From NCBI GenBank assembly GCA_964565125.1, contig CAZMCX010000024.1, forward strand, positions 1 through 10,124: a DNA stretch of 10,124 nucleotides. The letters are read 5' to 3'. Below are positions 1-10,124 of this stretch, piece by piece. Positions within the stretch are counted from its first letter, which is position 1, and each line of letters opens with the position of its first letter. The notes under the pieces were generated by a model. The model was not told where the DNA came from. It saw only the letters and a list, made by a program, of their open reading frames with translations, and did not search any database. The translations under genes and the position numbers were made by a program. The stretch comes from an uncultured archaeon. Lineage in GTDB: Archaea > Iainarchaeota > Iainarchaeia > Iainarchaeales > 0-14-0-20-30-16.

Positions 1-119
1 TAAGAACGCTATCGCGTTAACTCGGGGTCAAATTACCCCGTTCAAATTGTATGGCCTAAAGCCATAAGAACGCTATCGCGTTAACTCGGGGTCAAATTAC
101 CCCGTTCAAATTGTATGGC
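1..119. repeat. Perfect tandem direct repeat with a 64-bp period: identical 55-bp cores at 1-55 and 65-119, probably cut by the window edge
   Basis: Base-by-base comparison shows 1-55 equals 65-119. The first mismatch is c56 versus g120. Each core holds two stem-loops: AACGC-tatc-GCGTT, and CGGGGT-caaatt-ACCCCG (23-40 and 87-104). GCCATA (61-66) can pair with TATGGC at 114-119, closing a three-way fold. It can alternatively pair with TATGGC at 50-55, giving a 5-nt loop. Confidence 0.9.
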
Positions 120-123
120 GTCA

Positions 124-312
124 TAAGCTAATTTTGTTTTTCACAAAATTGCTTAGGGCCCAGAAACTTTTTGCAAGCAAAAAGCTTTCTTGACAAAGCC
201 ATAAGAACGCTATCGCGTTACTTGGGAACAAACTTTCCCCAAAAAGCTAATTTGCCTAACAGCAAATTACTTTAGGGGGCTAAGAAAATTTCCAAATCTG
301 GAAATTTATCTT
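124..312. other. Run of long, short-loop stem-loops in non-coding DNA (candidate structured RNA, MITE-like modules or terminators)
   Basis: Hand-folded stems: (a) 124-155, TAAGCTAATTTTGT / ttttc / ACAAAATTGCTTA, 13 bp with 1 bulge. (b) 161-192, CAGAAACTTTTTGC / aa / GCAAAAAGCTTTCTTG, 8-bp perfect core plus a 6-bp extension. (c) 248-269, TAATTTGC / ctaaca / GCAAATTA, 8 bp perfect and extendable to 237-278. (d) 282-312, AAGAAAATTTCCA / aatc / TGGAAATTTATCTT, 13 bp with 1 bulge. All pairs are Watson-Crick, so the strand cannot be assigned. Confidence 0.7.
198..240. repeat. Diverged third copy of the 64-bp unit
   Basis: GCCATAAGAACGCTATCGCGTTA at 198-220 is identical to 61-83. The second hairpin is replaced by GGGAA-caaact-TTCCC (224-239), which keeps the stem through paired substitutions. 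Confidence 0.8.
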
Positions 313-325
313 TTCCCAAAGCATT

Positions 326-1096
326 TTACTGGAATAAATCTGACAGGTAGTTTATTAATGCGTGGAATGGATTCAAAACACTATTTATTACTGGGTACGA
401 AAAGTAAAGGAATTTATTTTCTTCTTCGCTATCCGCAGTTATTGTAAGTTGTTTTCCAAGTTTGAAAAGATCGTCTCCCTTATAGTCCTCACAAACAAAT
501 TCAATTTCATAATCCCCTATATTGTTTGCTACAAACTGGGCGGAATACTCTTTTGTTTCCCTAGGACCCAAAGATATTTTTACTGATTTAACCCAAGATT
601 CTGCTAAATTTGATTTTAATTCACAATCTGCTTTTGCGTCACTTAAGTTTTCCACAATATATTTTATTTCTTTACTATCATGTAATTTCAAGTTTGAGCC
701 TACGAAAAATAACTGGCTTTTTACAAGGTTTTCTGATATTGTAATAGAAGTAGTTACTGTTTTTTCCCCGTGATTTGTGTTAAAAATAAATAAAACATCA
801 TATACCCCCAGTTTTGCATTTTCAAGGGCTGTTATGTAGACATCGGCGAAGGGGTCTCCGTAGCTTATTTTTCCTAATTCAAATGTAGAATCATTGTATT
901 TTACGGTAATTGACTCTATTGATTCGCCATTATATTGTTTTAAAAAAGAGATGTCCAGAACTTGGCCGGGCATTATACTTGCAAATGAATCTATCTTTCC
1001 CGAGTCAATATCTTTATCTAAAGGCTTTACAAAACCTATAGAAAACGATATACCAACTAACAAAATTAAAAAACAAAAGTACATCTTTCTTAACAT
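326..1096 (-). CDS. Secreted or membrane-anchored surface protein with two beta-rich (Ig-like/CARDB-like) segments; family uncertain
   Basis: 256-aa ORF. The ATG at 1096 is preceded by AAGGTGA (reverse complement of 1101-1107) with 4-nt spacing. The N-terminus MLRKMYFCFLILLVGISFSIGF looks like a signal peptide or TM anchor. Two segments end in G-x-Y-[DE]-[VI]-x-F (LGVYDVLFIF, IGDYEIEFVC), as in beta-sandwich surface domains. Confidence 0.7.
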   Translation of the reverse strand: MLRKMYFCFLILLVGISFSIGFVKPLDKDIDSGKIDSFASIMPGQVLDISFLKQYNGESIESITVKYNDSTFELGKISYGDPFADVYITALENAKLGVYDVLFIFNTNHGEKTVTTSITISENLVKSQLFFVGSNLKLHDSKEIKYIVENLSDAKADCELKSNLAESWVKSVKISLGPRETKEYSAQFVANNIGDYEIEFVCEDYKGDDLFKLGKQLTITADSEEENKFLYFSYPVINSVLNPFHALINYLSDLFQ

Positions 1097-1169
1097 TCTT
1101 TCACCTTTTATTAATATTTATAAAAAAAGCACAAAAATAGTTATATATCTTTGCTATCTTATGGTAAAC

Positions 1170-1754
1170 ATGGCAGATTATCGATTTGAAATGTGTAAAA
1201 AGAGCAATATGGCCAAGTTTGAGGTTGCTTTAGATAAAGGGCTTGTAGATAAAATGCTAATACCATTTCTAAAAAAAATAAACAAAAGGCCCAATATTTA
1301 TTCTTCTAGTTGTTGTGCAGGAAGAATTATGATTATCGGCTTAGATACCGAAGAAAGCAAAAAACCAAATTTATTTGTGCTTAAAGAACACCGAAAAGTA
1401 AAATTTTCTGAGATAAAAAACGCTTTAAAAACCGACAAGTTTCCAGAGCTGTGGCTAAAGGAAGAACCCTTTATTTTTCACTTTGGGACAAAGGACTTAG
1501 AAACTGCAAAAAAATTTTTAGAAATAAAAACAAAAGCAGGTATTAGAAGGGGCGGGATATTCCATATAAAAGACAACAAATACCTGATTGAACTTATTGG
1601 TTCACAAACTCTTGCGGTGCCAATAAAGATCGGAAAAAAGGTGTTATTTTCTGAGGAACAAATAAAAATAGTCTTAGAAAAAGCAAATAAAAAATTAGAA
1701 CGGAACTATAAACAGCTTAAAGAATTTTGTAAAGAATTATTAAAAATAGAATGA
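1170..1754 (+). CDS. taw3: tRNA wyosine-derivative methyltransferase, Taw3/TYW3 family
   Basis: The product contains YSSSCCAGRI, a variant of the SSCSGRI signature of the TYW3 family, and its length (~195 aa) fits archaeal Taw3. The frame is open from 894, but that extension overlaps the divergent gene and promoter. Candidate ATGs are at 1161 and 1170. TTATATAT (1141-1148) lies about 25 nt upstream of 1170, which is leaderless-type spacing. The start could be 1161. Confidence 0.75.
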   Translation: MADYRFEMCKKSNMAKFEVALDKGLVDKMLIPFLKKINKRPNIYSSSCCAGRIMIIGLDTEESKKPNLFVLKEHRKVKFSEIKNALKTDKFPELWLKEEPFIFHFGTKDLETAKKFLEIKTKAGIRRGGIFHIKDNKYLIELIGSQTLAVPIKIGKKVLFSEEQIKIVLEKANKKLERNYKQLKEFCKELLKIE

Positions 1755-1758
1755 TTGA

Positions 1759-1950
1759 TTAGTCTTTTTGTTTTCTTTTCTTTTGTCTTGCCATGTAGCC
1801 GGCCATCTTATTTACATTTGTTTTTGTTATTGGCAGGCCCAATTTGTTTATCGCTTTTTTATTAGTATCAAAATCCGTGCCTATCTCTTTCATAGATTCC
1901 ATTATTGTATTTGCTTTTGATTTTAATGGCTTTAACATTGATTTGCCCAT
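1759..1950 (-). CDS. rps17e: 30S ribosomal protein S17e
   Basis: The 63-aa product MGK...TDFDTNKKAINK...NKMAGYMARQKKRK matches the archaeal S17e pattern (MG+..., DF-x-x-NKK, AGY near the C-terminus) and its typical length. Confidence 0.8.
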   Translation of the reverse strand: MGKSMLKPLKSKANTIMESMKEIGTDFDTNKKAINKLGLPITKTNVNKMAGYMARQKKRKQKD

Positions 1951-2116
1951 AATATCACATCCTATATATTACTGGGCCTAAAACAATTTTGTTTTTCTAC
2001 AAAATTGCTTTTTTGCCCATAATATCACATCCTATATATTACTGGGCCTAAAACAATTTTGTTTTTCTACAAAATTGCTTTTTTGCCCATAATATCGCAT
2101 CCTAACCTTATTACAG
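1942..2116. repeat. Perfect 70-bp tandem repeat (1942-2011 equals 2012-2081) plus a diverged partial third copy (2082 to ~2116)
   Basis: Aligned by eye. Copies 1 and 2 are identical. Copy 3 matches through 2096, has A>G at 2097, and then diverges in the TATATATT segment. Each unit carries the reverse complement of ATGGGCAAA (the S17e start), a TATA-like AATATATA, and a stem-loop (9-bp core at 1984-2007 and 2054-2077, extendable GGGC...GCCC). Confidence 0.9.
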
Positions 2117-2122
2117 TAAATA

Positions 2123-2314
2123 TTATTTCTCCCTTGTTCCATCTGCTTTGTACTTAATTATTCTTAATGGTATTTTGTTTTCCTCAAACTCTTTTGATGC
2201 TACTTCGTAAGGGGTCTCTTTTTTATTCACGCTTACTTGTGGCGGAGCATTATCTGCTATTTGTAATGACCTTGTAGCCAATAGCCTCGTTTTTTCAAAT
2301 TTTGAATATGCCAA
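2123..2314 (-). CDS. rpoK: DNA-directed RNA polymerase subunit Rpo6 (RpoK / omega-like)
   Basis: The 63-aa product ...KFEKTRLLATRSLQIADNAPP... matches the conserved Rpo6 core (T+FE+AR..G.RALQI..GAP). There is no in-frame ATG. The only plausible start is TTG at 2314, with AGGTGAT 3 nt upstream, and an in-frame TAA lies just beyond. Confidence 0.75.
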   Translation of the reverse strand: MAYSKFEKTRLLATRSLQIADNAPPQVSVNKKETPYEVASKEFEENKIPLRIIKYKADGTREK

Positions 2315-2395
2315 GAAATCACCTATTTATATAAGTTATTATATTATTCTTTGTACCCATTACTTTTATATATATTTCTAAGGAAAGTGGTTAAA

Positions 2396-2701
2396 ATGAA
2401 CGAAAGTTTCATAGAATACGCCCAAAAATATCCTAAACAGTATGCTATCGCTAGTTCAGAGTTATGTATAAAACTGCTTGAAAAGCTGTCAAAATCTGGC
2501 GCAACTATAGACGAAATAAAAAAATTGAACGAGTTTCATATGGTTGAATTAATGGATTTAAAACTACTGCTTAACATGCTCGTAGGCATAAAACTACTTG
2601 CTGTAGAAGACATTGGACCCAAGGAAATATATTACTCTGGGGATTTTATTAACGAATTTTTGAAAGAATACTATAAAACAAAAAAAAACTATGACATATA
2701 G
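2396..2701 (+). CDS. Hypothetical small protein (101 aa), possibly winged-helix-like
   Basis: The ATG at 2396 lies about 26 nt downstream of TTTTATATATAT (2364-2375), so it is probably leaderless. The TTG at 2351 proposed by the ORF track would include the promoter. The helical pattern CIKLLEKLSKSGATIDEIKK...LLLNMLVGIKLL is compatible with wHTH, but I recognise no family. Confidence 0.55.
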   Translation: MNESFIEYAQKYPKQYAIASSELCIKLLEKLSKSGATIDEIKKLNEFHMVELMDLKLLLNMLVGIKLLAVEDIGPKEIYYSGDFINEFLKEYYKTKKNYDI

Positions 2702-2711
2702 TGGCTTATTT

Positions 2712-3743
2712 TTACAACGAATAAAATAAGTTTAGTATTATTCCGCCAAGCCCATCAAGCATTTTTCCCGCATCATTCTTAGAATCCATTAAATGTATCT
2801 TTTTACCCTGACTTGAAAGAGCAACAAAATGTGGCTTAAGGATTATATAATTTTCATTAAAATAACTTGTAGAAACTACTAATTCTTCAACTGCAGCCAT
2901 TTGATTTTCTAAAACATTTTGGACTTCTTTGGGGCCATAAATAATATTTCTTTTGCCTTGGCTTATTTTGTATAAAGAGGTATTTATTTTTTCAATGTCT
3001 TTAGTTATTTTAAACTCATTAAGTGTTTTTGACAAAGAATTGCTTTTTATCAACTCTAATATTCCGCTTATCCCCACACCATTCAAGTTAACCATAATTG
3101 TTTTTATTTTTACATTTTTTTCTTTTAGATAAACTCCAAGTTTGTCTTTATCAAAGCCAGGGCCTGCCAAAATCAATAGTTCTGGTTTTGTGTTTGATAT
3201 GCTCTCAAAAATGTCTTTAAAATAGCTTTTATCTTCTTCCACAACATATCTTTTTCCCTTGCTTTTTGAATTTATTTTTGCAATTATTTTGTAATTACCG
3301 TAATTAATCTCAGCAACTATTGCTACTTCGTCGTCTAAAACTACTGAAAGTATTTTTGGATTTACAGCATATTTTTTTGCAGATTCTATTAATTCTAATT
3401 CATAGCCCAACAACACCTTATACAAAGTTACTGTGTCGCCGAAACCGATATCTAAGGTATGAAAAGAGCCGATATCAACATATTCTGCAGGGTGCCCTTC
3501 AATGATAACCCCAGTAAATTTAAGTCGGTCTGTTTGAGTATCAAATTCCTTTTTTTCTATTTTTATTTTTACATTTACTGTTTTCTTCTCGCTGTCTTTA
3601 GAACCTTCAACTCTAAAACGCCGTGTAGTTTTCCCATAAATCAATTCATTTTCGTGCGTTATATTATTTAGAACCCAAAGGTCATCTAAATTTTCAGGGG
3701 TGATTATCACATTCTGTTCTTTTTTATGTATAGTATACTTCAT
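2712..3743 (-). CDS. pelA: Pelota (aPelota/Dom34), ribosome rescue factor
   Basis: 343 aa. The N-terminus ...ITPENLDDLWVLNNI...GKTTRRFRV matches the conserved Pelota motif (pE..DDLW.L.N.I ... T.R), and the size and eRF1-like domain layout fit. Confidence 0.85.
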   Translation of the reverse strand: MKYTIHKKEQNVIITPENLDDLWVLNNITHENELIYGKTTRRFRVEGSKDSEKKTVNVKIKIEKKEFDTQTDRLKFTGVIIEGHPAEYVDIGSFHTLDIGFGDTVTLYKVLLGYELELIESAKKYAVNPKILSVVLDDEVAIVAEINYGNYKIIAKINSKSKGKRYVVEEDKSYFKDIFESISNTKPELLILAGPGFDKDKLGVYLKEKNVKIKTIMVNLNGVGISGILELIKSNSLSKTLNEFKITKDIEKINTSLYKISQGKRNIIYGPKEVQNVLENQMAAVEELVVSTSYFNENYIILKPHFVALSSQGKKIHLMDSKNDAGKMLDGLGGIILNLFYSL

Positions 3744-3763
3744 AACATAAAGATGATGAGATT

Positions 3764-3776
3764 CATTTTTAACAAT
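3764..3776. promoter_or_regulatory. Shared TATA-like element of a putative bidirectional leaderless promoter
   Basis: In the 52-bp intergenic region, TTTTTAA (3766-3772) is centred at ~3769. That is 26 nt from the pelota start (3743, minus strand) and 27 nt from the ABCE1 ATG (3796). Neither start has an SD-like GGTGA. Confidence 0.4.
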
Positions 3777-3795
3777 ATCCTTGGTTGAAATAAAT

Positions 3796-5544
3796 ATGCA
3801 AAAGAAAAGAATTGCTATAATTGACTATAAAAAATGTAAAAAAGAGGAGTGTGGATTTGCCTGTTACAACATCTGTCCAGTTATAAAAATGAACAAAGAA
3901 GCAATAGTCTATAATGAACTGGAAAAAAAGGTTCAAATTTCCGAAGAACTTTGTACTGGCTGCGGGATTTGCCCAAAGAAATGCCCTTTTGGAGCAATAA
4001 CAATAATTAATTTATCTTTAGATTTAAGTGAGCCCATACATCAATATGGAAAAAATCGTTTCAGATTATTTAGATTACCCACAATAAGGGCTGGTAATGC
4101 AGTTGGCTTAATTGGAAAAAACGGGATTGGAAAATCAACCATACTTAATATTTATTCAGGAGACATAATACCAAATCAAGGTAATTATGAAAAACCAGGT
4201 AATTACGAAGAAATAATAAATTATTTTAAAGGCAAAGAATTACAAGAAACGTTTATAAATTTAAAAAATGGGAAAACAAAAGTTTCGTACAAACCACAAA
4301 ACATAAAGGCCATAAAAGATAATTTCAAAGGCAAAGTAATAGACTTACTAAAAAAAGTTGATGAACGTAAAGAGCTTAACAAAATAATTGACCTATTAAA
4401 AATGGATAATATAATGAACAAAGAGATATCAACTCTTTCTGGTGGAGAACTCCAAAAAGTTGCAATAGCCGCAACAATTATAAAAAAGGCAAACCTTTAT
4501 TTTTATGATGAGCCATCGTCATTTTTAGACATAAAACAGAGATTTGTATTTGCAAAATTGATAGAAGATTATAAAGATACAAACTTAATTGTAGAGCACG
4601 ACTTGGCATTGGTTGACTACTTGTGTGATTATTTGCATATTTTATTTGGTAAAGCACACGCATATGGTGTTGTTTCTAATACAAAGACAACAAATACAGC
4701 AATAAATGAGTTTTTAGATGGTTTCATACCAGATGAAAACTTGAGATTCAGAGATTATGAAATAAACTTTTACTATAGGGGTGAGCAAGCAAAAAAAACT
4801 AATTTATTTTTTAATTATCCACAAATGTGTAAAACATTTAAAGACTTTAAACTTGATGTTGATGATGGATCTTTAAATGAAGGCGAAATTATTGGGATTG
4901 TCGGAGAAAACGGAATTGGAAAAACAACTTTTGTAAAACTACTTGCGGGCGTTGAAAAAGAGGATAATGAAATAAATGTTTTCAATAAACGAATGTCATA
5001 CAAACCACAAGATTTTGATGGTGAACATGTAAAAGTAAGGGAATTTTTAAAGGGCGTAAATCAAGAGATACTTATGTCTGAACTTTGGTTTAAGCTAAAA
5101 ATAAATGAGATTGAAGATTTATATTTGGATGAATTAAACATGGGGACTTTGCAAAAAATTATGATTGCAAAAACCCTTACAACTGACGCAGAAATTTATT
5201 TACTAGATGAGCCTTCTGCTTTTTTAGATGTTGAAGAAAGAATTAATATTGCAAAAATAATTCAATCTATTATTGCAAAAAGAAAAAAGGTCGCTTTTGT
5301 TGTTGATCACGATATACTTTTTGTTGATTTTGTTTCAGACAAAATAATTGTATTTGATGGAAAGCCCGGCATAGAGGGGTTTTGTACAAAACCAAAAGAT
5401 AAAAAAAGAGGTATGAACCAATTTTTAAAAATACTCGATGTAACTTACAGAAAAGATTTAAAGTCCGGAAGGCCGCGAGTAAATAAATTAAATTCTACGA
5501 AAGACAAAGAACAAAAAGCAGATGGTAATTACTATGTTTACTAG
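3796..5544 (+). CDS. ABCE1: ABCE1 (RNase L inhibitor homolog), ribosome-recycling ATPase
   Basis: The N-terminus has two ferredoxin-type cysteine clusters (CKKEECGFACYNICPV; CTGCGICPKKCPFGA). Two ABC cassettes follow: Walker A GLIGKNGIGKST and GIVGENGIGKTT, signature LSGGELQ, and Walker B YFYDEPS and YLLDEPS. The ATG at 3796 is preferred over the track's TTG at 3781. Confidence 0.9.
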   Translation: MQKKRIAIIDYKKCKKEECGFACYNICPVIKMNKEAIVYNELEKKVQISEELCTGCGICPKKCPFGAITIINLSLDLSEPIHQYGKNRFRLFRLPTIRAGNAVGLIGKNGIGKSTILNIYSGDIIPNQGNYEKPGNYEEIINYFKGKELQETFINLKNGKTKVSYKPQNIKAIKDNFKGKVIDLLKKVDERKELNKIIDLLKMDNIMNKEISTLSGGELQKVAIAATIIKKANLYFYDEPSSFLDIKQRFVFAKLIEDYKDTNLIVEHDLALVDYLCDYLHILFGKAHAYGVVSNTKTTNTAINEFLDGFIPDENLRFRDYEINFYYRGEQAKKTNLFFNYPQMCKTFKDFKLDVDDGSLNEGEIIGIVGENGIGKTTFVKLLAGVEKEDNEINVFNKRMSYKPQDFDGEHVKVREFLKGVNQEILMSELWFKLKINEIEDLYLDELNMGTLQKIMIAKTLTTDAEIYLLDEPSAFLDVEERINIAKIIQSIIAKRKKVAFVVDHDILFVDFVSDKIIVFDGKPGIEGFCTKPKDKKRGMNQFLKILDVTYRKDLKSGRPRVNKLNSTKDKEQKADGNYYVY

Positions 5545-5564
5545 TTATGTATAAGCGCACATCG

Positions 5565-5574
5565 CTTTTTAAGA
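5565..5574 (+). promoter_or_regulatory. TATA-like element for tfe (leaderless spacing)
   Basis: CTTTTTAAGA is centred ~26 nt upstream of the ATG at 5596, and no SD motif lies in between. Confidence 0.4.
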
Positions 5575-5595
5575 AAAATCGCACTCATCAGTATT

Positions 5596-6141
5596 ATGGC
5601 TACAGATATTATTAATCTAAATAGCATTCAAAAATATTTAGAAAATGTAGATTGTGCTGCTTATAAGCTTGTTTCTATTTGGTATAAAAACAAAGAAAAT
5701 ACTTCCGACGAATTTTTTACACAACACCTTGAATGTAAAATAACTGTTGTAAGGTCAATTTTAAATAAGTTACATTATTATGGAATAGTAAATTATGATA
5801 AAATAAAAAATGAAAATTCTGGCTGGTTTACATTTAAGTGGCATCTGGACTATAATAAACTTTCAAAACTTGTTTTTTTAAATAATCTGGATAAACTAGA
5901 AAAACTAAATGCAAAAGAAAAATATTATGGCGAATATCAAATGTTTGTTTGTAAAAACAGTTGCAACGACTTTCCTTTTGAAGTTGCTGCAGAATATAAT
6001 TTTAATTGTCCTATGTGTAATGAAACTTTAAAACATATTGATTATGTAGAAAAGCACAAGGAACTTCAAGCCCAGATTAAGATTATCGAAGAAGAAAATG
6101 TAATTTTGTCCTTATTTTTAAAGGAAAACAATAAAAAGTAA
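5596..6141 (+). CDS. tfe: Transcription factor E (TFE-alpha / TFIIE-alpha homolog)
   Basis: 181 aa. An N-terminal winged-helix-like segment (...ITVVRSILNKLHYYGIVNY...WFTFKW) is followed by a zinc-ribbon-like CKNSC...x18...CPMC, the layout of archaeal TFE. Confidence 0.7.
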   Translation: MATDIINLNSIQKYLENVDCAAYKLVSIWYKNKENTSDEFFTQHLECKITVVRSILNKLHYYGIVNYDKIKNENSGWFTFKWHLDYNKLSKLVFLNNLDKLEKLNAKEKYYGEYQMFVCKNSCNDFPFEVAAEYNFNCPMCNETLKHIDYVEKHKELQAQIKIIEEENVILSLFLKENNKK

Positions 6142-6164
6142 TATCATACTATCATTAAGTAGTA

Positions 6165-6240
6165 TAGCGGGGTAGGGCAGCCTGGAGTGCCCGCTGGGCT
6201 CATAACCCGGAGGTCGTTGGTTCAAATCCAACTCCCGCTA
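6165..6240 (+). tRNA. tRNA-iMet: tRNA-Met (anticodon CAT), initiator type; CCA not encoded
   Basis: Hand-folded cloverleaf: acceptor AGCGGGG/TCCCGCT, D arm GGGC-AGCCCTGGAGT-GCCC, anticodon arm CTGGG-CTCATAA-CCCGG, variable AGGTC, T arm GTTGG-TTCAAAT-CCAAC, discriminator A. The A1:U72 pair and the three G:C pairs closing the anticodon stem are hallmarks of archaeal initiator tRNA. An Ile2 (modified CAU) identity is less likely. Confidence 0.85.
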
Positions 6241-6280
6241 TCTTGTTCTAAGCTAACAAATTAACTATTGTTGTCAGAAG

Positions 6281-6315
6281 GTAATTATCGTAATTACGGT
6301 AATTACTGTAATTAC
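6281..6315. repeat. Iteron cluster 1: four head-to-tail GTAATTA[C/T] palindromic sites at an exact 9-bp period
   Basis: Sites start at 6281 (GTAATTAT), 6290, 6299 and 6308 (GTAATTAC). GTAATTAC equals its own reverse complement. Confidence 0.9.
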
Positions 6316-6465
6316 ACGCTAGATCTTTATAAAAAATTGCCGTTTATAATCAATAAAAAACACAAATTATTGGACAAACTGCTTTGGTTTGATTTATTTA
6401 GACATCGTTGGCGTTTTATGACAAAATATACTGGCTATTCTGTTTATTTGTTCACAAAATGAACT

Positions 6466-6473
6466 GTAATTAC
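6466..6473. promoter_or_regulatory. Isolated GTAATTAC site between the two clusters
   Basis: Exact octamer within ctGTAATTACcc. Confidence 0.6.
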
Positions 6474-6547
6474 CCTTGACAGTTAGTATGTTTAAGATCG
6501 TTTGTGGTCTGTTTTGTTATTTTTTGCTCTGTTTTTTATCTGTTTTG

Positions 6548-6646
6548 GTAATTACGGTAATTATTGTAGTTATAGGCGGTAATTACGGGTAATTACCGTA
6601 ATTATTATAAATACTAGTATGTAATTATTGTAATAAAGGTAATTAC
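6548..6646. repeat. Iteron cluster 2: nine GTAATTAC-type sites overlapping the putative promoter and 5' region of the 6659 gene
   Basis: Site starts: 6548, 6557, 6566 (degenerate GTAGTTAT), 6579, 6589, 6598, 6621, 6630 (degenerate GTAATAAA) and 6639. Spacing within sub-blocks is 9-10 bp. TTATAAATA (~6604-6612) and the perfect palindrome ATACTAGTAT (6611-6620) lie between sub-blocks. Confidence 0.9.
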
Positions 6647-6658
6647 CAAGTGATAGAA

Positions 6659-7156
6659 ATGGGGCTGTTTGATAAAATAAAAAGTTTATTCTTAAAGAAA
6701 GTAGGAAAAAAAAACAAAGAACCCGAAGTAAATGAAAAAAAAGAGCTAAAAAAACCTGAAAAGTTTGAAATCAAAGAAGAAAGGGTAACAGAACCAAAGA
6801 AAAGTATACATAACACCCCAGAAGAACTAGAAGAAGTAGTTGTAGATGATTTATGGAACTATATTGACCCTATGAAAAATACCCAAGCTTATCACATAAT
6901 AAGTGTTGTTGGCTTCGAAGAATGGGTAGATATGCAAACAATAAAAGATAGGGTAAAACAGATGTTTTTTATAGAATATAAAAACGAAAAAAGTCTTTAT
7001 CCTTATATAAAAACTTTAGTAGACATTGGGTTATTAGAAACTAACGCCGTAGGCGGAAAGAGGCAATGGAAAAAAAGAGAGATCCTTATAAACATTAAAA
7101 AGGAAAAAGCTATGTTAACAACAAAAATAAAAACAGGTTTAAAATTAACTAAATAA
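6659..7156 (+). CDS. Orphan protein: N-terminal amphipathic helix, K/E-rich linker, C-terminal winged-helix-like domain
   Basis: The ATG at 6659 is preceded by AAGTGAT + 4 nt, the same GTGAT-N4-ATG register as the starts at 8482 and 9808. The N-terminus MGLFDKIKSLFLKKV resembles membrane-targeting amphipathic helices. Residues ~15-60 are low-complexity and K/E/P-rich. The C-terminus ...MQTIKDRV...SLYPYIKTLVDIGLLETNAVGGKRQWKK reads as helix-turn-helix plus wing. Confidence 0.6.
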   Translation: MGLFDKIKSLFLKKVGKKNKEPEVNEKKELKKPEKFEIKEERVTEPKKSIHNTPEELEEVVVDDLWNYIDPMKNTQAYHIISVVGFEEWVDMQTIKDRVKQMFFIEYKNEKSLYPYIKTLVDIGLLETNAVGGKRQWKKREILINIKKEKAMLTTKIKTGLKLTK

Positions 7157-7170
7157 CTGGTTTTTTGCTT

Positions 7171-7758
7171 TTACCCTTTATATTTTACATAAAAGCCTAC
7201 TAATTTATCAAATTTCTTAACCAACCCGCTTCTTTTTACGGCGGCACCATACCAACTTCCGTTTTTTATAAAGTTGATTATGTTTTCATATTGTCTTAAA
7301 AATATTTTATCTATGTGTTTTCCAAGTGATAGTTCTTCTAAAAGATCAATAAGCAACCGGTAATTACCCTGACTATCAATAACATATGTGTTTCTTATTT
7401 GGTTTTCCACTGCTTTGGTTATTTTTACTTCGTCCATAGAAACATCCACTACGCTATAACTTGCTGTCCAATTACCTTTAGATCGCCAATTATGTGCTGG
7501 ATTTTTACCAGTTTTAAAAAAATTAATTAAATAAGAAAATCCATCTTTAGTTACTATAATTTCGTTTTTGCCTTCTTTTATGTAAGAAAATTTGCTTAAA
7601 ACTCCTGGTCTATGATAAACATATTTTTTTCCAGTTTGCTTACAAACTACTTGGGTGTAGCCATATATTGCTCTAAATAGCTTTTGGTAAAGATAGGATG
7701 AATGTTTTACTTCATCTAATACTTTTATTTTATATCTTACTAAAAAAGCATCTACCAT
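7171..7758 (-). CDS. Orphan protein (195 aa), no family recognised
   Basis: The ORF is open from GTG at 7767, but the ATG at 7758 has GGGTG upstream in the usual register. It is convergent with the 6659 gene across a 14-bp gap. The N-terminus (MVDAFLVRYKI...SYLYQKLFRAIYGYTQ...YVYHRPGVL) has a beta-alpha-beta-beta pattern that could be a ferredoxin-like fold. That reading is speculative. Confidence 0.5.
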   Translation of the reverse strand: MVDAFLVRYKIKVLDEVKHSSYLYQKLFRAIYGYTQVVCKQTGKKYVYHRPGVLSKFSYIKEGKNEIIVTKDGFSYLINFFKTGKNPAHNWRSKGNWTASYSVVDVSMDEVKITKAVENQIRNTYVIDSQGNYRLLIDLLEELSLGKHIDKIFLRQYENIINFIKNGSWYGAAVKRSGLVKKFDKLVGFYVKYKG

Positions 7759-7886
7759 TAGATACACCCTATAGTTCCACTATTACCATTATTAATATAT
7801 TTTTTTAGGTTATGTAGATTATAGAAATAATAAAGTTTATATTTCAATCTTTATTTTTTGAATAAATAGACAAAAATTAGAAGTTA

Positions 7887-7907
7887 AGGTAAAATTAACT
7901 TTTACCT
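7887..7907 (-). terminator. Stem-loop overlapping the stop codon of the PRC-barrel gene
   Basis: AGGTAAAA-ttaac-TTTTACCT is a perfect 8-bp stem, followed on the minus strand by T-rich sequence. Its function is not demonstrated. Confidence 0.3.
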
Positions 7908-8216
7908 ATAACTTATTAATGCACCAGCCTTTATGTTAGGCCTTTTTTTATTATCATCTGAACTAGAATCATCAATTTTTCTATTTTTTGAAGCAACTAT
8001 GATAATGTCTTTAACTGCTAAAACGTTCTTATAAGGTATACTTTTCTCAGTTATTATCTTCTTTGCTTGTTGTTTTGTTTTTACTTTTAAAGGTTCTGTA
8101 GTTATAGTTTCTAGTTTACCTGTCTCTAAATTTACAACTATATCGTACACTTTGCCTTTATAGTCTCCGATGTCTGTATAGATGTCTCTGCCGAATAGTT
8201 CGGATAGTCTTAACAT
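7902..8216 (-). CDS. PRC-barrel domain protein
   Basis: The 104-aa product has the N-terminus LSELFGRDIYTDIGDYKGKVYDIVVNLETGKLETI, matching the PRC-barrel pattern (l.G..V....G..lG.v.D+.+d..tg.+). A strong SD, GGAGGG, lies 6 nt upstream of the ATG at 8216. The C-terminal tail is disordered and S/D/K-rich. Confidence 0.75.
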   Translation of the reverse strand: MLRLSELFGRDIYTDIGDYKGKVYDIVVNLETGKLETITTEPLKVKTKQQAKKIITEKSIPYKNVLAVKDIIIVASKNRKIDDSSSDDNKKRPNIKAGALISYR

Positions 8217-8481
8217 TTTAATCCCTCCAATATAATTAATTTGTTAAATCATTAAAGGAATATTTCCTTTACATATTATAGAAAATAATACTCATATATA
8301 TAGTTTTCGATTAGAAAGCCCCTAAACTCAAAAATATTCTTTTAATTTTTAAAGTGAATACTGGAACCATGGAGGGCCCTCTTGCACAGCTTTTTCAAGA
8401 CATAAGGAGAAACATTTAAATATAACCTGAACTTTAATTTAATTGTTATAATTAAAATATAGGAACAAGAGGGTGATGTTA

Positions 8482-8757
8482 ATGTATAAGTACACAATAG
8501 CTAAACAATTGGCTTCAAAGAGAGTAATAACAGGAAGAGGAGAAGAAGTAGGTAAATTGATAGATGTTTTGGTCAATGAACTAACTGGGGATGTAGAATA
8601 CCTATTAGTTGAAATAGACAGCCAGTCGAAATTGGTAAAAAGCCTTAACTTAAACACAGGAGACAGAATCATAAAAATACCATATGCAGCAGTTAGTGCA
8701 GTAAGTGATGTATTTATAGTAGATGAAAAGCAAATTACTGCTGAAGCTGAGGAATAG
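8482..8757 (+). CDS. PRC-barrel domain protein (second paralog)
   Basis: ...LASKRVITGRGEEVGKLIDVLVNELTGDVEYLLVEID... is a PRC-barrel signature. GGGTGAT + 4 nt precedes the ATG at 8482. The in-frame GTG at 8473 and ATG at 8476 fall inside the SD and are less likely starts. Confidence 0.75.
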   Translation: MYKYTIAKQLASKRVITGRGEEVGKLIDVLVNELTGDVEYLLVEIDSQSKLVKSLNLNTGDRIIKIPYAAVSAVSDVFIVDEKQITAEAEE

Positions 8758-9808
8758 AAAATATAATTTTTTTATTCTTCATATCTATTTTTATAATATT
8801 TTGTAAAAGAGGGTAATTTTTACCCTTAGTTTTTAATATTTTTAGTATTTGATCAGGTTTATTTCCTTTTTCTAATGCTTGTAGTATAGTTAGTCTAAGC
8901 TCTTCTAAAAAATCATAGTTTGCTTCAATCCATTTTGCCTTTTCACTACCTTCTTTTATATTTTGTTTAAAATCCTCTAACTTTAAGTCCATTTTTTTAA
9001 TAGTTATTTCAAGTTCCAAAGATTTTTTGTTGACCCCCTTTTTTTCTAAAACAATACTATCTAAGGAGTTAATGTATTTGTCTATAATATCATTAAAACT
9101 CGTTTTTATAACTTCTAAATTATCTACTTTTACATTAAAATATTCTAATTTTTTATTTTTTAGAAGAATACAATTATCCATAATTATTGGACTATTATAG
9201 ATTTTTTTTATTTTTTTTGTAATATTGTTTAAATCCGGGGCTTCTTTTGCCAAATGTTCAACAAGAGAAGGCGGAACATTAAGCTTTGAAATTATTTCAG
9301 AAATACTACAAAAGTTAAAGTTGGTTATTTTTGCAGGATTTTCTTTATTATTTGATGGAAAAACGTATTCTTTATTTGTGCCTATTTCTCTGTCCGCCCA
9401 TTTTTCTCTTATTTGGCTCGCAATTATTTTATAATTTTTATTTGTTAAAATTATATTATTATGTGAAAATAATTCAAATATTAAAAAGTTATTTCTTGTT
9501 TCAAAAACAATTACTTTTTCAAAATTCTTTTGTTCTATTTTTAAAATTTTTTCATTCCCCAATTGTTTTTCAAGATTTTTACAAAAACCAGTTTTTTCAC
9601 TGGTTTTGTAATTGTATTTTGTTAAAAATAAGAATCCGTTATAAACAATTAAATCGCGATTTGTATCTTTAGATTTTATTTTTATTTTTAAAGCATTTTC
9701 ATTTTTTTCTAAAGGTTGTATTTTTTGAATATACGCATTTGTTAATGTGTTATCAAGATTTCTTTCAAAGTATTTTACATTTAAATTGTTAAGTAGAATT
9801 TTTTCCAT
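8735..9808 (-). CDS. NFACT-N (FbpA/Rqc2/RqcH-like) protein, short form lacking the C-terminal NFACT-R region
   Basis: 357 aa. The pattern ...GFCKNLEKQLGNEKILKIEQKNFEKVIVFETRNNFLIFELFSHNNIILTNKNYKIIAS...REIGTNKEYVFP matches the NFACT-N core (F...LRK.L.g..I..I.Q...DRiv.f.f.....LI.ELf..gNiIL.d....I......R.i..g..Y..P). An HhH-like segment (ISKLNVPPSLVEHLAKEA) and a coiled-coil-like K/E-rich segment follow. GGGTGAT + 4 nt precedes the ATG at 9808. Confidence 0.7.
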   Translation of the reverse strand: MEKILLNNLNVKYFERNLDNTLTNAYIQKIQPLEKNENALKIKIKSKDTNRDLIVYNGFLFLTKYNYKTSEKTGFCKNLEKQLGNEKILKIEQKNFEKVIVFETRNNFLIFELFSHNNIILTNKNYKIIASQIREKWADREIGTNKEYVFPSNNKENPAKITNFNFCSISEIISKLNVPPSLVEHLAKEAPDLNNITKKIKKIYNSPIIMDNCILLKNKKLEYFNVKVDNLEVIKTSFNDIIDKYINSLDSIVLEKKGVNKKSLELEITIKKMDLKLEDFKQNIKEGSEKAKWIEANYDFLEELRLTILQALEKGNKPDQILKILKTKGKNYPLLQNIIKIDMKNKKIIFSIPQLQQ

Positions 9809-9945
9809 AAAATCACCCGTTGGTTGTAAGGGGACACCACACTAAATGATAGTTGATGTTATAAACAGCGTGCCTTGTTTTCTTGGTTCTCATACAAAAA
9901 TAACATAATAATATGTTTAAATAAGTTGTGTTGTAATGGAATATT

Positions 9946-10124
9946 ATGCGAGCAACAGTCAGAACCGAAGTCGTTGGAAATGAAGACTTGGAAAAAACAA
10001 TTATATTGAGTAATCAAGCCTGTTAAGAATGCATTGACATTGGAATGAAAGCCAAGACTTTCAACAAAACCAGACTGCACCAACTCACCTATGCTATTAT
10101 CAGAAAGGCTCACCCCAAACTCAA
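9946..10124 (+). pseudogene. tnpB: TnpB-like (IS200/IS605 OrfB family) N-terminal fragment with an in-frame TAA; runs off the window edge
   Basis: My own translation is MRATVRTEVVGNEDLEKTIILSNQAC*ECIDIGMKAKTFNKTRLHQLTYAIIRKAHPKL. It resembles the N-terminus of one TnpB subgroup (TV+.+L....e....L..T...fN.AcN.+s......+tFnK..Lh.L.Y..+R...p.L.sQ). The TAA is at 10024-10026, where homologs usually have Asn. This segment is ~40% GC by hand count, against ~27% in a sampled host line. Confidence 0.45.

What the first reader, a model, noticed from the sequence alone, without database searches (positions are those of the whole stretch)
1..325. Hairpin-dense 325-bp non-coding block with a perfect 64-bp-period tandem duplication
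Seen in sequence:
- At least eight stem-loops are packed end to end between the window edge and the stop of the 326-1096 gene (coordinates are in the features).
- Two 55-bp cores (1-55 and 65-119) are 100% identical, and a third diverged copy sits at 198-240.
- Each 64-bp unit can fold as a closed three-way structure: GCCATA / hairpin AACGC-tatc-GCGTT / hairpin CGGGGT-caaatt-ACCCCG / TATGGC.
- The same GCCATA can instead pair with the preceding unit's TATGGC across a 5-nt loop. The two folds are mutually exclusive.
- Modules are punctuated by a recurring TAAG (1, 65, 124, 202, 281).

Inference: this is far more structure than one terminator needs. Candidates are a structured ncRNA or array of small RNAs, DNA hairpins recognised by an HUH/IS200-IS605-type enzyme (a TnpB-like fragment is in the window), or MITE-like palindromic elements. 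The perfect identity of the copies argues for very recent duplication or gene conversion. I do not recognise it as any known RNA family.
Basis: partly seen in the sequence, partly recalled or inferred. Interest (0 to 1): 0.7.

Follow-up and report, generated by a model that had tools for sequence, protein, structure and literature searches.

The report
Strain-variable hairpin repeat pile-up, archaeal spacer
The 325-bp block is a recent, strain-variable pile-up of small palindromic insertion modules plus a 64-bp minisatellite, wedged between two genes of a tiny-genome (DPANN, Iainarchaeota-like) archaeon. It is not a conserved RNA gene, although the modules have an unusual build that copies the flanking target sequence.

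Summary
Positions 1-55 and 65-119 are identical, a diverged third copy lies at 198-240, and 11 stem-loops fill 325 bp (fold z = -7.8 and -6.8).

The block lies between the stop codon of a 256-aa gene and the conserved promoter-like stretch of elp3. Related species with the same gene order have only 32-67 bp there and none of this sequence.

Within the species the block is polymorphic. Five independent assemblies carry 1, 2, >=2, >=3 or >=3 copies of the 64-bp unit. Two ~78-bp two-hairpin inserts (X1, X2) are present or absent.

The inserts belong to a small family: (T/C)AAG, a hairpin, AGG, then a variable box. Other members sit at other spacers in either orientation. One is in the window at 1942-2104.

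Several members sit just after a start codon, with the ribosome-binding site and ATG duplicated and an inverted copy of it in between.

Rfam, tRNA, CRISPR, virus and IS200/IS605-end comparisons were all negative, and the block holds no TATA-like hexamer.

Best reading: MITE/REP/BOX-like selfish repeat DNA that expands by unequal recombination. How it moves is unknown, and I could not measure its genome-wide copy number.

The parts
1..64 (.). 64-bp unit, copy a (the array continues beyond the window edge). It holds hairpins B (5-18), D (23-40) and C (50-66).
   Evidence: The same unit occurs in L001, L002, L004 and L013.
65..119 (.). 64-bp unit, copy b, 100% identical to 1-55. It ends with the 5' arm (TATGGC, 114-119) of hairpin C.
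120..197 (+). Insert X1, a two-hairpin module sitting in the loop of hairpin C. It holds M4 (TAAGC 124-128, stem 130-137/143-150, GCTTA 151-155), the box GGGCCC (156-161), and M3 (162-190, stem 167-174/177-184).
   Evidence: X1 is absent from L001, L002, L004 and L013, where TATGGC-tttag-GCCATA is intact. The M4 core is 25/26 identical to the hairpin at 1985-2010. Covariance model R1 scores 49.5 bits on the + strand and 17.4 on the - strand.
198..240 (.). Diverged unit copy c. It holds the 3' arm of C (GCCATA, 198-203), hairpin B (206-219) and hairpin D' (GGGAA/TTCCC, 224-239).
   Evidence: D' keeps its pairing through two double changes relative to D (GGGGT/ACCCC versus GGGAA/TTCCC). L013 has a D'/D hybrid.
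233..320 (+). Insert X2 with its flanking direct repeats. It reads: CTTTCCCCAAA (233-243), M2 core (248-269), middle box CTTTAGGGGGCTAAGA (~270-285), M1 core (286-307), CTTTTCCCAAA (310-320).
   Evidence: The empty site in L002 and L001 has a single CTTTCCAAAAGC. The filled site is also in L013. R1 scores 51.8 bits on the + strand. X2 aligns with X1 module for module.
326..1096 (-). Upstream flanking gene: a 256-aa hypothetical protein with no Pfam match. Its stop codon is at 326-328.
1942..2104 (-). Related module E1 as a 70-bp tandem repeat (2.3 copies) between Rpb6 and S17e. Each unit reads: SD+ATGGGCAAA, AAAGC-hairpin-TTTTAGG, CCCAGTAATAT (an inverted copy of the start region), then SD+ATG again.
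   Evidence: Other strains have 1.3 copies. Relatives have none.

Best explanation
**What it is.** The block is non-coding, lineage-specific repeat DNA that has inflated a normally tiny spacer between a 256-aa gene and elp3 (both on the - strand). The host is an AT-rich, Iainarchaeota-like DPANN archaeon. The block has two components.

- **A 64-bp unit.** It consists of three short GC-rich hairpins (B, C, D) and behaves as a minisatellite. The simplest allele already has the unit flanked by two D-like hairpins. Unequal recombination or replication slippage between these repeats expands and contracts the array. Copy numbers of 1 to >=3 are seen, and one allele carries a D'/D hybrid hairpin.
- **Two paralogous ~78-bp two-hairpin inserts.** X1 comprises M4+M3 and X2 comprises M2+M1. 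They belong to a small dispersed family built as (T/C)AAG, an AT-rich hairpin, AGG, then a variable box. The sequence outside each hairpin core pairs with the flanking target sequence. At least X2 is bracketed by direct repeats of the target, giving the layout: target, core, inverted target, core, target.

**How it works.** I read the modules as MITE/REP/BOX-like selfish elements that insert into spacers in either orientation. The 64-bp array is a local by-product. The block is probably transcribed passively as the 3' tail of the upstream mRNA and needs no function of its own.

**Shown:**
- The anatomy of the block.
- Its absence in relatives.
- Presence/absence and copy-number polymorphism between strains.
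- Related cores at other loci, in both orientations.

**Inferred:**
- Mobility as such.
- Recombination as the way the array expands.
- The lack of function.
For: **The block is new in this lineage**
- Syntenic relatives have 32-67 bp between the two genes and no similar sequence.
- The promoter-like stretch GCATATA + ~27 nt + ATG of elp3 is conserved. The block sits directly 5' of it.

**It varies between strains (alignment A4)**
- L002 has 1 unit and no inserts.
- L013 has X2 plus 2 units.
- L001 has >=2 units.
- L004 has >=3 units, with one SNP and one indel between units.
- The window has X2, a diverged unit split by X1, and >=2 units.

**Cores are shared between loci**
- M4 matches the hairpin at 1985-2010 at 25/26 positions.
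- Model R1, built from M4, M2 and E1, also hits L005 19336-19456 (overlapping hits, read as three tandem modules between convergent genes). It also hits L010/L011 upstream of the topoisomerase I (TopoI) gene.
- In L013 two copies of another core are 96% identical over 46 nt on opposite strands.

**Orientation is not fixed**
- M4 and M2 are antisense to the flanking genes, while E1 is in sense.

**Empty and filled sites exist**
- They are seen for X2, for E1 and for three start-codon sites.

**Hairpins persist through sequence turnover**
- X1 and X2 share only about 55% of columns, yet both keep two perfect 8-9-bp stems.

**There is no sign of an independent gene**
- The block has no TATA-like hexamer on either strand, against 9.3 per kb in the window.
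- Rfam gives nothing above threshold.
- The tRNA scan finds only tRNA-Met at 6165-6242, far from the block.
- The longest stop-free stretch is 47 codons, and the 64-bp period is not a multiple of 3.

**Precedent**
- MITEs are reported at high density in some DPANN genomes (PMC11602168).
Against: - Dispersal rests on only ~23 kb of this species' genome plus relatives. The genome-wide copy number is unknown, because the species is not in the GTDB representative set.
- No transposase or other mobilising enzyme was found.
- The 64-bp unit itself was found only at this one locus.
- X1 and the extra 70-bp copy are seen only in the window's assembly.
- Compensatory changes and perfect stems could reflect selection on RNA or DNA structure rather than selfish spread.
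- Most modules fold slightly better on the sense (-) strand.
- An inverted copy of the target inside the insert is not what ordinary MITE transposition produces.
Confidence: 0.6

Rival explanations
1. The block is a functional cis-acting RNA structure. The hairpins would act on the mRNA as a terminator, insulator or 3'-end stabiliser between the 256-aa gene and elp3. At start-codon sites they would act as a translational switch. This is compatible with a mobile origin.
For: - The block lies exactly between a stop codon and the next promoter-like stretch.
- On the sense strand, M2 is followed by TTTTT.
- Most modules are 1.6-3.6 kcal/mol more stable on the sense strand.
- Hairpins are maintained by compensatory changes.
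- At five start-codon sites the segment after the hairpin is complementary to both the upstream pseudo-start and the true start. This is a start / anti-start / start layout with a short uORF.
- One allele differs by G.U versus G-C.
Against: - Relatives manage with spacers of 32-67 bp and no hairpins.
- The one-unit allele lacks most of the block.
- The consensus hairpin-plus-T-run scan finds no terminator.
- Archaeal termination is generally by oligo-T without hairpins (my own knowledge).
- M4 and M2 are in the opposite orientation to the S17e copy.
- Copy number varies freely between strains.
Confidence: 0.2
2. The modules are REP-like substrates of a hairpin-recognising single-strand DNA enzyme. 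This could be a RAYT-like Y1/HUH transposase or similar, encoded elsewhere in the genome. (T/C)AAG would play the role of the REP GTAG tag.
For: - The modules are short imperfect palindromes with a recurring tetranucleotide at the 5' foot of several different hairpins.
- They cluster in composite arrays, as BIMEs do.
- The species carries IS200/IS605 DNA.
- An inverted copy of the target next to a hairpin core would fit fold-back priming from a hairpin 3' end (inference).
Against: - The tag is not GTAG or CGTC (PMC3733652).
- TAAG enrichment is weak.
- No intact Y1 transposase is in the ~23 kb seen, and the tnpA next to the tnpB fragment is a 26-codon stub.
- There is no similarity between the IS ends and the modules.
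- Direct repeats flank the inserts.
Confidence: 0.1
3. The block is an array of small RNA genes or one structured ncRNA of a new family.
For: - Folding is very strong on both strands.
- The units are modular and tandem.
Against: - No homologue exists in any syntenic relative.
- Rfam gives no hit apart from a sub-threshold mir-208 match at 152-197 (24.4 bits against a gathering score of 56.4).
- The block has no TATA-like hexamer.
- Unit number and module content differ between strains.
Confidence: 0.05
4. The tandem copies or inserts are an assembly artefact.
For: - The window starts inside the repeat.
- Most contigs of this species end at or near the array.
- X1 and the third 70-bp copy are unique to this assembly.
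Against: - Units in tandem are seen in L001, L004 and L013, from different samples and at least two sources (ENA assemblies and a JGI metagenome). L004 has unit-specific variants.
- X2 is confirmed by L013.
- X1 is 78 bp of unique sequence whose flanks differ from the 1942-2104 locus, so it is not a chimera of the two loci.
Confidence: 0.05

Closest known systems
REP/BIME elements and REPtrons of Proteobacteria (GTAG- or CGTC-tagged palindromes; PMC3733652)
   Same: - They are short imperfect palindromes with a conserved tetranucleotide at one foot.
- They are clustered head-to-tail or head-to-head in spacers after genes.
- They are species-specific and variable between strains.
- Their proposed roles are termination, mRNA stability, or none.
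   Different: - The tag here is (T/C)AAG, not GTAG or CGTC.
- The stems are AT-rich.
- The host is an archaeon.
- No RAYT gene was seen.
- Copy number is unknown.
- The inserts carry direct and inverted copies of the target.
Pneumococcal BOX elements (boxA-boxB(n)-boxC; PMC3049150 listed; module details from my own knowledge)
   Same: They are modular intergenic elements that fold into hairpins, with an internal module present in a variable number of tandem copies between loci and strains.
   Different: - There is no sequence relation.
- The host is a bacterium.
- BOX elements are dispersed in more than 100 copies, whereas the 64-bp unit here is known from one locus only.
MITE carrying an internal minisatellite in Porphyromonas gingivalis (PMC4596501, title and abstract only) and MITEs reported in DPANN genomes (PMC11602168)
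   Same: - They are small non-autonomous elements in spacers.
- They show strain-variable tandem repeat number.
- They are present in reduced archaeal genomes.
   Different: - No terminal inverted repeats match a resident IS.
- The flanking repeats are long and variable (5-24 nt).
- An inverted target copy lies between the two hairpin cores.
IS200/IS605 ends and their miniature derivatives (PATEs); family properties from my own knowledge
   Same: - They have subterminal hairpins.
- An IS200/IS605 remnant lies in the same window.
   Different: - There is no similarity to that IS.
- IS200/IS605 inserts 3' of a fixed tetra- or pentanucleotide without duplicating the target, whereas direct repeats are present here.
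Tandem inversion duplications formed by snap-back or template switching at quasi-palindromes (Salmonella lac system; my own knowledge)
   Same: Both have a direct-inverted-direct arrangement of a segment with palindromic junctions.
   Different: - Here the triplicated segment is only 12-24 nt.
- The junction hairpin cores are shared between loci and absent from empty sites, so the event is not purely local.

Membership tests
Minisatellite / VNTR | Head-to-tail copies of a unit of >=10 bp | tested here: met
   The period is 64 bp, and 1-55 equals 65-119. The same units are in tandem in L001, L004 and L013.
Minisatellite / VNTR | Copy number differs between individuals or strains | tested here: met
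   Copy numbers are 1 (L002), 2 (L013), >=2 (L001), >=3 (L004) and >=3 (window).
MITE | Presence/absence polymorphism with recognisable empty sites | tested here: met
   X1 and X2 are absent in L002 and L001, and X2 is present in L013. Empty sites for the related E modules exist in relatives.
MITE | Several dispersed copies in one genome | tested here: inconclusive
   Within ~23 kb of the species: M4 matches the E1 core at 25/26, M2/M1 are paralogous to M4/M3, and E3 matches E5 at 96% over 46 nt. The whole genome is not available.
MITE | Terminal inverted repeats shared with an autonomous IS, and a fixed-length target-site duplication | tested here: not met
   There is no similarity to the only IS seen. 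The flanking repeats vary from 5 to 24 nt and come with an inverted target copy.
REP / REPtron | Palindromes of 20-40 nt tagged by GTAG or CGTC at one end | tested here: not met
   Palindromes are present, but the recurring tag is TAAG/CAAG. The definition is from PMC3733652.
REP / REPtron | A RAYT (Y1 transposase) gene flanked by the repeats | not testable with these tools
   Only ~23 kb of the species is held. The one tnpA present is a 26-codon stub.
IS200/IS605 ends (PATE) | Hairpins homologous to the left and right ends of a resident IS200/IS605 | tested here: not met
   blastn-short of 1-325 against L001, which holds the IS remnant, gives no hit in that IS. The right-end-like hairpin CCCCGCATTGAAAATGCGG is unrelated.
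Rfam RNA families, including ribozymes and riboswitches | Score at or above the family's gathering threshold | tested here: not met
   In the block there is only mir-208, at 24.4 bits against a threshold of 56.4.
CRISPR array | Identical repeats separated by unique spacers of similar length | tested here: not met
   The whole 64-bp period is repeated identically, so there are no unique spacers.
Intrinsic-terminator-like hairpin | GC-rich stem followed by a T run | tested here: not met
   There are 0 sites in 1-2400, against 1.6 expected. Only M2 (read on the - strand) is followed by T5.
Conserved structured ncRNA (new family) | Homologous sequence and structure in related genomes, with covariation | tested here: not met
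   It is absent at the syntenic spacer in L005, L007, L010, L014, L027 and L028.

The most novel reading that the evidence does not exclude
The modules would be a previously undescribed kind of small archaeal mobile element: a hairpin core (~25-50 nt, (T/C)AAG...AGG) that enters compact spacers.

- **Insertion signature.** Insertion creates a direct-inverted-direct triplication of 12-24 nt of the target, for instance by fold-back priming from a hairpin 3' end of a single-stranded intermediate.
- **Effect at gene starts.** At gene starts it lands a few nucleotides after the ATG and rebuilds a ribosome-binding site plus start codon. It leaves a short uORF, and an anti-start segment that can pair with either start. 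Each insertion would therefore install a ready-made translational switch.
- **Place of the block.** The 1-325 block would be a graveyard or nest of such elements.
Probability: 0.25. Interest if true: 0.75.

Novelty: new variant of a known kind. Interest (0 to 1): 0.45.

Why it matters
- **Compact genomes.** DPANN genomes are among the most compact known. Relatives have 11-67 bp in these two spacers (11-39 bp between Rpb6 and S17e, 32-67 bp before elp3). A lineage whose spacers are inflated 3- to 10-fold by hairpin modules shows that small selfish DNA can still be active in such genomes.
- **Assembly.** These modules also help explain why assemblies of this species fragment at these points.
- **Strain typing.** The 64-bp and 70-bp arrays are ready-made strain markers.
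- **Mechanism.** If the target-copying architecture and the start-codon insertions are the signature of a specific mechanism, this would be a new way of moving DNA and of rewiring translation initiation in archaea.

Tried and rejected
**Candidate identities ruled out**
- **Rfam at E <= 1 over the whole window.** It found only tRNA-Met, a sub-threshold mir-208 hit on hairpin M3 and a tmRNA fragment elsewhere. I rejected the two weak hits as chance.
- **tRNA or tRNA-like origin of the unit.** No match in the block.
- **Hammerhead or other three-way-junction ribozyme.** The junction strands lack the conserved cores (read from sequence), and Rfam is negative.
- **K-turn reading of the conserved AA/AG internal loop.** There is no tandem G.A/A.G, so I rejected it from the sequence.
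- **CRISPR.** There are no unique spacers.
- **Coding.** The 64-bp period is not a multiple of three, and the longest open stretch is 47 codons.
- **IS200/IS605 link.** There is no similarity to the remnant at the other end of the window.

**Searches that found nothing useful**
- **Virus or plasmid origin.** Four exact-pattern scans of viral contigs found nothing.
- **GTDB genomes.** Two scans gave 0 hits and 1 chance hit in a Chitinispirillaceae MAG. The species is therefore not represented, and genome-wide copy counting was impossible.
- **Third protein search.** I set too strict an E-value, and it returned only the query. I had meant it to extend the species' sequence beyond L013.

**Models that under-performed**
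- **Strict regex for the module grammar.** It recovered only E3 and E4 in two strains, so the grammar is looser than I first wrote it.
- **Model R1 on more distant relatives (L027-L030).** It found nothing credible.
Full report
**Setting**

The window is 30% G+C and archaeal. It holds these genes:
- Pelota at 2712-3743 (-)
- ABCE1 at 3781-5544 (+)
- TFE-alpha at 5596-6141 (+)
- an initiator-type tRNA-Met at 6165-6242
- TYW3 at 1161-1754 (+)
- S17e at 1759-1950 (-)
- Rpb6 at 2123-2314 (-)
- two PRC-barrel proteins
- an NFACT-like protein

The nearest named relative of the flanking 256-aa protein (86% identity) is from a MAG called Candidatus Iainarchaeum sp., GCA_028710695.1. The organism is therefore a DPANN archaeon of that group.

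The finding lies downstream of the stop codon (326-328) of the 256-aa gene, which is on the - strand.

- Positions 1-55 and 65-119 are identical, and a diverged copy follows at about 198-256.
- I count eleven stem-loops.
  - B (AACGC-tatc-GCGTT) occurs three times.
  - D (CGGGGT-caaatt-ACCCCG) occurs twice, plus the diverged D'.
  - C (TATGGC-ctaaa-GCCATA) occurs once.
  - The four longer AT-rich hairpins are M4, M3, M2 and M1.
- Seven perfect stems of >=6 bp compare with 0.5 in shuffles.
- Folding z-scores are -7.8 on the + strand and -6.8 on the - strand.
- TAAG recurs five times, which is only weakly more than expected (P about 0.01-0.03).

**What lies beyond the window edge**

Looking up the 256-aa protein, TYW3, NFACT and Elp3 in public assemblies recovered the same locus from other samples.
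- The next gene is elp3 (radical SAM / tRNA modification), on the same strand.
- The array ends directly at a stretch GAAAGGCATATATCAC-N23-ATG.
- This stretch is conserved in relatives as AAAAAGCATATAATC-N23-ATG. It looks like the elp3 TATA region.
- The block therefore occupies the zone between one gene's stop codon and the next gene's promoter.

**The block is not conserved**

| Relative (locus) | Spacer between the 256-aa gene (or its counterpart) and elp3 |
|---|---|
| L005 | 57 bp |
| L007 | 40 bp |
| L010 | 33 bp |
| L027 | 32 bp |
| L028 | 67 bp |

- L005, L007 and L010 have 86%, 71% and 50% protein identity to the 256-aa protein. L027 and L028 were reached through Elp3 homologues.
- These five syntenic relatives contain nothing similar to the block.
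- This rules out an old, conserved RNA gene or regulatory element.

**The block is polymorphic within the species**

Alignment A4 shows five alleles, read on the sense (-) strand from the stop codon to the promoter:

| Source | Allele |
|---|---|
| L002 | D'-B-C-D: one unit, 123-bp spacer |
| L001 | D'-B-C-D-B-C..., where the contig ends |
| L013 | M1-M2-D''-B-C-D-B-C-D |
| L004 | ...C-D-B-C*-D-B-C-D, with one SNP and a 1-nt indel between units |
| Window | M1-M2-D'-B-C(5' arm)-[M3-M4]-C(3' arm)-D-B-C-D-B-..., where the window ends |

- D'' in L013 (GGGGAAAGTTTGTCCCCG) is a hybrid of D' and D. Unequal exchange between those two repeats would give exactly this.
- The simplest allele already has the B-C segment bracketed by two D-like hairpins, a layout prone to expansion.
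- Most contigs of this species stop at or next to the array. Repeats plus strain mixtures would be expected to cause such breaks.

**The two inserts**

X1 spans 120-197 and holds M4 and M3. It sits inside the loop of hairpin C.

X2 spans about 241-320 and holds M2 and M1. It sits next to the stop codon.
- The two inserts align module for module.
  - M4 and M2 share AAGCTAATTT...AAATT.CTT(T)AGGG.
  - M3 and M1 share AGAAA...TTTCTT/ATCTT...CAAAGC.
- The upper stems differ by paired changes, so all four keep perfect 8-9-bp stems.
- X2 is flanked by CTTTCCCCAAA (233-243) and CTTTTCCCAAA (310-320). The empty site in L002 has one copy, CTTTCCAAAAGC.
- The segment between the two cores, CTTTAGGGGGCTAAGA, matches the reverse complement of that target at 12 of 16 positions by my hand alignment.
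  - It pairs leftwards to close M2 and rightwards to close M1.
  - The layout is therefore: target, core, inverted target, core, target.
- X1 is less clean. Only GYCATAAG recurs at its two sides.

**The modules have relatives elsewhere**

- The M4 core matches the hairpin of the 70-bp tandem repeat at 1942-2104 at 25 of 26 positions. That repeat lies between Rpb6 and S17e.
- A covariance model built from M4, M2 and that hairpin scores as follows:

| Module | Strand | Score (bits) |
|---|---|---|
| M2 | + | 51.8 |
| M4 | + | 49.5 |
| S17e copy | - | 46.2 |

- The two block modules are therefore antisense to their flanking genes, and the S17e copy is in sense.
- The model also hits the related species L005 at 19336-19456 with overlapping hits. 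I read these as three tandem modules, each AAG-hairpin-GGGSYC, between two convergent genes.
- It also hits L010/L011 just upstream of the TopoI gene.
- More distant relatives have none.

**Start-codon sites**

This part lies outside the assigned coordinates, apart from 1942-2104. Comparing filled and empty sites gives five cases:
- S17e in the window
- TopoI in L010/L011
- TopoI, AsnC and a 243-aa gene in L013

In each case the insert begins 2-6 nt after the native ATG, for example ATGAAC|AAG..., ATGGC|AAG..., ATGTTC|AAG... and ATGGGCAAA|AAAGC....

The insert then reads, in order:
1. A hairpin core.
2. AGG.
3. A box complementary to the local start region, listed below.
4. A Shine-Dalgarno-like GGTG/GGATG.
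5. The ATG and first codons again, continuing into the gene.

| Site | Start region / complementary box |
|---|---|
| E3 | ATGAAC / GTTCAT |
| E4 | GATGGC / GTCATC, and GCCATC in another strain |
| E5 | TATTTTATGTTC / GAACACAAAATA |
| E2 | TTTATGA / TCATAAA |
| E1 | ATTATGGGC / GCCCAgTAAT |

- The duplicated stretch is 5-24 nt.
- The box can pair with either copy of the start.
- The upstream copy opens a short uORF of 7 to about 27 codons (read from the sequences).
- Two L013 copies share a 46-nt core at 96% identity on opposite strands, so the cores spread recently.
- Relatives have the plain start site.
- I cannot tell which of three processes produced the complementarity:
  - It was made at insertion, for example by fold-back priming or template switching.
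  - It arose afterwards, when the imperfect palindrome was corrected against the target.
  - It reflects the element's choice of target.
- The direct repeats give an easy route to precise loss. That would explain why the TopoI site is filled in two non-sister species and empty in three others.

**What the block is not**

- **Rfam family.** No match reaches threshold.
- **tRNA-like sequence.** The scan finds only the tRNA-Met far from the block.
- **CRISPR array.** The whole 64-bp period repeats identically, with no unique spacers.
- **Coding sequence.** The longest stop-free stretch is 47 codons, and the period is not a multiple of 3.
- **Independent promoter.** There is no TTTAWA, TATAWA or ATATAT hexamer on either strand, against 9.3 TTTAWA per kb in the window.
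- **Bacterial-type terminator.** The consensus scan finds none.
- **Viral contigs.** No match.
- **IS200/IS605 remnant.**
  - It consists of a tnpA stub at 9816-9893 (-) and a tnpB 5' end at 10045-10124 (+).
  - It has no similarity to the block and a higher G+C.
  - It is itself polymorphic: absent in L018, and with a full-length TnpB in L017.

**Verdict**

- The block is a young, unstable cluster of small palindromic repeat modules plus a locus-specific 64-bp minisatellite, in a genome that otherwise tolerates almost no spacer DNA.
- It works like REP/BIME, BOX or MITE-with-minisatellite DNA in bacteria. However, it fails the defining tests for REP (the tag), for classical MITEs (TIR and fixed TSD) and for IS200/IS605 derivatives.
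- I rate it a new variant of a known kind.
- The unresolved and more interesting point is the target-copying architecture, together with its association with start codons.

**Limits**

- Only about 23 kb of this species could be examined.
- The species is absent from the GTDB representative set.
- No expression data exist.
- X1 and the extra 70-bp copy rest on this assembly alone.

Noticed in passing
window 1942-2104 (- strand sense), between Rpb6 and S17e: A 70-bp tandem repeat is present in 2.3 copies here and 1.3 copies in four other assemblies. It is absent in relatives, where this spacer is 11-39 bp. The 23-24-nt direct repeat is the S17e ribosome-binding site plus ATGGGCAAA. The hairpin between the repeats is homologous to M4/M2, and the upstream pseudo-start opens a 7-codon uORF (MGKKAIL*).
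   Followed up: yes
L013 2250-2356, 2838-2930 and 5874-5975(-); L004 2220-2277 and 2804-2858; L010 11644-11735 (= L011 12723-12814): These are hairpin modules inserted 2-3 nt after the start codons of the AsnC, TopoI and 243-aa genes. Each has a duplicated SD+ATG and, in between, an anti-start box complementary to both starts. The closest relatives have plain start sites. Two L013 copies share a 46-nt core at 96% identity.
   Followed up: partly
L005 19336-19456: Three tandem AAG-hairpin-GGGSYC modules fill the 153-bp spacer between two convergent genes (a 91-aa gene and mutL) in the related Iainarchaeum MAG. The family is therefore not confined to the window's species.
   Followed up: partly
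window 6281-6315 and 6548-6646 (also 3291, 4199, 5525, 6466, 7360): The 8-bp palindrome GTAATTAC, often in 9-bp tandem steps as GGTAATTACC, occurs 12 times against 0.23 expected. It is clustered on both sides of a ~230-bp stretch in the spacer next to tRNA-Met. The same clusters sit in the same spacer in relatives down to ~50% protein identity, so this is a conserved cis element (protein-binding sites or origin-like).
   Followed up: partly
window 9816-9893 (-) and 10045-10124 (+); L001 1-1400; L017 483-1544; L018: This is an IS200/IS605 remnant: a 26-codon tnpA stub (MRTKKTRHAVYNINYHLVWCPLTTNG) and the start of a tnpB gene, with higher G+C than the host. It is absent in one strain (L018), full length (353 aa) in another (L017), and truncated (264 aa) in L001.
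   Followed up: partly
window 6165-6242 (+): A tRNA-Met (CAT) with an A1-U72 end pair and 63% G+C sits in a 30% G+C genome. It is probably the initiator tRNA.
   Followed up: no
L010 14526-14882: A 357-bp spacer rich in G+C and apparent stems lies upstream of an AAA_14/DUF4143 gene. It may be an unannotated RNA gene. It was not examined.
   Followed up: no
window 152-197 (-): A sub-threshold Rfam hit to the animal microRNA precursor mir-208 (24.4 bits, E = 0.058) falls on hairpin M3. It is a chance match to an AT-rich hairpin.
   Followed up: yes

Follow-up and report, generated by a model that had tools for sequence, protein, structure and literature searches.

Why should the interval between a transfer RNA and a small gene in an archaeal chromosome carry fourteen copies of an eight-letter palindrome, and which protein reads them? 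The question is raised by positions 6281-6646 of a 10,124-nt chromosomal segment (the window, meaning the whole stretch of DNA analysed) of an Iainarchaeum-like DPANN archaeon (Diapherotrites), which runs in the order TFE, tRNA-iMet, octamer arrays, gene X (6659-7156) and the convergent gene Y (Table 1). From the letters of the window, the original prediction had taken the octamers for an operator or iteron array bound by the product of the adjacent gene, most economically in autoregulation, and had drawn analogies with replication origins and plasmid centromeres. Our analysis favours the first of these ideas: the octamers are most likely operators through which X controls its own promoter. 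The support is comparative throughout, and comes from the linkage of motif and gene, recovered by a search blind to the motif and by another blind to the gene, from the bracketing of the TATA box by octamers and from a winged-helix model of X.

The octamer array and its setting

The upstream neighbour of the array was correctly recognised at the outset as an initiator tRNA: ARAGORN and Rfam both identify a tRNA, and inspection of its sequence finds the initiator features of an A1:U72 pair and three anticodon-stem G:C pairs. A tRNA-Met(CAT) adjoins X in most related loci and is thereby a conserved upstream neighbour of array and X together. The order TFE-tRNA-X-Y-PRC is kept across the whole X family with housekeeping genes on either side, and synteny with TYW3, Rpb6, Pelota, ABCE1, TFE, NFACT and eRF1 is retained on contigs that reach 238 kb and more. 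An integrated mobile element at the tRNA was considered and rejected on the strength of this family-wide order and its housekeeping flanks, and the gene tables of relatives, with their conserved chromosomal synteny, likewise gave no sign of residence on a plasmid or mobile replicon. Gene Y is syntenic with X across the family and was modelled at a pLDDT of 93, yet Foldseek found no match to it in the PDB; searches of Pfam, NCBIfam and PDB sequence profiles returned no relatives, and its promoter region (7768-7901) contains zero octamers with up to one mismatch. We treat Y as context and not as an established element of the mechanism.

Table 1. Features of the array region, in window coordinates
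Feature	Position	Strand	Remarks
Initiator tRNA-Met (CAT)	6165..6242	+	ARAGORN; Rfam tRNA, 57 bits
Cluster 1, four octamers, 9-bp period (6281 GTAATTAT; 6290, 6299, 6308 GTAATTAC)	6281..6315	.	Putative distal operator block
23-nt element AAAAAACACAAATTATTGGACAA in core	6355..6377	+	Not a GTAATTAC site; near-invariant in close relatives
Lone exact octamer in core	6466..6473	.	Invariant in 5/5 aligned lineages
T-rich tract, 67% T on top strand, three loose TTTTTGCTCTGTTTT-like repeats	6500..6547	+	Just upstream of cluster 2
Cluster 2, upstream part (6548, 6557, 6566 (degenerate), 6579, 6589, 6598)	6548..6605	.	Six octamers
TATA box TTATAAATA of gene X promoter	6605..6613	+	Inside block GTAATTATTATAAATACT, invariant in five lineages
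Cluster 2, downstream part (6621 GTAATTAT, 6630 GTAATAAA, 6639 GTAATTAC)	6621..6646	.	Invariant or nearly so across five lineages
Shine-Dalgarno-like GTGAT, 5 nt before ATG	6650..6654	+	Conserved in window clade; putative role
Gene X (165 aa), proposed octamer binder	6659..7156	+	Winged-helix model
Gene Y (195 aa)	7171..7758	-	Convergent with X, syntenic with X across family

All fourteen octamers lie where the original prediction had placed them. Eight are exact copies of GTAATTAC (starting at 6290, 6299, 6308, 6466, 6548, 6579, 6589 and 6639), four have the single mismatch of GTAATTAT (6281, 6557, 6598 and 6621) and two have two mismatches (GTAGTTAT at 6566 and GTAATAAA at 6630). The last two had been the only ones marked as degenerate, and exact copies of the palindrome make up only 8/14 of the sites. 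Orthologous loci support both two-mismatch sites, with GTAGTTAC/GTACTTAC/GTAATTAC at the former and GTAATAAC at the latter. Sites in cluster 1 are spaced 9-9-9, in agreement with the four sites at exact 9-bp spacing first described, and those in cluster 2 follow one another at 9, 9, 13, 10, 9, 23, 9 and 9; some copies had been reported as extended, and GGTAATTACC is indeed present twice, at 6588-6597 and 6638-6647. The arrangement GTAATTAC-N-GTAATTAC is palindromic about the octamer centres and again about the junction. Across the family, successive sites are separated by 9 bp in 34 cases and by 10 bp in 12, roughly one helical turn. The exact 9-bp register is no rule of the family, and the 'spiral filament' once built upon it is an over-interpretation.

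The octamers are real, non-random and under purifying selection. In the 450 nt before X, 8 exact sites stand where composition would yield 0.019. Over the whole window, sites with one mismatch or none number 22, compared with 7.5 +/- 2.8 in shuffled sequence (0/200 shuffles reached 22). Both counts bear out the early claim that the arrays are not random. A proposed comparison of syntenic loci, looking for conserved sites among drifting spacers, was positive: in five lineages whose X proteins share 63-87% identity, site columns have a pairwise identity of 89.6%, compared with 48.3% for spacers (p about 2e-26), and six sites are invariant throughout, non-consensus variants included. The size of the array is a more local matter. 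Most relatives have 2-4 sites, placed as promoter operators would be at the TATA box, and only the window's clade has expanded them into a split array of 14-16 sites. Cluster 1 belongs to this low-GC clade only, being kept with 4-5 sites in the related loci L001, L003, L005 and L131 and missing from GC-richer relatives.

The core between the two clusters is a different kind of sequence, conserved in little but the 23-nt element, to which the five-lineage alignment adds the lone octamer at 6466. Almost every locus has that element between TFE and X, always on the same strand and on one side of the tRNA or the other, and at one locus of the clade that carries a Dus gene (L007) it stands directly before the Dus ATG. 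Of the T-rich tract, relatives keep the T-richness and not the sequence. The existence of the Dus-bearing clade prompted the idea that the core is a decayed Dus gene, which was rejected when tblastn of Dus against intergenic regions gave noise with E above 0.6.

Gene X, its promoter and its relatives

The tie between octamer and gene was approached from both ends. For the motif-blind test, 63 metagenome loci were picked by X protein patterns only; at least one exact GTAATTAC was present within 300 nt upstream of X in 60 of them, and GTAATTAC was the top 8-mer of the upstream sequences, counted at 57/63 loci as against 3/63 for a control region. Site positions peak 100-70 and 30-20 nt before the ATG. 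The gene-blind scan searched one genome per species for a three-site pattern. Unrelated bacterial repeats dominate the 119 matches listed, and among these matches 10/10 loci with arrays of exact sites encode an X homologue immediately downstream, in genomes of 23 to 47% GC; the listing is a sample of the matches, not a complete census or a map of the regulon. In lineages in which a Dus gene precedes X, the main array is found ahead of Dus instead, at the promoter of the Dus-X operon. Extra pairs of exact sites away from the X promoter are few, one falling between two tRNA-Lys genes (L120) and others at the X-Y junction (L193/L196). On this linkage X is proposed as the octamer binder; protein-site co-variation is not usable here because the motif does not vary in the family.

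Two blocks flanking the core and promoter had been envisaged, a layout that proved wrong, since cluster 2 itself contains the promoter and the 230-bp core does not. A TATA candidate had been noticed at ~6604-6612 and is present, although one base further along, at 6605-6613. Cluster 2 brackets this invariant box and covers the stretch from TATA to start: site 6598 overlaps the BRE position and the first TATA-box base, and neither 6589 nor 6598 varies in any of the five lineages, site 6598 keeping its GTAATTAT variant throughout. A separate palindrome, ATACTAGTAT, sits at 6611-6620 as reported, but the five-lineage alignment shows that relatives do not conserve it. Judged by the usual archaeal distance from TATA box to start, transcription of X is expected to begin near 6634-6640, and the 12-nt gap originally counted between the last site and the ATG at 6659 is correct. 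The geometry recurs across the X family, in which sites stand on both sides of an equivalent A/T box (TATTTTAA, GTTTTTAA, ATTATAA) and the promoter consensus reads ...CATTACcGTAAg-TATTTTAA-GTAATTAC-tatcattac...ATG. In most relatives one site abuts the TATA box of a near-leaderless promoter, with the putative operator between TATA and gene start, and no feature of the family's promoters is more constant than a site immediately after the TATA box.

X itself had been called an orphan, a view refuted by its relatives, which number more than 100 after clustering at 90% and come from 179 loci when metagenomes are counted. Judged by its sequences, the family is small, sharply bounded and specific to Diapherotrites and their DPANN kin: when distant relatives were sought exhaustively with HMMER profiles, 40 representatives came back, all of the X family and without a distant tail, and X has no match in Pfam, NCBIfam or PDB sequence profiles. 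Its fold is confidently predicted to be that of a winged helix. The AlphaFold2 model has a pLDDT above 90 over the winged-helix domain (residues ~60-147), which follows a conserved N-terminal amphipathic helix (MGLFDKIKSLFLKK) and a K/E-rich disordered linker and is succeeded by a basic C-terminal helix. Among the best 50 PDB structures listed by Foldseek, nearly all are winged-helix DNA binders or winged-helix domains; Fur-family DNA-binding domains are the top neighbours, in the company of BlaI/MecI, RosR, F93, Sso10a and TubR, the last of these (PDB 3m8e) at rank 23 with E about 1e-2. The likeness is one of fold only, and sequence profiles give no support for membership of X in Fur, BlaI/MecI, PadR, MarR, Lrs14/Sso10a or TubR. 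Within the domain the helix-3 region, SLYPYIKTL, is invariant, matching the invariance of the DNA motif.

Proposed autoregulation by X and the competing readings

How might such a system work? X would bind GTAATTAC, probably as dimers touching their neighbours at a distance of one helical turn (9-10 bp). Protein on 6589/6598 would then occlude the BRE/TATA edge, and protein on 6621-6646 the path from TATA to transcription start, so that high X would block both TBP/TFB binding and the recruitment of RNA polymerase, in effect negative autoregulation. Promoter geometry thus predicts repression, and it is this geometry that suggests the direction of a control that would be cooperative and probably repressive; alternatively, partial occupancy of upstream sites could aid recruitment, as in the Ss-LrpB switch. 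Within the window's clade, multiplication of the sites to about 14-16 would have been joined by the distal cluster 1, about 260 bp upstream, which most likely raises the local concentration of X or forms a loop with cluster 2 and so makes the response sharper, and which may also control a second, upstream promoter. It counts against autoregulation as a full account that a regulator of itself only makes little sense, and other targets of X are not visible in the flanks.

A self-complementary unit of 8 bp is shorter than the typical operators of winged-helix dimers and more typical of ribbon-helix-helix proteins (MetJ met-boxes, ParR, omega), for which tandem 8-bp palindromes are characteristic. 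The octamers might accordingly be operators of a different regulator, for example a ribbon-helix-helix protein encoded elsewhere, with X merely its most conserved target; the few exact site pairs away from X would suit such a regulator, as would the indirect nature of the tie between X and DNA. We think this unlikely, given the dominance of the X promoter (74 exact sites in 7.6 kb upstream of X against 26 in 142 kb elsewhere, over 17 loci), the predicted winged helix of X itself and the invariance of both motif and helix-3 region across the same clade; moreover, the gene tables of relatives reveal no other conserved DNA-binding gene accompanying the array. It is harder still to credit that the locus is a chromosomal centromere-like or anchoring site by analogy with ParR/parC, TubR/tubC or Noc-like systems, in which X would coat the 14-16 sites while its amphipathic N-terminal helix tethers the locus to the membrane or to a cytomotive, division or segregation partner, autoregulation being a side effect. 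The flexible K/E-rich linker would here join DNA-bound X to its partner, and the array next to tRNA-iMet would supply avidity without an adjacent motor gene. Such a role would fit the conserved helix and the disordered linker behind it, the presence of TubR among the structural neighbours of X and a large array that appears unique within the flanks examined. It would also fit iteron blocks split over about 360 bp that overlap the binder-gene promoter, as in parC and split tubC, but this overlap (cluster 2 brackets TATA) is shared with ordinary operators and does not discriminate. However, the gene tables of L001, L003, L005, L007, L008 and L009 list no NTPase of the ParA, ParM, TubZ or SegA type within 6-8 kb, although a partition NTPase accompanies the binder gene in plasmid-type centromeres (parC/ParR, tubC/TubR, pNOB8 AspA), and most family members have their 2-4 sites exactly where promoter operators belong; the likeness to TubR is that of a generic winged-helix fold, and membrane targeting by the N-terminal helix is suggested by resemblance only.

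The array could also be imagined as a replication origin, chromosomal or iteron-type, with octamer blocks for initiator repeats and the core for an unwinding element. Repeat blocks do flank a spacer of ~230 bp with a strand-asymmetric T-rich tract, and a winged-helix gene is adjacent, but the idea is highly improbable. Loci with listed genes have no orc1/cdc6 or Rep gene within 6-8 kb, and X, a 165-aa single winged helix without a Pfam or NCBIfam Rep domain, is no Rep initiator beside its octamers. The core (6316-6547) is not AT-rich, its 28.9% GC comparing with 29.6% over the window as a whole and with 17-26% in most of the other intergenic regions, and it is therefore no unwinding element; its sequence is unconserved but for the 23-nt element, and relatives have their 2-4 sites all at the TATA box. 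GC skew within the window tracks gene orientation (10-16 kb are readable per locus), and in Ca. Forterrea, the one complete Diapherotrite genome with a skew analysis, the predicted origin is next to cdc6 (PMC5905446). The analogies of the original prediction with origins and plasmid centromeres fail on their defining features: neither cdc6/orc1 or Rep nor a partition NTPase is encoded nearby, AT-richness is missing from the core, and the surroundings are conserved chromosomal synteny. Least credible of all, to the point of being negligible, is that the repeats are coding, as a 64-aa GNY-repeat ORF (6268-6462), or belong to a structured non-coding RNA in the core. The ORF is present in the window, and GGT-AAT-TAC spells Gly-Asn-Tyr, as octamers in real genes are read (4181/4199 in ABCE1, for instance); the four exact octamers outside 6281-6646 (3291, 4199, 5525 and 7360) are all coding and read in this way. 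Yet the ORF, whose genuine translation had been named as evidence that would overturn the operator reading, is spurious, having no counterpart of at least 30 aa in L001, L003 or L005, where spacers contain indels. The structured RNA was likewise rejected: a permissive Rfam search of the region gave the tRNA match alone, and octamers and 23-nt element are conserved without any continuous block of RNA length.

Autoregulation by X thus remains the reading we prefer, and it offers a computationally well-supported pairing of a sharply defined 8-bp palindrome with a winged-helix protein that is small and peculiar to its lineage. We know of no characterised transcription factor from DPANN archaea, and the literature on GTAATTAC in archaea yielded incidental oligonucleotides only. 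Operator number climbs from 2-4 to 14-16 while motif and putative recognition surface stay fixed, a natural series for the study of cooperativity. Should the amphipathic N-terminus turn out to anchor X to the membrane or to a partner, the locus would gain considerably in interest.

Known systems for comparison

Ss-LrpB has three boxes of 13-15 bp, compared with the 14 sites in two blocks found here. It belongs with LrpA of P. furiosus and Lrs14 of S. solfataricus among archaeal regulators that control themselves through palindromic sites at helical repeat before the regulator gene; LrpA and Lrs14 act via sites at or after the TATA box, from which TBP/TFB or RNA polymerase can be blocked, and Ss-LrpB by cooperative multi-site binding and wrapping (PMC2995911). 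The octamers share the placement, and for X we propose a similar cooperative binding and possible wrapping. X differs from Lrp/AsnC and Lrs14 in having no detectable sequence relation to them and no ligand-binding domain, and its repeat unit is an 8-bp palindrome with a period of 9-10 bp rather than a box of 13-15 bp.

Among plasmid systems, ParR is a ribbon-helix-helix protein whereas X is predicted to be a winged helix. The parC site of plasmid R1 comprises two sets of five 11-bp iterons around a promoter, which ParR binds cooperatively with about one dimer per repeat (PMC2241845). The likeness lies in two blocks of short repeats that bracket the promoter of the binder gene and double as operators, and X may bind in a similar manner. 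However, the iterons of parC are non-palindromic and surround a 39-bp promoter core (PMC2241845), whereas here the promoter falls in cluster 2 and the 230-bp core is distinct from it; there is no ParM-like gene, and the context is chromosomal and syntenic, not that of a plasmid. Closer in fold is TubR (PDB 3m8e), a winged-helix binder that spreads or oligomerises on DNA, as X is proposed to do, and whose tubC consists of separate segments with iterons, spread over about 350 bp and reaching into the promoter (PMC6009700). Splitting and promoter overlap are thus common to both, but TubZ has no equivalent here, the iterons differ in sequence and length, and most X loci have 2-4 promoter sites.

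The unit itself has counterparts elsewhere. The met-boxes of MetJ are 8-bp palindromes repeated head to tail in tandem and read cooperatively, much as the octamer array would be, although MetJ is of the ribbon-helix-helix type and its boxes abut with a period of 8 bp instead of the 9 bp seen here. Fur boxes are nested palindromes that permit overlapping dimers, and GTAATTAC-N-GTAATTAC is alike; X, on the other hand, has neither the dimerisation nor the metal-binding domain of Fur, and no sequence homology to MetJ or Fur was detected. Set beside these systems, the control circuit proposed for X is familiar in kind, the protein family is new and the array is unusually large and split.

Octamer sites upstream of gene X

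All 14 copies of the palindromic octamer GTAATTAC that the original prediction placed in the intergenic region between tRNA-Met(CAT) and gene X were found at their positions (table), eight of them exact, four spelled GTAATTAT and two (6566 and 6630) carrying two mismatches. Its view that the array is non-random was borne out, with eight exact copies in the 450 nt 5' of X where composition predicts 0.019, and 22 sites with at most one mismatch in the whole window against 7.5 +/- 2.8 in shuffles. The window is AT-rich archaeal DNA (29.6% GC); among named MAGs, those closest to it belong to Candidatus Iainarchaeum and Diapherotrites (DPANN archaea).

Genes and sequence elements of the window
Feature	Coordinates	Strand	Remarks
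TYW3	894-1754	+	
S17e-like	1759-1950	-	
70-bp tandem repeat	1942-2104		2.3 copies, 98% identity
Rpb6	2123-2314	-	
Pelota	2712-3743	-	
ABCE1	3781-5544	+	
TFE-alpha	5596-6141	+	
tRNA-Met(CAT)	6165-6242	+	initiator features present
Cluster 1	6281-6315		octamer sites
TATA-like TTTATAAAAAA	6327-6337		not conserved
23-nt element	6355-6377		strand of X
Lone site	6466-6473		octamer site
Cluster 2	6548-6646		octamer sites
TATA box	6605-6613		
Gene X	6659-7156	+	165 aa
Gene Y	7171-7758	-	195 aa
PRC-barrel gene	7902-8216	-	
PRC-barrel gene	8473-8757	+	
NFACT_N protein	8735-9808	-	

Gene order, both clusters, the lone site and the TATA box are all retained in loci whose X is 87%, 76%, 65% and 63% identical to that of the window. 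In a five-lineage alignment, mean pairwise identity is 89.6% over 112 site columns versus 48.3% over the 254 non-site columns of 6281-6646 (Mann-Whitney p about 2e-26), so that the check proposed originally, whether sites are conserved while spacers drift in syntenic relatives, comes out positive; selection acts on the octamer sites. Sites 6466, 6589, 6598, 6621 and 6639 are invariant across the five lineages and 6630 is almost so, and because the non-consensus spellings GTAATTAT and GTAATAAC are among those kept, the variant sites are tuned rather than decayed. The palindrome ATACTAGTAT showed no conservation in this alignment.

The octamer is linked to X across the family. A motif-blind set of 80 metagenome loci was retrieved with X peptide patterns only, 63 of which had at least 300 nt upstream; within those 300 nt, at least one exact GTAATTAC occurs in 60 of the 63 loci and at least two in 39. 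Unsupervised counting upstream of X returned the same octamer as the top 8-mer, and it lies within 150 nt of X in 57/63 loci, compared with 3/63 for a control segment. Conversely, a gene-blind scan for a three-site pattern in one genome per species (185,579 species) gave at least 119 matches, most of those listed being unrelated bacterial repeats without an exact octamer; among the matches listed, all ten loci with exact-site arrays have an X homologue (37-54% identity) directly downstream, and most of the ten have tRNA-Met(CAT) upstream and Y downstream. Genome GC spans 23-47% across these ten loci, so composition does not account for the motif.

Octamers also occur elsewhere. Against an expectation of 4.8, 26 exact sites were counted outside X-upstream regions in 17 loci; most belong to the window's low-GC clade, and they could be either functional sites or codon-level coincidence. 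Those in coding sequence of the window (3291-3307, 4181-4206, 5525-5532, 7360-7367) read Gly-Asn-Tyr, including an ABCE1 pair 18 bp apart (GNYEKPGNY), both exact in the related locus L005; an octamer that precedes the ABCE1 stop by 19 nt and the TFE start by 71 nt is kept in four related loci (L001, L003, L005, L007). In relatives, a small number of exact pairs or triplets away from the X promoter, between two tRNA-Lys genes (L120 3361-3387) and at the convergent X/Y junction (L193 901-928; L196 801-827 and 4086-4132), are possible additional targets for this factor. On a Micrarchaeota contig (L015, 5019-5046), a small gene whose product starts like a ribbon-helix-helix protein (…YTTVSIPRPLYDKVKERIK…) comes immediately after three GTAATTA(T/A) repeats spaced 10 bp apart; this is an unrelated module that looks autoregulatory and has an AT-rich repeat of similar kind.

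Promoter geometry and neighbouring elements

Exact sites in the 63 loci peak at -100 to -70 and -30 to -20 relative to the ATG; the start was taken mechanically to be the first ATG in frame, which puts positions off by a few to tens of nucleotides in some loci. The recurrent family layout, ...CATTAC-c-GTAAg-TATTTTAA-GTAATTAC-tatcattac...ATG, has one or two sites 5' of the A/T box and one abutting its 3' side, with 13-19 nt to the ATG, and reads as a near-leaderless archaeal promoter with a putative operator between TATA box and start. Successive sites are spaced by 9 bp (34 cases) or 10 bp (12), the remainder by 19, 22-23 or 32 bp, the 22-23 class straddling the TATA box; all approximate an integral number of helical turns. 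Sites 6589 and 6598 of the window reach into its TATA box, sites 6621, 6630 and 6639 extend from there to the start expected near 6634-6640, and a GTGAT Shine-Dalgarno-like element separates the last of these from the ATG. In one sub-lineage X directly follows a tRNA-dihydrouridine synthase (Dus) gene, and the main array there sits 5' of Dus, where the Dus-X unit has its promoter; the array follows the promoter and not the X coding sequence. Family members usually carry two to four sites, compared with 14-16 and a distal block by the tRNA in the window's clade.

Other features surround the array. A non-palindromic 23-nt element, AAAAAACAC-N5-6-(C/T)TTGGACAA, which is not a GTAATTAC site, is found within the TFE-tRNA-X interval in almost all loci and always on the strand of X (L007 ~2674, L008 ~7293, L009 ~7225, L033 ~2839, L076 ~5584, L051 ~2989), lying 3' of the tRNA in the window's clade, right behind the TFE stop and ahead of the tRNA in GC-richer clades, and adjoining the Dus ATG on its 5' side in L007. 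An intron interrupts the tRNA-iMet beside X in some GC-richer relatives (L009 ~7415-7545; L051 upstream of X); these were uncalled by ARAGORN in bacterial mode and their exons were recognised by eye. Each copy of the 70-bp tandem repeat comprises the upstream region and first codons (ATGGGCAAA, minus strand) of the S17e-like gene; the S17e-Rpb6 gap at this position is only ~24 nt in relatives. A 7.6-kb JGI metagenome contig (L129, Ga0210051_1011895) has a 100% identical X and the same array, and so represents the window organism or a near-identical strain sampled independently.

The products of genes X and Y

Gene X, originally described as an orphan, belongs to a family: 111 clusters, none of them annotated, came up in a protein search (E down to 1e-99), and those with names are from MAGs of Diapherotrites, Micrarchaeota or unclassified archaea. 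X had no match in Pfam, NCBIfam or PDB sequences, HMMER profile searching, run exhaustively over 1.84 billion representatives, recovered 40 members only, with no distant tail, and by sequence the protein falls outside every described regulator family. An AlphaFold2 model built from a 51-sequence alignment (pLDDT >90 over residues ~60-147) predicts a winged helix (helix-helix-helix-hairpin) extended by one further strand and by a basic helix at the C-terminus. Nearly all of the best 50 Foldseek PDB hits listed are winged-helix DNA binders or winged-helix domains, with neighbours including Fur-family DNA-binding domains, BlaI/MecI, haloarchaeal RosR, viral F93, Sso10a, TubR and PadR (E-values about 1e-3 to 1e-2, Foldseek probability about 1.0). 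Although mean column identity in the family is 34%, helix 3 and the residues around it (SLYPYIKTL) do not vary, which fits an unchanging DNA motif. Residues 1-14 (6659-6700) form a conserved amphipathic helix (MGLFDKIKSLFLKK; mean best hydrophobic moment 0.65 vs 0.51 in shuffled N-termini, p about 1e-17, 106 homologues), followed by a K/E-rich disordered linker. This helix resembles membrane-targeting or partner-binding helices; on that resemblance X might tether the locus through it, the most novel of the readings and a very unlikely one.

Gene Y is convergent to X, with synteny kept across the family and many invariant aromatic and basic residues. In its very confident AlphaFold2 model (pLDDT 93) the N-terminal half is ferredoxin-like and the C-terminal half helical. 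Y had no match in Pfam, NCBIfam or, by Foldseek, the PDB, so that a new fold or family is possible.

Autoregulation, its rivals and known systems

Cooperative binding of X to the octamers, with repression of the X promoter, is the most likely explanation; bound X would occlude the edge of the BRE/TATA region and the path from TATA box to start. Selection on its sites, linkage to X, site geometry and the winged-helix fold of X bear out the operator array originally proposed for the adjacent gene's product; binding itself, its stoichiometry, the sign of regulation and the role of cluster 1 we infer. Cluster 1 would serve as an auxiliary operator through local concentration or looping, and may also control an upstream promoter, given the TATA-like sequence that follows it. 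Self-complementary units of 8 bp, short for a winged-helix dimer, are more typically those of ribbon-helix-helix proteins; an X dimer may instead span two neighbouring octamers. The 17-mer GTAATTAC-N-GTAATTAC is also palindromic about its centre, so overlapping binding modes are possible, as at Fur boxes.

That a different regulator might bind the octamers, with X as its target, is less economical, since X has the fold of a DNA binder itself and the array co-varies with no further gene for a DNA-binding protein. The earlier analogy with a plasmid-type centromere captures a layout in common with parC (PMC2241845) and the split tubC (PMC6009700), but the defining motor gene is absent within 6-8 kb, and so is a mobile replicon context. 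Nor does a replication origin, likewise suggested by iteron-type arrays, survive comparison: no cdc6/orc1 or Rep gene lies nearby, in the one Diapherotrite genome with skew analysis the origin adjoins cdc6 (PMC5905446), AT content of the core (6316-6547) is no higher than the genome's, and sites in relatives are only promoter-proximal. Coding sequence was rejected, the 64-aa ORF at 6268-6462 having no counterpart in any relative, as was structured RNA.

Autoregulation by X would place the locus among known kinds of system, its array working like an autoregulatory operator array. The archaeal regulators LrpA and Lrs14 repress by the same promoter-occlusion mechanisms as those proposed here, and Ss-LrpB combines multi-site cooperativity with wrapping (PMC2995911). 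No account of the GTAATTAC motif from archaea came up in a literature search, and by sequence X lies beyond described regulator families, which together suggest a new protein-motif pair within a known system type. What is new at the X locus is thus this pairing, together with an unusually large, clade-specific expansion of sites.

Follow-up and report, generated by a model that had tools for sequence, protein, structure and literature searches.

The open reading frame at nt 6659–7156 of the window (the whole stretch of 10,124 nt analysed here; Table 1) is a real gene, and its product is a member of an unannotated family of winged-helix DNA-binding proteins, the putative binder of a palindrome, GTAATTAC, that is concentrated at its own promoter. 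The protein also carries an amphipathic helix at its N-terminus. We tentatively propose, in part by analogy, that it may bind operators, repress its own gene and be kept at the membrane by this putative membrane-binding helix, where it would tether its own locus. An alternative 5′ extension to a GTG at 6650 appears in the ORF listing; as the N-termini of the homologs begin at MGLF, the ATG at 6659 was taken as the start.

Table 1. Coordinates of the gene, its protein segments, the upstream repeats and the neighbouring genes in the window.
Feature	Position (nt)	Strand	Evidence
TFE-alpha gene	5596..6141	+	Pfam PF02002, E 2.5e-8; synteny
tRNA-Met (CAT), initiator type, left border of spacer	6165..6242	+	ARAGORN; Rfam 57 bits
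Distal operator array, 4 copies of GTAATTA(C/T), 9-bp period	6281..6315	.	Conserved in L007, L008
Isolated GTAATTAC between the arrays	6466..6473	.	Position conserved in L007
T/G-rich direct repeat (G/T)(G/C/A)TCTGTTTT, three copies	6501..6546	+	Repeat search
Promoter-proximal operator array, 10 sites (<=2 mismatches), runs with 9-10 bp spacing	6548..6646	.	Encloses TATA-like TTATAAATA
Winged-helix protein CDS, 165 aa + stop	6659..7156	+	ORF; start from homolog N-termini; 111 homolog clusters
Residues 1-15, MGLFDKIKSLFLKKV, amphipathic helix, putative membrane-targeting sequence	6659..6703	+	AF2, helical wheel, family pattern
Residues 16-60, disordered K/E/P-rich linker, length variable in family	6704..6838	+	Composition, pLDDT, alignment
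Residues 61-150, winged-helix DNA-binding domain	6839..7108	+	pLDDT >90, Foldseek, invariant residues
Residues 112-122, SLYPYIKTLVD, loop end and helix 3, presumed recognition helix	6992..7024	+	Invariance, AF2
Residues 126-139, beta-hairpin wing	7034..7075	+	Strands 126-131 and 134-139 (AF2)
ORF198, convergent neighbour, function unassigned	7171..7767	-	Syntenic in essentially all loci
PRC-barrel protein gene	7902..8216	-	Pfam PF05239, E 1e-9; after ORF198 in nearly all loci

The preliminary description regarded the protein as an orphan, which is incorrect. Homologs were found in 111 clusters and at 148 loci in GTDB species genomes, and a profile search of 1.84 billion proteins gave a family of 40 clusters at 50% identity; beyond it, no remote relatives were found among the 1.84 billion representatives. 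The relatives are almost all from metagenome-assembled genomes of Iainarchaeota (Diapherotrites, DPANN). Scans of the protein against Pfam (E up to 0.1) and NCBIfam gave no match, and sequence and profile searches of the PDB returned only insignificant bromodomain matches (E >0.07). A scan of viral contigs found no homolog, and so nothing connects the gene with a mobile element. Membership of several known families was considered and rejected. The motif SLYPY..L..GL, which we took to resemble PadR, served as a lead only: there is no match to PF03551, and hhalign against a PadR protein from L207 gave a probability of 1.3%. The protein has neither the ParB CTP-binding domain nor any other Pfam or NCBIfam domain that would place it with Noc/ParB, and consists of 165 aa with a single winged helix-turn-helix (wHTH). 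It does not match SepF (PF04472), its C-terminal domain being a wHTH, nor does it contain MinD or FtsA domains according to Pfam. It likewise has no Pfam match to the Rep_3 iteron initiators, and only one winged-helix (WH) domain.

A C-terminal HTH-plus-wing pattern ending in GGKRQWKK had been read from the sequence, with structure prediction proposed as the means of checking it. The AlphaFold2 (AF2) model gives a confident wHTH topology for residues ~60–150 (pLDDT >90), with core helices H1 (76–83), H2 (92–103) and H3 (114–122), so the fold stands as described. Its boundary does not: GGKRQWKK (132–139) forms the wing tip and second strand, and is followed by a further strand (143–147) and a C-terminal helix (148–160). 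In an alignment of 46 sequences, residues S112, L113, Y114, P115, Y116, K118, T119 and D122 are invariant, as is W137 of the wing, with G132, G133 and K139 nearly so. Essentially all of the top 50 Foldseek matches in the PDB are wHTH DNA binders (probability ~1.0, target-normalised TM 0.45–0.55), including the DNA-binding domains of Fur/Zur/PerR, BlaI/MecI, F93, Sso10a, RosR, TubR, H1 and PadR, and the fold matches in BFVD are generic wHTH proteins. Since the Foldseek E-values are only 2e-3 to 1.5e-2, no particular wHTH family is indicated.

In the same model the N-terminal helix is predicted at residues 4–11. When residues 2–15 are plotted on a helical wheel, L3, F4, I7, L10, F11 and V15 fall within an arc of ~140 degrees, and K6, K8 and K13 lie beside or opposite this arc. 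The amphipathic N-terminus described earlier was thus borne out, with two exceptions (K14 falls within the hydrophobic arc, and L12 faces the polar side), and the trait is conserved in the family: 66 of 76 members have a heptad-like hydrophobic pattern, compared with 21 of 435 control ORFs, and the mean net charge is +2.1. This pattern test was used instead of the hydrophobic moment, which is not decisive as a discriminator. The N-terminus of the window protein has a moment of 0.55, compared with 0.27–0.78 for proven membrane-targeting sequences and a median of 0.54 for control ORFs; for the best 11-mer, the family median is 0.69 vs a control median of 0.54, with only 9% of the family above the 95th percentile of the controls. 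The helix sequences drift freely among members (e.g. MGLFDKIKSLF, MVIKRIVKALLK, MFLVDFLKKIF), and only the hydrophobic periodicity and the positive charge are kept, as is usual for helices that bind lipids and unusual for specific peptide-protein interfaces. The K/E/P-rich stretch of ~45 residues that had been noted next to the helix is indeed present (62% K+E+P at residues 16–60). It is predicted to be disordered (pLDDT <50), cannot be aligned across the family, and ranges from 17 to 51 residues in length. A terminal helix of 10–15 residues that has basic residues on either side of its hydrophobic face and is joined to a flexible linker is the layout of MinD, FtsA, SepF and Noc, and this pattern, together with the analogy to Noc and RicO, suggests that the N-terminal helix is a putative membrane anchor.

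The gene lies directly 3′ of the repeat arrays, as previously described, the last GTAATTAC (6639–6646) being placed 13 nt ahead of the ATG. There are 12 exact copies of GTAATTAC in the window, where 0.23 would be expected, and none of 200 shuffles reached this number; sites with at most one mismatch also number 12 within nt 6243–6658, where the frequency in the remainder of the window would predict 0.42. Three exact copies within genes (4199, 5525, 7360) encode Gly-Asn-Tyr, are probably coding-driven, and were left out of the operator counts; a copy at 3291 is also intragenic. A TATA-like sequence, at 6605–6613, sits between the sites at 6589–6605 and 6621–6646. When the window is compared with L007 and L008, 81% of array site columns are invariant vs 30% in the rest of the spacer, and the arrays of this clade are under selection. 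Arrays of 9-mers are also found elsewhere. The 9-bp GTAATTACN forms a microsatellite in an unrelated GC-rich contig (L136), and a metagenome scan for GTAATTACNGTAATTAC gave at least 119 unrelated contigs, with the gene in none among the matches listed. Such microsatellites on unrelated contigs indicate that arrays can arise by slippage.

Across the family, the association of gene and palindrome is close. Of 76 non-redundant loci, 74 have an exact GTAATTAC in the 150 bp that precede the gene, and the two exceptional loci have one-mismatch or GTAATGA variants at equivalent places. This is the opposite of homologs never co-occurring with the arrays, the outcome that the preliminary description had named as counting against its proposal. 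The density upstream of the gene is 11.1 per kb vs 0.135 per kb elsewhere (82-fold), GTAATTAC is the top-ranked 8-mer, and the neighbouring promoters of the 76 loci are near background. Two loci of 20 kb contain a single exact copy each, placed at -25 or -29 relative to the gene. The term iteron arrays, used previously, is appropriate for the clade of the window, to which the arrays of ~15 sites with a 9-bp period are confined; most relatives have only 1–3 operators. In the promoter layouts of 39 loci, sites occur upstream of the TATA box and between the TATA box and the start, and most loci show a distinct TATA-like element between sites. The palindrome overlaps or flanks the TATA box and the start codon region of the gene, as the operator of an autoregulated archaeal repressor does. 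Characterised archaeal repressors bind at such places, and the placement of the sites fits simple (putative) autoregulation. The sites are spaced by 10, 20, 31, 41, 51 and 82 bp, in phase with the DNA helix (R=0.74 at 10.4 bp), suggesting that binding is cooperative and takes place along a single face. Loci carrying the palindrome span a genome GC of 21–51%; a recognition helix and an operator that both stay invariant over such a range are the classic signature of an autoregulated factor. Candidate DNA targets of the protein are RGTAATTACY and TTACNGTAA. Secondary pairs of GTAATTAC occur between tRNA-Lys genes and behind ORF198 (L071, L082, L083, L056, L085), in three genomes a copy immediately precedes a tRNA-Lys gene, and some secondary clusters lie between convergent gene ends, outside promoters.

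The order TFE-alpha, initiator tRNA-Met, spacer, winged-helix gene, ORF198 and PRC-barrel is conserved across the phylum. The initiator tRNA-Met, in which A1:U72 and the GGG/CCC anticodon stem can be read, is upstream of the winged-helix gene in nearly all loci. ORF198 has 119 homologs and a confident AF2 model, with which a structure search of the PDB found no match. The proximity of PRC-barrel genes had been called circumstantial. As a statement on synteny this is too cautious, given the conservation across the phylum; it holds for function, where the evidence is still weak, because the PRC-barrel gene is on the other strand and behind ORF198, and because PRC-barrel genes frequently adjoin translation or RNA-processing genes (10.1101/2023.03.28.534520). 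The locus also often has a Xer-like recombinase nearby.

The spacer upstream of the gene is conserved, non-coding and 230–590 bp in length. In the relatives it carries 1–6 CTCAC direct repeats on the same strand, phased at 10.3–10.4 bp (R=0.75, n=89). These are absent from the window itself, which has only the palindrome arrays; the T/G-rich repeat found there may possibly correspond to them. A search of nt 6100–7300 against Rfam returned the tRNA only, and no known RNA in the spacer. A decayed Dus gene in the 230-bp stretch between the arrays was considered, and tblastn found no remnant of one; only a 17-nt block (6360–6376) is shared with the 5′ end of the annotated Dus ORF. The idea came from three other loci (L003, L010, L051), in which a Dus gene occupies this position.

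Taken together, the ORF, helix, linker, wing and arrays seen in the preliminary description are all present, its errors being the orphan status and the end of the domain, and its interpretation is supported insofar as it rests on the winged helix, the conserved amphipathic N-terminus and the co-occurrence of gene and GTAATTAC. In the reading we tentatively prefer, the winged helix would recognise RGTAATTACY, as well as TTAC-N-GTAA, which is related to it, where these sites surround the TATA box and transcription start of its own gene, and would in this way repress that gene. The helix of ~14 residues, on a flexible acidic/basic linker, would act as a weak peripheral membrane anchor of the MinD/SepF/Noc type, and several operator-bound copies could jointly hold the locus, beside the initiator tRNA gene, at the cytoplasmic membrane. 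Amplification of the operator to ~15 sites in the clade of the window would place more helices in each complex, giving greater membrane avidity. Several points argue against parts of this scheme. Most members, with 1–3 operators, would provide a weak tether; at 8 bp, the palindrome is shorter than would be expected for a classical wHTH dimer; and the 9-bp period of the arrays is off the helical repeat. A more far-reaching version, which we consider rather unlikely, is that spacer and gene are a putative chromosomal DNA-to-membrane anchoring (centromere-like) module of Iainarchaeota. Phased repeats (CTCAC and GTAATTAC in most lineages, the 15-site GTAATTAC array in the clade of the window) would then assemble a one-sided winged-helix nucleoprotein complex, the many weak helices of which would fasten the locus to the membrane, and the Xer recombinase and the PRC-barrel (CdpB-like) division proteins encoded nearby could be linked to such a module.

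The positions and helical phasing of the sites would be fully explained by cooperative repression, and the protein could be an ordinary cytosolic autoregulator that binds GTAATTAC, its N-terminal helix being a short protein-binding or oligomerisation motif. The helix might then contact ORF198 or the PRC-barrel protein, the genes of which are syntenic in nearly every locus, or mediate looping between phased operators, and its hydrophobic moment is unexceptional relative to controls. We regard this as somewhat unlikely, as a helix that drifts in sequence while keeping periodicity and charge, followed by a long disordered linker, better fits a tether. Helix, linker and autoregulatory operator are as compatible with a membrane-sequestration switch as they are with the tether. 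Here the helix would reversibly titrate free repressor to the membrane, as in yeast Opi1 or PutA, and expression of the gene, and of the small regulon hinted at by the secondary GTAATTAC pairs of some genomes, would report lipid state or membrane area without anchoring DNA. This seems unlikely given that some secondary clusters are located off promoters, that arrays of 15 sites exceed the needs of a switch, and that no signal-sensing feature was found.

Co-occurrence is no proof of binding, and GTAATTAC, which is AT-rich and overlaps the core promoter, could be bound by a different factor or be an unusual promoter element, the target and function of the protein lying elsewhere; the copies 5′ of tRNA-Lys genes would be in keeping with this. 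It is nonetheless an improbable explanation for a motif so strongly enriched at one promoter and near background at those adjacent, which in most loci accompanies a separate TATA-like element, and which remains as constant as the recognition helix across genomes of very different GC. The phased CTCAC repeats of relatives, the palindromic operators at the promoter of a WH-domain gene, the nearby Xer-like recombinase and the presence of TubR, a centromere-binding wHTH protein, among the fold matches might also suggest that the spacer is an origin or partition site and the protein an initiator or centromere-binding protein. That the locus is such a replicon or centromere-like module is very improbable. 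There is no orc1/cdc6 gene or partition ATPase within 6–10 kb on either side, and the origin of a complete Diapherotrites genome maps beside cdc6 (PMC5905446), so that a replication origin in the spacer is disfavoured; moreover, the protein has a single small WH domain and no homolog on viral contigs, and the window is without CTCAC repeats.

In the literature searched, no archaeal protein was found that has both a site-specific DNA-binding domain and a peripheral membrane helix; if true, the anchoring module would give archaea their first equivalent of Noc or RicO. The family is a small, defined candidate for positioning or segregating the chromosome relative to the envelope in FtsZ-based archaea, DPANN in particular. 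Its candidate target spans 8–10 bp, its structural model is confident and its helix can easily be separated from the rest, which makes the idea directly testable even though the hosts are uncultured. Were the protein to be a mere autoregulator, it would still represent a previously unannotated family that marks a phylum, with an operator among the cleanest conserved across a whole archaeal phylum, set in a conserved gene block that holds two further puzzles, namely the phased CTCAC repeats and ORF198, for which no relative in fold could be detected.

Among known systems, the iteron-binding Rep proteins (RepA of pPS10, RepE, pi) share the winged helix and, as far as the spacers of the relatives are concerned, what looks like a similar arrangement of phased direct repeats beside an inverted-repeat operator that overlaps the promoter. 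They differ in having two WH domains (Rep_3) and in being plasmid-borne, whereas the window protein has one and is encoded by a chromosomal core gene; in addition, the direct repeat of the relatives (CTCAC) is not the same as the half-site of the operator (GTAA), and there is no sign of an origin. RosR, Sso10a, the F93 proteins of STIV and SSV1 (F-93) and BlaI/MecI-like repressors are similar in fold, in small size, in their palindromic, promoter-overlapping operators, and in a C-terminal helix that may serve dimerisation. Unlike the window protein, they have neither an N-terminal amphipathic helix nor a long disordered linker; there is no relationship at the sequence level, and it is the window family that is confined almost entirely to one phylum and has an invariant operator. 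The targeting sequences of MinD, FtsA, SepF and MreB, also terminal helices of 10–15 residues with a hydrophobic face flanked by Lys/Arg and a flexible linker, have hydrophobic moments in a range common with that of the window protein, but are attached to cytoskeletal or division proteins rather than to a DNA-binding domain.

The closest parallels in design are two bacterial proteins. RicO of Staphylococcus aureus is likewise small, and bridges DNA and membrane by means of a motif-specific DNA-binding domain and a terminal amphipathic helix (10.64898/2026.03.06.710092). Its domain is N-terminal and its helix C-terminal, the reverse of the order seen here, and it has origin-proximal sites and a demonstrated function in chromosome segregation, whereas the window protein has no origin nearby and a role at the membrane that is putative. 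Noc of B. subtilis (PMC4331003, PMC8429893) is a ParB-family CTPase with an HTH that spreads from ~70 sites scattered over the chromosome, while the archaeal protein is a single small winged helix, without a nucleotide-binding domain, and its sites are concentrated at its own promoter. The helix of Noc is weak, and its binding to the membrane needs many DNA-bound copies assembled into a nucleoprotein complex (PMC4331003). The resemblance is an analogy of layout and not a relationship of sequence, and consists of a conserved N-terminal helix of ~10–15 residues, a variable spacer and a domain that reads a palindrome.

The winged-helix (wHTH) protein was called an orphan in the preliminary description but belongs to a family: homologs form 111 clusters at 90% identity, every one unnamed, and GTDB species genomes hold 148 relatives. 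A profile search over all 1.84 billion representative proteins gave only 40 clusters; each was a strong match or a fragment, and the hits did not trail off into distant relatives. Sequence searches of Pfam, NCBIfam and the PDB gave no match, and the viral contigs searched held no copy of the gene. The automated ORF call reaches further 5', to a GTG at nt 6650; the start was set at the ATG because homologs begin at MGLF. In the family alignment a strongly conserved core of about 85 residues, in which W66, Q76, A77, H79, M92, Y107, S112-Y116, K118, T119, D122 and W137 are invariant, follows a patterned N-terminus and an unalignable linker. The latter is E- and K-rich and 17 to 51 residues long across the family, and the K/E/P-rich stretch reported earlier was borne out (62% K+E+P over residues 16-60). 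Since the helical wheel, linker composition and site counts were all checked, the initial account of the ORF and arrays can be taken as accurate apart from the word "orphan". Contigs L014, L018 and L009, which carry the labels Candidatus Falkowbacteria (a CPR bacterium), Thaumarchaeota and Micrarchaeota, have the same TFE, tRNAi-Met, wHTH, ORF198 and PRC-barrel block; mis-binning or mis-labelling of Iainarchaeota contigs is the probable reason.

An AlphaFold2 model built with the family alignment has pLDDT >90 over residues of about 60-150, in the order strand 60-64, helices 65-68, 76-83, 92-103 and 114-122, hairpin 126-131/134-139, strand 143-147 and helix 148-160; linker residues 17-55 are disordered, and residues 4-11 are helical with moderate confidence. 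Foldseek against the PDB returned winged-helix DNA-binding domains only (Fur/Zur/PerR, BlaI/MecI, STIV F93, Sso10a, RosR, TubR, histone H1, PadR), at a probability of ~1.0 yet with weak E-values (2e-3 and above), and a fold search of a viral structure library gave the same generic result. Model and search both agree with the C-terminal HTH-plus-wing pattern first read from the sequence, and the predicted fold is almost certainly a winged helix. GGKRQWKK does lie in the wing (tip and second strand of the hairpin) but does not end the domain, as the last strand and helix come after it. Assignment to any specific winged-helix family cannot be claimed; PadR membership, suspected from a SLYPY..L..GL motif, failed in Pfam and reached 1.3% in hhalign. 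The invariant SLYPYIKTLVD comprises a loop end and helix 3 of the model, and helix 3 of a winged helix is the usual DNA-reading helix.

The window (10.1 kb, GC ~30%) has an archaeal gene set, and its nearest public relatives are MAGs labelled Candidatus Iainarchaeum / Diapherotrites. The order TFE-alpha (+), tRNA-Met (+), a 230-590 bp spacer, wHTH gene (+), ORF198 (-) and PRC-barrel (-) is kept in essentially every locus. The A1:U72 pair and GGG/CCC anticodon stem read from the sequence identify the tRNA as the initiator, which almost all Iainarchaeota loci place after the gene for TFE-alpha, a transcription initiation factor, and before that for the wHTH protein. Several relatives have an intron in this tRNA, and there ARAGORN misses it or mis-types it as Ser, Asn or Tyr. 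In one clade (loci L003, L010 and L051) a gene for Dus (tRNA dihydrouridine synthase) separates the post-tRNA array from the wHTH gene, abutting the latter (start nt 3684) in L003, an arrangement that suggests an operon. No Dus pseudogene remnant was detectable in the window, where only the block ACACAAATTATTGGACA is kept.

Features of the window and of compared loci (L numbers)
Feature	Locus	Position (nt)	Strand	Remarks
TYW3 gene	window			Pfam match
Small ORFs	window			L001 counterparts match Rpb6-type (RNA polymerase subunit) and S17e in Pfam
Small ORF	window	2351-2701	+	116 aa from TTG start
Pelota and ABCE1 genes	window
Ribosome rescue/recycling groups	window	2712-5544, 8735-9808		Pelota, ABCE1, short RqcH/NFACT
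TFE-alpha gene	window		+	Pfam match
tRNA-Met	window	6165-6242	+	one copy
9-bp-period site runs	window	6281-6315, 6548-6573, 6579-6614, 6621-6646		hold most spacer sites
Block shared with 5' end of Dus ORF	window	6360-6376		17 nt
G(G/C)TCTGTTTT-like repeats	window	6501-6546		three
TATA-like TTATAAATA	window	6605-6613		flanked by sites 6589-6605 and 6621-6646
wHTH gene	window	6659-7156	+	ORF, 165 aa from ATG
ORF198	window	7171-7767	-
PRC-barrel genes, two	window	one at 8473-8757		Pfam match
Short RqcH/NFACT gene	window
Intragenic GTAATTAC	window	4199-4206, 5525-5532, 7360-7367		in ABCE1 and ORF198
Intragenic GTAATTAC	window	3291-3298		in Pelota
Secondary GTAATTAC sets	L071	1793-1826, 5072-5131
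CTCAC-bearing spacers (examples)	L019; L079 (= L005)	3547-3910; 5557-6000
aRF1 gene	L001	9815-11035
Dus gene	L003	2667-3683
Xer-like recombinase genes	L005; L071; L206; L207	8825-9682; 6652-7692; 13294-14181; 11808-12656
GTAATTACN run	L136 (unrelated contig)	5380-5441

Several neighbours merit description. All 119 homologs of ORF198, the conserved convergent neighbour, are "hypothetical", and neither Pfam nor NCBIfam gave a match for it; its high-confidence AF2 model (pLDDT 92.6, pTM 0.87), an alpha/beta domain plus helical bundle, found no PDB relative with Foldseek (best E 0.09) and may represent an undescribed fold or family. In relatives the gene after the PRC-barrel one is often an Xer-like tyrosine recombinase; the window has none, and carries a second PRC-barrel gene and RqcH instead. 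The window's RqcH/NFACT is 357 aa against a 645-position model, its ORF overlapping the 3' end of the PRC-barrel gene at 8473-8757 by 23 nt, and relatives add aRF1 to the ribosome rescue/recycling group. The small ORF listed with a TTG start (101 aa in the corresponding L001 gene call) has only a sub-threshold IncFII_repA match (E 0.004, 17 bits vs cutoff 22.9) and may encode another small DNA-binding protein.

The palindrome GTAATTAC occurs 12 times in the window vs 0.23 expected, a count reached by no shuffle. The 410 bp from tRNA to gene hold 12 sites with <=1 mismatch, where the remainder of the window would predict 0.42, and the final GTAATTAC ends 13 nt upstream of the ATG. Across 76 non-redundant loci (protein identity 37-87%, GC 21-51%), an exact copy lies <=150 bp upstream of the wHTH start in 74, a co-occurrence that goes against the refuting condition set in the preliminary description, homologs never found with the arrays; the other two have one-mismatch sites or GTAATGA runs at equivalent places. 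Density in this 150-bp zone is 11.1 per kb vs 0.135 per kb across the other 554 kb (82-fold), and GTAATTAC (extended consensus RGTAATTACY) is the top-ranked 8-mer upstream of wHTH genes, where a second palindrome, TTAC(C/G)GTAA, is likewise enriched. Two 20-kb loci have a single exact copy each, located at -25 or -29 relative to the gene. Sites are found both 5' of a TATA-like element and in the stretch separating it from the start codon; characterised archaeal repressors act around the TATA box/start. Inter-site distances cluster at 10, 20, 31, 41, 51 and 82 bp (Rayleigh R=0.74 at 10.4 bp), which places the sites on one face of the DNA helix.

The recognition helix is invariant, as is the operator at the gene's own promoter, and the combination is, from sequence comparison, best read as direct autoregulation, in which the protein would bind GTAA-based palindromes around its promoter and repress its own gene. 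A different protein could bind the motif; we infer the wHTH protein to be the binder, and that it binds and autoregulates is considered likely.

Some copies of GTAATTAC lie elsewhere. Those in ABCE1 and ORF198 encode Gly-Asn-Tyr (GGT AAT TAC), are conserved in position in L007 and L008 (that at 5525 in L003 too), and are probably coding-driven rather than operators. Secondary pairs or triplets ~19-21 bp apart were seen in L071, L082, L083, L056 and L085; one set lies between tRNA-Lys(CTT) and tRNA-Lys(TTT) genes, and another between convergent gene ends behind an ORF198 homolog, a non-promoter position.

Sets of ~15 sites in two blocks are confined to the window, L007 (protein 87% identical) and L008 (63%); lineages outside this clade have 1-3. 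Within the clade 94% of tRNA columns are invariant, and the 81% for sites vs 30% for other spacer columns indicates that selection maintains the arrays. The 9-bp array alternates both palindromes, GTAATTAC and TTAC-N-GTAA; since this period is off the helical repeat, bound proteins would spiral round the DNA or take alternate sites. By way of caution, on the unrelated contig L136 (GC 0.53), 7 exact GTAATTACN units with 9-bp period decay into GTAATTCT repeats between acylphosphatase-like and short-chain dehydrogenase-like ORFs, so the same 9-mer can form a plain microsatellite; the wHTH gene was in none of the 119 metagenome matches listed for the tandem pair.

The spacers of relatives carry 1-6 CTCAC copies, always on the same strand, between tRNA and wHTH gene (consensus an A-rich tract, then CA-CTCAC-T). 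From -400 to -200 they reach 5.6 per kb, vs ~0.3 per kb elsewhere, and CTCACT is in 46 of 61 spacers vs 5.6 expected. Consecutive distances cluster at 42, 52, 62, 73, 83, 93, 114 and 124 bp and vary by lineage with the phase preserved (R=0.75 at 10.3-10.4 bp, n=89; loci are related and events not independent), a pattern that points to a putative protein complex built on one DNA face. The window has no CTCAC repeats, and shows G(G/C)TCTGTTTT-like repeats in their place.

That the locus is a replicon-like or centromere-like module is an improbable rival reading; neither orc1/cdc6 nor a partition ATPase was found within 6-10 kb on either side, and the origin in a complete Diapherotrites genome lies beside cdc6 (PMC5905446). 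The proximity of PRC-barrel genes is real synteny in essentially every locus, and a link to division would be a tentative reading of it. PRC-barrel proteins function in haloarchaeal division, and their genes often adjoin translation or RNA-processing genes, the wHTH family being unmentioned there (10.1101/2023.03.28.534520).

On a helical wheel of residues 2-15, L3, F4, I7, L10, F11 and V15 share an arc of ~140 degrees, with K6, K8 and K13 beside or opposite it; the opposed faces described earlier thus hold, K14 and L12 excepted. Within their first 35 residues, 66 of 76 family members match a strict pattern of hydrophobic residues (positions i, i+1, i+4, i+7, i+8, or the i+4/i+5 variant), vs 21 of 435 ORFs taken from these loci as controls, and the ten members failing it still look amphipathic. 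The residues themselves drift (MGLFDKIKSLF, MVIKRIVKALLK, MFLVDFLKKIF), with a mean net charge of +2.1. Judged on these sequences, the predicted amphipathic helix is a family trait. Its hydrophobic moment (0.55; family median 0.69) falls within the 0.27-0.78 computed for proven membrane-targeting sequences, but is unexceptional vs control N-termini and so decides nothing alone. We lean slightly towards membrane binding by the helix; less probable rival readings are a plain cytosolic autoregulator whose N-terminal helix binds protein, and a membrane-sequestration switch. In the explanation we favour, the autorepressor would, through many weak N-terminal helices, keep the DNA it binds at the membrane, in the way shown for Noc (PMC4331003) and for RicO (10.64898/2026.03.06.710092); tethering as the function is nonetheless rated as less likely than not.

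The winged-helix fold and the autoregulation logic are ordinary. What is new is an unannotated protein family marking the phylum, a strongly conserved, phased cis-architecture and, in archaea, a terminal amphipathic helix joined to a site-specific DNA-binding domain, for which the literature searched gave no archaeal precedent. The layout described for Noc, a conserved terminal helix, a variable spacer and a DNA-binding domain (PMC4331003), is also that of the wHTH protein.
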